From Candidatus Latescibacterota bacterium (GTDB taxonomy: Bacteria; Latescibacterota; UBA2968; GCA-2709665): a DNA stretch of 64,000 nt. This document shows, in pieces, positions 1-64,000 of the stretch (its first letter is position 1; each line of letters starts with the position of its first letter). The stretch is taken from the NCBI GenBank assembly GCA_965222075.1, contig OZ244937.1:608001-672000 (forward strand), in the 5' to 3' direction. The translations under genes and the position numbers were made by a program. The notes beneath the pieces were generated by a model that did not search any database, was not told the origin of the DNA, and saw only the letters and a program-made list of their open reading frames with translations.

Positions 1-104
1 TGCGAGACCGGGCTGGTGTGGGAGAAGCGCGACTTAGAACGCGGGTTCGGAATGTTTCCCCATTTTGGGGATGCGGCGTATTTTAACGCGCCGCCGGGTT
101 ATCC

Positions 105-1028
105 TTAGGGGGCCTGGTTCACCATCTCGATGCCCAGGGCCTCCAGGGCGGTCCGGATTTCGGCGCGTGCGTTGGGAGAGGCGTCCACCCTGGGAGGGCG
201 CACCGGGCCGCCGGCGAGACCGACCAGGTCGAGGGCGGTTTTGGGTACCGTGGCGTCTCCATAGGCCAGGCGGAGCCTTTCCAGGGGCGCCAGCCGGGTC
301 TGGATTTCGACCATGCGGGGCCAGTCCTGCCGGAGGGCGGACCGGTGCAGGTCGAGTTCGTATTTCGGGGCGAAGTTGGTGAATCCGGTGGTGAAGCCTT
401 CAATGCCGGCCTGGTAGCGGAAGTGGAGCACACCGGGGTCGTGGCGTTTGTTGCCGATCCAGACGAAGCGGTTTCCAAGCAGTTTGATGGCTTTGAAGAG
501 GTTGTGTGGGGTGTGGCAGGGGTCTTTGATCCCGATGATGCGGTCGATTTCGGCGAGGCGGGCGAAGAATTCCGGGGGCCAGGCCTGGGTGTTGTAGGGT
601 AAGAAGGGGACGTCCGAAGCGTCGGCCAGGGTTTGATAGTAGGCGAAGACGCCTTCCAGGTCTTTGGGAACCATGTTGCGGATGAAGGGGGCCATGGCAA
701 GCATGACACGCGCGTCCATTTTCTCGTAGCGGGGTGCCAGCGCCAGGGCGGCGTTGAGGTTTCCAGGCAGCGTGGGGAGGATGAGGGCCCGGTCGCCGGC
801 AAGGTCGAGCGCCGTCTGGGCGAGGGTAAGGAGTTCGACATCGGTGAGGGCCTCGATTTCGCCCGTGCCCCCGCCGATGTTGATGACCTGCACGCCGTTT
901 TCGATGAGAAAAGCAAGGTTGCGGGCCAGGCCGTCCAGGTCGAGTTGAGACAGGTCGTCCCGTTTAAACGGGGTAACGGCGAAGGCGTGTACGTTTCTGA
1001 GTTTCTGTCTCAGATCTTCCGGGAACAT
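105..1028 (-). CDS. Dihydrodipicolinate synthase (DapA/KDG dehydratase-like) family protein
   Basis: Motifs VTPF, GGTGE, YN and GIKD (Schiff-base Lys). The ATG at 1028 is preceded by an AAAGGAGA RBS. Confidence 0.85.
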   Translation of the reverse strand: MFPEDLRQKLRNVHAFAVTPFKRDDLSQLDLDGLARNLAFLIENGVQVINIGGGTGEIEALTDVELLTLAQTALDLAGDRALILPTLPGNLNAALALAPRYEKMDARVMLAMAPFIRNMVPKDLEGVFAYYQTLADASDVPFLPYNTQAWPPEFFARLAEIDRIIGIKDPCHTPHNLFKAIKLLGNRFVWIGNKRHDPGVLHFRYQAGIEGFTTGFTNFAPKYELDLHRSALRQDWPRMVEIQTRLAPLERLRLAYGDATVPKTALDLVGLAGGPVRPPRVDASPNARAEIRTALEALGIEMVNQAP

Positions 1029-1243
1029 GGGATCTCCTTTTGAGAAAATTTCAATTTGGCCCTGTGGTCGGCCGGAAGGCCGTGCTCCGGGTACAAACGG
1101 TGCAGGGCCTTGACGCCTGCTGCCTCTGAGATCTCGGTTGAGGGTGTGCGAGGCGTCTTCCAATATAAGAAATATGTTGCAGAATGAGGGTCGAAAGTTA
1201 TTATCCTGATCTGCAGGGGCCTGCCCCTGTGAGGAGGTTAGAT

Positions 1244-2239
1244 ATGATGAAGATAGGTACCCGAATCAGCCCCGACTGGCTGGACCGGCCGGACGACCTG
1301 AAGTTTTTAAAGCAGATCGGCGTGGACTGTGTGGATATCACGTTCGACATTTTCCCCGGGTGTAAAGAGGCAAGCGGACGGCTCAACCGGGAGGGCGTGG
1401 AACAGGTGGTGGAGGCGCTGGACCGCGCCGGGCTTCCGATCGAGCGCGCCACTTCTCTGGGCACCTATACAGGGGCGACTTTCTCAGGCGAGCCGGGTTC
1501 GGAACAGGAGATCGACAATCTGGTCCACAATGTCCGGATCTGCGGAGCGTTCAACATGCCCGTTATGGGGGTGCAGTGCTTCCAGGCAGGGCAGTTCGGG
1601 AAATTCGACGTGGAGATGCACAGTATGGTTGAAGGCCGTGGGGGATACCGTCACTTGAAGATGGACCTTTCGCAGGTGCTGGATCAACCCCCGCCACCCG
1701 GGGCGCCTACGCACGAGGAGGTGTGGGAGCGGACGTTGAAGATCTTTCGAGCGGTGGTGCCTGAGGCGGAGAGCGCGGGGGTGAAGATTGCAATGCACGG
1801 GAACGATCCGCCGGTGCCGAGCATTTGCGGGGTGCCGCAGGTTCTGTACGATTTCGACGCGTTCGACCGGCTGTTTTCGGAGGTGCCGTCTCCAAACAAC
1901 GGGATGACGTTCTGCGTGGGCACCCGGTACGAGTCGGGACAGGATGTGTTCGAGGGGATCAGGCGCTTTGGGGCACAGGGCAAGATTTTTCACGTGCACT
2001 TCCGCAATGTGAAGGGGACGATTCCCCAGACCGGGGGATACGCAGAGGTGATTCCGGACGATGGCGACCTGAATATGTACGAGGTGGCGAAGGGGCTGCA
2101 CGAGGTGGGATACGAAGGCGCGATCGATTACGACCACATTATGCGGCTTTCGACGGACGGGCCGGAGGGGCGGGAGTACATCGCCTTCTGCGTGGGCCAT
2201 ATGCGGGGCATTCTGCAGGCGCTGGAGAGCGGCCGTTGA
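1244..2239 (+). CDS. Mannonate dehydratase (UxuA) family protein
   Basis: Motifs LKQIGVD, AMHGNDPP, NGMTFCVGT, HVHFRNV and DH. GAGGAGG RBS before the ATG at 1244. Confidence 0.8.
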   Translation: MMKIGTRISPDWLDRPDDLKFLKQIGVDCVDITFDIFPGCKEASGRLNREGVEQVVEALDRAGLPIERATSLGTYTGATFSGEPGSEQEIDNLVHNVRICGAFNMPVMGVQCFQAGQFGKFDVEMHSMVEGRGGYRHLKMDLSQVLDQPPPPGAPTHEEVWERTLKIFRAVVPEAESAGVKIAMHGNDPPVPSICGVPQVLYDFDAFDRLFSEVPSPNNGMTFCVGTRYESGQDVFEGIRRFGAQGKIFHVHFRNVKGTIPQTGGYAEVIPDDGDLNMYEVAKGLHEVGYEGAIDYDHIMRLSTDGPEGREYIAFCVGHMRGILQALESGR

Positions 2240-2279
2240 CCAATGTCGACCGCCGGGGATTTTAAGCCGGTTTCTCGGG

Positions 2280-3035
2280 TCACCCTCGCCCGATGTAGGG
2301 CATCTTCGTGGCCATGACGGTTATGAATTGTACATTCGCATCCAGGGGGAGACTGGCCATGTACACGACGGCGCGTGCCACGTCATCTGCGTCCATTCTC
2401 GGCTCAACCGCGACAGATCCATGAGCCTGCGGAACGCCCGCGTTCATTCGTTCTGTCCGCTCGGTTGCCGCGTTGCCGATGTCGATCTGGCCGCATGCAA
2501 TATCGTACTTGCGTCCATCCAGAGATGTTGATCTGGTAAGGCCTGTTATCGCATGCTTGGTGGCCGTATAGGGCGCGGAGTATACCCGTGGGACATGCGC
2601 TGATACGGAGCCGTTATTGATGATGCGCCCCCCCCCGGGCTGCTGATCCTTCATGATCTTGAACGCTTCCTGGGTGCACAGAAATGTGCCGGTCAGGTTG
2701 GTATCTACGACCAATTTCCATTGCTCGTAGGTGAGATCTTCCAGGGGTATGGGCGGTGCGCCGATTCCCGCATTGTTGAACAGAAGGTCGAGCCTGCCAA
2801 AGGTCTCTTGCGTTTTGGCGAACAGGGCTCGAACGGAGGCGATATCCGTCACATCCGTGCGCACCACCAGCGCTCGGGAGCCGGCCGATGCCTCCCTGGC
2901 GGTCGTTTCCAAAGCCTCCACACGACGACCTGCCAGGACAACGGAATACCCCTCGTGAAGAAGCGCAAGCGATGTTCGCTTGCCAATGCCAGATCCCGCA
3001 CCTGTAACAATAGCAATCTTGCTGGGAGAACGCAT
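2280..3035 (-). CDS. SDR family oxidoreductase
   Basis: Motifs [12 protein letters not shown] and YTATK (YxxxK). Confidence 0.92.
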
Positions 3036-3131
3036 CTGCCATACCTCCTGATTGTGAGAATCCAGACCGCTGTTACGGAGCCGTTCAGAACCAGAACCCA
3101 TCACGTCCGAGAAATCGGCATAACTTATCGA

Positions 3132-3470
3132 CTAAGCCCCCGGACAAACCGGGGGTCTCAAAGCGGTTGACAATTTTAGAAATATTCGAGAGCCTTCCAA
3201 TGTGAACCATCCAAAGCTCACAGAAAGGGAAAGGAGAGGCTGTCGTGAGCAACGTTCAGAGTATACGCCACACGGTCTGGGAATGCAAGTATCATTCCTG
3301 TCTGCCTCCTGCCTGCGCAGTGCCCTGCGCTGCAGGCAGGTCGGCACAGGCAGGTGGTATGGATTCCGAAATGCCGAAGGCAAGCGCTGTATGGACAGCT
3401 TCGCCAGTATGTGGGAGGAGTTCTTCGAGAGCTGGTGCGTCAACGAGAGAGTCGGGTGGCGTAAAGGTCC
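3132..3470 (+). mobile_element. tnpA: IS200/IS605-family remnant: subterminal hairpin plus truncated, interrupted tnpA
   Basis: CCCCCGG-acaaa-CCGGGGG hairpin near 3137-3155. From the GTG at 3245, removing the 58-bp insert 3297-3354 gives HTVWECKYHLVWIPKCRRQALYGQLRQYVGGVLRELVRQRE, a typical Y1 transposase N-terminus. Stop at 3462-3464, before the HUH motif. Confidence 0.85.
3297..3354. repeat. Nested palindromic micro-element inserted in tnpA
   Basis: Outer CCTGTCTGCC...GGCACAGGCAGG encloses inner CCTGCCTGC...GCAGGCAGG. Removing it restores the KYHLVW frame. Confidence 0.8.
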
Positions 3471-3583
3471 GCCCAGCCCCGCACAAGAAAACATTTGACA
3501 ATAACTGAAAACAACTACAAACTACATGGCTATTATGAGTTATCCTGGGCAAAAATCACTTTGCAGTTGGAAAGGTATATTCG

Positions 3584-3784
3584 ATGGATGAAAAACCGGG
3601 CGGTGTACTGACCATCAAGGAGCTGTCTGTCTACCTGAGAATTCCGATGTCAACACTCTACAAACTTGTGCGGGAAGGCAAGATTCCTTCCCAAAAGGTA
3701 GGGCGCCATTGGCGTTTTCGAAAAGAAACCATTGATCGGTGGTTGGACGAAACATGGGCGAAAGAACCGAAACCCGAAGGATAA
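3584..3784 (+). CDS. Excisionase-like/MerR-type HTH (HTH_17) DNA-binding protein, probable BREX regulator
   Basis: Pattern LTIKELSVYLRI..STLYKLVREGKIP..KVGRHWRF. First gene of the BREX operon. Confidence 0.85.
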   Translation: MDEKPGGVLTIKELSVYLRIPMSTLYKLVREGKIPSQKVGRHWRFRKETIDRWLDETWAKEPKPEG

Positions 3785-3789
3785 GAGTG

Positions 3790-4266
3790 ATGGCGGAACC
3801 CCTTGCAGACCAAATCATGCGAAAGGTCAAACAGACCGCCGAGCTCTATCACCGGCTGATATTGGTCGTCGCACCGGCAGGCGCAGGCAAAACCACTGCG
3901 TTGCAGGATGTGCGGGATCGCACTGGTGCGCCCCTGGTAAATGTCAACCTCGAGCTTTCTCGCCGGATGCTGGAGTTGACCAAGCGCCAGCGGGCCTTAC
4001 AGCTGCCTCGTCTTCTCCGAGCGATCGTCAGCAGAGGCGGCGATGAGACGATCCTGCTCGACAACATTGAAGTCACCTTCGACACTGCTCTGAAACAGGA
4101 TCCGCTTCGACTGCTCCAGGGACTCTCCCGCAACAAGACCGTGGTGGCCGCATGGAACGGCACCATCGTTGAACATTCTTTGATCTATGCCGCTCCGGCC
4201 CACCCGGAGTACAGACGCTATCCAATGCAGGATTTTCTGGTGGCAAGCCCGGACGTGACAATATGA
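3790..4266 (+). CDS. brxF: BREX-3 P-loop protein BrxF
   Basis: Walker [14 protein letters not shown] and [25 protein letters not shown]. Lies directly upstream of brxC. Confidence 0.88.
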
Positions 4267-4300
4267 AGACAACAAATTCCACTGCGAGGGAGCAGATACG

Positions 4301-7300
4301 ATGAAATACGGCGACCTGATCCAGTTTGAGCCCATCGAGTCCGTGATCCAATTGCGGGACGCCGACGAAGCGACTGCAGCTCGACAGCTTGTGGAGACCT
4401 ACGTCATATCCGGGGAGATGGCGGAAAAACTGGTGGGCCTGGTCATTCCTCAGCTGCAGTTTGAGCGACCCACCGACAACAAAGGCCTTCTGGTAGTCGG
4501 CAACTACGGCACGGGCAAGTCCCACTTCATGTCAGTAATCTCCGGGCTTGCGGAGAATACCGACCTCGCAGCCAGTCTCAACAATGCCGACGTGGCAGAC
4601 GCTGCCGGAAAAATCGGCGGACGGTTCAAGGTGATCCGCACCGAGATCGGAGCCACCACCATGTCCCTGCGGGACATCCTCGTGGCCGAGTTGGAGGAGC
4701 ATCTTGCGGCGATGGGCGTGAGTTACAGTTTCCCCTCCGCCGACCAGGTATCCAACAACAAACGATCTTTTGAAGAAATGATGACCGCTTTCCACCAGGA
4801 GTTCCCTGACCACGGCCTGCTCCTCGTGGTGGACGAGTTGCTTGATTATCTGCGCGCCCGCAAGGACCAGGAACTCATCCTGGACCTGAACTTCCTTCGT
4901 GAAATCGGCGAGGTTTGCAAAGACCTGCGCTTCCGCTTCATGGCCGGCGTCCAAGAAGCCATCTTCGATAGTCCCCGATTTTCCTTCGTGGCCGACAGTA
5001 TCCGCCGGGTGAAGGATCGGTTTGAGCAAGTACTCATCGCCCGAAAAGACGTCAAGTTCGTAGTAGCTGAGCGGCTGCTCAAGAAGACCGGCGAACAACA
5101 GGCCAGGATACGCCAGTACCTGACACCCTTCAGCAAGTTCTACGGCAACATGAACGAGCGCATAGACGAGTTCGTCCGCCTCTTTCCGGTGCATCCAGAC
5201 TATATCGATACCTTTGAACGGGTGACCGCCGTGGAGAAGCGCGAGGTGCTGAAAACTCTCTCTCTATCCATGAAGAAAATGCTCAACCAGGACATACCGG
5301 ACGACTGTCCCGGGCTCATTGCCTACGACACCTACTGGACAAACCTCCGCGAGAACCCCTCGTTTCGTGCTGTTCCGGATATCAGGGCGGTCATCGACTG
5401 CAGCCAGGTGCTGGAGTCCCGCATCCAGCAGGCATTCACGCGCCCAGCCTATAAACCCATGGCGATGCAGCTCATCCATGCCCTTTCGGTACACCGGCTT
5501 ACCACCGGTGACATCTACGCCACCCTGGGCGCAACGGCCAGGGAGTTGCGTGACGGGCTTTGCCTCTATCAACCGGGCATTGAGGGTTTGGGCGGCGACC
5601 CGGCCGACAATCTGCTCACGCAGGTGGAGACCGTTCTCCGGGAAATCCACAGGACGGTCAACGGGCAATTCATTTCATCGAACTTGGACAACCGGCAGTT
5701 CTATCTCGACCTGAAGAAGACCGACGACTTTGACGCGCTGATCGAAAGGCGTGCCGAGAGCCTCGACGCCTCCCAACTGGATCGTTACTACTACGAGGCC
5801 CTGAAACGGGTCATGGAATGTACGGACCAGACCTACGTGACCGGCTACAAGATCTGGCAGCACGAGCTGGAGTGGTTGGAGCGGAAGGCAGCACGGCAGG
5901 GGTATCTCTTCTTCGGCGCGCCCAACGAACGCTCCACCGCCGTTCCACCGCGGGACTTTTACCTCTATTTCATCCAGCCCTTTGATGCGCCGCATTTCAA
6001 GGATGAAAAAAACTCCGACGAGTTGTTCCTGCGGCTCACCAACACGGGCGACGAATTCCGCACTGCACTCAGAAATTACGCCGCGGCCCTGGACCTGGCT
6101 TCCACTTCATCGGGGCACGCCAAGTCCACCTACGAGTCCAAGTCATCCCATTTTCTGCGGGAACTGGTGCAGTGGCTGCAGAAGCATATGGCAGATGCCT
6201 TCAAGGTCACCTACCAGGGGCGCACCAAGTCGCTCATCGAATGGGCCAAAGGCAAGTCGATCCGGGAACTGTCTGGCATTGGCTCCCATGAGCGCATCAA
6301 CTTCCGTGACCTCGTCAACATTATCGCCGGCGTCTGCCTGGGAGCGCACTTCCGGGATCGGGCACCTGAATATCCCTTCTTCTCGGTGCTCATCACCGGG
6401 TCCAACCGGGACCAGGCCGCACAAGATGCCCTGCGCGCTATTGCCGGCCAGAACCGCACCAAACAGGCGACAGCAGTACTGGATGCGCTCGAACTGCTCG
6501 ACGGCGAACGCTTCGATCCTGACAACTCCAAGTACGCCAAACACATCCTCGCACTGCTTAAGCAGAAAGGCCACGGCCAAGTGGTCAATCGCTCCGAGCT
6601 GATTCACGACGACAAGGGTGTGGAATACATGGACAAGGACCGGCAGCGTCTGGAACCCGAATGGGTTGCTGTCATCCTGGCCGCGCTGGTCTATTCCGGC
6701 GATCTGGTTCTCGCCATTCCGGGCAAAAAGTTCGACGCCATCGGCCTACCGCAGTTGGCAGGGTTCGGCATGGGCGAACTCGCACATTTCAAACACATTG
6801 AGCAGCCCAAGGACTGGGACCTTCCCGCGCTCAAGGCCCTGTTTGAACTGCTCCGTCTCACGCCCGGCTTGGCGCAATTAGTCACCCAGAGCAAGGAGGA
6901 ACCGGTCCAACAGTTGCAGAAAGTCATTTCCGAATTGGTGGAAAAATTGGTGCTTCTGCAGCAGAGCCTGCAAAGCGGTCTGATCTTCTGGGGCCGTAAC
7001 CTGCTGGCCGAGGAAGAGACACAGAAACTTCGCACCCGGCTCGACGAGACCAAGACCTTCCTGGAATCGCTCCAGGCCTATACCTCGCCCGGCAAGCTCA
7101 AGAACTTCCGCTACGATGCCCAGGAGGTCGCGTCCCATCGGGATGGGCTCAATTCCCTGGCCGAGATCGAATCCCTCCAGGAACTGGTGGCCGATCTCGG
7201 CACTACTGCGTCCTTCCTCTCCACCGCCGAGCAGGTGCTGCCTGCGGAACACGAGTGGGTGGGCAAGACGAAAGAGGCGCGTGATGAGGTTCTCGCCCAA

Positions 7301-8029
7301 CTCGGCGATCCGGCCAAGCGCGGCGGCGCCACATTCCGCCAGCAGACCCAGCGCAAATTGGCTGACCTCAAGACGGCATATCTACAGACCTATCTGGGGC
7401 TGCACACGAAGGCGCGGCTGGGCGTGAACGAGGACAAGCGCAAGATCGAGCTGATGAGCGACGAGCGGCTCAAGTTGCTGCAGAAGCTATCCACCATTGA
7501 GTTGATGCCCCGCCAGCATCTGACCGATTTTCAAAATCGTCTGGCCAGATTGAAGAGTTGCTTTGCCCTCATAGAACAAGAGATGGACGCCGCGCCCGTC
7601 TGCCCGCATTGTGGCTTCAAACCAAGCGTGGAGCCGGCCACCACTCCTGCGGGAACGGTGCTGAATGGTTTGGACGACGAACTGGACAAACTGGTCGCAG
7701 ACTGGACCCAAACGCTACTGACCAACCTGGAGGACCCGACTACAAAGGGCAACCTGGATCTGCTCAGGCCCGAACCCAAAAAGCTGGTGAACGGCTTCAT
7801 CGACAAACGGGTTCTGCCGGACGAACTCGACCAGGACTTCATCCGTGCCCTGGACGAGGTGCTTTCCGAGCTCCAGAAGGTACCGGTCAAAACCGCTAAC
7901 CTGCGCGCCGCCCTGCTCTCCGGAGGCTCACCGGCAACGCCGGCGGAAATGAAGAAACGTTTCGAGGACTACCTGGATGAACTAACCAGGGGCAAAGAGC
8001 CGGGCAAGGTGAGGATTGTATTGGAGTAA
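4301..8029 (+). CDS. brxC: BREX-3 ATPase BrxC/PglY (DUF6079-type)
   Basis: 1242 aa. Walker A GNYGTGKS, Walker B LLVVDE, C-terminal CPHC. BREX gene order. Confidence 0.88.
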
Positions 8030-9006
8030 GAAACGGGGCGCATGTGGCGTTCCGATTTGAAAGAACGATTCCGCCATACTGACCAAGCTACTGACCAACC
8101 CGGTGGCCTTGGGGCGAACTTGGTCACTTCTCCGCTAACCGAGAAGGCGGACTTGTGCAGTGATCAAGTTGGTCTATGGGCGGCAACTTGTTCACTGCAC
8201 AAGTTGAATCAAAACGGGGATGAGAATGACTGGCAACTACGATGAACAGAATCTATTCGACCTGGAGCCTTCCGCCAAGCCGCAGGGGCCGGTGGAATGC
8301 CTGGGCATGACCTTCGAAAACGACGAGAAACGCCGGGAGTATTTCCTGGGGAAACTGCGCGAGAAGCTTAAGGACCCGGAGTTCCGCAAGATCGAGGGAT
8401 TCCCCATTGGCGAGGACGAGGACATCCTGGCACTGTCCGATCCGCCGTATTATACCGCTTGTCCGAATCCTTTCATTGAGGATTTCATCAAGCACTATGG
8501 GAAGCCGTATGACCCGGTTATCGATGATTATCGGCGAGAGCCATTTGCTTCGGATGTGAGCGAGGGAAAGAACGACCCGATCTATAACGTTCACTCCTAT
8601 CACACGAAGGTGCCACATAAGGCTGTCATGCGGTATATCCTTCACTATACACAACCAGGAGATGTCGTTTTTGATGGTTTTGGTGGTACTGGTATGGCTG
8701 GGGTGGCAGCCCAATTATGCGGTAACCGCAGTGTCGTTGAGAGGCTTGGCCTCAGAATTGAGAAAGACGGCACAATTGTTGACGAAAAAGGTCATGCATG
8801 CGCAGTACTTGGTCGACGAAAAACAATCATTAGCGATCTTTCCCCCCTGGCGACCTATGTGTCATCACGATATAACGACTTTGATTCCTCTCAGTATTCG
8901 GACAAGAAATGTCATGATCTAATCAACTCGCTCGAAGCAGATTTCCAAGATTTATACAACACAACAAATCCCCATTCTGGCAGTTCTGGGCGTGCACTTT
9001 TCTATG

Positions 9007-10566
9007 GGGTGTAGCCTCGTTTTTACGCTGCGATTCTGTGAATTGTTATAGGTGTGGTTTGCTGCAGGTACCAGTTCCAGAAAGCATCCCATCGTTTCGA
9101 TTGAACGAGGACTCGTAGGTTGAGGATCCGCTGGCCGCCTTCTCGAGTCCAGCGCATGCCGCTTCTTTTAAGCCGGTGGCCAACGATGGTCTTGGCAGCG
9201 GCCTCCACAGGGCCACTGGCAATGATCAACCCCAAGGCGTGATAGCGAGCGTATTCCATTTTGTCCCGGTTGTTGCGGAAGTAGCCCAGTTCGACGCTCG
9301 CTTGGCGATAGCGTTTTGATCCGCTTGGCAGTTTGCGGCGGTGGTAGGATAGGGAGCGGATCAGGCCCTTTATGGCATTGGGTTCATGGCGCAATTTGTG
9401 CCGCCAAGATCGGTACCAGCGATCTGCTTTCGCCGAGGCCTTGCCGAAAAGATGCTCGGCGGCCTTGGACAGGTGGTGCGCTGCGTGATAGAAGTCCAGA
9501 ATGCGGGTGAACCCGTCGAACACACTTTGCTGGTCTACAGTATGCCAGATCGCTCGTTTGCCGTCGGCCAACACGACCCGGTGGTCATAGCTTCCCTGCT
9601 GCAAGGCCTTTGCCGTCTGGTCCACCAAGCCGTTGACCAGGGTCTCCATCTTCGTCTCGGGCATACGCGCGGCATAGCGCACGTCAACGCGTTGGGGCTC
9701 TTCCGTCTCCGGATGCAGCGGCGTCAGGTAGGTGGCGACCATGCCCACACCCGCCTCCTTCCAGGCCGTGGGCGCGCTGTTGGTGTCCCTATCCATCGGT
9801 CGTTGGGGTGGACGCCCGCGCTTGGGCGCTGGTTCCCGCAAGGGCACGGTGACCCCGTCCCAACTCACCACCAGGGTGTCGGCTTGGGCATTTAGGGGCG
9901 CCGCCTCTTGCAAGGCCAACTCGAGCTGTTGGGTACCGTCCTCGGCACACTGCCCGACGGTGGTCAACAGGTGCTGAATCGCGGTGCGGGAAGGCGGCTC
10001 GGGCAGCACTTCAGCCAAGCTGTCCTCCACTTCGGCCGGGACCAGGCGGGCACTTAGAAACGCCGTCACGCGCTCCAGCGCCGGTACCATGAAACGATTC
10101 ACCATGCCGCAGCGCTCATCCAAAGGCACCCGGCTTGCCCCGCCCCGGTCGTGCTGATACAGCCGTCGTGGCATCACAACCTTGCCCCACAGGGTCATCC
10201 ACTCCTTGTTGACCACTTGCTTGAATCGGTATACCCGATCCTCACTTACCACCGTCTCGTCCGCGATCTCACAGGCCTGCGCCAGGTGTTGGAACCCAGC
10301 CCGACCGATGTCGTCCAAAGAGGCTCGAAGCTCGTCCATCACCTCGCCGAATGCCTCTGGTCCTGATTGCTCCGACTGCAGGTGTTGCTCCCACTGGAGG
10401 ACATTTTCTTGCAATTTCGCTATACAAGCACTCAGATTCTGTGTATCTTCCATCTGGGACCCCCTTCCGGGTTTTGGGCTTAAGTGTATACACCCAAAAA
10501 TACATTCGTACCCGGATTTGGGGGCCCTCTTTTTGAAAAAAGCTGCGTAAATCAAAACCTACACCC
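9007..10566 (-). mobile_element. 1560-bp insertion sequence, ISKra4/ISLre2-like (Mutator-type DDE)
   Basis: Imperfect TIRs GGGTGTAGCCTCGTTTTTACGCTGC and GGGTGTAGGTTTTGATTTACGCAGC (rc). 8-bp TSD TTTCTATG at 8999-9006 and 10567-10574. Confidence 0.92.
9023..10453 (-). CDS. ISKra4-family DDE transposase
   Basis: Motifs WDG, LADG, ILDFYHA..HL and SGPVEAAAK...RLKRSGMRW. Stop codon lies inside the terminal repeat. Confidence 0.88.
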   Translation of the reverse strand: MEDTQNLSACIAKLQENVLQWEQHLQSEQSGPEAFGEVMDELRASLDDIGRAGFQHLAQACEIADETVVSEDRVYRFKQVVNKEWMTLWGKVVMPRRLYQHDRGGASRVPLDERCGMVNRFMVPALERVTAFLSARLVPAEVEDSLAEVLPEPPSRTAIQHLLTTVGQCAEDGTQQLELALQEAAPLNAQADTLVVSWDGVTVPLREPAPKRGRPPQRPMDRDTNSAPTAWKEAGVGMVATYLTPLHPETEEPQRVDVRYAARMPETKMETLVNGLVDQTAKALQQGSYDHRVVLADGKRAIWHTVDQQSVFDGFTRILDFYHAAHHLSKAAEHLFGKASAKADRWYRSWRHKLRHEPNAIKGLIRSLSYHRRKLPSGSKRYRQASVELGYFRNNRDKMEYARYHALGLIIASGPVEAAAKTIVGHRLKRSGMRWTREGGQRILNLRVLVQSKRWDAFWNWYLQQTTPITIHRIAA

Positions 10567-12576
10567 TTTCTATGTATGGTCCGATGTATTCTCATGTCCC
10601 GATTGCACTTATTCCTCAAGTTTATTCGAATTTGCAGTAGACCAATCTACATACAAGCTAAAGAATAGTTTTCTCTGTCCTTCGTGTAACGCTGAGCTTG
10701 CCAAGGAGAATCTGGACCGCGTTTGGACGACACAAACTAGGCAGGTTGGTGATGGGTTCGCAAAGGTGGCGAAATGCCAACTTGTACAAGTCTGCGCAAA
10801 ATTTGGTGACCGCACCGTTCGATTTTCTCCAACGCAGTATGACCGTGATGTGCTCAAATCTGCCGAACGAAGGGGATTCGATTGGGTCCCTAAAAAAGAA
10901 TTTCCACTTGGTCGGCAAACGCGCAAAGTAAAATCAGGCTCAGGAATAGCCACAATCGCACAGATGTTTACACCTCGTGCGCTTGCTATTATTAGTCGTG
11001 CTTGGAGTCAGATCACTGAGGTAGAACGGAGCGCTTATAATTCCCCGGCTCTCTTCTTGCTTTCTTCAACTCTAACACTTCTCTCGAAACGAGAACGCTA
11101 CCGAGATGGAACAGGAAAGGGGGCGCAGTCGGGAACCCTTTACGTTCCGTCGCTTCAGATAGAGAAGAATGCGTTTGACGTTATCGAGAGAAAGAGAAAA
11201 ACGTTTGCGGCGCTGAACCTCAAGACGAAGCGGTGCAACGCAGTCGTCACCTGCCAATCTCACAACGACCTACGAAACATAGCGTCAAATTCAATTGACT
11301 ACATCTTCACTGATCCACCGTTCGGTGAATCACTCCAGTACGGCGAGCTCAATTTCTTTCATGAGGCCTGGTTCCGTATTCACACTCGGTTGGAGAATGA
11401 TTGTGTACTTAACTACGTTCATGAGAAGGATTTAGAATTCTACAAGAGGCTAATGTCCGGAGCTTTTGGCGAGGCATATAGAATCCTCAAGCCAGGAAGG
11501 TGGATAACTGTAGAGTTCCACAACTCACAAAACAGTGTATGGATAGCAATACAAGAAGCTCTTTGGCATGCAGGATTCACTATCGCTGATGTTCGAGTAT
11601 TGGACAAGAAGCAAGGCACATTCAATGTTGTTAATCGAGCTGGTGCCGTTAAACAAGACCTCGTGATTTCTGCTTACAAACCGAACGGCGGTTTGGAGGA
11701 ACGTTTCAAGATTACTGCCGGGACGGAAGATGGACTATGGGACTTTGTCCGAACCCACCTGAAACAGCTTCCGGTTTTCGTTTCCAAGGACAGTCAAGCT
11801 GAAGTCATTGCGGAACGGCAGAACTTCCTACTCTTCGACCGCATGGTGGCTTTCCATGTCCAGCGTGGTGTAACGGTTCCCATGTCAGCAGCGGAGTTCT
11901 ACGCTGGCCTGGAACAACGCTTTCCTCTGCGCGACGGTATGTATTTCCTACCCGACCAGGCTGCGGAGTACGACAGAAAACGGATGACGGTCAAGGAGGT
12001 TCTCCAGCTTCAGTTTTTCGTTTCCGACGAGACATCGGCCATCCAGTGGCTCAAGCAGCAGCTTACCAAGAAGCCCCAGACCTTCCAGGACATCCATCCG
12101 CAGTTCCTGAAGAAAATTGGCGGCTGGCAGAAGCATGAAAAGGCTCTGGAGCTTTTCGAACTGCTGGAGCAGAACTTCCTGTGCTACGACGGCAGGGGCG
12201 AAGTGCCCAGCCAGATTCATAGCTACCTCTCCTCGAACTTCAAGGAGCTGCGCAATCTTAAAAAGGACGATCCCGCGCTAAAGGCAAAGGGTAAGAACCG
12301 CTGGTACGTGCCCGATCCGAACAAGGCCGGTGACCTGGAGAAGCTCCGCGAACGAACCCTGATGCGCGAGTTCGAGGAGTACCGTGAATCCAAACAGAGA
12401 CGCCTGAAGGTGTTTCGCCTCGAAGCCGTCCGCGCTGGATTCAAAAAGGCATGGCAGGAACGCGACTACACCACCATCATCGCCGTAGCTCAAAAAATAC
12501 CCGAAAACATTCTACAGGAAGACACCAAGCTTCTTATGTGGTACGACCAGGCGGTAACACGAACGGGAGATGAGGC

Positions 12577-15345
12577 ATGAAAGAGCGGAGATGGAACGGT
12601 GCGCGATGGTGGAAGTGTGATTTTCACACGCATACCCCGGCCTCCAACGATTATGGAAAGGGCCAGAATCAGACGGCTCTTCAGAAACGATCCGCTAAGG
12701 AATGGCTGCTCGACTATATGCGTGCCGGCGTCGATTGCATTGCGATCACAGACCATAACACCGGGGCGTGGATTGATTGTGTCAAGGTAGCACTCGGTGA
12801 ACTCGAATCAGAGAATCCGGAGGGTTTCAGACCGCTTCACGTTTTCCCGGGCGTGGAGATTTCGGTCAGCGGCGGCGTACATCTATTGGCAATTCTGGGG
12901 TGCGATAAGAAAACGTCGGACATCGACTCACTGCTCGGTGCCGTTGGATTTCCTTCTGAACACAAAGGTTCAAGCGACGCCGTCACAACAAAGTCGTTTA
13001 TTGATGTGGTCGAAACGACCGTATCGAACGGTGGCATCCCAATTCCCGCCCATGTGGATGAAGAAAACGGGCTTTTTCGATTCCAGGGGACGACATTACA
13101 GCAAATATTGCAGTGCAAGGACATTTTCGCCATAGAGCTACGGGATCCGGCGTATCAGAAACCACAGCTTTACGTCAGCGAAAAACTGCGCTGGACTGAA
13201 ATACTCGGCTCGGACGCCCATCATCCCTCTGGTGGCGCGGGACGGTCATATCCGGGCAGTCACTTCACCTGGATCAAGATGGGGTCGCCCAGTATTGAGG
13301 GGGTGCGGTTAGCCTTATTGGACGGTGCGCTTTCCGTACGCCGGTCCGACCAGGATACGGATGACCCAAACGAACACGCGCCGTTTGCGTTGGATTCTAT
13401 TGAGGTTTCACAAGCACGCTACATGGGTCATTCCCAATCCTTCACTATTGGGTTCAACCCCTGGTTCAACGCTATCATCGGAGGCCGGGGCACAGGTAAA
13501 TCGACTGTTGTCGAGTTCCTTCGTATTGCCCTTCGACGGGAGGCTGAATTGCCGGAGACGTTGCAACCGGAGTTTGAACAGTATAACCGAGTCTATCAAG
13601 ACCGAGAAGACAGCGGACTGCTTACAGAAGATGCTGCCATCCGAGTGATTTGTCGGAAAGACGGCGACCGGTTTCGCGTCCAGTGGAATTCGGTCGGCGA
13701 CCTTGAACCTATCGAACGAGAAGTAAATGGACAATGGCGACGTACAGAAGGCGATATTCAGCAACGATTTCCCGTGCGAATCTACAGCCAGAAGCAAGTG
13801 TTCCAACTTGCCAAAACGCCGCTTGCGTTGCTTAAAGTTATCGATGAGGCCCCCGATGTCGATCAGCATTCCTGGTCTGAAAAATGGAAGATACAGGAAA
13901 GCCGGTTTCTTTCCCTGCGCGCCAGAGCCAGAGAAATCACGGCAGGTCTTGCAGAGGAACCGCGTCTTCGGGGGGAGTTGGACGACGTCAAACGAAAGCT
14001 GGATATCTTTGAACAGTCGGGACACGCCGAGATCCTTAAGGCCTTTCAAGAACGGACCCGCCAACAGCGAGAGGTCGCGGAGTGGGAAAAAAGCTGGACT
14101 GGTGTAGGAACGCGGTTGCGTAAAGTCGCGGCCTCAATCGTGCCGGATCATTTGGATGAGACCTCTTTCAACTCAGATTTAGCCTCAGACCATGAATTGC
14201 GAGGGCGCGCCGCCAAGACGCACAACCACTTGGATGAAATCCGCAAATCGGTCGAAGATCTTGCATCGAAAGCGGATAAAGTTGTCGCCGAGTGGCGAGA
14301 AAGCAAGGATGATTCATCTTGGAAACAGAGCGTTGATGCTGCCACGCAAGCCTACCAGGAATTGACAGAGAATCTGTCTCAAAAAGGGGCCGGCGACCCT
14401 GCGGCTTACGGCGAATTCGTACAGCGTCGGCAAGTCATTGAGCAGCGGCTGAAGGAACTGGACGAGCGAAAAAAACAGGTTGATGATCTGAACGGTGAGG
14501 CAGATACGTGCTTGCAGCATTTGCTGGAAATTCGCCGGGAGTTGACTGCGTCTCGACGAAAGTTCCTCAAGGCCGTCCTGAGCGGCAACCAGTATGTCCA
14601 GATACAGGTTGTTCCTTATGGAGCGTACGAAATGGTCGAAAGCGAGTTTCGACGATTACTCCAAAGAGGAGACGGAGGTTTTGAGAAAGACATCGGGTCG
14701 CCGAATGGCGGGGGATTGCTTGGTGAACTTTATAGGAACGGCAATGGTGCCGAGGATGTTGAACAGAATCTTGCGAGCATCAAGGACAAGATCAGGAAGA
14801 TTATCTTGAAACAATACGATACGGGAGCATTGGCAGACAAACGTTTCGCGACCCACATTGACAGACTCCCGCCCGAAGCCATTGACCGCCTCGACCTGTG
14901 GTTTCCGGAAGATTCTTTAGAGGTTCAATACAGCGCAATGGGCGATGGACAGCGTTTCCGGTCAATACAGGAAGGCTCGCCCGGCCAGAAGACCGCGGCG
15001 CTCCTGGCTTTTCTGCTTTCCTACGGTGATGAACCACTGATTATGGACCAGCCGGAGGACGATTTGGACAACCACCTGATCTATGACTTGATCGTAACCC
15101 AATTGCGGGAGGTCAAACGCCGTCGACAGGTCATTGTGGTCACGCACAACGCGAATATCGTCGTCAATGGTGACGCCGAATTGGTAGTAGCCCTCGCCGC
15201 GCGTGGCGGGGAAACACAGAAAGAGTGCGAAGGCAGTCTGCAGGAGCAACAGGTAAGAGAGACGATTTGTGCAGTGATGGAGGGTGGACGCAAGGCCTTT
15301 GAAGATCGCTACCGGCGCATCGCACTGGAAGGACGCCATGTTTAA
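12577..15345 (+). CDS. PHP phosphoesterase + SMC/ABC-type ATPase fusion (Ppl/TrlF-like putative anti-phage protein)
   Basis: PHP metal motifs CDFHTHT, ITDHN, GVEI, AHVD, SDAH. Walker A GGRGTGKS, coiled coil, signature SPGQ, Walker B IMDQPEDDLD, H-loop VTHN. ATGA overlap with pglXI. Confidence 0.85.
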   Translation: MKERRWNGARWWKCDFHTHTPASNDYGKGQNQTALQKRSAKEWLLDYMRAGVDCIAITDHNTGAWIDCVKVALGELESENPEGFRPLHVFPGVEISVSGGVHLLAILGCDKKTSDIDSLLGAVGFPSEHKGSSDAVTTKSFIDVVETTVSNGGIPIPAHVDEENGLFRFQGTTLQQILQCKDIFAIELRDPAYQKPQLYVSEKLRWTEILGSDAHHPSGGAGRSYPGSHFTWIKMGSPSIEGVRLALLDGALSVRRSDQDTDDPNEHAPFALDSIEVSQARYMGHSQSFTIGFNPWFNAIIGGRGTGKSTVVEFLRIALRREAELPETLQPEFEQYNRVYQDREDSGLLTEDAAIRVICRKDGDRFRVQWNSVGDLEPIEREVNGQWRRTEGDIQQRFPVRIYSQKQVFQLAKTPLALLKVIDEAPDVDQHSWSEKWKIQESRFLSLRARAREITAGLAEEPRLRGELDDVKRKLDIFEQSGHAEILKAFQERTRQQREVAEWEKSWTGVGTRLRKVAASIVPDHLDETSFNSDLASDHELRGRAAKTHNHLDEIRKSVEDLASKADKVVAEWRESKDDSSWKQSVDAATQAYQELTENLSQKGAGDPAAYGEFVQRRQVIEQRLKELDERKKQVDDLNGEADTCLQHLLEIRRELTASRRKFLKAVLSGNQYVQIQVVPYGAYEMVESEFRRLLQRGDGGFEKDIGSPNGGGLLGELYRNGNGAEDVEQNLASIKDKIRKIILKQYDTGALADKRFATHIDRLPPEAIDRLDLWFPEDSLEVQYSAMGDGQRFRSIQEGSPGQKTAALLAFLLSYGDEPLIMDQPEDDLDNHLIYDLIVTQLREVKRRRQVIVVTHNANIVVNGDAELVVALAARGGETQKECEGSLQEQQVRETICAVMEGGRKAFEDRYRRIALEGRHV

Positions 15346-16594
15346 CAGCCTGGAAGAACTGCTGCAGAAGATACGCCTTGGAGAAGATACTTCGCTGGAA
15401 CTCAAGGCCGTCCGGTTCAGGGGCGGGCGGGTTTCCGATCCGAGTCGCAATGCTCTGGCCGACGAGCTGGCGGCTATCGCCAATACGCACGACGGTGTGC
15501 TTGTTCTGGGTGTGGACGACAAGACGCGAGACATCGTCGGCATTCCGATAGATGGCCTCGAAACCGTTGAACGCTATGTCTATGAAATCTGCAATGAGAG
15601 CATCAAACCGCCTGTTTTGTTCCGCTCGTTTCGCATGCAACTTCCCGACAGTACCGGTGCTTTGCAAGCGGTGCTCAAAATAGAGATTCCACGCAGTCTT
15701 TTCGTTCACAACAGTTCAGGGAGATATTTCTATCGGCAAGGAAGTTCAATACGAGAGATGCCCTCCGATTACCTGGCACGGCTGTTTCAGCAGCGAAGCC
15801 AGGCCCGCTTGATTCGATTCGAGGAACAGCCGGTACCGCAATCGGGTATCGACGATTTATCGGAAAAACTGTGGACCAACTATACATCACGATCCGATGA
15901 ATCCGATGACATCGTGCTCCTTAAACGCGGTCTTTTGTCGAAGGAAGAAGGCGGTGCAGTGCGGGCTTCGGTCGCCGGTGTTTTGTTCTGCTGCGGGGAG
16001 CCAGAGCGCTTTTTGCCCAATGCCTATATTGAAGCCGTGCGCTATCGCGGGAAAAAGCAGGATTCCAATTATCAGGTAGACGCCCAAAAAATTTACGGCC
16101 CGCTGAATCAACAGATTGAACAAGCAATGACCTTTCTCAGGAAAAACCAGACGGTCTCAGCCGTAAAAATTCCGCATCGGGTCGAAGTGCAGCAGTTCAG
16201 CGAAAGAGCGGTTTTTGAAGCGATTGTCAATGCTGTGGCTCACCGCGATTATTCCATTTTCGCCTCGAAAATACGGTTCTTTATGTTTGAAGATCGGTTG
16301 GAAATCTACTCGCCAGGCACTCTCCCGAATACCGTGACCATTGACAGCATCTCCCTCCGTCAGGCTACCCGAAACGAACTGATTACCAATCTGCTTGCAG
16401 AGACGTCAGTGGCGGAAACGGTCGGCAATGTGGGACGTAGTTTTTATATGGAAAAGCGGGGCGAGGGTGTTCCAATCATTTTAGACGAGAGTGAAAAACT
16501 TTCCGGAAAGAAGCCAGTTTATCGACTTATTGACGACTCCGAACTGTTACTAACCATTTTTTCGGGGAGTATGGAACGTGCGGATGAGCATTGA
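15338..16594 (+). CDS. Schlafen/AlbA_2 domain + HATPase_c_4 ATP-binding protein
   Basis: GEDTSLELK and AAIANTHDGVLVLGVDD (AlbA_2). EAIVNAVAHRDY, RLEIYSPG and RN..I (HATPase_c_4). Overlaps the upstream stop codon. Confidence 0.85.
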   Translation: MFNSLEELLQKIRLGEDTSLELKAVRFRGGRVSDPSRNALADELAAIANTHDGVLVLGVDDKTRDIVGIPIDGLETVERYVYEICNESIKPPVLFRSFRMQLPDSTGALQAVLKIEIPRSLFVHNSSGRYFYRQGSSIREMPSDYLARLFQQRSQARLIRFEEQPVPQSGIDDLSEKLWTNYTSRSDESDDIVLLKRGLLSKEEGGAVRASVAGVLFCCGEPERFLPNAYIEAVRYRGKKQDSNYQVDAQKIYGPLNQQIEQAMTFLRKNQTVSAVKIPHRVEVQQFSERAVFEAIVNAVAHRDYSIFASKIRFFMFEDRLEIYSPGTLPNTVTIDSISLRQATRNELITNLLAETSVAETVGNVGRSFYMEKRGEGVPIILDESEKLSGKKPVYRLIDDSELLLTIFSGSMERADEH

Positions 16595-16627
16595 TGCAAG
16601 CGGTTGATGTTCAGGATCGGATGCACA

Positions 16628-18634
16628 ATGAGTAACTGGCGCGACCAGATCCTAAAAGAATTTACTCCCAACGTAGCCCCTCTGACCCTGGTCGCCGACC
16701 CTGATGGGCTGCTTTTGGAAGAAGGTATTCTTGCGGGTATACGCGAGCGGGGCTTTGAACTGATTCCGTTCGAGGACCCTATCGCCTTTCGGTATGCCTA
16801 CGAATCCAGGTTCCGTTCCCGCTGGGACCAGGGTGAGCAGACGGACTTGGTGGTCGTACTGCACTCCGCGGCGAGCGATCTCAACTGCTTGCCATACGAC
16901 CTGCTCCAAGCCGGTCGTCGGCTGTCGTTCAGCCTTGGCGAGATTTTTCCCAACCTGAGCTACCCCATTATTACCGCCCTGGACCGTAGAGATCTGGACG
17001 CGCTCTACGAAGCTCAGAAGCGGCACGCTCCCGGTGTGCTGGGCGATAACGCCACAAAGGAATTTGTTCTGCGGCATGTTTTCGAAATTGCACCGGAGCT
17101 CATCAGAAAGCCGTCCGATCTGCTGCGCGTGCTCCTGCGTCGCCATTACCGGAAACAGCGCATCCCGGCTCTGCTTGATGAACGCTTTGTTCAGGTTCTC
17201 CGCCAACAGGACGGTTTTGATGATTGGCCCCTCGAAACGATCATCCCGGATCGGGAGGCTTTTTTCGCCTTTCTCCAGGAACGCTGGCCCACCTTTCTCA
17301 ATCGGTCGGCAAAACAGGATAGCACTGGTGTTCACGAGGATGAGAAACCCTACGGCTTTGAGTTCCCCGGTCCTTCGGATTTGCCCTTCGACCATGATGA
17401 CATTCGTGTCTACATCGACAACCTGTTCCTTGAAGGGCTTCTCGAACCCGTACCCCACGAGCAAGCCGAATCCTTGTCGAACTCCTGGCTCGCCATTGGC
17501 ATCCGGACGGACGACCAGGCGGACCGGACGCGCCGGGTGGATGGTCTCCTCAAAGCCTTGGCATCCGACATTCCGAAGGAGGACACGCGGCACGACGACT
17601 GGTTCCGCTTCGCCGGAACCTGGGCCGAACTGGTTGTTCTGGCTCTGGATTCGGATGCGATGTTGCCGGAGCCAGCCCGTCAGAAGATAGAAGCGCTCCA
17701 AGCTCAAATCGATGCCACGCTCCTGCCCTGGCTGACAAAACGCTACGCGGGGTTAGCCAACCTGCCGCCGGTTCCGCCGGTCATGCTTCACCACATTCCT
17801 CGCTTTCTTTCCAGGCACATCAACGACGCCAAGAAACACAAGGTGGCGCTCGTCCTGGTGGACGGCCTTTCGCTGGATCAGTGGATCGTAATCCGAAAGG
17901 AGCTTGCCAGGCAACGCCCCAAATATCGGTTCCGGGAAAACGCAGTGATTGCCTGGATTCCGACCATCACGTCTGTTTCGCGTCAGGCGGCCTTTGCAGG
18001 AAAGCCACCCATCTATTTTCCGAACAGCATCCATACGACGGACAAAGAGCCGGCATTGTGGGCGCAATTCTGGGTGGACCAGGGGTTGACACAGCAAGAA
18101 ATCGCATACGCCAGGGGGCTGGGTGACGGCCCCCTGGAAAGTGTGGAGGAGATTGTTGCCCGGCCAAGGACACGCGTCGTCGGTCTGGTTGTCGATAAGG
18201 TGGACAAAATCATGCACGGCATGGAACTCGGCGCTGCGGGGATGCACAACCAGGTCCGACAGTGGGCCCGTCAAGGGTTCATAGCGAATCTTGTCGATCT
18301 GCTTCTGGAAAACGGATTCCGTGTCTACCTGGCTTCGGATCATGGAAACATCGAGGCGGCCGGGTGTGGCCGTCCTGCTGAGGGAGCCGTTGCCGACGTG
18401 CGCGGTGAGCGCGCTCGAATTTACCCCGAACCATTGCTGCGCGATCAGGTCAAAGAGCGATTTCCAGAAGCTATTGATTGGCCACCAATTGGACTGCCGG
18501 AAGACTATTGGCCTCTGCTCGGCCCCGGCCGCTCCGCGTTTGTACGTGAGACCGAGCGCCTTGTCGGTCACGGCGGAGCATCGCTTGAAGAACTGGTCGT
18601 CCCTCTTGTTCAAATCGAAAGGAGGGACACATGA
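16628..18634 (+). CDS. pglZ: BREX-3 PglZ alkaline-phosphatase-fold protein
   Basis: Motifs LVADPDGLL, LVDGL, PTITSVSRQA, SDHGN and HGG.S.EE. Confidence 0.9.
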   Translation: MSNWRDQILKEFTPNVAPLTLVADPDGLLLEEGILAGIRERGFELIPFEDPIAFRYAYESRFRSRWDQGEQTDLVVVLHSAASDLNCLPYDLLQAGRRLSFSLGEIFPNLSYPIITALDRRDLDALYEAQKRHAPGVLGDNATKEFVLRHVFEIAPELIRKPSDLLRVLLRRHYRKQRIPALLDERFVQVLRQQDGFDDWPLETIIPDREAFFAFLQERWPTFLNRSAKQDSTGVHEDEKPYGFEFPGPSDLPFDHDDIRVYIDNLFLEGLLEPVPHEQAESLSNSWLAIGIRTDDQADRTRRVDGLLKALASDIPKEDTRHDDWFRFAGTWAELVVLALDSDAMLPEPARQKIEALQAQIDATLLPWLTKRYAGLANLPPVPPVMLHHIPRFLSRHINDAKKHKVALVLVDGLSLDQWIVIRKELARQRPKYRFRENAVIAWIPTITSVSRQAAFAGKPPIYFPNSIHTTDKEPALWAQFWVDQGLTQQEIAYARGLGDGPLESVEEIVARPRTRVVGLVVDKVDKIMHGMELGAAGMHNQVRQWARQGFIANLVDLLLENGFRVYLASDHGNIEAAGCGRPAEGAVADVRGERARIYPEPLLRDQVKERFPEAIDWPPIGLPEDYWPLLGPGRSAFVRETERLVGHGGASLEELVVPLVQIERRDT

Positions 18635-19413
18635 ACGGACGGAAAACTCAGATCGGCTTCAGCCAACGTATCCGACTTGAGTGGTTCGAACAAACAGCCA
18701 ATTTGATACTTGCTGGGAACGACAAGACCATAATCAACGATACACTCCAGGATCTATTGCGGGACAAGGTATCCGTCGGTGGTAAATCCATTAGGGGCAA
18801 CAGGGAAAGGGTAATTACTATTCTGTTGAAGACTTGGCTCACCGTTTCTCGTGAACTGGAACAGCTACGGGACGAGGGCCTGGAAATACTCCAGGGTCTC
18901 CCCCGCAAAGACAGAATTGCTGTTCACTGGGCTATGGCGCTGGCAGCTTATCCCTTTTGGGGCGTGGTCGCCGCGCACACGGGCAGGCTCTTGCGGCTTC
19001 AAGGAACAGCCGCGGCAGCGCATGTTCAGCGACGGATCAAGGAGGAATACGGAGAACGCGAAACCGCATCACGGGCTGCTCGGCGTGTGCTTCGTTCGTT
19101 CATCGATTGGGGTGTCTTGAACGAGACGAATGACAAAGGCGTCTATGAACAAGGGAAACAATACTCGGTTGAGGAACCCAGGCTCATCGCCTGGATGGTG
19201 GAGGCGTCTCTCCGTGCTCGTTCGAACGGTTCTGCCGCTATAAGAGACCTGCTAGACAGTCCAAGCATCTTTCCATTCCACCTGGCCCACATCTCAGCCG
19301 AGCATGTGGCATCCCTCTCACCTCGCCTGGATATCCTACGGCACGGTCTGGATGATGATCTTGTGATGCTGTGTGAAGAAGGTCAGGCCGGCGTGAAGAG
19401 AGGGGCAAAATGA
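18631..19413 (+). CDS. brxA: BREX-3 BrxA-like protein
   Basis: Last gene of the operon, ATGA-coupled to pglZ. Pattern HW.M.LA.YPF...RRVLRSFIDWG. Position expected for brxA. Confidence 0.7.
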   Translation: MNGRKTQIGFSQRIRLEWFEQTANLILAGNDKTIINDTLQDLLRDKVSVGGKSIRGNRERVITILLKTWLTVSRELEQLRDEGLEILQGLPRKDRIAVHWAMALAAYPFWGVVAAHTGRLLRLQGTAAAAHVQRRIKEEYGERETASRAARRVLRSFIDWGVLNETNDKGVYEQGKQYSVEEPRLIAWMVEASLRARSNGSAAIRDLLDSPSIFPFHLAHISAEHVASLSPRLDILRHGLDDDLVMLCEEGQAGVKRGAK

Positions 19414-19455
19414 CCTTTACTGTCTGCCCTTCAGAGCAGATGGGGTGGGAGTGGA

Positions 19456-20262
19456 ATGGCCAATTTCTTTGAACAGGTTCAAGAAAAGGTCGAGCGTCGG
19501 ATTTCTAAACGTGTGCTCAAGGCCGTCGCGTCTCTGTTTACTGCCTCCCTCCTGCTGATGGTCCTGGGAGGGACCGCCGCCACCTTGGAATACCGGACCA
19601 ACTGGATTGCAAAGTGGGTCGGCAATGTGTTAACAGATACCAATGCCCGCCGGCGCACAGTAGGAGGTGTCTGGGTGCAGCTTCGGGCGCGGGCGGAGGC
19701 GCAGGAGACGTTCGACGGTGGGGCAGCGGTTTCTCTGCCCGAAAGTAGAGAGGGGCTTCCGGAGGCGGTCTCGGCCGGCCGGTTTGAGATGGAGCGGGTA
19801 CCGGAAACGGGGATGCCCGGGTTCGTGGCGGTCTGGCGGACTCCCATTGGCTCAGGAGAGCAGCGGGATATGCCTGAATTGGTGGAGAGTCTGCGGATTT
19901 TCCGGGCGGGTCTGGCGCTGCTGGAGGCAGCCGCGCTTCCGGATGTGCGGTATCGAGGGCGGGTGCAGCAGGAGGTTGCAGCGCTCTACCGGCAGGTGGG
20001 GGGGGTGGACGAAGTGGTGCAGGTCGCTGCGGATTCGGTGGTGGCGGCGGTTGCTGCGGAACTGGCACGGGAGATTACGGACCGGCTGCGGCGTGAGGAG
20101 CAGGCGGTGGTGCTAAAGGATTATCGGGCCGGTCGCGTGGGCCAGATCCTCCTGCAGCGGGGGCTGGGGCGCTATGAGGGGGAGGTCTCCTACCATGACC
20201 CGGAAACACCAGGCGTAAGCTTTGAGATTGCGCCGGAACAGGTAGCCCGGATTTTCCGGTGA
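19456..20262 (+). CDS. Hypothetical membrane-anchored protein
   Basis: N-terminal hydrophobic helix, host-like codon usage, upstream of PBP1A. Confidence 0.6.
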   Translation: MANFFEQVQEKVERRISKRVLKAVASLFTASLLLMVLGGTAATLEYRTNWIAKWVGNVLTDTNARRRTVGGVWVQLRARAEAQETFDGGAAVSLPESREGLPEAVSAGRFEMERVPETGMPGFVAVWRTPIGSGEQRDMPELVESLRIFRAGLALLEAAALPDVRYRGRVQQEVAALYRQVGGVDEVVQVAADSVVAAVAAELAREITDRLRREEQAVVLKDYRAGRVGQILLQRGLGRYEGEVSYHDPETPGVSFEIAPEQVARIFR

Positions 20263-20320
20263 GGCAGGGATCATCCTGGGGGGGGGGGGAGGATTTTCCG
20301 TGCAGATCCGTAAACATAAA

Positions 20321-22411
20321 ATGTCAAAGCGTTTTACTGTCCCTGTCTGGGCCAGATTGGCCCTGGTCCTGACAGCCGATGTGCTGCTCATCGGGACGAT
20401 GGGCTTCCTGTGGGTTGTTATGACCCTACCCCGAATCCCGGAAGATCCGGAGGCGCTGGGCGTTCAGCCGGGGGTGAAGATCTACGCGGATTCGGGGGAA
20501 CTGCTCTACACGTTCAACCGGCGTATGAAGGGGGTGACGCTGGAGGAGGTAAGCCCCTTTTTTATTCAGGCGGTGCTGGCGACGGAGGACCAGGCGTTTT
20601 ACCGACATCGCGGGTTCAGCGTCAGGGCGATTCTGGGGGCGTTCTACGACAATTTGCGCCACATGCGGAAGGTGAGAGGTGGGAGCACGATTACCCAGCA
20701 GATTGTAAAGAACCTCTTTCTGTCGCGGGAGAAGACCTATATCCGGAAGCTGAAAGAGGTCCTGCTGGCGGTGCAGCTTGAGACGATGTTTGAGCGGCGG
20801 TACGGGGAGGGCTACAAGCGGAAGCTGCTGGAACTCTATATGAACGGGAGTTTCTACGGGACGAACGCATACGGGGTAGAGGACGCGGCGCAGACCTATT
20901 TCGGAAAACGGGCGGCGGACCTGAATCTGCAGGAGGCGGCAGTGCTGGCGGGGCTGCCGAATGCGCCAAGCGCGCTGAGCCCGTTCCGGGAGGGGGGGGA
21001 GCATACGATGCAGAGGATGAGGCACGTGTTGCGGCGGATGCGGGCGGCAGGGTTTATCACGCAGGAGGAAATGGACCGGGCGGTGAAGATGCCGCCGGCG
21101 TTTGCATCGGAGCGGAGGCCCCGCAACCGGACGCCCTATTTTGTAGAGACGATCAAGGCGAAAGTGGTCCGGCAGTGGGGGCGTTCTGCGCTCAGTTTTG
21201 GGGGGTTGAATATCTATACGACGCTGGACCTGAAGATGCAGAAGGCTGCGGAGCAGGCGGTGGCCGAGGGGCTTGCGGACCTGGACGGGCGGCTGGGGTT
21301 TCCGGATTACCGGGAGGTGTCGAAGGCGGAACGGGCGGACTACGTTCAGGGGGCGTTGATCTGTCTGGACCCCAAAACGGGCTATGTGAGGGCAATGGTG
21401 GGGGGGCGAGATATCTTTATGAGCTATTACAACCGGGCAACGACGGCACGGCGGCAGCCGGGGTCGGGGTTCAAGCCGGTGGTCTACCTGGCTGCGTTTA
21501 CCGCAGGGAAGGTGACGCCGGTGTCGCTGTTTGCGGACGAGCCCCGGACCTATGTGGTGAACCGGCGGCGGTGGTCGCCGAAGAATTTTAAGGACCAGTA
21601 CCTGGGGATGACGACGGCGGCCTGGGCACTGATCCGGTCGGCGAATGCAACAAGCGTGCAGGTGGCGCAACGGGTCGGACCGGAGCGGGTAGCTGCGATG
21701 GGGAAACGGCTGGGCATCCGGAGTCCGCTGGGCGCCTATCCGAGCCTTGCGCTGGGGACGGAAGAGGTGACGCTGCTGGACATGGCGTCGGCATTTGGGA
21801 CGGTTGCGAACTACGGCATCCGGGTGGAGCCGACGTTTGTCCGGTTGGTCGAGGACCTGGAGGGGCGGCCCGTGTACCGGCACCGGGTGCGTCGGGAGCC
21901 GGTGCTGGCGGCGGCGGATGCGTACGTGATGATCCGGCTGATGCAGAATGTGGTGGACCGGGGGACGGGACGGGCGGTGCGAGCGGCAGGGTTCAGGAGG
22001 CCGGCGGCGGGTAAGACGGGGACAACAAACGACAATACGGACGCCTGGTTTACGGGGTTTACACCGGAGCTGGTGGTCAGCGTATGGGTGGGGTTCGACC
22101 GGCGAGAGGGAAAGCGGAGGCTGGTGGAGGCACGCACCCGGCGCCAGATTACGGGGGGCAGCGGCGCAGCGCCGATCTGGGCGGCGTTTATGAAAGCGGT
22201 TGCGGCCGATCGCGCGGCCAAAGCCTTCTGGACGCCGGCAGGGGTACGGGATGTGGTTGTGGATGCTCGTACCGGGGTCGCCGTTGATGCGGACACGCTG
22301 TCTGAGCATCTACCGATCCGGATTGCACTGCCGGAGGGCGTCTGGCCAAATACACCGGAAGAGGCGGCGGGATTTCAGGGGGCGGACAGCAGCGTGAAGC
22401 GTGAACGATAA
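20321..22411 (+). CDS. Class A penicillin-binding protein (PBP1A family)
   Basis: TM anchor. Transglycosylase motifs EDQAFY.H.G, GGSTITQQ, RKLKE. Transpeptidase SGFK, SAN, KTG. A GTG start at 20300 is also possible. Confidence 0.92.
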   Translation: MSKRFTVPVWARLALVLTADVLLIGTMGFLWVVMTLPRIPEDPEALGVQPGVKIYADSGELLYTFNRRMKGVTLEEVSPFFIQAVLATEDQAFYRHRGFSVRAILGAFYDNLRHMRKVRGGSTITQQIVKNLFLSREKTYIRKLKEVLLAVQLETMFERRYGEGYKRKLLELYMNGSFYGTNAYGVEDAAQTYFGKRAADLNLQEAAVLAGLPNAPSALSPFREGGEHTMQRMRHVLRRMRAAGFITQEEMDRAVKMPPAFASERRPRNRTPYFVETIKAKVVRQWGRSALSFGGLNIYTTLDLKMQKAAEQAVAEGLADLDGRLGFPDYREVSKAERADYVQGALICLDPKTGYVRAMVGGRDIFMSYYNRATTARRQPGSGFKPVVYLAAFTAGKVTPVSLFADEPRTYVVNRRRWSPKNFKDQYLGMTTAAWALIRSANATSVQVAQRVGPERVAAMGKRLGIRSPLGAYPSLALGTEEVTLLDMASAFGTVANYGIRVEPTFVRLVEDLEGRPVYRHRVRREPVLAAADAYVMIRLMQNVVDRGTGRAVRAAGFRRPAAGKTGTTNDNTDAWFTGFTPELVVSVWVGFDRREGKRRLVEARTRRQITGGSGAAPIWAAFMKAVAADRAAKAFWTPAGVRDVVVDARTGVAVDADTLSEHLPIRIALPEGVWPNTPEEAAGFQGADSSVKRER

Positions 22412-22518
22412 AATATGAGGAGATGAGGTTCTGCTTGACAGAATGGATTTCGTTTGCGAGTATTCTACAGTTCAATTATATACTGGATTTGCGGCCAGAG
22501 TGTCGCTTTTGAGTGAGT

Positions 22519-23136
22519 ATGGATGCTGGTGAGGATATACAGAACGTCCTGATCCAGCCCGAGGCCATCCGGAAGAAGGTGCAGGCCCTTGGGCGGCAGA
22601 TCTCCGAAGACTACGGCACCCGGACCTGTCTGCCTGCCCGCCTGTCTGCCGGCTTGGCACAGGCAGCGCAGCGCGGCAGGCAGGCCGATTCGGTGGTACT
22701 CATCGGCATTTTAAAAGGCGCCATGTTCTTTCTGGCCGACCTGGCCCGAGCGATTACAAGCCCGGTCGAGATCGAGCTGATGTCGATTTCCAGCTACGGT
22801 TTTTCCACCCGGAGTTCCGGGGTCGTGCGCATCCTCAAGGATCTGGACGTTAGCATTACGGACCGCCATGTTCTGATCGTTGAGGATATTGTCGATACCG
22901 GCCTTACCCTGAGCTACCTGCTGTGCAACCTCCAGGCCAGACACCCCAAAAGCCTCAGGGTATGCACGCTCCTGGACAAGCCTGCCCGCCGGTCTGTGGA
23001 TGTCTCGATCGCCTATTTGGGATTTACGATTCCGGACGAATTCGTGGTGGGGTACGGGCTCGATTTTAACCAGCGGTACCGAAATCTGCCTTTTATCGGC
23101 GTTCTCAAAGCCGAATGCTACGGGTTGGACGAATAA
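22519..23136 (+). CDS. hpt: Hypoxanthine phosphoribosyltransferase with a 20-aa in-frame insertion
   Basis: Motifs [20 protein letters not shown] and [14 protein letters not shown]. Confidence 0.93.
22625..22684. repeat. 60-bp nested palindromic micro-element, in frame inside hpt
   Basis: CCTGTCTGCC-tgcccg-CCTGTCTGCC-ggctt-GGCACAGGCAG-cgcagcgc-GGCAGGCAGG. Removal gives [17 protein letters not shown]. Confidence 0.82.
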
Positions 23137-23137
23137 G

Positions 23138-24052
23138 ATGGTGAACGCGGTGAACAGGTCTGCCGGGACAAGGTTGCAGGACGCTTTGCAACAGGAGAAG
23201 CCGCTACAGGTGGTGGGGACGGTTAACGCCCTGACTGCCCTGATGGCGAAACGCGCCGGGTTTTGCGCTATCTATCTGTCAGGCTCTGGCGTGGCCGGCG
23301 CGTCATACGGATTGCCCGACCTGGGCATCACAACCCTGGACAATGTGGCAGAAGACGCGCGCCGGATTACGGATGCGGTTGAGCTGCCCCTGCTGGTTGA
23401 CGTAGACACAGGCTTTGGCGGCACGGCGTTCTCTGTTGGCCGAACGGTTCAGACGCTTGAAAAGGTCGGCGCAGCAGCGGTTCACATCGAAGACCAGGTC
23501 GTTCAAAAGCGCTGCGGTCACCGCCCCGGAAAGAGGATTGTTTCGGCCGGGGAGATGTGTGACCGCATAAAAGCAGCCGTAGACGCCCGTTCCGATCCTG
23601 ATTTTATGGTGATGGCACGGACGGATGCTTTCGCTATCGAAGGCCTGGAGGGTGCCTTAGAGCGGGCAAGCCTGTATGTTGAAGCCGGTGCGGATGGTAT
23701 TTTCGTAGAGGCGTTGCAGGCACTGGATCACTACAGGGCATTTACAAAGGGACTTTCCGTGCCTGTGCTGGCAAATCTCACGGAATTCGGAAAAACGCCT
23801 CTGTTTACATTAGAGGAGATGCGGCGTGTTGGCGCTGCCATGGTCCTCTATCCGCTCACGGCGTTCCGGGTGATGAACAGGGCTGCTGAAGGCGCATACC
23901 GGACCATTCGAAAAGAGGGCACGCAAGCGTCTTTGATGGATAGGATGCAGACGCGGGAAGAATTGTACGATCTGCTGGACTACTATTGGTATGAGGAACT
24001 CGTAGACCGGCTTTACGGCAATCAGATAAACGGAGAGGATGAGGATGAGTGA
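23138..24052 (+). CDS. prpB: 2-methylisocitrate lyase
   Basis: Motifs YLSG, GLPDLG, DVDTGFG, HIEDQ..KRCGH and ARTDA. Confidence 0.93.
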
Positions 24053-25172
24053 AAAAACAGAGACTGCGACGGCTGTTGGGCTGCGCGGTGTTAAGGCGGG
24101 CAATACGGCGATTTGCACGGTAGGCGCAGAGGGACACGGGCTTCACTATCGCGGGTATTCGATTGAGGATCTTGCGAGCAAGAGCAGTTTTGAAGAGGTG
24201 GCTTACCTGCTTATTCACGGTGAACTCCCAACGCGCGCCCGGCTTGAGGCGTGGAGCCGTGAGATAGGGGAGAACCGCCGGCTGCCGGATATGGTGAAGA
24301 CGGTGCTGTCCACGTTTCCTTCTGACGCGCATCCAATGGATGTCTTGCGGACAGGGGTCTCCGCGCTGGGGATTGCAGAACCTGAGCAGGGTCTCGAAGA
24401 TGGGAAGAGATCCGCCGTTTGCCTGTTGGGCGCGCTTCCCTCTATGCTGGGCTACTGGTACCTGAGTTCACGCGGTAAAGAGGCGCCCCTTGATGTTGAG
24501 GTAGAGCGTCACGCCGATTATGTGATGCGAATGTTAAAGGGAGATTCACCTACCCAGCTTGAATGCCGGATGATGGACAATTCTCTCATTCTGTACGCAG
24601 AACACGAATTCAATGCCTCGACATTCACGGCTCGCGTGTGCGCTTCGACGCTGGCCGATTTCTGCTCCTGCATCGCCGGGGCCATCGGCACGTTGAGCGG
24701 GCCGCTGCACGGCGGCGCAAACGAACAGGCCATGGCGCTTATCTCTCGTTTTGAAGATCCCGAAGATGCGGCTCGGGGCGTGCGGGAAATGCTTGCCCGG
24801 AAGGAGAGAATTATGGGGTTCGGGCACGGGGTGTACAGGGTGAGAGATCCCCGGAACGGCGTTATCAAAGCGTGGGCTCGAAAGGTATCAGAAGCCAGAG
24901 GTGATATGAAGCTGTTCGAGATTTCCGAGGCGATTGAAAACGTGATGTGGGAAGAGAAACGCCTGTTTCCCAATCTGGACTATTACTCGGCTACGGCTTA
25001 CCATATGGCTGGAATCGATACGTTGCTGTTTACGCCGATATTTGTTATCAGTAGAATCAGTGGATGGGCCGCGCACGTGATTGAACAGCGCGCGGACAAC
25101 AAATTGATCCGCCCTCTGGCGAATTACACAGGGCCTGAGAATCGAGCCTATGTCCCGGTAGATGAACGTTGA
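24045..25172 (+). CDS. prpC: 2-methylcitrate synthase
   Basis: Motifs [26 protein letters not shown] and FPNLD. Lies between prpB and prpD. Confidence 0.92.
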
Positions 25173-25181
25173 AGCAGGGAT

Positions 25182-26642
25182 ATGACAGTGCCTGAGCCCT
25201 CCCTCAACATCCGGCAGCCTCCCGACCGGGAAATGGTCGATATTGCCCGTTACGTCCTGAGTTGCCGAATTGAGTCGGAAGAGGCTTATCACACAGCGCG
25301 GCACTGCCTGATGGACAGTATCGGCTGTGGCGTTCTTGCTTTGGGGTTTCCCCAGTGCCGAAAGATGCTGGGACCGATTGTGCCGGGCGCCATTGTTCCC
25401 AACGGTGTCCGCGTGCCCGGTACCGAGTTTGAGCTGGATCCTATCACGGCGGCTTTCAACATCGGTACGATGATCCGCTGGCTGGACTTCAACGACACGT
25501 GGCTGGCCGCCGAATGGGGGCATCCTTCCGACAATTTGGGGGCCGTTCTGGCTGTTGCCGATTGGGTGTCGCGAAAAGACGCCGCGAATGGATTGGAGCC
25601 CCTCAAGGTGAAAGACGTGCTCACCGCCATGGTTAAAGCATACGAGATTCAAGGCGTTATGGCTCTGGAAAACAGCTTCAACCAGCGGGGCCTGGACCAC
25701 GTCATTCTCGTCAAGCTGGCAAGTAGTGCCGTTGCGGCAGGGATGCTTGGTTGTGATGAGGAACAGGTGATCAATGCGATCTCCCAGGTCTGGTGCGACA
25801 TTGGCCCTCTGCGGACGTATCGCCACGCGCCCAATACCGGGTCTCGAAAAGGTTGGGCCGCCGGCGATGCCACCGGGCGCGGTGTTTTTCTTGCATTTCA
25901 GGCGGCACGGGGAGAAATGGGCTATCCGACGGTTCTGACGGCCCCGAATTGGGGATTCTACGATCGGATCTGGGGAGGAGAACGGTTCACGTTCCAGCGG
26001 CCCTACGGGTCATACGTGATGGAACACGTGCTTTTCAAGGTCTCCTACCCGGCGGAATTCCATGCCCAAACGGCGGTCGGTGCGGCAATCGAGCTCCACC
26101 CTCAGGTTGCAGGACGATTGGACGAGGTTGAACGTGTGGAAATCACGACCCATGAGGCTGCCATACGTATTATTGACAAAAGGGGGCCCCTGCACAACCC
26201 TGCAGACCGCGATCACTGCCTCCAGTATATGACGGCCATCGGGTTGATATCCGGAGATCTCAGGGCGGAAGACTACGGTGAGGAACGGGCGGCAGATTCT
26301 CGTGTTGACGGTCTGAGAGAAAAGATGGAGGTCGTTGAGAACCCTGAGTTCACCAGGGACTATCACGACCCCGGGAAGCGGTCCATCGCCAATACCGTAC
26401 AGGTGTTTTTTAAAGGGGGCGCTTCAACGGAGGCCGTCACCGTGGAGTATCCGATCGGACACCGGCGACGACGCAGGGAGGCCATCCCCTTACTGGAAGA
26501 TAAGTTTAAAAATAATATGGCAACAGGATTCTCTCCCGATCGTGTGCAGGAGCTTCTTGAGCTGTTCAGGGATCAACGCGGGTTGGAAGAGATGTCGGTG
26601 CCCCTTTTTATGGGGTTGCTGCAGGGTAGGGAAGGCCGATGA
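25182..26642 (+). CDS. prpD: 2-methylcitrate dehydratase
   Basis: Motifs [31 protein letters not shown] and PAEFHAQT. Confidence 0.95.
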
Positions 26643-27691
26643 ATACAGCGACGCAATGGCTCGGACGGGGCGAGCGGGCTCCGGATTTTGTCCTGCCGAT
26701 TCAGAATGGCACGCCGACGCGTTTTTATTCCAGGGCGGGAGGGGGAGCCACTGTGCTCCTCTTTTGTGACGCAGATGACACGTTGCTGCGCTTTTCTGAG
26801 GCGCTTGGCGATTGTGCGTCCGGTGCGGTGTCGATTTTTGCGGTAAAGCGCGCTGAGGCCGAGCCGCAGGTTCCCACCGGGCAGGCGATTCCCTTTCCGG
26901 TCTTTTCGGATACCGAAGGGAAGGTGAGGGCGGCGTATCGGCTGGGAGATGAGGGCAAAACGGTGCTCTTTGTGTTCGATCCGAACCTGCGAGCGCTCGG
27001 GTCGCTTGCCTTAAAGGACGCCCGGGTCGCAGCGCAGAAGGCGGTTTCTCTCTTAGACGCTTCCCTGCCCCGGGTCGAGCCCTTAGAGATTGTGACTCAG
27101 GCGCCGGTGCTGCTTATTCCCAACGTGCTGGATGAGGAGGTCTGTGAGTTCCTGATGGGCGTGTGGGAGAATCAGGGCAACGTGGAGACCGGGGTGGAGC
27201 AGTCGCGCGGGGACCGGCGGGTGGATACGGTCGACGATGAAAACAAACGCCGCCGTGACCACGTGGTAACCGATGAGAAGCTCCTGAGGCTCCTTTCATC
27301 GACGATTGGGCGGCGGGTGATGCCGGAGGTTTACAAGGCTTTTGCGTTTCGGGCCACGCGCTTTGAAGGCTTCAAGATTGCCTGTTACGATGCCGCAACG
27401 GGCGGCTTTTTTCACGCCCATCGCGACAACCTGAGCCCCTCTACCGCGCACCGCCGCTTCGCGCTGACCCTGAATCTGAACGAGGGTTACGCGGGTGGGT
27501 ACCTGAGGTTCCCGGAATACGGGCCGCACCTGTACCGGCCGGAGGCCGGGGGGGCGATTTTGTTTTCCTCTTCGCACCTTCACGAAGTGACGGAAGTGAC
27601 CGAAGGACGGCGCTTTACGCTGCTCTCTTTTCTCTTTGGAGAGGGGGATGTTCGAGCGTCCCGGGAGGCGCCGGGGGAGGGGTCTGCATGA
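26639..27691 (+). CDS. Redoxin-like + 2OG-Fe(II) oxygenase fusion
   Basis: N-terminal GERAPDF (AhpC/TSA-like, no CxxC). C-terminal HRDN...H...R facial triad. Confidence 0.82.
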
Positions 27692-27701
27692 AGGGTAAAG
27701 C

Positions 27702-28559
27702 GTGAAGTGTGAAGAGATCCGGATCCGGCGGATGCGGCGGGCGGATGTCCCGACGGGGATGCGGTTCAAGGCGCTGGCGGGATGGAACCAGACCGAGCAG
27801 GACTGGGAGCGGTTTTTGGCCCTTTCTCCACAGGGGTGTTTTGTCGCGGAGGTGGGGGGGGAGCCGGTGGGGACGGTGGTGACAGTGGTCTTTGAGGGGC
27901 GCTGCGGCTGGGTGGCGATGGTGCTGGTGCCTCCGGAGCGGCGGCGGTGCGGGATTGGAACGGCCATGCTGCACCACGGCATTGCGCATTTGAGGTTGGA
28001 GGGGGTGGCGGTGGTGAAGTTGGATGCGACACCCACGGGGCGGAAGGTGTATCTGCCGCTGGGGTTTGTGGACGAGTACGGGCTGGAGCGGCGGGAAGGG
28101 CAGGGGCAGAGGTGCGCCTGGCAGTGGGTGCGGCCGATGCAGGTACAGGATCTGGGAGGGGTGATTGCCTTAGATACGCCGGCGTACGGTGTGAACCGGG
28201 GGGAACTGCTCCGCTGTCTGTTCCAGGATTCGGAGGGGGGGTGTGGGATATACCCGGGCCTGGACGGTGAGCTTCTGGGTTATGTGATGCTGCGCCCTGG
28301 AAGCGATGCCTACCAGATCGGGCCGCTGGTGGCGCAGACGGAGCAGGCGGGGAGAGACCTGTTCTGCTGGGCGCTGGACCGGCTGGCCGGAGAGGCGGTT
28401 TTTTTCGATGTGCCGCTGGAAAATCGAGCGGGGGTGGCCCTGGCGGAGGCGCACGGGTTTGTCGTGCAGCGGAAGTTTACGCGGATGTACCTGGGAGACG
28501 ATCCATGCGGGGGTGAGCCGACATGGGTGTACGCGACGTCGGGGCCGGAGAAGGGATAA
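27702..28559 (+). CDS. GNAT N-acetyltransferase (tandem domain, YitH-like)
   Basis: Motifs GWNQT..DW, V.PE.RR.GIG, LDAT..G..VY..LGF and IGPLVA. Confidence 0.85.
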   Translation: MKCEEIRIRRMRRADVPTGMRFKALAGWNQTEQDWERFLALSPQGCFVAEVGGEPVGTVVTVVFEGRCGWVAMVLVPPERRRCGIGTAMLHHGIAHLRLEGVAVVKLDATPTGRKVYLPLGFVDEYGLERREGQGQRCAWQWVRPMQVQDLGGVIALDTPAYGVNRGELLRCLFQDSEGGCGIYPGLDGELLGYVMLRPGSDAYQIGPLVAQTEQAGRDLFCWALDRLAGEAVFFDVPLENRAGVALAEAHGFVVQRKFTRMYLGDDPCGGEPTWVYATSGPEKG

Positions 28560-28658
28560 GGGTGGCGTAGGGCACCAAAAATCGCGGTGGTAGAGCCGTG
28601 AATCGGGCAAAAAGCCCCGGCCTTTTTGAGCAGGGGTTGACCATCCGGACGGGAGGTT

Positions 28659-29720
28659 TTGGTGAAAGCAGTCGAGCGGCTCAAAGCATCCCAAAGGCGC
28701 GTTGAGGCTGGATTGCGGCCGATTCTGGGGATCACGATGGGGGATGCCTGCGGTATTGGCGCCGAGGTGATTGTGAAGGCTCTGAGCAATCCCGAGGTCT
28801 ATCGGTTCTGCCGACCCCTGGTGATCGGTCATCCGGCGATCTTGGAGGCGAACCTGAAATTTGCGGGACGGCCGCTGGAGGTCCCAACGGTGGCGTCTCC
28901 AGAGGCGGGGGCTTACCGATGGGGGGCGATCGATACCTGGAGCCCGGTGGATGTGGATCTTTCGCAGATCCGGACGGGGAGGGTCTGTCCGGAGGCGGGG
29001 CGGGCAGCGGTGGAATGGGTGGCGGCAGCCGTGGACTTAGCGATGGCCGGGCGGATCGATGGGGTGGTGACGGCACCTCTGAACAAGGAGGCAATGAACC
29101 GGGCCGGGTTCCCCTATGCGGGGCACACGGAGCTGCTGGCCGATCGGACAGCGTCGCAAAAGGTCCGGCTCATGCTGGCGTCGGAGCGGCTGAACGTGGC
29201 GCACGTGACCGGGCATGTCGCCCTGGACAGTGTTAAGGCGCATCTGACGCAGAAACGGGTGTTCGATACGATTGCGCTGGTGCGGCAGGCCTTAAAAGAT
29301 ATGGGGCGACCCAACCTCCGGATTGCCGTGTGCGGCTTCAACCCCCACGCAGGCGAGTCGGGCCTGTTCGGCGATGAGGATGCGGAGGTTATCCTCCCGG
29401 CGGTGGAACAGGCAAGGCGCGCAGGGTGGGATGTGATGGGCCCCCTACCGCCTGATACGACGTTTTTTAAGGCCTACGACGGGAAGTTTGACGCGGTGGT
29501 GGCGATGTACCACGATCAGGGACACATTCCGGTCAAGCTGGTGGCTTTCGACGAGGCGGTGAACGTGACGCTGGGACTCCCGATTGTGCGCACGTCGGTG
29601 GACCACGGGACGGCGTTCGATATTGCCGGAAAAGGCGTGGCCGATGAGAGGAACATGCTGCAGGCCATCCGGATGGGGACACGGCTGGTGGCAAGGCGGG
29701 CGATGCGTGGTGAGTTGTGA
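28659..29720 (+). CDS. pdxA: PdxA-family 4-hydroxythreonine-4-phosphate/D-threonate-4-phosphate dehydrogenase
   Basis: Motifs ITMGD..GIG.E, TAPLNK, GHTE, NPHAGE, MYHDQG and RTSVDHGTAFDIAG. Start codon uncertain. Confidence 0.9.
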   Translation: MVKAVERLKASQRRVEAGLRPILGITMGDACGIGAEVIVKALSNPEVYRFCRPLVIGHPAILEANLKFAGRPLEVPTVASPEAGAYRWGAIDTWSPVDVDLSQIRTGRVCPEAGRAAVEWVAAAVDLAMAGRIDGVVTAPLNKEAMNRAGFPYAGHTELLADRTASQKVRLMLASERLNVAHVTGHVALDSVKAHLTQKRVFDTIALVRQALKDMGRPNLRIAVCGFNPHAGESGLFGDEDAEVILPAVEQARRAGWDVMGPLPPDTTFFKAYDGKFDAVVAMYHDQGHIPVKLVAFDEAVNVTLGLPIVRTSVDHGTAFDIAGKGVADERNMLQAIRMGTRLVARRAMRGEL

Positions 29721-29782
29721 GGTACAGCCGCCCCACCGTTTGCGGCTTCTACTCACGACTCGCCAGGGGCAGGGACAGGGGC

Positions 29783-30160
29783 CTATTCCATTCCCGCGAT
29801 GAAGTCCATCGAGACGAGGTTGGCCCCGATGTCCGAGAAGATGGGGGTGCGCGCGGGCCGGTTTTCAGGGAAGAATTCGCCGTATGCCTCGTTGAAGTCC
29901 GCAAAGAGCGACCGGTCTTGCAGGATGACGGTGACCTTGACGATATTGTCCAGGGAGGTGCCCGCGTCTTCGAGGATGGCGGAGACGTTGGTGAGGATGC
30001 GTTTTGTCTGGGCTTTGACGTCGCCCGTTTCGGGCTGGCCGGTTTCGGGATCGACGGGGCCCTGTGCGGAGATGAAGATGAGGTCTCCATAGATGACGGC
30101 CTGGGAGTAAGGGAATTTGGGGATGGGACCCCGCTGGCTGGTGAAGGGACGTTTTTTCAT
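29783..30160 (-). CDS. RidA/YjgF family protein
   Basis: Motifs PYSQAV, QGP.DP, N..AIL..AG..L..IVK and FN..Y..FF...PAR. Confidence 0.9.
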   Translation of the reverse strand: MKKRPFTSQRGPIPKFPYSQAVIYGDLIFISAQGPVDPETGQPETGDVKAQTKRILTNVSAILEDAGTSLDNIVKVTVILQDRSLFADFNEAYGEFFPENRPARTPIFSDIGANLVSMDFIAGME

Positions 30161-30321
30161 GCGTGTTCTCCAGGGTAAGGGTTGGCAACCGGTAGGATCA
30201 AGATAAAGCGGAACACGCTCCGGACGGAGAGATTGCCGAGCGAAGGCAGGGCATGACCGTGGAGGAAGTCTTCATGGTTGCGAAGTCGAAGGAGGGATGA
30301 GGGGACACAGGTGGTTGCTTT

Positions 30322-31008
30322 TTACTTTGCCTTCTGTAGATTGAAGCTGTATCCTACGCCTCTGACGGTCGTGATGGCTTTTCCCATTTCACCGAGTTTG
30401 GATCTGAGACGGCGGATGTGAACGTCTATGGTACGTACGCCGCCGTAGTAATCATAGTCCCAGATGCTGTCTAAGAGGTCGGCGCGCGTGAAGACGCGTC
30501 CCTGGTGGGTGATCAGGTGTTTGAGGAGTTCGTATTCTTTCAGGGTCAGGACAATAACAACCCCCTTTACCCGGACTTCGTACCGCACAAGGTTGATGAC
30601 CAGGTCGCCGACCTTGAAGATATGTTCATCGTCCGGCCTGTGCCACAGCGCCAGACGGAGGCGGGCCTCTATTTCTCCAGGGCTGTAAGGTTTGAAGATA
30701 AAGTCGTCAATACCAAGTGAGAAGTCCAGGTTGAGCGCGGTTGTTTCGTCGGCAACCACCAGGAGGGGTGCCTTCCGGGTCTGGCTGTGCTGCCGCAGGT
30801 ATTGTACGGTTTGGGCCAGGGTGTCGACCGGGGTTTCCAGGTCGATCACGATCAGATTGACCTGGTCTGTGATGGGATTGTCCAACTCCAGGGGGCGTTC
30901 CGGGTTGTCTATTCCAAGCAGGTGCTGGACCGTGTGCCCGATGTATTCCAGGTCCGATTTCAACTTTGCGCCGTGGGTCTCGTCGGCCAGCAGAAGGATG
31001 TTGGGCAT
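30322..31008 (-). CDS. OmpR-family (GlnR-like) response regulator
   Basis: Receiver-like DDFIFKP. Winged helix LT.KEYELL...RTIDVHIRRLRSK..TVRGVGY. Confidence 0.88.
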   Translation of the reverse strand: MPNILLLADETHGAKLKSDLEYIGHTVQHLLGIDNPERPLELDNPITDQVNLIVIDLETPVDTLAQTVQYLRQHSQTRKAPLLVVADETTALNLDFSLGIDDFIFKPYSPGEIEARLRLALWHRPDDEHIFKVGDLVINLVRYEVRVKGVVIVLTLKEYELLKHLITHQGRVFTRADLLDSIWDYDYYGGVRTIDVHIRRLRSKLGEMGKAITTVRGVGYSFNLQKAK

Positions 31009-31108
31009 AAGCCATTTGCACTGGGTCGAGGGTTGGTCTCTGCCTCTGGGGGAGGAGGGACAGAGGGAGGGGTATAAAGGGGGCTGAGCGCTCCACCCAC
31101 GTGTGCAA

Positions 31109-31136
31109 AGTATAGCGTTCAGGTCCGGTTTGTCAA
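31109..31136 (-). promoter_or_regulatory. Sigma70-type promoter for the response regulator
   Basis: TTGACA-16 nt-TATACT on the minus strand. Confidence 0.5.
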
Positions 31137-31197
31137 GGGATATCTGCCCTCTGGTCCGATGCCCGGGACGGTTTGGAGGGCCGAAAATAAGAGGTGA

Positions 31198-31239
31198 AAA
31201 AGAGGGAGCTGAAGATGTGTACCTTCAACTCCCTCTTTT
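31198..31239. terminator. Bidirectional intrinsic terminator-like hairpin
   Basis: AAAGAGGGAGCTGAAG...CTTCAACTCCCTCTTT, flanked by A/T runs. Confidence 0.6.
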
Positions 31240-31328
31240 ATTTCCCACAGTAATAATATAACAAAAAACCGCCAAAAAGTCAAGCATATAAATTACTTAT
31301 AAACAGATGTTTATACAATAATTTTTCG

Positions 31329-31357
31329 TTGACTTTATACGTTGGATAACTTATCTT
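31329..31357 (+). promoter_or_regulatory. Sigma70-type promoter for the 31423 operon
   Basis: TTGACT-17 nt-TATCTT. Confidence 0.5.
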
Positions 31358-31422
31358 TTATCGTCTGAGAACGGGCAGGTAGCCCGGAACGTGACCGTCG
31401 GTTTCTCTCATAAGGAGGGCGT

Positions 31423-32376
31423 ATGGTTCAGGAAACGCTTGCTGGTACGCAGCAGAGATGCGAGGTGTGCGGGGCGGATATTTCCGAGGTGCGTCTGAAG
31501 GTGGTGCCAAACGTGCGGACCTGCATCACGTGTCAGAGAAAGCTGGAGAAGAAGCCTGGAGATGGTCATCTGAATCGGTCAGGGGCTTCACGGACAACGG
31601 TTACCCAGAGGTCGGACGCCGAAGCGCGCGATACGCTTCAAGTGGAAGGCAGCCAGGTGGTTGTGGGGCGCTGGTCGGGAAATCTTATGGATCTTGTTGC
31701 GCAGGGCGATGCGCTGCGCAACAAGGTGCGGTCGGGGAAGAAAGGGGAGGCCCGGGCGCTGGTCCGGGGCCTGCCGGTGGAGGCGCAGGCGGCGCTGGTG
31801 GCGATGGGCGAAGATCCGGAGGAGCTGCTATCGCTTACCGGGGTGGACGATTCGGGCGGGCCGGCCTACAGCACGCAGGTGGTGGCGATGCTGCCGTCGG
31901 AGCTGCTGTCGGGGTTAATTTCTATCGATGTGGAGGAGAGGAAGTTCAACACGGAGCTGATCCGGGCGATGTCGCCGGAGGCTTTCCGGCGTACGATGGG
32001 GGCGACGCTGGAGTTGGTGGATAACCCGCGCATGCGCACCCGGGTGTCCTGGGAGTGGCTCCAGGCGCTGGCGACGCTGGATGACTTCAGCCGGAGGGCA
32101 GAGTTGCTGCGCAGCGTGGACCCCGCCCTGCTGGAGGAGGCGCTCTTAGATCGTTTAGCGCATCTGGATCTGCACACGATCTTATCGGCCGGTGAATTCA
32201 GCATTTACCGCTTCCGGCTCTTTTCATCGGAGGGGATCGCCGGAGTCCGTCCCAGCGCCTTTATCGATGATCCGGAAATGGGCGAGGTGCTGGACGCGGT
32301 GTACGAGGCGGTGCCCGACCTGCTGGGCGATATTGTGCGCGTGGCCTGGGAACGCGCTGGTGGGGAGACGGGATGA
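31423..32376 (+). CDS. TraR/DksA C4 zinc-finger domain fused to an uncharacterised helical domain
   Basis: CEVCG..I...RL..VP....CITC at the N-terminus. AAGGAGG RBS. Confidence 0.75.
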   Translation: MVQETLAGTQQRCEVCGADISEVRLKVVPNVRTCITCQRKLEKKPGDGHLNRSGASRTTVTQRSDAEARDTLQVEGSQVVVGRWSGNLMDLVAQGDALRNKVRSGKKGEARALVRGLPVEAQAALVAMGEDPEELLSLTGVDDSGGPAYSTQVVAMLPSELLSGLISIDVEERKFNTELIRAMSPEAFRRTMGATLELVDNPRMRTRVSWEWLQALATLDDFSRRAELLRSVDPALLEEALLDRLAHLDLHTILSAGEFSIYRFRLFSSEGIAGVRPSAFIDDPEMGEVLDAVYEAVPDLLGDIVRVAWERAGGETG

Positions 32377-33296
32377 ACCGGTTAGCGAAGCTGGATCTGG
32401 ACCGCTTGCGGATCGATTCGGAGAGTTTCCTGGGGCAGGCGATTGCGCTTGGCGTCCGCTTCGAGAAGCTGCCCGAGAATGCCCCGGAGGCGATGCTGGC
32501 GTATCTCCAAACGGCGGGTATGACCTTTGCGCAGCGGTACCGGATGGGGATCGGGATTTCTCGTGAGGGGCTCGAGCAGGGGGTGTGGCAGACCCTGGTC
32601 TGTATGGAGCTGGGGCTGGAAGATAGGGCCGGAGGCGATCTGAATGCTGCGGTGGACCTGATTGCCGGAGGCGACTTCGAGGTTTTCCGGAAGCGGGGGT
32701 GGGAGATCGCGTTCTTTCGTTTAGAAGAGATGCGGGAGACCTCTGCGTCGCTGTTGGAGCGTCCCGAGGCCGCGTTTTTGCAGAGGCACCTTAAGGATGC
32801 CGGGCGGTGGGCGCACCTGACGCCCGAGACCTGGACGATTCCTCCGGAGGCCGATGGTGAGGACAAAGAGCGGATTGACCCTTTGAAAGATTACGCCGCG
32901 TTCCGGGAGGTTAAGGCCCGGATGGACTTTCTGCGTTCCCTGCCGCAGGCGGCGTTCCGGGAACTTGGGCGCACCGCAGGAGAGGGCGCGGCGTTTGAAG
33001 ATCTGCTCCGAAACCTGATTCTTTCTCTGACGCTTGACCTGGAGACGTTGACGCCGGATGCGGGACAGGCGGCCGAGTTCCGGTCGCGCTGTTTTAAGGG
33101 CGGAGCGATGCGGCCACAGGCGCGCGAGAAGGTGCTGCGCCTGGTTGAGGACCACCTCAAATCAGCGGTGGACGGTGAGGCTGCCCGCGCGCAGATGCGG
33201 GATGAGGTGGCGGCCGAGCTGTTGGTTCTGGAAGAGGCGTCGGAAGCTGGCATGGAGGCATTTTTTATTCTGGCGGAGGACGCACGGGAACCGTGA
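32373..33296 (+). CDS. Hypothetical protein coupled to the upstream zinc-finger gene
   Basis: ATGA overlap, host-like codon usage, pattern LGLE..AGGD...A..L. Confidence 0.65.
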   Translation: MNRLAKLDLDRLRIDSESFLGQAIALGVRFEKLPENAPEAMLAYLQTAGMTFAQRYRMGIGISREGLEQGVWQTLVCMELGLEDRAGGDLNAAVDLIAGGDFEVFRKRGWEIAFFRLEEMRETSASLLERPEAAFLQRHLKDAGRWAHLTPETWTIPPEADGEDKERIDPLKDYAAFREVKARMDFLRSLPQAAFRELGRTAGEGAAFEDLLRNLILSLTLDLETLTPDAGQAAEFRSRCFKGGAMRPQAREKVLRLVEDHLKSAVDGEAARAQMRDEVAAELLVLEEASEAGMEAFFILAEDAREP

Positions 33297-33357
33297 GGGT
33301 TGAGCATTCGGCCGGATGGGAGGACGATGCCCCCGAGCAGTGGATGGCCTACTATGA

Positions 33358-33567
<210 letters not shown>

Positions 33568-33800
33568 TGACATTCGTCGTGACATTGATCGCTGCCCACA
33601 TCGCGAGGCTTCGTCATTGGAAGAAGTCATCCGCAGGGAGAGACCGGCTGTAGGGCGACGATTTTGGCTGGCACCGACCGTCCGATTGATCCGCGTGACT
33701 TTTTGGCGAAATCTGTTATATTGCCTGTGGCCGGAGAGGAGATCAGGGCGTTTCCAAACGCACAGAGAGAATCAGAAACAGGTAGAGGAAAGGACCGTGT

Positions 33801-34844
33801 ATGACATTCCGAGTGGGTATCATCGGCTGCGGCCGCATGGCGAGTACGATCGAAGACGAGGTGCAGGGTTCCGGGCACAGCGGGTTGGTGCTGCCTTATT
33901 GTCACGCGGGCGGCTATCAGGCGGTGGTGGAGACGGAAATGGTGGCTGCCTGCGATGTTGTGCCCGAAAAGCTCCGGGCATTTCAGGAGCGGTGGAACGT
34001 GCCGAGGGGATACGCTGACTTCCGCGAGTTGATCCACAAAGAGAAACCGGATATTCTCAGCATTACCACCCGCCCGGAGCAGCATGCCGAGGCGATGATT
34101 TACGGGGCCGAACACGGTGTTAAAGGGATGTACGCCGAAAAGCCGCTGTGCTGTTCGCTGGTAGAGGCAGACGCCATCCGGGAGGCGTTTGAGCGCAACG
34201 GGGTTTTCCTGGAATTCGGCCCTATGCGGCGCAACTGGGCGGTTTACCGGCAGGCGCGGGATATTGCCACCAGCGGTGATCTGGGAGCGGTCAGGTCGGT
34301 GCTGGGTTTTTCGGGCAACAGTGTTGGCGGGCATTTCCTGGACACGCTGCTTTTTCTGCTGGGCGACCCGGAGCCGGTTTCAATTCGAGGGACGCTGGGC
34401 GAACTCCATCCGGCAGAGGACGACACGTCCGGTATGCGGTTCGTCAAGGATACGCCGATTCTGTCGGCATTGGTGGAATTCGACACCGGCGCCTGCCTGC
34501 ACGCGGCGGGCACAGGCTTGGGCAGGGAGTATGAACTGGTGTGCGAGGCCGGCATCATCCGCATCCAGAACGATGGGGAGTCGCTCAGTGTGCGCCGGGA
34601 AGAGGAAAGACGACGCGCGTACGATCCCGTTTCCGTAGAACCGGTCACGCCCTGGAGCGGCACAGCGCGCAAGATCTCCGAGCTGGTGGAGGCGATCAAG
34701 ACCGGGAAGCCGGGGGTGAGCAACCTGCGGGCGACGCTGCTGGGAACGGAGATCGGTTTCGGGATTTACGAGTCGCATTTGCGCGGGGGCGTGGCGGTTC
34801 AACCGCCGGTTCCGAACCGGGAGCGGTGGGTGTCGAGCTGGTGA
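33801..34844 (+). CDS. Gfo/Idh/MocA family oxidoreductase
   Basis: Motifs GIIGCGRM and EKP. Confidence 0.9.
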   Translation: MTFRVGIIGCGRMASTIEDEVQGSGHSGLVLPYCHAGGYQAVVETEMVAACDVVPEKLRAFQERWNVPRGYADFRELIHKEKPDILSITTRPEQHAEAMIYGAEHGVKGMYAEKPLCCSLVEADAIREAFERNGVFLEFGPMRRNWAVYRQARDIATSGDLGAVRSVLGFSGNSVGGHFLDTLLFLLGDPEPVSIRGTLGELHPAEDDTSGMRFVKDTPILSALVEFDTGACLHAAGTGLGREYELVCEAGIIRIQNDGESLSVRREEERRRAYDPVSVEPVTPWSGTARKISELVEAIKTGKPGVSNLRATLLGTEIGFGIYESHLRGGVAVQPPVPNRERWVSSW

Positions 34845-34871
34845 GCCCTCACCCCGAAAAGGAGCAGGACG

Positions 34872-36332
34872 ATGAGGATTGTTACAGGGGGGATCAGTCA
34901 CGAGACGAGTACGTTTACGCCGGCGCGCACGACGCTGGAAAGCGCAAAGGAGCGGTTCGGGTACCTGCACGGGACAGAAATACTGGCAAAGTTCCGGGGT
35001 GCGAATACGCCTTTGGGGGGATTTATTGAGGGAGCGGAGGCGCACGGGTTCGAACTGATTCCCACGGCCTTCTGGGAGGCGCATCCGGGTGGGCCGCTTC
35101 CGAGGGATGCGTTTGATGCCATTCTGGATGCGCTGCTTGAGGGCATCGAGGCGGCCGGTGCGGTCGATGGGGTTCTGCTGGAGCTGCACGGGGCTATGGT
35201 GGCCGAGGGGGTTGACGATGGGGAGGGGCATATTCTGGCGGCGGTGCGGGAACTGGTGGGGCCGGAGGTGCCGGTTGTGGGGCAGCTGGATATCCATTCC
35301 AACGTGTCCCACCGGATGGTGGAGGGGGCGGACGTGTTGATCGGGCGGGAGACTTATCCGGAGGTGGATATGGCGCCGCGTGGACGGGAGTGTGCCGATG
35401 TGCTGGCTCGCATGGTGCGAGAGGGGCTGCGTCCGACGATGGCGCTGCACCGGGTTCCCATGGTGTGGGGGCTGAACCAGGTCACGGGACATTCACCCAT
35501 GCGGGAGGCGATTGCCCAACTGCACCGGATCGAGGCGCAGCCCGGGGTGGTGTGCGGTTCGATTGCAACCTGCTATCCCCTGGCCGATGTGCCCGATATG
35601 GGGGCTTCGGTCTACATTGTGACGGACAACGACCAGAGGCTGGCCCAGGCGTATGCGGATGAACTGGGTACGTGGATCTTTGAGCGGCGGGCAGACTGGC
35701 AGGTGGCGATGTCTCCTACCCGCGAGGCGCTGGAGGAGGCAGAGGCCGCAGGACGGTTTCCGGTGGTCCTGGCAGACCGAAACGACAATACCGGAGGCGG
35801 GTCTCCGGGGGACAGCACCGGGCTGCTCCAGGCGTTTGTGGATGCGGACCTGGAGGACGCCTGCGTGCTGTATATCGTCGATCCGGAGGCGGTCGGGCAG
35901 TGCAGGGAGGCCGGTGGGGGGGCGAGGTTGACCCTGGAGGTGGGCGGAAAATCAACGCCGCTGCAGGGGCAACCCGTGCGTATGGACTGCGAGGTTGTCG
36001 CGCTTTCGGACGGGCGCTTTCGGTACGATGGCCCGATGTACGCCGGGCTGGAGGGCAATATGGGGCCTTCCGCCCACGTCCGACAGGGTGGAATTCACGT
36101 TTTGCTGGTGACCCACCGGGAGCAACCCTTTGATACGGCGTTTGCACGGACGCTGGACCTGGACCCGCGCCGGATGCGGTACATCGGGGTGAAGTCGGCG
36201 GCGCATTTCCGGGCCGGGTTCGAGTCATGGGCCGGGACGATCACTGTGGTCGGGGAACCCAGCGTGCACGATGCCGGGAATCTGACCTTTCACCGGCTGG
36301 GGCGGAAGGTGTACCCACTGGACGATATGTAA
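34872..36332 (+). CDS. M81 family metallopeptidase (MlrC-like)
   Basis: Motifs HETSTF, LHGAM, D.H.N, YPEVD, DN.GGG..GD and KSA.HFRA. Confidence 0.9.
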   Translation: MRIVTGGISHETSTFTPARTTLESAKERFGYLHGTEILAKFRGANTPLGGFIEGAEAHGFELIPTAFWEAHPGGPLPRDAFDAILDALLEGIEAAGAVDGVLLELHGAMVAEGVDDGEGHILAAVRELVGPEVPVVGQLDIHSNVSHRMVEGADVLIGRETYPEVDMAPRGRECADVLARMVREGLRPTMALHRVPMVWGLNQVTGHSPMREAIAQLHRIEAQPGVVCGSIATCYPLADVPDMGASVYIVTDNDQRLAQAYADELGTWIFERRADWQVAMSPTREALEEAEAAGRFPVVLADRNDNTGGGSPGDSTGLLQAFVDADLEDACVLYIVDPEAVGQCREAGGGARLTLEVGGKSTPLQGQPVRMDCEVVALSDGRFRYDGPMYAGLEGNMGPSAHVRQGGIHVLLVTHREQPFDTAFARTLDLDPRRMRYIGVKSAAHFRAGFESWAGTITVVGEPSVHDAGNLTFHRLGRKVYPLDDM

Positions 36333-36362
36333 TGCTTGACCGGCTGTGAGGAGAGAGAAGTG

Positions 36363-37337
36363 ATGGAGGCTGACAGGATGCTGTATCTTTCCAGGAAAGA
36401 TGTGGAAGAGATCAATTTGACCATGGATGATATTATCGAGGCCCTCGACCAGATGTTCAAGGAGAAGGGGGCAGGCACGGTCGAAATGCCGCCCAAGCCG
36501 GGGATTCACACGCGGCCGGATGCGTTTATCCATGCGATGCCGGCCTATATTCCAAGCCTTGAAGCGGCCGGAATCAAGTGGATTTCCGGGTATCCCGAAA
36601 ATCAGCAGAAGGGACTGCCCTATATTACCGGACTGCTTGTGCTGAATGACCCGGAGACCGGCGTGCCGATCGCGGTGATGGACGCGATGTGGATTACGGC
36701 CATGCGCACAGGCGCTGCGACGGCGATTGCCGCCAGGTACCTTGCCCGAAAAGAGAGTTCGAGCGTGGGGATTATCGCGTGTGGGGTGCAGGGCAGGGGC
36801 AACCTGGAAGCGCTGTGCTGTCTTTTTGAGATTCAGAGGGTAAAGGCCTACGATATCTATCCGGAGATTGCGGCGCGCTATGCCAGGGAGATGGGGGAGA
36901 AACTCCAGGTTGACATCGAGCCGGTGAAGAACCTGCAGGACGCGGTGAAGGGTCTGGATATGGTGGTGACCAGCGGCCCGATTCTGAAGAATCCCACGCC
37001 GCCGATCGAACCGGGCTGGCTGGCCGAAGGGGCGTTCGCCAGCCCGGTGGATTTTGACGCATACTGGCAGGGAGCGGCGTTTAACGAAGGGGACAAGATC
37101 GCCACAGATGATCTCTCACAGATGGCGTATTACCGGCAGGAGGGATATTTTCAGGAGACGCCCGAGCCGTACGCGGACCTGGGCGAGATCGCTGTTGGAA
37201 AGAAACCGGGACGCGAGTCGGACGGGGAGCGCACCTTCGGCATCAACCTCGGGATTGCCTTAGAAGATATGGCCACGGCTATCCGGATTTACCGGGCGGC
37301 CGTAGAACGGGGGATCGGTACGGAACTTCCACTGTGA
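36363..37337 (+). CDS. Ornithine cyclodeaminase/mu-crystallin family protein
   Basis: Motifs MPPK, HAMPA, ITAMRTGA, GVQG and GIALED. Confidence 0.9.
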   Translation: MEADRMLYLSRKDVEEINLTMDDIIEALDQMFKEKGAGTVEMPPKPGIHTRPDAFIHAMPAYIPSLEAAGIKWISGYPENQQKGLPYITGLLVLNDPETGVPIAVMDAMWITAMRTGAATAIAARYLARKESSSVGIIACGVQGRGNLEALCCLFEIQRVKAYDIYPEIAARYAREMGEKLQVDIEPVKNLQDAVKGLDMVVTSGPILKNPTPPIEPGWLAEGAFASPVDFDAYWQGAAFNEGDKIATDDLSQMAYYRQEGYFQETPEPYADLGEIAVGKKPGRESDGERTFGINLGIALEDMATAIRIYRAAVERGIGTELPL

Positions 37338-37398
37338 ACGCCCCCTCCCCGACACGGGAAGGGGGGCCAGGGGAGTAGGTTGTCTAAGGAGATACACA

Positions 37399-38736
37399 AT
37401 GGTCACTGCGAAAGCCGGTTGGACCGAGATTGACATCACACCGCCGCTGGGCATGCCTATGGGCGGGAGGGGACCGCAGTTTACGCCCGGCGCTTCGGTG
37501 CTGGATCCGCTGATCGCCCAGGCCCTGGTCCTGGAAGACGCCGAAGGCCGGCGCACGCTGTGGATCTCGATGGATATGATCGGCCTGTCGTACACTATGT
37601 CGAGCATGTTTCGGTATGAACTGGCGGCGATGACCGGCATTCCATACGAGGCGATCGTCCTGAACTTCTCGCACACGCACAGCGGGCCGATGACAGGATT
37701 TGAGGGATACGCCACCGAGACGCCCAAACCGGAGGCGCTTCAGGCCTATGAGGCCGGGCTTATTCCCAGAACCGTGCGAATGGCCTGCGAGGCGGTCGAA
37801 AACCTGCAGCCGGTCACGGTTCGACTGCACAGGGGGCAATCGGATATCGGGATCAACCGCCGCAGGCGCAACCAGGCGGGGGAGATGACGATGGGGCCGA
37901 ATCCGGAGGGAGTATACAACCCGGACCTGTGGGTGCTGGATATCGCTGCCGAAGCCTCAGGTGGTCGCTGCGTTGTGTTCTGTTACGGCTGCCACCCGGT
38001 GATTGTGTACGGGTTTGCGTATGACGGCATCTCGGCGGACTATCCCGGTGTGTGCCGCGGCCGGCTTGAAGAGGCACTCGGTCAGGGGACGCACACCCAG
38101 TTCATCCAGGGGCTGGCGGGGAACGTTCGACCGCGTTTGCTGGCCGACCTGGAGACGGGCAGGTTTCAGAAACCGACGCCTGAGGATCCGGTGGCAGTGG
38201 GCGCGCAGCTGGCCGGGGATGTGATCGACGCGCTCAACAGCGAGGGTGAAACGCTGGAACTCGACCTTGCAGCAGCGGCCGGATTTGCCCGGGCCCCGAG
38301 GGATCAGGCAAAGGTCCTTCCCATTGCGCACTGGCAGTCGCTGGCCGAAAGCGAGAACGAAGTGAGCCGCAACCTGGGTCGGTACTGGGTAAATCGCTTT
38401 CGGTCAGGCCTGTCCCCGGTTCAGGTGGTGCCCTGGGGAATTGGACTGGTGCGTCTGACCCGAAAACACAGCGTTGCCTGGCTGGCCGGTGAGGTGCTGG
38501 CCGAGTGGCTGGGGCATTTGAGGGACTGGCTGGAGGATGCGCGCCTCATCGCCTGGGGGTACTGCCAGGACGGCAGGGGGTACATGCCGACGGATGAGAT
38601 CATCCCGGAGGGGGGATACGAGGTGATCCGGTCGAATACGTTCAATAAGACCGGTCCGGGACCGTTTGGTGCGGGGATCAACGAGACGGCGCGGCAGGGT
38701 TTTCTGGGGCTGGCGAGACAGCTTGAGGGGGGGTAA
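37399..38736 (+). CDS. Neutral/alkaline ceramidase-like hydrolase
   Basis: Motifs DITPP, DPL.A.ALVL, SHTHSGP, CHP, SADYPG and Y.P.....EGGYE. Confidence 0.78.
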   Translation: MVTAKAGWTEIDITPPLGMPMGGRGPQFTPGASVLDPLIAQALVLEDAEGRRTLWISMDMIGLSYTMSSMFRYELAAMTGIPYEAIVLNFSHTHSGPMTGFEGYATETPKPEALQAYEAGLIPRTVRMACEAVENLQPVTVRLHRGQSDIGINRRRRNQAGEMTMGPNPEGVYNPDLWVLDIAAEASGGRCVVFCYGCHPVIVYGFAYDGISADYPGVCRGRLEEALGQGTHTQFIQGLAGNVRPRLLADLETGRFQKPTPEDPVAVGAQLAGDVIDALNSEGETLELDLAAAAGFARAPRDQAKVLPIAHWQSLAESENEVSRNLGRYWVNRFRSGLSPVQVVPWGIGLVRLTRKHSVAWLAGEVLAEWLGHLRDWLEDARLIAWGYCQDGRGYMPTDEIIPEGGYEVIRSNTFNKTGPGPFGAGINETARQGFLGLARQLEGG

Positions 38737-38834
38737 GGGGGGGGTGTGAGCCGGAGGCGGGCTCCCCGGGATGGTATGACGGGGCATCACTGGTGGTTGC
38801 TTTTGCGTATTTATGACAAGGAGGAGGATATTCA

Positions 38835-40073
38835 ATGCTGGCAATCGATGGCGGTGAGAAAGTGCGTTCGACCCCGTTTCCAAGACGGCGCCTTTTTGGC
38901 GAGGAGGAGAAGCAGGCCGCTCTGGCCCTGTTTGACGAGAGCATCGAAAGCGGGAATGCATTCGGATATGGAGGACCGGAAGAACAGGCTTACGAACGCG
39001 ATTTTGGGGATTTTATGGGGGGAGGATATGCGGATCTGGTCAATTCGGGGACGTCGGCGCTTTTCGTAGCGCTGCACGCTTTAGAGCTGGAGGTGCCCGG
39101 CGAGGTGGTGGTCCCGCCCATTACCGACCCGGGGGGCGCGATGCCTGTTGCGCTGCTGAATCTGGTGCCGGTGGTGGCCGATGCTGAACCGGGTACGTTT
39201 CATGCAGGTGCGGAGCAGATCGAGGCGGTGTTGACACCCTATACCCGCGCGGTTGTTGTGGCGCATATTGCGGGCGAGCCGGCGGATATGGACCCGATCT
39301 TAGAACTGGCCGGGTCGCGGGGGCTGCCGGTGATTGAGGACTGCGCCCAGGCTCACGGCGCAACTTACAAGGGCAAGACGGTGGGGTCGCTGGGGACGCT
39401 GGGCGTTTTCTCAACGATGAGCGGCAAACACCACGCCACGGGTCCTCAGGGAGGGGTGGTCTTTACCAGAGACGAGGATCTCTACTGGCGGGTTAAACGG
39501 TTTTCCGACCGGGGAAAGCCCTTTAACCTTGAAGGGGACGCTCAGAGCAATGTGAGGGCCAGCCTGAATCTGAACGGCAACGATCTGGCCGCTGCGGTCG
39601 GGCGGGTGCAGCTGCGCAAGCTGGAGGGAATTACACAGCGCCGCCGGAAGGTTGCACAGGGGATCGAGGAGGGGACTGCCCACCTGCAGGCGGTCTCCAT
39701 CGGACGGCAGGCGCCGAATACGGAATCGGTCTACTGGTTCATGCGGTTTCACGTGGATGCCTCGAAGCTGACGGTGGATAAAGACAGGTTCGCAAAGGCC
39801 GTAGCAGCCGAAGGCATCCCGGTAAGCGTCTCTTACCGCCATATCCCTTCGGAAGCGACCTGGTTCCGTGAACGCAAGGTTTTCGGAAACAGCGACTATC
39901 CCTGGGGGCTGCCGGCGTACCAGGGCGACCGCGATGCAACATTTCCCTGTCCCAATGCGGTGGAAGCCGCCGAGACCCATTTTACGATGTCGATCCACGA
40001 GAACTACGGGCCGCAGGAAGTAGAGGATGTGGTCAGGGCGCTGGAGAAGGTGGAGAAGGCGTATTTGAAATAG
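38835..40073 (+). CDS. DegT/DnrJ/EryC1/StrS PLP aminotransferase
   Basis: Motifs NSGTSAL, EDCAQAHGA and S...K...GGV. Confidence 0.9.
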   Translation: MLAIDGGEKVRSTPFPRRRLFGEEEKQAALALFDESIESGNAFGYGGPEEQAYERDFGDFMGGGYADLVNSGTSALFVALHALELEVPGEVVVPPITDPGGAMPVALLNLVPVVADAEPGTFHAGAEQIEAVLTPYTRAVVVAHIAGEPADMDPILELAGSRGLPVIEDCAQAHGATYKGKTVGSLGTLGVFSTMSGKHHATGPQGGVVFTRDEDLYWRVKRFSDRGKPFNLEGDAQSNVRASLNLNGNDLAAAVGRVQLRKLEGITQRRRKVAQGIEEGTAHLQAVSIGRQAPNTESVYWFMRFHVDASKLTVDKDRFAKAVAAEGIPVSVSYRHIPSEATWFRERKVFGNSDYPWGLPAYQGDRDATFPCPNAVEAAETHFTMSIHENYGPQEVEDVVRALEKVEKAYLK

Positions 40074-40119
40074 TTTCGGGTTGAGGTCGGGGGGCGACCC
40101 TCAACTGGAAGGGAGAGAT

Positions 40120-42204
40120 ATGGCTGTGCCAGTGGAAGTAAAAAAGATCAGCACGGTTCTAACGGCTGTTGAGATCTACAAGACCTCGAAGATCCACGAT
40201 CTCTGGATGGGTGACGCCGAGGAGGGGATTCACCTTTTTCGCGGGGATGTGGTGGAGAACGACAGTCCCGGCGCCGGGCGTTCAGACGCAGAAGGCAGGG
40301 AGCCGTTTATCGAGGTCTCCGGATCAATGGTGCTGCGCAAGGCGCTTCGATTGGACAGCCGGCCCGTTGGAGGGGTGCGGATCGCGTTTATCGGACGGGA
40401 GCGGAAGGGGCACGAGGCGACCCTGAGGTTTGCGGTGAACGGGCAGGAGGTTCTGCGGCCGCCTTCGCCTGTTGCCACGCCGGAGGCCCGGCAGTACTGG
40501 GAGCTGGTTTCGGATGAAGGGGCGTGGAGCTGGAGCCGGTGGTACTACGTAGAGGTTCCGCCGGAGGCCCTGAGGGAGGGGGACAATGAGATTAGGGTAC
40601 AGGCTGTTGACGGCCGCCTCGGGTGGAGTTTGATGGTGGCGGATGATCGAGATTTCGAAACGGGGATGCTGGACCCGGTGGTGCTGCCGAAGACCAGCAG
40701 CATCAGCCGGGACGAAGCGTGGGCGCCGGAGCGGGGTGAATACGTGGTGCGCCTGGCCCTGGACGAGTTTCGGGGAAATGGGGAGGTGGTTTCCGCGATT
40801 ATCGACGCCGCCGGTGAAGAGGACACGGCTGTGAAGCGCAGACGCTGCCTGAAGGCGCTGCGCCTTGACCGGGAGACCGGGATGCCGGCGGGGACTGAGA
40901 TTCGGTTTCAGGTTCGCACCGGAGCACGGTCGGTTTACGATGCGAAGCACTGGGGTGAGTGGGCGCCGTGTGACTCCGGGCAGCCCGTAGAAGAGATCGC
41001 AGGGCGCTATGTGCAGTGGAAGGCCGAGTTCTCAACCGAAGATGGATTACAGACGCCGCTGTTGAAGGGTGTGCGTCTGGATGCTGAGGTTGTGGATGAG
41101 GTGAGCGCTCCACTGCGTATTGTGAAGGCGCAGAACGCCCGGATTCTCCGTCCGTCTTATGAATTTGCGCACGAGGACTACGGGTGCGAGATGCTGCAGG
41201 AACTTCGGGAGCGTTTTGAGCTGGAGGCAGTCGTGGCGGGCGCACAGACCGAGTTTGAAAAGATCGAGCGGCTTATGGAATGGGCCTACACTGTCCCGCT
41301 GGGAGACTGTGTCCACTTTCCCTGGAATGTTCTGGACTGGTTGGTGCTGGAGCGCGATGAGCAGGGGGCGATCAGGATGAACGAGTACCGGCAGCGCAGG
41401 AGGGACCGGATGTGTCTTTATCCCAATGTGGTGCTGGTGGCCGCCTGTCTGAGTATGGGCATTCCGGCCCGGCACGTGAACTTCCACAGCGAAGGGATGA
41501 CCGGTCACGAGATTGCCGAGGTCTGGTCCAATGATTATCGAAAGTGGGTGCATTTGGATGCGACCAGAGACTATTACTGGTACGATCCGGCCACGCGGGC
41601 GCCGCTGGATACACTGGAGATCCACCAGGCGCTGGCGGACAGGTTAGAGCAGATCGAGCGCTGGGACCGGCCCTATCTCTTCCGGCAGGATCTGGACGCG
41701 CTGGTGGTGGACCTGCCCATCGCTTTCCGAGAAGGCAGCTACGAATGCTCTGTTGAAGAAGGAGCGTTTTTCCTGTTCCGCTCGTTCTGTCACTTCCGCA
41801 TGGTGCCGCGTACCAATACCTTCAGCCAGGCGCGCCCTCTGCCCGTGAGCCAGGGGACGGAGGTCTGGGCGTGGAACGGGTACCTCAACTGGGCAGACGA
41901 TCAGGTGCCGCCGCTGCTGCATTTCAGCCGTCATACCAACAGGCGGGCGGATTTTTATCCGACGCTGAACCAGACGCGGTACACCATCGAGCAGGGCGAA
42001 GACCCCGGAGCGTTGGAGGTCTGTCTGGAGACGGATACGCCCCGGTTTGCGTGTTACCTGGCCAGGGTGGACAAAGGGGGCTGGGAGGAGCGGCCGGACC
42101 ATTTCCAGTGGCCGCTGCACGAGGGGCTGAATACCCTTCAGGTGCGGTCTCGCAACAGCGCCGGTGTTGAGGGGATTATCAGCAGCGTGGCCGTGGCGGT
42201 CTGA
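40120..42204 (+). CDS. Transglutaminase-like domain protein
   Basis: Cys (MCLY), His (GHEIAEVWSN) and Asp (WVHLDAT) triad. N-terminal region likely beta-rich. Confidence 0.75.
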   Translation: MAVPVEVKKISTVLTAVEIYKTSKIHDLWMGDAEEGIHLFRGDVVENDSPGAGRSDAEGREPFIEVSGSMVLRKALRLDSRPVGGVRIAFIGRERKGHEATLRFAVNGQEVLRPPSPVATPEARQYWELVSDEGAWSWSRWYYVEVPPEALREGDNEIRVQAVDGRLGWSLMVADDRDFETGMLDPVVLPKTSSISRDEAWAPERGEYVVRLALDEFRGNGEVVSAIIDAAGEEDTAVKRRRCLKALRLDRETGMPAGTEIRFQVRTGARSVYDAKHWGEWAPCDSGQPVEEIAGRYVQWKAEFSTEDGLQTPLLKGVRLDAEVVDEVSAPLRIVKAQNARILRPSYEFAHEDYGCEMLQELRERFELEAVVAGAQTEFEKIERLMEWAYTVPLGDCVHFPWNVLDWLVLERDEQGAIRMNEYRQRRRDRMCLYPNVVLVAACLSMGIPARHVNFHSEGMTGHEIAEVWSNDYRKWVHLDATRDYYWYDPATRAPLDTLEIHQALADRLEQIERWDRPYLFRQDLDALVVDLPIAFREGSYECSVEEGAFFLFRSFCHFRMVPRTNTFSQARPLPVSQGTEVWAWNGYLNWADDQVPPLLHFSRHTNRRADFYPTLNQTRYTIEQGEDPGALEVCLETDTPRFACYLARVDKGGWEERPDHFQWPLHEGLNTLQVRSRNSAGVEGIISSVAVAV

Positions 42205-42722
42205 CTCCGCTCGGTAAGATACCCGGGTCCAGCTGTTCTTTTGTTCTTGGCCTTTTTCTTGCTCGCCCAAGAAAAAGGCCCAAAAAGAAGGGCGCCGCTC
42301 AGACGCCGCGGGGGCTGCTTTTCCGCGAACTGCCTTTGTGGTGGAAGCAGGCGTTTCTGCCCTGCGGACCTTTGGGGCGTTTTTGGGCGCAGGTGCTGGG
42401 GGGATCTGCGCGGAAAAGCCCCTTCCCCCCACCCCGAAGGCGGGGGAGGCGAGACGCGGGAGAGGGTGTGTCCGGTTACAGCACAGGTCTGTCAACGCAA
42501 CTCTTTTTATCATTAGATCTGCTGGAGCACGCTGTAGTGCGTCCACAGGTCGATTTTCAGGATCGTTCGAGTTGTGTCTGCCTGTCTATCTCCTCCAGGA
42601 TGTTCAATCCCATTATTTAGATGTCCTTCTCGTGTCTGGGAGAGATGCAGGCGAATCCGGATGTTTATTGCTGTGAACGGTTAAAGCCATCCTCGCCAGG
42701 ATGGTTTTTTAATATCGCCACC

Positions 42723-42760
42723 AAAAGGCCACGGCGCGAGTGGGGTGCCGTGGCCTTTTT
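42723..42760. terminator. Strong hairpin with A/T tails (terminator-like)
   Basis: AAAAGGCCACGGCGC-loop-GTGCCGTGGCCTTTT. Confidence 0.55.
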
Positions 42761-43098
42761 CTATTCATCTGAGAGGGTTCAAAAAAAAAGGCCCTCGCGC
42801 GAGTCGTTGGCGGGACGACGCGAGGGCTCCGAATCACACCGACAGGTAAAAACGGTGCGTTCACAATCAATTTATGAAATTCTCCGCCCGGTGGCAATAG
42901 ATTATTCTAAAAAAATCAAACCTTTGGGATAAAAGTTGCCGCCTGTAAACGGTCGAAGAAAGGAGGTCACACGATGCGTATCCGAATCAAGCTTGTGTGA
43001 AGCTGCACTTCTGTTGATCCCATGCTTCCGACCGGCACTGTGCTCAACACGTCCACTTGCGCTACGGCGCTGTCGCGCCTTGTGGCCAAAATAAGACC

Positions 43099-43127
43099 TT
43101 GCACACTATGCGTCATTGGCGTATAAT
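43099..43127 (+). promoter_or_regulatory. Sigma70 promoter with overlapping operator for the TA operon
   Basis: TTGCAC-17 nt-TATAAT. Imperfect palindrome TGCGTCA-T-TGGCGTA spans the spacer and -10. ATG lies 6 nt after the -10 box (leaderless). Confidence 0.7.
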
Positions 43128-43133
43128 AGATCT

Positions 43134-43451
43134 ATGATCTTTGTCGAAACGCCAATCTTCACAAAGGAGATATTGACACTATTACCCGATGAGGACTACC
43201 GGGCAATGCAACTGGCGCTACTATTGCGCCCGGAATCGGGAGAGATAATTCACCGTACGGGTGGCTTGCGAAAATTGAGATGGAAATTGCCGCACGGCGG
43301 CAAGCGGGGCGGTCTTCGTGTCATCTACTATTGGGACAAGCCTGACGAGGTCCTTTACATGCTCTGGGTGTATCGCAAGCGCCGACAGGAAGATCTCACC
43401 CCTCAACAGTCCAAGTTGCTTGGTAACCTCGTAAAGGAGTATCTCACATGA
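43134..43451 (+). CDS. higB: RelE/HigB2-family toxin
   Basis: Pattern FVET.IF...GGLRKLRW...GKRGG.RVIYY...Y.K..QEDLT. Confidence 0.88.
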   Translation: MIFVETPIFTKEILTLLPDEDYRAMQLALLLRPESGEIIHRTGGLRKLRWKLPHGGKRGGLRVIYYWDKPDEVLYMLWVYRKRRQEDLTPQQSKLLGNLVKEYLT

Positions 43452-43738
43452 ACGAGCGCGACTTTGACAAACTTGTAGCCAGCGTCAAGCAAGCCGGAGC
43501 TATCAAGCGCGGCAAGATGCAGCCAGAGCGCACTACCCGGATGGATCCGGTCGATATCAGGTTGATCCGAAAGAAACTGGATAAATCGCAATCTGAGTTT
43601 GCCCTGATGATTGGCATCAGCGTCTCTACATTGCAGAATTGGGAGCAGGGACGCCGCCATCCTGAGGGTCCCGCTCGGGCTCTGCTCAAGATTGCTTCAG
43701 AAAATCCCGAAGCAGTGGCGCGGTCATTAGGCGCTTGA
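43448..43738 (+). CDS. higA: HigA2/NadS-family XRE antitoxin
   Basis: SQ.EFA..IGISV.TLQNWEQGRR.P.GPARALL. ATGA overlap with the toxin. Confidence 0.88.
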   Translation: MNERDFDKLVASVKQAGAIKRGKMQPERTTRMDPVDIRLIRKKLDKSQSEFALMIGISVSTLQNWEQGRRHPEGPARALLKIASENPEAVARSLGA

Positions 43739-43845
43739 CAAGCCACTCAACCCCACCCCTGGCCACCCAGCCTCTAACACCGCGTCTGCGCTGTGGCACA
43801 TTGGCCCTACGGGCAACCCTTCGCTTCGCTCCGGGTTCGCAAACC

Positions 43846-43995
43846 GTGGAAACAATGCGCAATTCCGCTTGTGTGGTTCTTGCCGCCTACCCCGGACAGG
43901 GCCATTCTCTGGCGGAATGGAACCTTTCAAGCCGATTGGATTATTCGGAACGCATCCTGATGTGGTTTGATGAGCATCTGAAGAGGAATGGTTGA
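43846..43995 (+). pseudogene. C-terminal fragment of an S9 prolyl oligopeptidase
   Basis: YPGQGH (catalytic His)...DY.ER.L.WFDEHLK. No N-terminal part is present. Confidence 0.7.
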
Positions 43996-44045
43996 AGACG
44001 AGGTTTAATTCTGCTTCTTGCGCGTTGAACAGGCCTGTTTTTTTC

Positions 44046-44074
44046 TTGACTCCACAGGATTCAAAGTTTATCTT
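44046..44074 (+). promoter_or_regulatory. Sigma70 promoter of the putative 6S RNA
   Basis: TTGACT-17 nt-TATCTT. Confidence 0.55.
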
Positions 44075-44086
44075 TTTGAATGCTGT

Positions 44087-44292
44087 GGATGCTTTAAACT
44101 TTTCGAAAGGGTATTTTTCTTGATCCTGCAAGACCCACAAGCGCTGTTGCCGCCAGGAGGCTCTGTGAGGGTGGAGGTCTCTTTTGCCTCCCTCAGCATG
44201 GTGTCTTTTTTCGGCTTTGCATTTGGCGTAACAGCGGTTCATTCGGCCCCAGAGGGGAGAAGTGTGCCCATGCGTTTCGAGGAGTCGGATCC
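44087..44292 (+). ncRNA. ssrS: Probable 6S (SsrS) RNA
   Basis: Folded by hand into a ~205-nt rod. Closing stem 44087-44120 pairs with 44258-44292; ~18-nt bubble on each strand; inner stem AAGCGCTGTTGCCGCCA/TGGCGTAACAGCGGTT; apical TGAGGG..CCCTCA. Has its own promoter and terminator. Confidence 0.62.
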
Positions 44293-44327
44293 TTAATTTG
44301 CCGTATCTGAAATTTCTACAACAGGTT

Positions 44328-44363
44328 AGGCCGTGAGGATGCGTCTCGCGGCCTTTTTGTTTT
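44328..44363 (+). terminator. Intrinsic terminator after the ncRNA
   Basis: AGGCCGTGAG-loop-CTCGCGGCCT followed by a T-rich tail. Confidence 0.7.
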
Positions 44364-44399
44364 CCTGTCTGCGTGCGTGCAGCTGCACGCACAGGCAGG
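44364..44399. repeat. Third copy of the CCTGTCTGC...GCACAGGCAGG palindromic element
   Basis: CCTGTCTGCGTGCGTGCAGCTGCACGCACAGGCAGG. Confidence 0.75.
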
Positions 44400-44470
44400 T
44401 CGGCTTTGAAACCGTGGGTATTCCGTCTGAATACGCGCGGTTTTTTTTGGGTTAGAAGGATGTGGTGACG

Positions 44471-46330
44471 ATGACGATTCTGGAAGTGAACAGTCTGACA
44501 AAGGCCTTTGGGGCCAATACGATCTTAGAGGGCGTCTCCTTTAAGGTCAATCAGGGAGAGAAGGTGGGGTTGATCGGGGAGAACGGCTCGGGAAAGTCCA
44601 CTCTTTTAAAGATGATTGTCGGGATCGAGGAGGTTACCGGGGGGACGATTACAAAACCGAAGGGGCTCAGAATCGGTTACCTCGCCCAGCATCTGACGTA
44701 TCGGGAAGGGCATACGGTTTATGAGGAGGTCCTGGATGTTTTCGGTGCTGTCAGGAAGCTGGAAGCGGAACTCAAGGATCTCGAAGCCGAGATGGGCAAT
44801 TCCGGAACGGCTTCAGATGAGGACCGCCTTCAGGAGACCATGGGGCGATACGGCCGGCTCGTGGAAGCGTTCGAGCGTCTGGGGGGATACACCTACGAGC
44901 AGCGGATCGAGGCGGTGCTGGAAGGGCTGGGGATTTCCGGGATGCGGGACCGGCGGATTGGGTCGCTCAGCGGGGGAGAGAAGAATGTTGTGGCTCTGGC
45001 CAGGATGCTTCTGGAGGAGCCGGACATCCTGCTTTTAGATGAGCCGGGGAACCACCTGGATTTCGAGGGACTGGCGTGGCTGGAGGGATTTATCCGGAAT
45101 TACGGCAAGACCACGATTCTGGTCTCACACGACCGGTACCTGCTCGACCGGACCGTGGAGCGTATTCTGGAACTGGAGGACCGGAAGGCCGCGACCTATT
45201 CGGGCAACTATTCCACGTATCGGGCCGAGAAGCTGAGAAATCTGATCAAACAGAAGGCGGCCTACGAAGACCAGCAGAAGGAGGTCTGGCGGCTGGAAGA
45301 GATGATCAAACGGTTTGAACTCTGGGGCGGTAAGAAAAATTTCCGGCGAGCCCGAAGCAGACAGAAGATGCTGGATCGGATGGACAGGATCGAGCGGCCG
45401 GATCTGGACCGGAAGCGCATCGATCCCAGCTTCGGTTTTGAGGAACGGAGCGGCCGGATTACGCTGGAACTCAGGGGGTATTCGAAGGCTTTCGGAGATC
45501 GGGTGCTGTTTCAGGATGTGGACATGCTCCTCTCTTTTGGAGACCGTGCCGGCCTGCTGGGCGCCAACGGCACCGGCAAGACGACGCTGTTCAAGGATAT
45601 CCTGGAACAGGGCGCGTGGGAGAATCCGGTCTTGAGGATCGGTCCGAAGACGAAGATCGGGTATTACGCCCAGGAACACGAGACCCTGAACCCGGAGCGT
45701 TCGATTCTGGAGGAGGTGCGCCGGGAGAAGGGCCTGACGAAGGCCCAGGCCTTCACGGTGTTGTCCAAATTCCTCTTCCGGTGGGAGGATATGGATAAGA
45801 AGGTGAAAACGCTGAGCGGGGGAGAGAAGAGCCGCGTTCAACTGGCCAAGCTGATGGTGTCGGACGCGAATCTCCTGCTCTTAGATGAGCCGACCAACCA
45901 CCTGGATATCCAGTCGAGGGAACAGGTGGAGGAGGCGCTGGAGGTATTTGAGGGGGCTGTCCTGGTCATCTCTCATGACCGGTACTTTTTGGACCGGATC
46001 GTGGACCGGATCGTGGAAGTCAGAAATCCCGATCTGGTATTCTATCCGGGAAATTTCTCAGCCTTCTGGGAGAAGAAAAAGGCTGAACAGGGGAGTGCTT
46101 CGCCTGCAAGGAAGAAACGACCGGCTGCCAAAAAGAACACTGCACGGCCGCTTTCCATCGGTCCGGAAGAGATTGAGGAGAAGATTGAGAAATTTGAGGA
46201 GGAGAAGCTCAGGCTGGAACGGGCACTGGCCGAGACGTATCGGAATCGAGATTACAAGAGAGGGGAGAAGCTCAGCCAGCAGCTGCGGAAGCTGGAGGAC
46301 CGGGTTGAGGAACTCTATGATCTGCTGTAA
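44471..46330 (+). CDS. ABC-F family ATP-binding protein
   Basis: Two NBDs (GENGSGKS, GANGTGKT), LSGGEK twice, DEP.NHLD twice, no TM segments, C-terminal coiled coil. Confidence 0.92.
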   Translation: MTILEVNSLTKAFGANTILEGVSFKVNQGEKVGLIGENGSGKSTLLKMIVGIEEVTGGTITKPKGLRIGYLAQHLTYREGHTVYEEVLDVFGAVRKLEAELKDLEAEMGNSGTASDEDRLQETMGRYGRLVEAFERLGGYTYEQRIEAVLEGLGISGMRDRRIGSLSGGEKNVVALARMLLEEPDILLLDEPGNHLDFEGLAWLEGFIRNYGKTTILVSHDRYLLDRTVERILELEDRKAATYSGNYSTYRAEKLRNLIKQKAAYEDQQKEVWRLEEMIKRFELWGGKKNFRRARSRQKMLDRMDRIERPDLDRKRIDPSFGFEERSGRITLELRGYSKAFGDRVLFQDVDMLLSFGDRAGLLGANGTGKTTLFKDILEQGAWENPVLRIGPKTKIGYYAQEHETLNPERSILEEVRREKGLTKAQAFTVLSKFLFRWEDMDKKVKTLSGGEKSRVQLAKLMVSDANLLLLDEPTNHLDIQSREQVEEALEVFEGAVLVISHDRYFLDRIVDRIVEVRNPDLVFYPGNFSAFWEKKKAEQGSASPARKKRPAAKKNTARPLSIGPEEIEEKIEKFEEEKLRLERALAETYRNRDYKRGEKLSQQLRKLEDRVEELYDLL

Positions 46331-46499
46331 TGGGTGCTCCGAAGGGCGCCTGTGGTGGCAGCGGGCACTTCTGCCCTGCGAGCGTTTGGGGATTCACGAG
46401 GCGAAGGCGGTGGACGGAACCGCGCAGAAAAGCCCCTTCACCCCGGCCACCATATGTCGCCATTTGTGTTGTCCACCACTGCGTAGTGACCTTGATCCC

Positions 46500-46712
46500 C
46501 CCCTGGGAACGCGGGCGTCTCGCCCGCATGTTGGGGTAGGGTATGGTCGGACAAGGCCGTCATGCTCCCGGGAGCATGGGCATCTTGCCCTCGAAAATCG
46601 CTTGACGCCAGGGGAACTCGACAGTCCCACAAAGCAGCCCCCATCACTCCCCCCTTGAGGGGGAGTCGCAGAAGCCGAGCCGACAGGCGACGGCTGATGC
46701 GGTGGGGGGGGC
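46500..46712. repeat. Cluster of REP-like palindromic repeats
   Basis: GGGAACGCGGGCGTCTCGCCCGCA, the related GGGAGCATGGGCATCTTGCCC, and a CTCCCCCTTGAGGGGGAG hairpin unit. Confidence 0.55.
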
Positions 46713-46881
46713 CAGCCCACAGGCACCCGCAATGGAGGGACCGGGCGGGGCGGCTCTCACCACTCACCACTCTCTCCTGCTGTCCGATATCGGACACCAC
46801 TGTATCGCCAGCGGACACTTAAGGCCCCTCCAAAAAACCTCAATTTCAACTAATCTGTTGTAATCATTACAGAAACAATTT

Positions 46882-46897
46882 TGGTACGCTTATTGCA
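46882..46897 (+). promoter_or_regulatory. Sigma54 (-24/-12) promoter
   Basis: TGGTAC-N5-TTGCA, ~60 bp upstream of the permease ATG. Confidence 0.6.
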
Positions 46898-46957
46898 TCT
46901 ATCTAACGTTCATTAAGCCAGTCTGTCTTAAACCCTTTGATTTGTGGGCGTGTTGAC

Positions 46958-49354
46958 ATGATCAAAAATTACATTACTGTCGCCAGGCGCAACCTGCTGC
47001 GACAAAAACTGTACACTTTTATTCATATTTTTGGCCTGGCGTTGGGTATTGCGTGCTGTTTTCTGATGGCGCTGTTCGTGAAGCACGAGTGGTCGTTCGA
47101 TCAGTTTCATAAGAACAAAGCGCATTTGTTTCGGGTTGTGACGCAAGAGGTCAGGCCCAATGGTGGAATAAGACATCGAACGCTGTTTCCTCACACCATT
47201 GTAGAAGCGCTAAAAGACGACTTGCCAGGTATCATACGGGCAAGTGCATTTATGCGCCCGGAGGGTGGTTTCGAATATGGCGATCGGGAATTTGATGCGT
47301 TGGTGGGGCTTGTGAGTGCTGATTTTTTGACCCTTTTCACGTTTCCACTTCTGGCAGGCGACCCGGCTACGGCCCTGGGTCGACCTGATGCAATGGTGAT
47401 CAGTGAAACCGTTGCGCGAAAGGTCTTCGGTGGTGCTCAATTCGATTACAGCCACGTGTTGGGGCAGACACTCACATCAGGGGGATTGACATTTGAAATC
47501 ACAGGTGTTGCTGCCGATGTTCCGGATGTATCCAGTCTGAAATTCGATGTGTTGGCTTCGGTTGAACACCACAGGCATTTTGGAGGGAATTATGCCGACG
47601 GCGCGTATGCGTCGATCTATGTACAGCTGGCCGGAGGAAAGATGCCGGAAGGAATGGATGCGTCGCTCAGATCCTTCGCACGCACCCACCTGAGCAGGCG
47701 TATTGAGAATTTAAAACATTGGAATGTCATTCTGGGCGAAGAAGCATTTACGCTTATGCTGCAACCCCTGGTGGATGTATACTGGAACGCACAAATCCGG
47801 AATTCTTACGAGTTATCCGGTCATCTGGATGCCGTCTATGTTCTGTGGGGGCTTGCAGGGCTGGTGTTGCTGATTGCGTGCAGCAATTTCACAACCCTGT
47901 CCATCGCAAGCTCGGGGGGGCGGGCGCTCGAGGTCGGCTTGCGTAAGGTGTTGGGCGCAGGCCGCCATCAATTGATGCAACAATTCTGGAGCGAGGCGTT
48001 GTTGTTGAGCTTTTTGGGCGTCCTGCTGGGCGTTGCGCTGGCCGAGATGTTTTTGCCCATTTTCAATGGGTTGGTTCGGCGCGAACTCAATATTACGTAT
48101 TTTGGGGATGGATTTTTCTTCCTTTTTTTATTCGTCATTGTGGTCGCGGTCGGCCTGCTGGCCGGCAGTTATCCGGCTGCTGTGCTGTCGCGTCTTCAAC
48201 CGGTGTCCGCTTTGAAAGGTGGAATACGTATTGGGGGGCGCAGCCGGATGACGCGCACACTCATCGTACTGCAATATACGGCGTCGATCGCGTTGATGAT
48301 CTGCACGGGCGTGATGTTTGAGCAACAACACTATGTGCGCAACAGAAATTTGGGTTATGATCAGGAGCAAGTCGTCGTTGTTTATGCAAGGGAAAAGAAG
48401 CTTGCAGACCGTTACAAGCAGGAGATATTAAAAGCCCCGGACGTTTTAAATGCTACGATCGCGGACCGCGCTTTTACAAGCGGCTCGAACACAACCGTCT
48501 GTAAACTACCCGACGGCACGGTTTTTTCGGTTCGGGTGCTCGGGGTTGATCCCGATTATCTGTCCACACTGAGAATTCCTCTGCTTGCAGGCCGCAACTT
48601 TTCCAAGGCGCATCCAACAGATCGCGAACAGGCCGTGTTGATCAATGAAAGCCTGGCACAAAAACTCAAAATGGATAACCCCGTAGGCCAGTTGTTGCCG
48701 GGGTTTGGTTGGAGCGATATGAAGCCAGTCATTATCGGGATTGTAGACGATTTTCACATTGACTCATTGCACAAACGCATTCAGCCGCAGGTTTTGCAGA
48801 TGAAAAGGTTGAATAGCGGCCCGTATCTGCTCATTCGCATTCAGCCTGAAGATGTGTCCGGTACGCTTGCGTTTCTGGAAAAAACCTGGCAAGAGGTAGC
48901 CCCCAACAGGTTTTTCGCTCATTGGTTGCTGGATACTGCTCTTGATCGGCAATATCGCAATGAACAACGCTGGCAGCGGGTGCTAATTTATTCGGCGCTG
49001 TTTGCGATTACGATTTCGTGCCTTGGTTTGTTGGGGCTGGCGTCTCTGGCTGTGGCGCAGCGAACAAAGGAAGTCGGGATACGGAAGGTGCTGGGCGCGT
49101 CGGTGGGACATCTGGTAGGGTTGCTGTCGAAGGATTTCGTAAAATTGTTGATTGCAGCGAATGTGATCGCCTGGCCAGTAGCGTATTGGGCAATGGACAA
49201 GTGGCTGGCGAATTTTGCGTACCGTACCGAACTGAAAGTTGGTGTTTTTATATTGGCTGGCGGGTTGGCGATTTGTATCGCTCTGTTGACGGTGGGCCTT
49301 CAGACATTCAATGCCGCGCGGAGAAATCCTGTGGATGCCCTTCGACATGAATGA
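46958..49354 (+). CDS. MacB/FtsX-type ABC transporter permease
   Basis: Motifs A.RNL.R.K, EVG.RKVLGA twice and NPVDALRHE. Two periplasmic domains. Confidence 0.92.
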   Translation: MIKNYITVARRNLLRQKLYTFIHIFGLALGIACCFLMALFVKHEWSFDQFHKNKAHLFRVVTQEVRPNGGIRHRTLFPHTIVEALKDDLPGIIRASAFMRPEGGFEYGDREFDALVGLVSADFLTLFTFPLLAGDPATALGRPDAMVISETVARKVFGGAQFDYSHVLGQTLTSGGLTFEITGVAADVPDVSSLKFDVLASVEHHRHFGGNYADGAYASIYVQLAGGKMPEGMDASLRSFARTHLSRRIENLKHWNVILGEEAFTLMLQPLVDVYWNAQIRNSYELSGHLDAVYVLWGLAGLVLLIACSNFTTLSIASSGGRALEVGLRKVLGAGRHQLMQQFWSEALLLSFLGVLLGVALAEMFLPIFNGLVRRELNITYFGDGFFFLFLFVIVVAVGLLAGSYPAAVLSRLQPVSALKGGIRIGGRSRMTRTLIVLQYTASIALMICTGVMFEQQHYVRNRNLGYDQEQVVVVYAREKKLADRYKQEILKAPDVLNATIADRAFTSGSNTTVCKLPDGTVFSVRVLGVDPDYLSTLRIPLLAGRNFSKAHPTDREQAVLINESLAQKLKMDNPVGQLLPGFGWSDMKPVIIGIVDDFHIDSLHKRIQPQVLQMKRLNSGPYLLIRIQPEDVSGTLAFLEKTWQEVAPNRFFAHWLLDTALDRQYRNEQRWQRVLIYSALFAITISCLGLLGLASLAVAQRTKEVGIRKVLGASVGHLVGLLSKDFVKLLIAANVIAWPVAYWAMDKWLANFAYRTELKVGVFILAGGLAICIALLTVGLQTFNAARRNPVDALRHE

Positions 49355-49392
49355 AATACAGGCCAGATGGTCGCCAGTGATGATTGCTTTTC

Positions 49393-50808
49393 TTATCTAA
49401 CGTCGTATCGCAGGATGGTAACGAAGGCCCCGGCGAATCCCAGGACCGCCAGGAGCGCCAGATTGAGGATGTGGAAAGCGTTGCGGGACAGACAGGATCC
49501 GAGCGTTTCCGTGTCCTCGTAGACGAACCAGGAAAAGTCGGACAGGTCGGCGTCCCCTTCGAACAGCTTGCTGCTTATGAATTGGGAGAGGGTGATGAGA
49601 TACGCGTTCAAAGCGTCCTCAATCCTATCGTGTTTGGCAATACCCGTACGGGCCAGATCCATAGAGGTGAACGTTGCTGCTCCGTAGGGGGATAGCGCCG
49701 ACAGCCAGAGAGTCAGATTCTGCTGACGACGCATCTGATTCCGCCTTGAGGCCCGCAGTTCCGCGACTCGAGCGTAGAGCTCGGCATTCCACTTCGCTTC
49801 TATGCTGCCAAATGCGGCCGCCCGGGCTTCCTGAATCCTGGCTCTCTGTGCGTCTGTGAGTGCTTCCCGGTCTGCCACGGCGTTCCGGCTCTCATAGGCC
49901 TCGCGTTCGTCCCGGCTTCCTTTCATAGCCGTCCACCGCAGCGCATCCCTCTGTTTCTCCTGGGCATATATGCTATCTACAGGCACGACCCATTGCGCGA
50001 TTCGGACGGCAAGGTCGGGTAGCACGAAGATCCAGACAGTCCACAGTCCGAGGAGCCCCAGAAATGCCGTCATCCGTCTATGCGTGGCCGATGAGACCCA
50101 CAGCCCGAAGGCGGCAAAGACTGTTAGATAGAGGCCGAACAACACCATCAAGACGGCCATGCGGGCCCAGTCCTGGCCCTTCAGGTCCAGTTCAGGATGG
50201 AGCGTGAGGACGGCGACGGCCAGGGTGTAGGCGAAGGCGAACGGCAGCAGCACCGCAACGGTGGAACCGACGAGCTTGGCCAAAGCCAGGGTGGATCTGG
50301 GCACCGGATAGGATGCATAAAGCCGCAGCGTGCCCGCCTCTTTCTCGCCACAGACGGCATCGTGGATCAGCAGCAGCACACAGAGGCTGAGGATGACCTT
50401 AACGATAAACCTGAAATCGAGGACACCGAGGAGCGCGTTCACCGGATCGACAGAGAAGAGACTGTCTTCGAAAATAACCATCCGCTGATGCTTCATGACC
50501 ACTTCCTGCCCCACCTTGCCCGAAAGCCCGAAAATGAGGGGGCTGAGGACCTCGGGCGGCCGGTTCCACAGAATGCCCACCCTGATCAAATCGGTGACGC
50601 CGCGCCAGCCTCCCCTTTCGATAGACTTCTGGACATGCTCCCGGTTCTTATGAGTGACCGTCTGGTGCTGCTGCCGCATCCGGAGATAATTCTGAACGCC
50701 AATGTAGACACCCAGGACCGACAGCAAAGCACAGAGCAGGAAGATGGCCACGAATCGGTGGTCGAGCAGGTGGTTGAGGAGTTCCTTTTGAATCAGACGT
50801 CCAATCAT
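49393..50808 (-). CDS. ABC-2 type transporter permease
   Basis: Motifs LI.KE, D.VCGEKE.GTLRL..S.P and SP; ends LRYDVR. Confidence 0.85.
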   Translation of the reverse strand: MIGRLIQKELLNHLLDHRFVAIFLLCALLSVLGVYIGVQNYLRMRQQHQTVTHKNREHVQKSIERGGWRGVTDLIRVGILWNRPPEVLSPLIFGLSGKVGQEVVMKHQRMVIFEDSLFSVDPVNALLGVLDFRFIVKVILSLCVLLLIHDAVCGEKEAGTLRLYASYPVPRSTLALAKLVGSTVAVLLPFAFAYTLAVAVLTLHPELDLKGQDWARMAVLMVLFGLYLTVFAAFGLWVSSATHRRMTAFLGLLGLWTVWIFVLPDLAVRIAQWVVPVDSIYAQEKQRDALRWTAMKGSRDEREAYESRNAVADREALTDAQRARIQEARAAAFGSIEAKWNAELYARVAELRASRRNQMRRQQNLTLWLSALSPYGAATFTSMDLARTGIAKHDRIEDALNAYLITLSQFISSKLFEGDADLSDFSWFVYEDTETLGSCLSRNAFHILNLALLAVLGFAGAFVTILRYDVR

Positions 50809-50904
50809 GGCGGCTCCTTGATGCACAACTCTCCAGGTGGCAGTTCCGAGTGGCAAGTGGCGAGCAGCCCAAACTGGCTATCGGCTACTGACAGTTGTCT
50901 TGTC

Positions 50905-52359
50905 TCACCGGACATCGTAGCGCAGCATGCTCACATAGGCTCCGGAGAAGAAGACGAGGGCCCATAAGACTACGACCAACACATCCACCAGGGCCTTTCG
51001 GAGGACTCCGGCGGTGCCCGCTTCCTGAAACGTGAAGCGCGGTATCCCGGCGAGGTCCCACTTCTGCTTGCCATACTTGGCCGGATGGATCCCGCTCAGA
51101 ACATAGCGCTCCGATTTCTCTGTCCTCCACGGCGAGTATATCTGGCGGATATGGTTCCGGATGAAGGCCTCTTCGAAGCTCTGGTGCCGATTGATGCCGG
51201 TTCCGGCCAGGCGGACAACAGTGTTCCGGAACGCGAAGGCGGGCGACAATCGAGCCAGCACAACGGCCAGACGCGTCCGCTGGTCATACTTATTTCGAAA
51301 GTCTTCGTTCAGGCGGTCAATAAGCGGCTGACTCTGGTTGGTGAGAATTTCGTCCCGCGTCTTGAGGTAGTTGCGACGCTGGGCTTCGCGTCCCTCCGGG
51401 GTCCGCCACCATTCTTTTCCGGCCTGCCGGTCCCGCCATTCCCTGCGGGCTTCGCGCCACTTTCTCAGGTACTGGAGTTGGATGGCGTAGCGCTTTGCCT
51501 GGTGTTCGTGAATGGAAGGGGCAGGCCGAAGGGCGTCGGCCGCGATCAGACTCACTTTTGGGACAACCACAACGGTGGTAACCCAGTAGACCAGCAGAAT
51601 CACAAAAGAGGTGGCTGAACGGTGGGTCAGGCACGATGCGAAGAGACCCGCACAGGTGCAGGAGACCAGATAAAGCAAAAAAGCGACGACGATGCCCCCG
51701 AGGCGCACCCATTCAGGGTCGGTGATCCGCACCTGAGGCATCCATAGCAGCACGGCCAGGCCCAGGAGCAGGGGCAGTCCGAAGGCGCAAAGCGAGAGTG
51801 TGCAGATTCCAGCGAATTTGCTCAGCAGCAGCTGATGTTTCGGAACAGGGTACGACGAGACGAGCCGGAGGGTTCCGTTCTCTTTCTCGCCGCAGATCGC
51901 ATTGTAGATAAAGAGCAAGACGAACAGGCTAAGAACGGCCTGGGCCACGTGTCCGAGGTCCAGAGAGGGGAACACCCCCAGGATGGGCTCTGCCTCTACG
52001 GGGCTGCGCCTGAGCCGCCTCTGGGGAGTACCGGTACTGGAGATGGAGCGGCCCAGCGTGGGTTCCAGTCCGCGTATGAAGATGCTCATCTGTGTGGGGG
52101 GTTTGTGCTCAAAGAACCCTATGTTGGTGATCTCGTACCAGGGGTAGTACGGCACCACCCGGTTGGCCTCCTCGATCTGCCGGATGCGCTGTTCGGTTGC
52201 AGCCTGTGCGGAACGGTAGTCCCTGAGCCTGGCCAGATAGTCGGCATATCCGCTGTAGAGGCTCAGCCAGATCGTCAGGGCTCCTATTCCGGTTAGAATC
52301 AGAAAGCGCACGCTGAGAATGTGGTCCAGGATCTCTTTACGGATGAGATGACCGAACAC
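50905..52359 (-). CDS. ABC-2 type transporter permease (paralog of the downstream gene)
   Basis: GTG start after AAGGAGG. Motifs LIRKE and AICGEKENGTLRL; ends LRYDVR. Confidence 0.85.
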   Translation of the reverse strand: MFGHLIRKEILDHILSVRFLILTGIGALTIWLSLYSGYADYLARLRDYRSAQAATEQRIRQIEEANRVVPYYPWYEITNIGFFEHKPPTQMSIFIRGLEPTLGRSISSTGTPQRRLRRSPVEAEPILGVFPSLDLGHVAQAVLSLFVLLFIYNAICGEKENGTLRLVSSYPVPKHQLLLSKFAGICTLSLCAFGLPLLLGLAVLLWMPQVRITDPEWVRLGGIVVAFLLYLVSCTCAGLFASCLTHRSATSFVILLVYWVTTVVVVPKVSLIAADALRPAPSIHEHQAKRYAIQLQYLRKWREARREWRDRQAGKEWWRTPEGREAQRRNYLKTRDEILTNQSQPLIDRLNEDFRNKYDQRTRLAVVLARLSPAFAFRNTVVRLAGTGINRHQSFEEAFIRNHIRQIYSPWRTEKSERYVLSGIHPAKYGKQKWDLAGIPRFTFQEAGTAGVLRKALVDVLVVVLWALVFFSGAYVSMLRYDVR

Positions 52360-52899
52360 AATATTCCTCCTTGCAGACGAAGACCAGGGCGACGCGACCC
52401 CATCACGACCCTGGCCAATCGGCACCAGCACCCGGCCCCAGAACATGCCAGTGCATGTGCGGCGTCACACCGGGAGCCGCAGCATTGGCACGCACGTAAA
52501 ACCCCTCACCATTCTGAAATGAACAATTTTACGATGTCCAACCAACCAGAGAAAAAATAGGGCTTATTGATGCAAACGCAACTTCTTTCTGGGTCTTGCA
52601 CTCAAACCTTTACGACAATTGCGCGAGTTGGCTGCGCTTTCTCCAGAGGCAGAGAAGTAGATGGCTGATTCGATTGATCCCATCTTAATTGAGATAAACA
52701 AATCGCACGTTCCCCTCCAAACCCACCTCACGTTCTACAAAGCGGATACCCGTTGCCTGATGTGTCAGAATTCCCTATCTTAAAAGTATTCAATGGGATG
52801 TTCTTCTTAGTGGATGGATATTCTTTCATTTTCCGGGTGTTTCAAACCAGGTGGAGTGACCGATGTCAACGCGACAGGTTGTTATCGAAGTGCCGGAAA

Positions 52900-53150
52900 G
52901 GGTGTTGCTGGCTGCAGGTCGTTGAGCCCCATTCTGTACCTTCCGAATGGCTGGCGCTGGACCTGGGTGCAGGGGAGCTTGCTGCGCTGGCGCTTGGGCT
53001 GGAAAATCCAGACCGGGTGGTTCTTGTGGATGAGCGGCTGGCACGGCGCACGTATTGGGAGACTCTCAGCCTGCCTACCGAGGCGGTGGAATACGGTTGA
53101 CCAGCAGGGTGGTCCGGCACTACGATGAGTTGGAGGCGCAGGCGGTCGCG
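52900..53150 (+). pseudogene. Degraded PIN-domain (DUF3368-like) toxin fragment
   Basis: LDLGAGE.AALAL......VLVDERLARR, followed by a frameshift/stop. No N-terminus. Confidence 0.6.
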
Positions 53151-53302
53151 AATGCAGGGAGCCCCCGATAGGACAGATTTATCGGGGCTTTTTTTTGTTT
53201 TTTTACGTCTCAGGAGGATACTTTCTTTTGATATGTGCGTCAATTGTTATGAACGCGTTCGAAGCAGGGTATTAACGTGCAGCGTTGCGGAGGGGACATC
53301 CG

Positions 53303-54745
53303 GTGGAGCGACCGGAAGACCGGGATCTGATCGAGCAGACGCTGGCCGGAAATCAGAGGGCGTTTGCCGTTCTGGTGGAACGCTACGGGCGGGAGGTGTA
53401 CGCCCGGATTGGCCGGTGGGTGCGTTATCCGGAGGATGTTGAGGATCTGGCACAGGAGGTTTTTATCAGGGCGTACTCTCGACTGGGGCAGTTGAGAGAG
53501 GTGCGCAGATTTCCGGCGTGGCTTCGGGCGATTGCCGACAATACGGCGCGGGGGTGGCACCGCCGCCGGATTGTGCAGCTTCAACTGGGAGAGGCCCTGG
53601 AGGCCGAATGGGCCGCTGAAACGGGGAACTCGGGAGACGAAGCGGAGGCCCGGAGGATTCGGGCAATGATTCGGGATGCGCTTCGGTCTCTTTCCGAAGC
53701 GCACCGGCAGGTGATTGTGCATCACTATTTTAAAGGATATACGTACGTGGAGACGGCCGATCTGCTGGGCCTGAAGGTGGATACGGTTCGCAGCCGCCTT
53801 CAGAAGGCGAGACGGCGATTGAGAGAGGAGATGATTGCGATGAGAAATGCGGATACACCCATGCAGGCGTTTGAACTGACGCGGAAAGACCTCAGCGCGT
53901 TGCGCTGGGGAATAGCGTTTGTCAGCCAGGATGAGAACCGTCCCATTCTTCAGGGGGTCTGTTTGGATACGGGGGGGCGGGTTGTTGCGACCGATGGCGC
54001 CCGGCTGCTGATCCGGACCGCGGAAGGTCTGAAGAAGATCGCGGCTCCCGTTATCCTGGGGCCCTGGGGCGAGGTTGAGATTCCCGATGCGGAGCGGGCG
54101 ACGCTTTCCATTGGAGAGGAAAGCGCTGTTTTACAGGTTCAGGGCGAACCGGATCGCCCGGTTTCAGTGATAGAGGGGTCTTATGTCAAGTACGAGTCGG
54201 TCATTCCCACGGATGCGCCCGTTTGCTCCGTAACGGTTCAGACGGGTGCGCTGCTGGAGGCAGTCGAACTGATCGGCGAGCATCTGGCGCCCCGACATCC
54301 GGTGGATCAGGAGGAGACGTGGCGATACTCCCCGGCGATGGAAATCCGGCTCTCTGTACCGGACCAGACGCTTTCGATGATCACGGCGCGAAATATGGGA
54401 TATCGCTGTAAGATGCCGGACGGGGAGTGGCGCCCATACGATCCACACAAAGACGCCGGGGAGGGGCCACCCGCGGACAGTCCGGACTGGACTTTCACGA
54501 CCACGGTTCAGGCCCGGGTGGCCATGAATGGGCCGGAGGAGATTTTTCGGATCGGGGTGAACCATGCGTACTGGCGGTCCGGCATTTGCGCCCTTGAGGC
54601 GGGTCGAGAAGAACCGATGGATTTTCGATTTGTGGGAGTACACAAAGCGATTCTGTGCTCACTTCCCGACCGGGAGGATCGAAAGACGCTGGTGATGCCG
54701 TTGAGGTTGAAACGGGACGAAGCGGGTTCGGAGGATAGCGGGTAG
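53303..54745 (+). CDS. ECF sigma-70 factor fused to a beta-sliding-clamp-like (DnaN domains II-III) module
   Basis: Sigma2 EDLAQEVFIRAY..L..L....F.AWL..IA.N; sigma4 Y.E.A..LG....TV.SRL..AR..L. The C-terminal part has DE.RP.L.GV, VATDG.RL, IEG.Y..Y.SVIP, IG.N..Y and terminal VMPLRL. Confidence 0.8.
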   Translation: MERPEDRDLIEQTLAGNQRAFAVLVERYGREVYARIGRWVRYPEDVEDLAQEVFIRAYSRLGQLREVRRFPAWLRAIADNTARGWHRRRIVQLQLGEALEAEWAAETGNSGDEAEARRIRAMIRDALRSLSEAHRQVIVHHYFKGYTYVETADLLGLKVDTVRSRLQKARRRLREEMIAMRNADTPMQAFELTRKDLSALRWGIAFVSQDENRPILQGVCLDTGGRVVATDGARLLIRTAEGLKKIAAPVILGPWGEVEIPDAERATLSIGEESAVLQVQGEPDRPVSVIEGSYVKYESVIPTDAPVCSVTVQTGALLEAVELIGEHLAPRHPVDQEETWRYSPAMEIRLSVPDQTLSMITARNMGYRCKMPDGEWRPYDPHKDAGEGPPADSPDWTFTTTVQARVAMNGPEEIFRIGVNHAYWRSGICALEAGREEPMDFRFVGVHKAILCSLPDREDRKTLVMPLRLKRDEAGSEDSG

Positions 54746-54948
54746 GCGTTTGTGGTTCGTGGACTCCGGGGCAACCGTTTGTGGTTGCCCTTTTTTTTGT
54801 GGTTCGGACATACCGGTGGTGGGTAAAAACGTGTCCGGGTTTTCTCTTTGGGGTTGACATTCGGGCGATCAGGATACATGATACGTCTTTGGTTTGTCGA
54901 AGCCTTTGGACAGCCACGGGAGGCTGCCTCTACGCAAAGGAGACGGTT

Positions 54949-56094
54949 ATGGATATCGAGGCTGTGCGTGTGGGGATTCCAGCGCTGCAGGAGACATGTT
55001 TTTTTAATACGGCGGGCATCGGGCCGATGCCTTCGGCTGTGGTCGATGAGGTGGTGGGTTTGATCCGTCTGCAGGAGGCGCAGGGGCGGTTCCGGCCGGA
55101 TGTGCGTGGGATGTTAGAGGAGCGGACGGAGGGGGCGCGGGGAATCGCGGCCCGGTTTTTTGGGGTGACGCCGGAGGAGATGATGTTTTCACACAGTATT
55201 TCCGATGGGCTGAATACGGTTTCCGAAGGGTTGGACTGGAAGGCGGGAGACGAGGTGATTACTTCGGACCAGGAACATCCGTCGGGCTACCTGCCCTGGC
55301 TGCTTCAGGCTAAGCAGCAGGGGGTGGTGATAAAACGGCTGCGGCTTCTGCCCGAACCGGAGGGGATGGCCGACCGGCTGAGGGCGCTGCTGACGGAGCG
55401 GACGCGCGTGGTGGTGCTGAGCCACGTGACGAGCAGCCTGGGCATCCGGGTGCCTGCGGCGGAGATCGTTCAGGCCGGACACGAAGCCGGGGCGCTGGTG
55501 GGATTCGACGGGGCGCAGTCTGTGGGGCAGTTTCCGATTGACCTTCGGGAGATGGACTGCGATTTTTACGCGGCCACGAGCTACAAGTGGTGTCTGGGGC
55601 CGTACGGGGTGGGCGCTCTCTACGTGAAGCGGGACGTGCTGCCGCAGGTCGCGGTGAGGCGTTCGGGAGCCAAGGCGGTGGACCGGGTGGATATGGACGC
55701 AGGCACGGTTGTTTTCCCGGATACGGCCCGAAAGTTCGAGTTCGGGGCGCGGAATCTGCCGCTGCGGATCGGGTACGGGAGGGCGCTGCGCCATATCGAA
55801 GAGATCGGGACGGAGCAGATCGAGGCGCGGGTGCGGGAGATGGTGGATTATTTCAGGAAACGGACCTCTGAGATCCCGGGGGCCCGGGTGCAGACGCCGG
55901 CAGGGTTTGACGCGGGGGCGGTGAACGTGGCGGTGGAAGGGGCGGACCCGGATGCGGTGTGCCGGACGCTGTGGGAGGAACATAAGATCGTGGCTGTATC
56001 TCCCGCAGGAGGGCTGCGGTTTTCCGTGGCGTTTTTCAACACGCGGGAGGAGGTGGACGGGGTTGTGGAGGCGTTGAAGCGGGCAGTGGAGTAA
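54949..56094 (+). CDS. Class V PLP aminotransferase (cysteine desulfurase/epimerase-like)
   Basis: Motifs EHPS, SHV, DGAQS.G, SYKW..GP.G and FE.G. AAAGGAG RBS. Confidence 0.88.
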   Translation: MDIEAVRVGIPALQETCFFNTAGIGPMPSAVVDEVVGLIRLQEAQGRFRPDVRGMLEERTEGARGIAARFFGVTPEEMMFSHSISDGLNTVSEGLDWKAGDEVITSDQEHPSGYLPWLLQAKQQGVVIKRLRLLPEPEGMADRLRALLTERTRVVVLSHVTSSLGIRVPAAEIVQAGHEAGALVGFDGAQSVGQFPIDLREMDCDFYAATSYKWCLGPYGVGALYVKRDVLPQVAVRRSGAKAVDRVDMDAGTVVFPDTARKFEFGARNLPLRIGYGRALRHIEEIGTEQIEARVREMVDYFRKRTSEIPGARVQTPAGFDAGAVNVAVEGADPDAVCRTLWEEHKIVAVSPAGGLRFSVAFFNTREEVDGVVEALKRAVE

Positions 56095-56112
56095 GGCGGG
56101 AAGCGTGGGAGG

Positions 56113-56982
56113 CTATGTGTGACACCATTTTTTCAGGAGCGAATTCACGATGTCCAGCGTGCCGTCGTTGTATATGACCGCGTCATAAGCAGAGGCGTAT
56201 TGTTCCAGGGTTGCTTCTGTGCTATCGTTTAAAAAACCGAAACGAATCATACAGGTGTGGTCTATTCCGTCGCCCATCCTTACGTCTTCCAGGGTGTCTC
56301 CCAGGAGCAACACGTTTCTCCTGTGGACGATTTCGCGGTAATAACCGGACTGTTTTGCGCGTTCCTCGTTTTTGTTCAGGCTGTGAATCAACGGTTTTTC
56401 ATAGTCTCTGGCCCTGCCTTCAGCGTCAAGAATCAAGGTGTTGGCGATGATATGGACGTTTTTTGTGAGGCGGTTTCTGGCTTCTAAATAGGCCTCAATC
56501 ACATTTTTGATCCCTGCCGACAGGATCAGGAGGGGGATGTCGTGTCGGTCCAGGATATCGAAAAAATCCCATACCCCCTCTCTCATCCGCAGTTTGTCTT
56601 CCTCAATGATGCGTTCTATAATCCTTCTGTTGAAACCGTATGCAACCAGAAGCTCGTACTGCTTTGACCACCACTGGCGCATTTTGACGATTTTTTCATT
56701 CTCTAAGATATCAGGGGATGTTTCTATGTGACGGTAGGTGTCAAAGAGGGCTTGAGACCGCCGGTTGAAGCCTTCGTCCAGGTAATTTTTATTGATGATG
56801 AGCGAGTAGGTAGACTGGTCTTTGCGGTCTGCTGTTGACGCTCTGGTCAGGGTTCTGTCCCAATCGCTTACAACGTGGAGTTCGCCGATCCCGTCTGCCT
56901 TCAGTTTGTCTAATTTCCGTTTCCATTCCTCAGGGTTTGAAATCCGCACGCTGCTTATGTTGTGTATTTTGTCGTGACTCAC
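56113..56982 (-). CDS. Pyrimidine 5'-nucleotidase (UMPH-1/NT5C3-like HAD)
   Basis: Motifs LHVVSDWDRTLT, M.QWW.K, SAG, IHS.NK, NVLLLGD..ED..M and GFLND. Start codon approximate. Confidence 0.8.
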   Translation of the reverse strand: MSHDKIHNISSVRISNPEEWKRKLDKLKADGIGELHVVSDWDRTLTRASTADRKDQSTYSLIINKNYLDEGFNRRSQALFDTYRHIETSPDILENEKIVKMRQWWSKQYELLVAYGFNRRIIERIIEEDKLRMREGVWDFFDILDRHDIPLLILSAGIKNVIEAYLEARNRLTKNVHIIANTLILDAEGRARDYEKPLIHSLNKNEERAKQSGYYREIVHRRNVLLLGDTLEDVRMGDGIDHTCMIRFGFLNDSTEATLEQYASAYDAVIYNDGTLDIVNSLLKKWCHT

Positions 56983-56992
56983 GTCGGGTACT

Positions 56993-57868
56993 TTACGATG
57001 AACATCGGCGTTCCTGTTGGAGACCGACGGCCGAATGGACCGCAAGCGTGATCAGGACGATTGCGCCACCGATAAATGCCTGCGCCCCCGGCTGCTCGCC
57101 CAGCGCGAGCCAGACCCAGTAGGGACCGATTACCATTTCCAGGAGCATCAACAGGTTCACTTCCGGCGCTGGAAGGTATCGCGGCCCGAGCACGATCAGG
57201 CCCAGGGACAGGGGCAGGACGACCAGGCCCAGCAGGAGCAGGTACAACACATCGTTTCCTGCAACGGCCCAGGGGGTGGCCAGCGGGGAGACGAGCACGG
57301 CGGCCATCAGTCCGCCGATGGCGACGCTCGGGGTCATATCTACCTCGGGTACCGACCGCAGCACCGCGAACTGCCCTCCCAGGCAGCATGCGCTGCCAAG
57401 GGCGCACAGGTCGCCAACCAGCAGGCCGCTTTGCAGGTTGCTCGACACGGTGACACCGAGGCCGCAGAGGGCTGAGAAGATGGCGACCCAGGTGCGCTGC
57501 GCAACCGGTTCCCCCAGGAAGGTGCGGCTGAAAATGGCGGCGGCCAGCGGTCCGGCGCCCAGGATGATCAGGGTGTTGGCAACGGTCGTGTGGATGATGG
57601 CCAGAACGAAAAATATCGTGCCGACGGCCATCAGCCCACCCACCAGCAGTCCCTTCCGGCCAACCGCTCGAAACGCATCTCTTACGCCCTGATGAGGGCG
57701 CAGAGAGACCAGAACCGTGAGGCCTGCGGCCATAAGCAGGCCGCGCCAGAAAATCAGGGTCCAGGTGTCGGTTTCAATCAGGCGAATAAGCAGGCTGTCC
57801 GGACTCAGGATCAGGACGCCGCTGACGGTTATCAGAATGCCTTTGAGGTGAGGAGGGTGTGTTGCCAT
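56993..57868 (-). CDS. DMT/EamA family transporter
   Basis: About 10 TM segments; motifs FLGE and LLE...GP.WVWL..GE.P. Confidence 0.88.
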   Translation of the reverse strand: MATHPPHLKGILITVSGVLILSPDSLLIRLIETDTWTLIFWRGLLMAAGLTVLVSLRPHQGVRDAFRAVGRKGLLVGGLMAVGTIFFVLAIIHTTVANTLIILGAGPLAAAIFSRTFLGEPVAQRTWVAIFSALCGLGVTVSSNLQSGLLVGDLCALGSACCLGGQFAVLRSVPEVDMTPSVAIGGLMAAVLVSPLATPWAVAGNDVLYLLLLGLVVLPLSLGLIVLGPRYLPAPEVNLLMLLEMVIGPYWVWLALGEQPGAQAFIGGAIVLITLAVHSAVGLQQERRCSS

Positions 57869-58035
57869 AAGCGCCTTTCAAAGGGTACGGGTTTGACGCT
57901 ACAGCCCAGACTCAACCCGCTTTCCGTTTCCACAGCGCCTGCTCGACCCGCTCCCGGATCTCATCCATGCTGGTCCTCAGGTTTGAGTTCCTTGGCTACG
58001 AAGTCATGCGGGGGATTTCCAAAGATCAGTCGCCA

Positions 58036-59520
58036 TCACGCGCGTCTGTCCCATGCCAATTGACGGAGAGTTGCTTCGCGTATTTCCTCCTCGTCGAAGC
58101 CGTACTGTGAGTAGGCGATAACGGCGTCCCGGTTGATGACATAGTTCAGCGGAAAGGCGGTCATGCCGGTCCGTTCGGAGTCCTGGTACTGGTTGGCGAA
58201 CAGGTCCCAACCGGCTGGCGTGGTGTCAAGGATGTTCGGAAACGTGACGCCTTTGTCGGCCAGGAATTGCCGGAGAATGGGTTTCTCGTCCGCCGGGTTC
58301 ATGCCAATGACAACAAGGCCGCGATCCCGGAACGCCTGATGCAACCGCTCCAGCGCAGCCGCCTGCGTTCGGCAGGGTTTGCAACCGACGCGCCAGAAGG
58401 ACAGGAGGACGACGCATCCGCGCGCGTCCGACAGGCGGAATCGTTGTCCGCCTAACGTCGTTCTCTCGAAGTCGGGCGCGTCCGCGCCGATAGGCAACAG
58501 GTTGTCTTCGAGCGAAGGGTGGCGGAACTCCACCCAATCGGCCGGGGGTTCCCATGCGAAAATCGAGTCGTCGATGGTTGGGTTGAGTTGGATGGCGTTC
58601 CATCGCGCGCGCTGGAACTGACGGTCATTTACGTATAGCCGCTGTTCCACTTTGCGCGGCAAGCCGTCTGCGAGGGACAGCCAGAGCGCCTGAACGCGTT
58701 GGCCCTTCATCAAGCTCACCTCGATGACGTCGCAGTCTTCGCCAGCCGCCGTTCCGACCCCGACACAGGCGATGCTGTCCACATAGGACAGCATCGGGTC
58801 GTTATAACCGTGGAAGGCGCTTGGGTTGAGAATGAGGTGCGCGCCGATGTTTTTGGCGGCGTGCCAGATGGAGAATCGATTCGCCGGCTGTTCCTCGACC
58901 ATGTAACTGGTGAGCTTCGCGCGCTCGTGTTGGGCGGGGTCTTCCCACGAGTATTGGGGTCGTCCGCCGGGCCAGGTTCGCCAGAATCGCTTCCCGTCTC
59001 CGATAAGTGCGCTGGTAACGGCCCCATCCTCCAGATTCTCGAGTCGTGCATAACCCGGCTTCTTGAGCCACATGCGGCACTGGCCCTTGCGGAGCGTCTG
59101 CGCTTTAACACGCCAGACGAAGTCGATTTCGACGTACAGGGAGTCGGCGCCGCGCAGTTCACGCAACATCCGGTCGAAGCGTTCCCGGCCTCGCGGGTCG
59201 TCCTGAGCCGCTGCGTTGACGGGAGCGTCTCCTGTGTTGCGCCACTGGGGCGCAATCGACCCGCGCAACGCGGCGACACGCGCTTTCATCTGCTCCCAGT
59301 TGTCGAAGCCATACTCGCGGGCGAGGGTGAATTGCGCCTCTGCGAGCGGCAGCGAGGCTGCGCGTATCTCGTCGTCCGACTTGTCTGTGAATCTGGGGTG
59401 TGCGGCCCGTATTCGCGCGAAAGCATCGCGCTCCTGAGCACGGTAGGCTTTATGGAGGGCCTTCGCCTGACGGCGAAGATGGTTGACGTCGGGGTCGGCA
59501 GGCAGACGTGGGGTTGGCAT
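58036..59520 (-). CDS. Three-domain protein: N-terminal helical QAK..AREYGF..W domain, LolA-like domain and TlpA redoxin
   Basis: LP..P....L..QAK.L...AQ..LAREYGF..W; KKPGYAR...F...PP; G..APDF...W..GCKPC...P.NYVI. Confidence 0.75.
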   Translation of the reverse strand: MPTPRLPADPDVNHLRRQAKALHKAYRAQERDAFARIRAAHPRFTDKSDDEIRAASLPLAEAQFTLAREYGFDNWEQMKARVAALRGSIAPQWRNTGDAPVNAAAQDDPRGRERFDRMLRELRGADSLYVEIDFVWRVKAQTLRKGQCRMWLKKPGYARLENLEDGAVTSALIGDGKRFWRTWPGGRPQYSWEDPAQHERAKLTSYMVEEQPANRFSIWHAAKNIGAHLILNPSAFHGYNDPMLSYVDSIACVGVGTAAGEDCDVIEVSLMKGQRVQALWLSLADGLPRKVEQRLYVNDRQFQRARWNAIQLNPTIDDSIFAWEPPADWVEFRHPSLEDNLLPIGADAPDFERTTLGGQRFRLSDARGCVVLLSFWRVGCKPCRTQAAALERLHQAFRDRGLVVIGMNPADEKPILRQFLADKGVTFPNILDTTPAGWDLFANQYQDSERTGMTAFPLNYVINRDAVIAYSQYGFDEEEIREATLRQLAWDRRA

Positions 59521-60191
59521 GGCTACCTTCTTTCTGTGTTGGGCCCGATGTCCGCCTGAACGGGTCGAAAGAAGGTTGTAAAATATGACGAACGGCCGGT
59601 GGACTATGTCCTTCCTGCGGACGCGGCGCTTCCGGCAAAGCATAAATAAGATAACGTTGCGATGCGCGCGTGTCAAGCGCGGTTTTTATCTTTGTCGGCG
59701 TATTCCTGAGCGTAATCGGCGGCTCGACAGGGTCGGGCTGGTGCTGCGCCTGTCGGCGGTGTCGACCGGCCAACTGACCCTGCACATCAGCGGGCGCTCG
59801 TTCACGCTCGACGACGCGCCGGCTTCCGGAGGGGAGTATGTCTGGGAGCCGCGCGACATGTGGTGGCGCGATGGCGAGACGGTGTACATGAGCCTGATTT
59901 AGCGGTTGTTTCGGGGTGGCATTCATACTAAATTATCTTTGTCACCACACACGATCGGCGACCGGACTTGGCCGGGCGTGGACAAGACGATACTTTGGGC
60001 ATGGCAGGTTCCTTGGGCGAGGAGGCATGCCCAATCTACCAAGGAGCCTGTCTTTATTCAACCGCTGAACTGAAAAGCAAGTACGGATTCACGCACCAAT
60101 GCCGCTCAGAATTGCAAACAACTGACACGCGGAACGAACACAGGCCGTCCCCATCAAGGGCAATGTCTGAAATAAGGAGAGGTAAATAGCC

Positions 60192-61388
60192 ATGTCTGAG
60201 GAGAAAGCATTCTTAGAGAAAGTTCATATCAAAAACTTTCTTAGCTTGCGTGATGTTGAGCTTCCGCTAAAGCCTTTGACGGTTCTCGTCGGACCCAATG
60301 CAAGTGGAAAATCGAATATCTTGAATGCGTTGAGCCTTCTCAACGGGATGATGATTGATGAAGAACTACCTCCAGTTAAATCTATCCGAGATTCTCTTTG
60401 GGCAGGTGAAGCAAACCAAATCACTTTCCAATTGCAGGCCAAAGTGAAAGAAGTCCCAACACTATACGAACTGAAGCTAAAAGCGGAGGCTGACAGTCCT
60501 GTTGTTGCTGAAGAATTATCGGTTAACTCTGTAAACGTCATATCCATTCAGCGCGGGAAGGGCGAAGTTCAGGATGAAGATGGCGAGAACAAGACACCAT
60601 ACAAGTCCAATAAACTCGCTTTGAGGTCCGCTGGCGATTATGGAGACAAGCCCATTACGAGTGTCTTAACGGGGTTTATTAAGGATTGGGAATTTTATGA
60701 CTTTCAACCAAACCTCATACGGAAGTATTTAGAGGTATTACCATTTTTTATAGTAGAGAAGATTTTATCGGAAGAGTTGTGCGAATCTCCAAAACTCAAT
60801 GATGATGGTTCGACGTTATCGGCGTTACTCTCGTACTGGCACGAGAATACGCCAGAGCGTTTCCAAAGCATTAGTGATTCCCTCGCCGCTTCTACGAATC
60901 TCAGAATAGACCAACGCTCAATTAACGGAGATAACAAGCCCTGTCTTTTAGAAGGATACAAGCAGCCGATACCTTTGGGGAAAGCATCTGACGGCATATT
61001 GCGTCTCGTTGCATATTACATCTTGCTTAACGAACCTGAGTTGCCGCCGTTTATTGCCATCGAAGAACCGGAGCGAAATCTACACCCCGGTGCTTTGACG
61101 GATATTACAAATGTACTTGAGCAAATTTCCGAACACTCCCAGGTGATTATCACGACGCATAGCTCTCAACTCCTCGATGCCTTTAATCCTGAGAACTTAT
61201 CGGATTCGCTCGGCGTTTTACTCTTACGCAACGTTCCCGGACACGGCACAGAAGTCATCAACCTTGAGAATATCCGCTGTGGCCGAGCAGCACTGGACGG
61301 TTGGATTACGGATTTCGGAATCGGCAGTGCCATTTTCGATAGCGAACTGCTACAAGACCTGATGGAGGAGCCAGTGTGCCAACCATGA
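60192..61388 (+). CDS. ABC/AAA_21-family ATPase
   Basis: Motifs I.NF.SL, GPNASGKS, SDG, IEEPE..LHP and TTHS. AGGAGAGG RBS. AT-richer than the host. Confidence 0.88.
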   Translation: MSEEKAFLEKVHIKNFLSLRDVELPLKPLTVLVGPNASGKSNILNALSLLNGMMIDEELPPVKSIRDSLWAGEANQITFQLQAKVKEVPTLYELKLKAEADSPVVAEELSVNSVNVISIQRGKGEVQDEDGENKTPYKSNKLALRSAGDYGDKPITSVLTGFIKDWEFYDFQPNLIRKYLEVLPFFIVEKILSEELCESPKLNDDGSTLSALLSYWHENTPERFQSISDSLAASTNLRIDQRSINGDNKPCLLEGYKQPIPLGKASDGILRLVAYYILLNEPELPPFIAIEEPERNLHPGALTDITNVLEQISEHSQVIITTHSSQLLDAFNPENLSDSLGVLLLRNVPGHGTEVINLENIRCGRAALDGWITDFGIGSAIFDSELLQDLMEEPVCQP

Positions 61389-62130
61389 GAATCTGGACTT
61401 TGGAATCAGACAATGATGCCAAAGCGGTCAAATGTTTGGCAAATAAGTTGGTGACACATCTGCAACTGGAAATTTATCTATCCAGGCATCTGGTCGAAAC
61501 GCAGTCCCAAAACGAAATAGAAGAGGGGCATCTTCGAGCGACACGCTGAAGATGGCGGTTCAAAATTATCTCCAGCAAGATGTCTGTGTTATTTTCGTTA
61601 TCGACAGTGACGGTCCGATGTCAAGCCACCAACGGCAGCAAGAACCGAATTCGCTTATCAATCAGATCACACGGGTCGTCGAGGACAGCCGTTTTACTGG
61701 CAAAGTATTTCTCGCACAGGCTGTGCAGGAACTTGAAGCGTGGTTGCTGATTGATTGTCTTGGGATTTTCTGTTATTTCGCCAGCAAAGTCGCACAGTAC
61801 AGGGAAAATTGCCGTGATGCTGTTTTGACAAACCAATCTTTCACACGATTGGTCGATCATTATCAGAAAGGCGATACGGAAAAGATCGTCGAAGCGGAAA
61901 TAGGAGGCAGTGGCGCCAAAGAATATTTGATTGAATTTTCTAAAGAAATTCTGCTTGCACTCAATCCAAACCTGCCTCACAGGAATGTCAACCGGCGGCA
62001 GTACCGTGAAAACATGTCACCCGAAGTAGCTGAACAGGTGCTCATTGACCGACACACATTAGGACGAAACCATTCTCTCTGCAAACTGGGAAACTTGCTC
62101 GCTCAATTCCAGCGAGCAGAGTACGCATGA
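61385..62130 (+). pseudogene. DUF4276/RloB-like TOPRIM-fold partner of the ATPase, frameshifted near 61470
   Basis: The ATGA-coupled start MRIWTLESDND runs out of frame. The downstream frame carries IDSD and QELEAWLL. Adding one base joins the two. Confidence 0.65.
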
Positions 62131-62398
62131 CTCTTGACATGGCATTACCAAAGCTGATCGCATGCAGACGGCCTCACCGCGCGCTTTGTGCATCGCCATA
62201 CCACTTACCACCCTCGAAGAGACAGGAGCCTCAAGCATCGGTGAACGGACGGGCGCTTCCGTGCCACCGTCACTCGCTCCTGGTCAGGACGGACCACAGG
62301 TAGAGCAGCATGCCCGCGCCAATAAGCAGGGTCCCCAGGCCCAGGAACAGGAAGAACGAAATCGGATGGTTCCAGTGGCGTCTACTACGAGAACGTAC

Positions 62399-62438
62399 AA
62401 AGAAGGGGAGGCTCCCATGCGGGGGCTTCCCCTTCTTT
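62399..62438. terminator. Bidirectional terminator hairpin
   Basis: AAAGAAGGGG...CCCCTTCTTT, between convergent genes. Confidence 0.65.
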
Positions 62439-62446
62439 ATGGATCG

Positions 62447-62773
62447 TTAAACTGCGGCGGCGAGACGCTGGTTGACGACTCGCCAGAAGGTTGCAACTGC
62501 TTTCTTTTTTGTATCAAAAAAATCCTCAAAAAACCCACAGCCATTCAGCGGCGGCGGATAAGCATAGCGCTCATCGGCATCGCCAAACTCTGTTACCCAA
62601 TCGTCTGGCTCGCGAGGATCGACAATGTCGAATAACTGATGAGGATACAAGTAGGGCCGACCCTGGTCGCTCAAAATCCGCAAATCATCGGCCTCGATCC
62701 CGATCACCACATAGTCTTGACCAGGCGTCAGGTCCGGATAACGCGTGTTTTTACGCTGTAATCTGACAATCAT
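62447..62773 (-). CDS. Small conserved protein, putative immunity/antitoxin
   Basis: Pattern LT.G..Y.V..IE...LRI..D.G.PYLYP..LF. Confidence 0.65.
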   Translation of the reverse strand: MIVRLQRKNTRYPDLTPGQDYVVIGIEADDLRILSDQGRPYLYPHQLFDIVDPREPDDWVTEFGDADERYAYPPPLNGCGFFEDFFDTKKKAVATFWRVVNQRLAAAV

Positions 62774-62934
62774 ATTTCATCCACCTGCGTACGTTTCAGT
62801 TCAACACGACCAATACCGGGATGTTCATACCAGTGATACTCGTACCGCTGGCGATCGCGGACACGATTCGGGGTGAATGCTCCGGACGCCTGAGTCCACG
62901 TCGAGTCAGAGGTGAAGGTGAGGTGATTGAACAC
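62770..62934 (-). pseudogene. Short or truncated toxin-like ORF (EYHWYEHPGIGRVELK)
   Basis: Translated by hand; not in the ORF track. Its TGA overlaps the ATG of the downstream gene. Confidence 0.5.
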
Positions 62935-62982
62935 AAAAAGCCGGCCCAGGGAGAGGGATTGGGCATTGCAGGGCGCGTTGAA

Positions 62983-63831
62983 TCAATGCAGGGCAATGCC
63001 GAGATCTCTTGCCACATACCGGATGTATTGCTGGCCGGCAATGGTATCTGCTTCTGAGAAGTGCTCCACGTGCAGGGTGACATCCTGGTCCAGCACATCC
63101 AGCCGTCGAAGGATCGTGGCGTAATCCATAGCGCCTGTGCCCGGTACTGCTTCGTCTAAGTGAACCACGGAGAGGTACTCGCCGTTGCGCTGGACTGCCG
63201 ATATCGTCACATCCTTTGCGTGGAGCGCGGTGATGAGATCTCCCAGCTCATCGAAGATCTGGTTCACCAGTTCTGTGGTTCTGTAGACCATGTGAGGCCA
63301 GGTGAGATTTACGGGGTCCATCAGCACCTTTAGCCGGGGAGAAGCCACGGCATCTAAGAGCTCTCTGTACCGCTCGGAGGAACAGAGCGGGCTGACGATG
63401 TGGGGGTGTGCGGCCACATTCATCTGCGTTTTTTCCGCTTCCTCGACCAGTTCTTCTACAGCGGCGATGCACCGCTGCCAGGTCTGCTCAGACCACATTT
63501 GAGGTGTGGCTCGATCGCAGGTGATCGAAAATCCGACGCATTGTGCGTCCAGGATGCGGGCGTGGCGAAGTTGGCGGCGGTAGTGCTGGATGGCCGAGTG
63601 GTGGTCCTCCGGGCTGGCCGAGGCAAACCCTTTGTGGAATCCGCTGAACTCCCCAACCCGGATGCCGTGCTCATCGAGGAACTTCCGGGCGTCCTCGACC
63701 TCCTTATCGGTCCAGTCGGCCGGTGTGGCCATCGAGACGGTTTTTACGTCTAAGATGCCGGCTTTGTGGAGAAACGCCTCCCGTTCCTCCGCTGTCTTTC
63801 CCAGCCGAGCCGGCGGACACATCAGGATCAT
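62983..63831 (-). CDS. Sugar phosphate isomerase/epimerase (TIM barrel) family
   Basis: Motifs MDPVN, HAKD, PGTG.MDY and VEH. Confidence 0.85.
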   Translation of the reverse strand: MILMCPPARLGKTAEEREAFLHKAGILDVKTVSMATPADWTDKEVEDARKFLDEHGIRVGEFSGFHKGFASASPEDHHSAIQHYRRQLRHARILDAQCVGFSITCDRATPQMWSEQTWQRCIAAVEELVEEAEKTQMNVAAHPHIVSPLCSSERYRELLDAVASPRLKVLMDPVNLTWPHMVYRTTELVNQIFDELGDLITALHAKDVTISAVQRNGEYLSVVHLDEAVPGTGAMDYATILRRLDVLDQDVTLHVEHFSEADTIAGQQYIRYVARDLGIALH

Positions 63832-63972
63832 TGGGGTTCTCCTTTTCTTATCAGGGTTTGATAGAATCGAGGGAGGCGCAGTTGCCCGATCTCAGTGCCC
63901 CGGCTACTGCGACGCTTCGGCTTCGAGGGGTTAGGAGAGGGCCTGTTTGGGAATGCGTCCGGAATGGATTCG

Positions 63973-64000
63973 GTAGGGGCGGTTCGCGAACCGCCCCTAC
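63973..64000. repeat. GTAG-type REP element
   Basis: Perfect 28-bp palindrome GTAGGGGCGGTTCGCGAACCGCCCCTAC. Confidence 0.75.

Follow-up and report, generated by a model that had tools for sequence, protein, structure and literature searches.

What does a fragment of the replication clamp do at the end of a sigma factor? The question is posed by a gene in the 64,000-nucleotide stretch of Latescibacterota DNA analysed here (the window), in which a single frame on the forward strand, 53303–54745, encodes a 480-aa protein resembling an ECF sigma factor in its N-terminal part and the β sliding clamp DnaN in its C-terminal part; all coordinates below refer to this strand. An earlier note on this DNA had read the locus as one ORF carrying an intact ECF sigma2/sigma4 followed by clamp domains II and III only, with the DnaN motifs in order, the peptide-pocket segments retained and the normal dimer ring impossible. 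It had also pointed to an internal GAGGAG-ATG at about 53830, had named two separate genes as the observation that would overturn its reading, and had proposed an HHpred/Foldseek comparison and a search for the same architecture and for conserved neighbours.

The frame is open from a GTG at 53303, which is also the start position in homologues, to a stop codon at 54743–54745, and holds sigma factor and clamp in one ORF as the note had it. A Shine-Dalgarno-like GGAGGGG (53289–53295) lies 7 nt 5' of the start, and GGAG or GGAGG is found at equal spacing before the start in other fusion loci. GTG or TTG is the main start in 28 of 32 fusion loci, a count in which some genomes appear twice and starts were assigned by a rule of our own. 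The junction between the two parts is crossed by contigs from two DNA runs, and of the 65 strong genome matches, 64 occupy open frames of 422–511 aa (the remaining one is partial), a result on which the two-gene alternative fails. In one study labelled sponge metagenome, two metatranscriptome runs yielded contigs identical (100%) to parts of 54180–54381 over 169–200 nt, which places this segment in an RNA library and falls short of proven transcription; the parts without such coverage carry no weight either way.

The architecture search recovered the fusion in 65 of 168 genomes of the phylum, all in the class to which the window belongs, where 65 of the 132 genomes searched carry it. As the gene recurs in so many genomes, the fusion is not an assembly artefact; its named relatives are mostly Latescibacterota. 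Sigma Pfam domains are present in 44 of 50 close homologues, nearly all of which span the clamp module, and the distant relatives checked that are not DnaN were sigma-fused without exception (9/9). The extension after sigma4 is conserved in the group, and its length of about 300 aa lies well above the 50 aa taken as the criterion for ECF C-terminal extensions. Judged from these sequence comparisons, the fusion is old and stable.

Residues 1–184 are, by their profile matches, a complete ECF sigma factor composed of sigma2 and sigma4. Pfam places Sigma-70 region 2 (PF04542, Sigma70_r2; 7e-12) at residues 24–89 (53372–53569) and region 4 (PF08281, Sigma70_r4_2; 2.3e-14) at residues 121–173 (53663–53821), in agreement with the intact domains claimed earlier. 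The NCBIfam model TIGR02937 (sigma70-ECF) scores 102.4 bits (E = 1.9e-29), past its cut-off of 42.9 bits, and this general model was the only one to reach its cut-off among the best 25 of 104 NCBIfam families. The linker between the two regions bears a family-specific motif, RRRIVQLQL (residues 87–95; 53561–53587), with the pattern R-R-x-x-x-Q-x-x-hydrophobic. Across 27 sigma-clamp proteins of 26–50% identity, R87 is present in all 27, Q92 in 26, and a hydrophobic residue (L/F/W/M/Y) occupies position 95 in 26. According to excerpts of PMC3426412, the sigma2-sigma4 linker is usually variable among ECFs.

The remainder of the protein, residues 185–469, is, on the evidence of profiles and of a structural model, homologous to domains II and III of DnaN. 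Profiles, the AlphaFold2 model and Foldseek assign residues 185–304 (53855–54214) to a domain II-like half, which contains the pocket strand VATDGARL (53984–54007) and the segment YVKYESVIP (54182–54208). Profiles and the AlphaFold2 model assign residues 305–469 (54215–54709) to a domain III-like half with VNHAY (54557–54571), the C-terminal LVMPLRL (54689–54709), a family-specific PRHP segment and an insertion of ~30 aa at residues about 370–400. The motifs follow the order reported in the note and correspond to E. coli R152-L155, T172-L177, F241-P249, N320-Y323 and V360-L366. When the family was aligned with a DnaN alignment by hhalign, the probability was 99.95% (E = 7e-37), with positions 1–285 of the module matching E. 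coli DnaN 123–366. With a profile of 20 relatives, 55 β-clamp sequences from solved structures were matched, the best at E = 1.3e-18; the two aligned stretches correspond to domain II and to the end of domain III. The AlphaFold2 model of the module has a pLDDT of 91.2 and a pTM of 0.88, and a Foldseek search of the PDB returned β-clamps only among the matches listed (best E = 5.1e-16, TM 0.66). The structural comparison that the note had proposed thus finds the clamp. NCBIfam TIGR00663 (dnan), run on the C-terminal 296 aa, also recognised it and aligned residues 5–139 with model positions 126–269 at E = 5.2e-10 and 38.8 bits, not reaching the family cut-off of 137.65 bits; the Pfam DNA_pol3_beta families were absent from the 480-aa protein at E ≤ 1, PF02768 appeared at E ≤ 0.01 in only 6 of 20 relatives, and single-sequence phmmer against the PDB returned only E = 0.068. 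The genome has a separate, true dnaN. BLASTP of its product against the fusion yields one shared stretch of 33 aa (61% identical), and its pocket strands are nearly identical to those of the fusion (VATDGARL, YVDYEQVIP and LLMPLRL).

Profile and hhalign results bear out that only domains II and III are present: DnaN domain I is absent, the alignment covering E. coli 123–366 only, and the sigma domains stand N-terminally. In excerpts of PMC11139829, the head-to-tail dimer interface of DnaN is described as hydrophobic, pairing I78/F106 with I272/L273. The module lacks this hydrophobic interface; the position of I272 is Glu or Asp in 28 of 30 family members, and that of L273 is His in 25 of 30. 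Because domain I is missing and these two sites have become polar, the normal dimer ring cannot form, as had been anticipated. In addition, the ~30-aa insertion falls where DnaN has its interface strand (E298-E304), alpha-2, an inner helix of domain II, is 6 residues short of its length in DnaN, and, by a weak measure, the three remaining inner helices carry ~3.1 Lys/Arg compared with 4.4 in DnaN.

The pocket between the two domains has had a different fate. Excerpts of PMC11139829 define the clamp-binding-motif pocket by 18 residues in subsites I and II. In the alignment of 30 family members, 57 of 286 columns reach at least 90% conservation; 10 of the 18 pocket residues belong to them (Fisher one-sided p = 0.0006), and the conserved pocket residues are mostly identical to DnaN: R152, G174, V247, P363 and R365 are retained in 30/30, L155 and M362 in 29/30, N320 in 28/30 and L177 in 27/30. 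The segments that the note had singled out are therefore kept. Among the most distant members, the C-terminal MP-x-R motif erodes, R365 being Arg in only 15 of 27. Since several of the pocket residues also have a structural role in DnaN, this conservation is no proof of ligand binding. The best explanation of the pattern is that the extension has no DNA-encircling ring role and that the pocket is what selection kept.

Among known ECF sigma factors, excerpts of PMC3426412, PMC7826278 and PMC8999054 describe C-terminal regulatory extensions that are SnoaL-like in ECF41, TPR in ECF42 and Cys-rich in ECF238. In excerpts of PMC7826278 and PMC8999054, ECFs with regulatory C-terminal extensions are described without an anti-sigma gene nearby. 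As far as these excerpts go, the fusion shares with ECF41, ECF42 and ECF238 the sigma2 and sigma4 core, the long C-terminal domain and the lack of a visible anti-sigma gene nearby; with ECF41 (WLPEP), a conserved sigma2-sigma4 linker motif; and with extended ECFs, an ECF-like upstream promoter motif with a CGTC -10. Its extension differs from the known ones (SnoaL, TPR, WD40, Cys-rich, transmembrane) in being a two-domain β-clamp fold of about 285 aa. The words 'clamp', 'DnaN' and 'polymerase III' are absent from the main texts of the ECF reclassification (PMC7826278) and of PMC7671368, and the literature searches found no published description of a sigma-clamp fusion; nor did the MerR-clamp fusions mentioned in the note appear among the papers listed.

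With its peptide pocket kept and its ring-closing parts lost, the clamp piece probably serves as an on-board regulator. The reading we favour, tentatively and at a little under an even chance, is that the module is the sigma factor's own regulator, replacing a separate anti-sigma factor, and that its pocket binds a short Q-x-x-hydrophobic peptide. The likeliest ligand would be the conserved sigma2-sigma4 linker motif of the same chain, comparable to the SnoaL extension of ECF41, which touches its own linker motif. Contact between linker and pocket would fix the sigma factor in one conformation, and a motif-bearing competitor acting in trans would move the equilibrium and thereby switch transcription. 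Peptide binding, the contact in cis, the direction of the effect on sigma activity and the regulon are all matters that we infer.

The linker motif itself gives a mixed picture. Its first four positions match the clamp-binding-motif pattern Q-aliphatic-x-L/M, and past position 4 the motif departs from that consensus, with Glu or Gly where Phe/Leu would be expected. No covariation beyond clade structure was seen between the linker motif and the pocket residues; variants of the Phe type occur together with both MPMR and MPLR C-termini. The full-length AlphaFold2 model shows no docked linker, as its pTM is only 0.57 and linker residues 90–111 have a pLDDT <50. A complex prediction for sigma residues 1–184 with module residues 185–470 scored 0.01 (mark 0.32) and speaks neither for nor against binding.

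The pocket may instead stay clear of the sigma core and serve as a sensor in trans or an integrated decoy, much as the note had suggested. It would catch free proteins with clamp-binding motifs (such as polymerases and factors of repair or replication control), or else phage proteins, antibiotics and peptides that target the clamp, and so couple replication status or clamp poisoning to transcription. The same pocket conservation fits this alternative, which we consider unlikely, as does the lack of a confident intramolecular contact in the full-length AlphaFold2 model. As the pocket strands of the genome's own DnaN are nearly identical, ligands of the real clamp could fit the module. However, such a sensor leaves the conserved linker motif unexplained, and genes for resistance, repair or defence are not consistently found near the fusion. 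Its target promoters were likewise not found in the searches described below.

The gene appears to stand as a unit of its own. A terminator-like hairpin with a 10-pair stem and a T-rich tail (53163–53197) closes the upstream unit and separates the sigma gene from whatever lies before it, and T runs likewise precede the promoter motif in other fusion loci. Downstream, a second terminator-like hairpin with a T run (54768–54801) begins 23 nt past the stop codon, and the fusion gene is therefore probably monocistronic. Around it in the window lie ABC-2 permeases, an aminotransferase, a nucleotidase and an EamA transporter, and fusion loci of different clades share no conserved neighbour. No anti-sigma-like gene was seen beside the fusion or in the neighbour clusters checked, where small or unrecognised ones could escape.

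Upstream of the gene lies a conserved ECF-like putative promoter motif, GGATACTTT-N13-CGTC (53216–53241), with a -35-like GGATAC (53216–53221) and a -10-like CGTC (53238–53241); excerpts of PMC3426412 give CGTC as the common ECF -10 consensus. The motif G[GC]A[TC]AC[TC]TT-N12-14-[CGT][GAC]TC recurs in 27 of 28 distinct orthologue upstream regions, mostly 68–87 nt before the start. A perfect 10-bp palindrome, GAACGCGTTC (53251–53260), follows the -10-like element and precedes the ribosome-binding site. An ACGCG(T/C)G core is found at the same relative place in other clades, and the palindrome may serve as an operator or as an element of the 5' leader. Rfam found no match in 52300–53400. When 27 orthologous promoter sites were combined into a PWM, the site at 53216–53241 ranked first in the whole 5.36-Mb genome (28.9 bits). 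At ≥12 bits the PWM has about as many matches as a reversed-sequence control (46 versus 47), and at ≥20 bits there are 2 versus 2 in the whole genome, with the gene's own site alone standing out. Because the motif is unique in the genome, autoregulation from it can be proposed only by analogy, and it is in this sense that we infer it. The exact pattern was also searched for in 22 family genomes; the 15 that belong to one genus gave 35 matches versus 7 in the control, and the recurrent extra sites there are two conserved 26-mers. The first reads, on the other strand, ATG GCG CTC TTC GAC..., resembling the start of a neighbouring gene; the second lies in scattered places and also occurs in a genus without the fusion. 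We provisionally take both to be coding sequence, and therefore name no regulon.

A third reading concerns the junction itself, where an in-frame GAGGAG (53825–53830), the ATG of Met177 (53831) and that of Met180 (53840) form a possible internal translation start (GAGGAG-ATG-N6-ATG, 53825–53842). The GAGGAG-ATG described in the note is thus present, at 53825–53833, followed by a second ATG. The weak GTG/TTG start could yield the fusion, and the internal ribosome-binding site with its ATG a free two-domain clamp-like protein that competes or regulates. In favour of two products, at least 90% of 30 sequences retain Met180, the final Met preceding the module has an SD-like word 5–16 nt upstream of it in 17 of 24 distinct contexts, GTG or TTG predominates as main start in the loci counted above, under the same counting rule, and public gene calls of 278–292 aa start exactly at the junction Met. 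Two-domain forms of 261–306 aa make up 6 of 50 close matches and several representatives. However, the purine-rich words encode a conserved Lys/Arg-Glu-Met at the end of sigma4 and may therefore serve the protein alone, most of the short calls come from contigs of 0.9–4.8 kb, and 3 of 10 clusters looked up also hold members of 362–457 aa. A stand-alone two-domain copy was not found in the 168 genomes of the phylum, and on these grounds most such forms are taken as truncated gene calls. We rate two products as rather improbable. A similarly doubtful elaboration is that the half-clamp mimics the cell's own clamp and reads competitors for the pocket, which could be idle polymerases and repair factors, anti-clamp proteins of phages or natural products directed at the clamp; release of a linker peptide lodged in that pocket would elicit the sigma response, and the free module from the internal start would set the threshold. 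If this were true, the replication hub would be connected directly to transcription initiation.

The clamp-derived part might also be an inert relic that merely stabilises or spaces the sigma factor and binds no ligand. The neighbourhood and genome motif searches, which revealed no ligand, partner or regulon, are consistent with this, but the sequence has been maintained across one bacterial class at the least and in relatives as distant as about 26% identity, with the pocket as the focus of conservation, which makes a relic quite improbable. Least probable by our estimate, and very unlikely, is a PCNA-like six-domain ring of three modules, the trimer that the note had considered, or a pairing with DnaN, that would tether sigma factor or RNA polymerase to DNA in the manner of T4 late transcription: the two clamp domains per chain recall PCNA and gp45, and the full-length model places the module only about 3 residues after the last sigma4 helix, which in polymerase structures would put it near upstream promoter DNA, but the Glu/Asp and His at the former hydrophobic pair, the insertion at the interface strand, the shortened alpha-2 and, weakly, the fewer basic inner-helix residues all argue against ring formation.

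The favoured reading, that of an on-board regulator, would make the clamp-derived extension a new domain type for on-board regulation of ECF sigma factors, whose built-in sensor domains are a recognised yet little-explored form of signalling. It also represents a new evolutionary use of the β-clamp: since the ring was dropped and the peptide-docking pocket retained, the fusion suggests that the pocket is a portable peptide-recognition module. If its ligand were a clamp-binding motif, the protein would tie gene expression to the state of replication or repair, or to inhibitors directed at the clamp, and could provide a compact peptide-gated sigma switch for synthetic circuits. For annotation, the family is of value as it occurs commonly within one class of a phylum that is largely uncultured, and its proteins are now labelled only 'sigma-70 family'.

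Compared to DnaN (TIGR00663; Pfam DNA_pol3_beta, _2, _3), the module shares the homology of domains II–III, the fold and a largely kept pocket, and differs in the missing domain I, the polar residues at I272/L273, the domain III insertion, the shorter inner helix and a TIGR00663 score far below the cut-off. With PCNA/gp45-type clamps it has in common two clamp domains per chain, but its profile matches PCNA only at E = 0.37–0.57. A sliding-clamp fold is also linked to a sigma-type initiation factor in late transcription of phage T4, where the gp45 clamp activates the polymerase carrying gp55 and gp33, gp55 being sigma-like. There, gp45 forms a trimeric ring of its own that is loaded on DNA, and it is the sigma-side proteins that bear the clamp-binding tails; in the fusion, by contrast, the clamp part is covalently joined, has no ring features and is itself the bearer of the pocket. 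Separately, the ESM Atlas offers as possible leads clusters of 196–245-aa proteins labelled 'putative DNA polymerase III beta' in Fusobacteriota and phages.

Window positions 53303-54745 on the forward strand contain, as the earlier note had described, a single unbroken frame. It has 480 codons and opens with GTG, with GGAGGGG 7 nt upstream and the same start residue in the orthologues. Residues 1-184 of the product form a complete ECF sigma factor. Sigma70_r2 (residues 24-89; Pfam, 7e-12) and Sigma70_r4_2 (residues 121-173; Pfam, 2.3e-14) were both recovered, and the match to the NCBIfam model TIGR02937, at 102.4 bits, exceeds the 42.9-bit cut-off, in line with the intact sigma2/sigma4 pair that had been recognized.

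Pfam returned no clamp family at E ≤ 1 for the C-terminal ~296 residues of the window protein. The NCBIfam whole-DnaN model TIGR00663 matched residues 5-139 of this part with its positions 126-269 (E = 5.2e-10). A phmmer search of 1.84 billion representatives returned 126 matches to the clamp-like module (residues ~185-469). The weakest of these (1e-5 to 1e-3) are genuine DnaN proteins; the 10 checked all carry three Pfam DnaN domains, and the match falls in the central one. A profile built from 20 relatives picked up 55 beta-clamp entries with solved structures (best E = 1.3e-18). The alignments fall in two regions, one corresponding to domain II and one to the last part of domain III, and the 5 other rows shown were PCNAs (E = 0.37-0.57). 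When the family alignment was compared with a DnaN alignment using hhalign, E. coli DnaN 123-366 aligned to module residues 1-285 (99.95% probability, E = 7e-37), in agreement with the proposal that only domains II and III are present, and no domain I. The AlphaFold2 model of the module has a pLDDT of 91.2 and a pTM of 0.88, and in the Foldseek comparison, a check the earlier note had suggested, all PDB matches listed were bacterial beta clamps (best E = 5.1e-16, TM 0.66). Because these searches and the model agree, the C-terminal ~296 residues are, as judged from sequence and predicted structure, clamp-derived, which confirms the original observation in all its details, the missing domain I among them.

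The sigma-clamp gene is a real, conserved fusion. Sigma Pfam domains occur in 44 of 50 close homologues, most of them 440-504 aa long; the remaining six measure 278-306 aa. A strong match (E ≤ 1e-60) was found in 65 of the 168 genomes of the phylum, one copy in each, and all lie within four families of the window's class (65/132 genomes there, 0/36 in other classes). Their open frames span 422-511 aa, except for one 370-aa partial match. In a genome of the same genus (G060:C228; loci L005 and L028), an in-frame TAG inside the module yields a 366-aa product; the gene there is a pseudogene, or else the sequence contains an error. The titles of 22 named loci comprise 19 Latescibacterota/Latescibacteria, two Gemmatimonadota/Gemmatimonas and one ‘uncultured bacterium’. 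Nine of ten more distant relatives checked (module identity ~25-33%) also carry sigma domains, the tenth being a three-domain DnaN. DNA contigs from two runs, belonging to two studies, span 53373 to 54850 unbroken, junction included; with the fusion present in 65 of 168 genomes, the alternative of two separate genes is refuted. The genome holds a separate true dnaN that shares only a 33-aa stretch with the module (61% identical by BLASTP), and the module is therefore not a recent duplicate.

Two short matches cover only the first 65-80 module residues, at G107:C1:5377355-5377591 (E = 8e-24, 268-aa open frame) and G130:C1:2563690-2563881 (E = 2.5e-20, 278-aa open frame); these may be decayed or rearranged copies. 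Clusters of 196-245-aa ‘putative DNA polymerase III subunit beta’ in Fusobacteriota and phages (ESM Atlas) show that short clamp-like proteins exist outside this family. Window positions 54180-54381, within the module, match contigs of two metatranscriptome runs, X1 and X2, at 100% over 169-200 nt; both runs come from one study and are labelled sponge metagenome.

The pocket that receives clamp-binding motifs is described as two subsites comprising 18 residues (PMC11139829). When DnaN residues were placed on the module via the hhalign alignment, 10 of these 18 fell among the columns with 90% conservation or more, which number 57 out of 286 (p = 0.0006). By conservation, the pocket is the best-kept part of the module. 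The family retains E. coli R152, G174, V247, P363 and R365 in 30/30 members, L155 and M362 in 29/30, N320 in 28/30, Y323 as Tyr or Phe in 28/30, L177 in 27/30 and R176 in 24/30. The dimer interface of DnaN, in which I78/F106 pack on I272/L273 with additional ion pairs at E298-E304 (PMC11139829), has a different fate. Glu or Asp occupies the I272 position in 28/30 members and His the L273 position in 25/30; after them comes a family-specific PRHP segment. With domain I absent as well, the normal dimer ring is impossible, as had been argued. A ~30-residue insertion occupies the position of the DnaN interface strand, helix alpha-2 in domain II is shorter than its DnaN counterpart by 6 residues, and the three remaining inner helices carry on average 3.1 Lys/Arg versus 4.4 in DnaN, a weak measure. 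The module reads as a clamp fragment that would neither form a ring nor encircle DNA, with its peptide pocket still in use.

The linker between sigma2 and sigma4, said to vary in ordinary ECFs (PMC3426412, PMC8999054), begins here with a motif at residues 87-95 that keeps R87 in 27/27, Q92 in 26/27 and a hydrophobic residue (L/F/W/M/Y) at 95 in 26/27 sigma-clamp proteins of only 26-50% identity. Its Q-aliphatic-x-L/F element fits the clamp-binding consensus (PMC11139829) at the first four positions and departs from it afterwards. In ECF41, the C-terminal extension contacts a conserved linker motif (PMC3426412, PMC8999054). The pattern suggests that linker and pocket are in contact in cis. The linker pLDDT is below 50 in the full-length AlphaFold2 model, leaving this contact without structure-prediction backing, and no covariation between linker motif and pocket was seen.

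We tentatively favour a module that regulates the sigma factor to which it is fused. Its pocket would hold a short Q-x-x-hydrophobic motif. The linker of the same chain is the most likely source of that motif, and trans-acting ligands could compete for the pocket. A sensor or decoy acting in trans only, for clamp-binding proteins or clamp poisons, would use the same conserved pocket and leave the linker motif unexplained; we consider it unlikely. Somewhat less probable still is a two-product gene, which is compatible with the other readings. The putative internal start noted earlier near 53830 is present as GAGGAG-ATG-ATT-GCG-ATG at 53825-53842, at the domain junction. The later of its two Met codons (M180) is conserved at 90% or more, and in 17 of 24 distinct contexts the last Met ahead of the module is preceded, at 5-16 nt, by an SD-like word. 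Of 32 loci (L005-L038), 28 have GTG or TTG as their main start and only 4 have ATG; starts were assigned by our own rule, and some loci represent the same genome twice. A free module could therefore also be made; the purine-rich words, however, encode conserved residues too. That the module is an inert relic is improbable, and a PCNA-like ring tethering the sigma factor to DNA is the least probable reading.

In its proposed working, the fusion is closest to ECF sigma factors with fused C-terminal regulatory extensions, and it is itself an ECF sigma factor. Membership of the DnaN family is rejected on three counts: domain I is missing, the curated score falls short and the dimer interface is not kept. 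Public records name these proteins only sigma-70 or ECF factors; two close homologues have a precomputed PF02768 match, so databases already show the architecture. None of the papers listed by our literature searches describes a sigma-clamp fusion, and ‘clamp’, ‘DnaN’ and ‘polymerase III’ are absent from the main texts of two ECF classification papers (PMC7826278, PMC7671368), whose supplements may list such a group. The fusion is a real and conserved form of ECF sigma factor with a domain on board, undescribed as far as these searches reach, clear in its anatomy and with a proposed mechanism.

Terminator-like hairpins flank the gene at 53163-53187 and 54768-54791. The motif G[GC]A[TC]AC[TC]TT-N12-14-[CGT][GAC]TC is common to 27 of 28 distinct orthologous upstream regions, 68-87 nt ahead of the start in most loci. 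In the window it lies at 53216-53241 (GGATACTTT-N13-CGTC, 16 nt from GGATAC to CGTC). As ECF promoters usually have CGTC as their -10 consensus (PMC3426412), autoregulation is a fair guess, though by analogy only. By PWM score (28.9 bits), this site alone stands out in the genome of 5.36 Mb; genome-wide, sites were no more numerous than in a reversed-sequence control, so that a regulon cannot be assigned. The sequence GAACGCGTTC at 53251-53260, downstream of the -10-like CGTC and ahead of the ribosome-binding site, is a perfect palindrome of 10 bp and may serve as an operator or leader element; its ACGCG(T/C)G core recurs at the same relative place in other clades. The neighbourhood varies from clade to clade, with ABC-2 permeases, an aminotransferase and a UMPH-1 nucleotidase in the window and, elsewhere, PhyH dioxygenases, sulfatases, DHDPS and a transglutaminase-like protein among others; no anti-sigma-like gene was seen among these neighbours.

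Upstream of the first hairpin, ~700 nt (52450-53160) hold no convincing gene: the ORFs have no Pfam match and an odd composition, and Rfam returned nothing. The class-V aminotransferase ORF (54781-56094) is listed with a GTG start that overlaps the second hairpin. Pfam coverage of this ORF sets in only at residue 77, and positions 54854-54882 hold a sigma-70-like promoter; translation probably begins at a codon further downstream. Finally, the 26-mer GGATACTTTGCCAACGCCGCTG[GC]ATC occurs once or twice per genome of genus g5 at scattered places (for example G052:C1:5452075; G053:C1:1657649 and 3518997) and also in genus g4, where the fusion is missing; it is probably part of a conserved coding sequence and a confounder when promoters are searched for.
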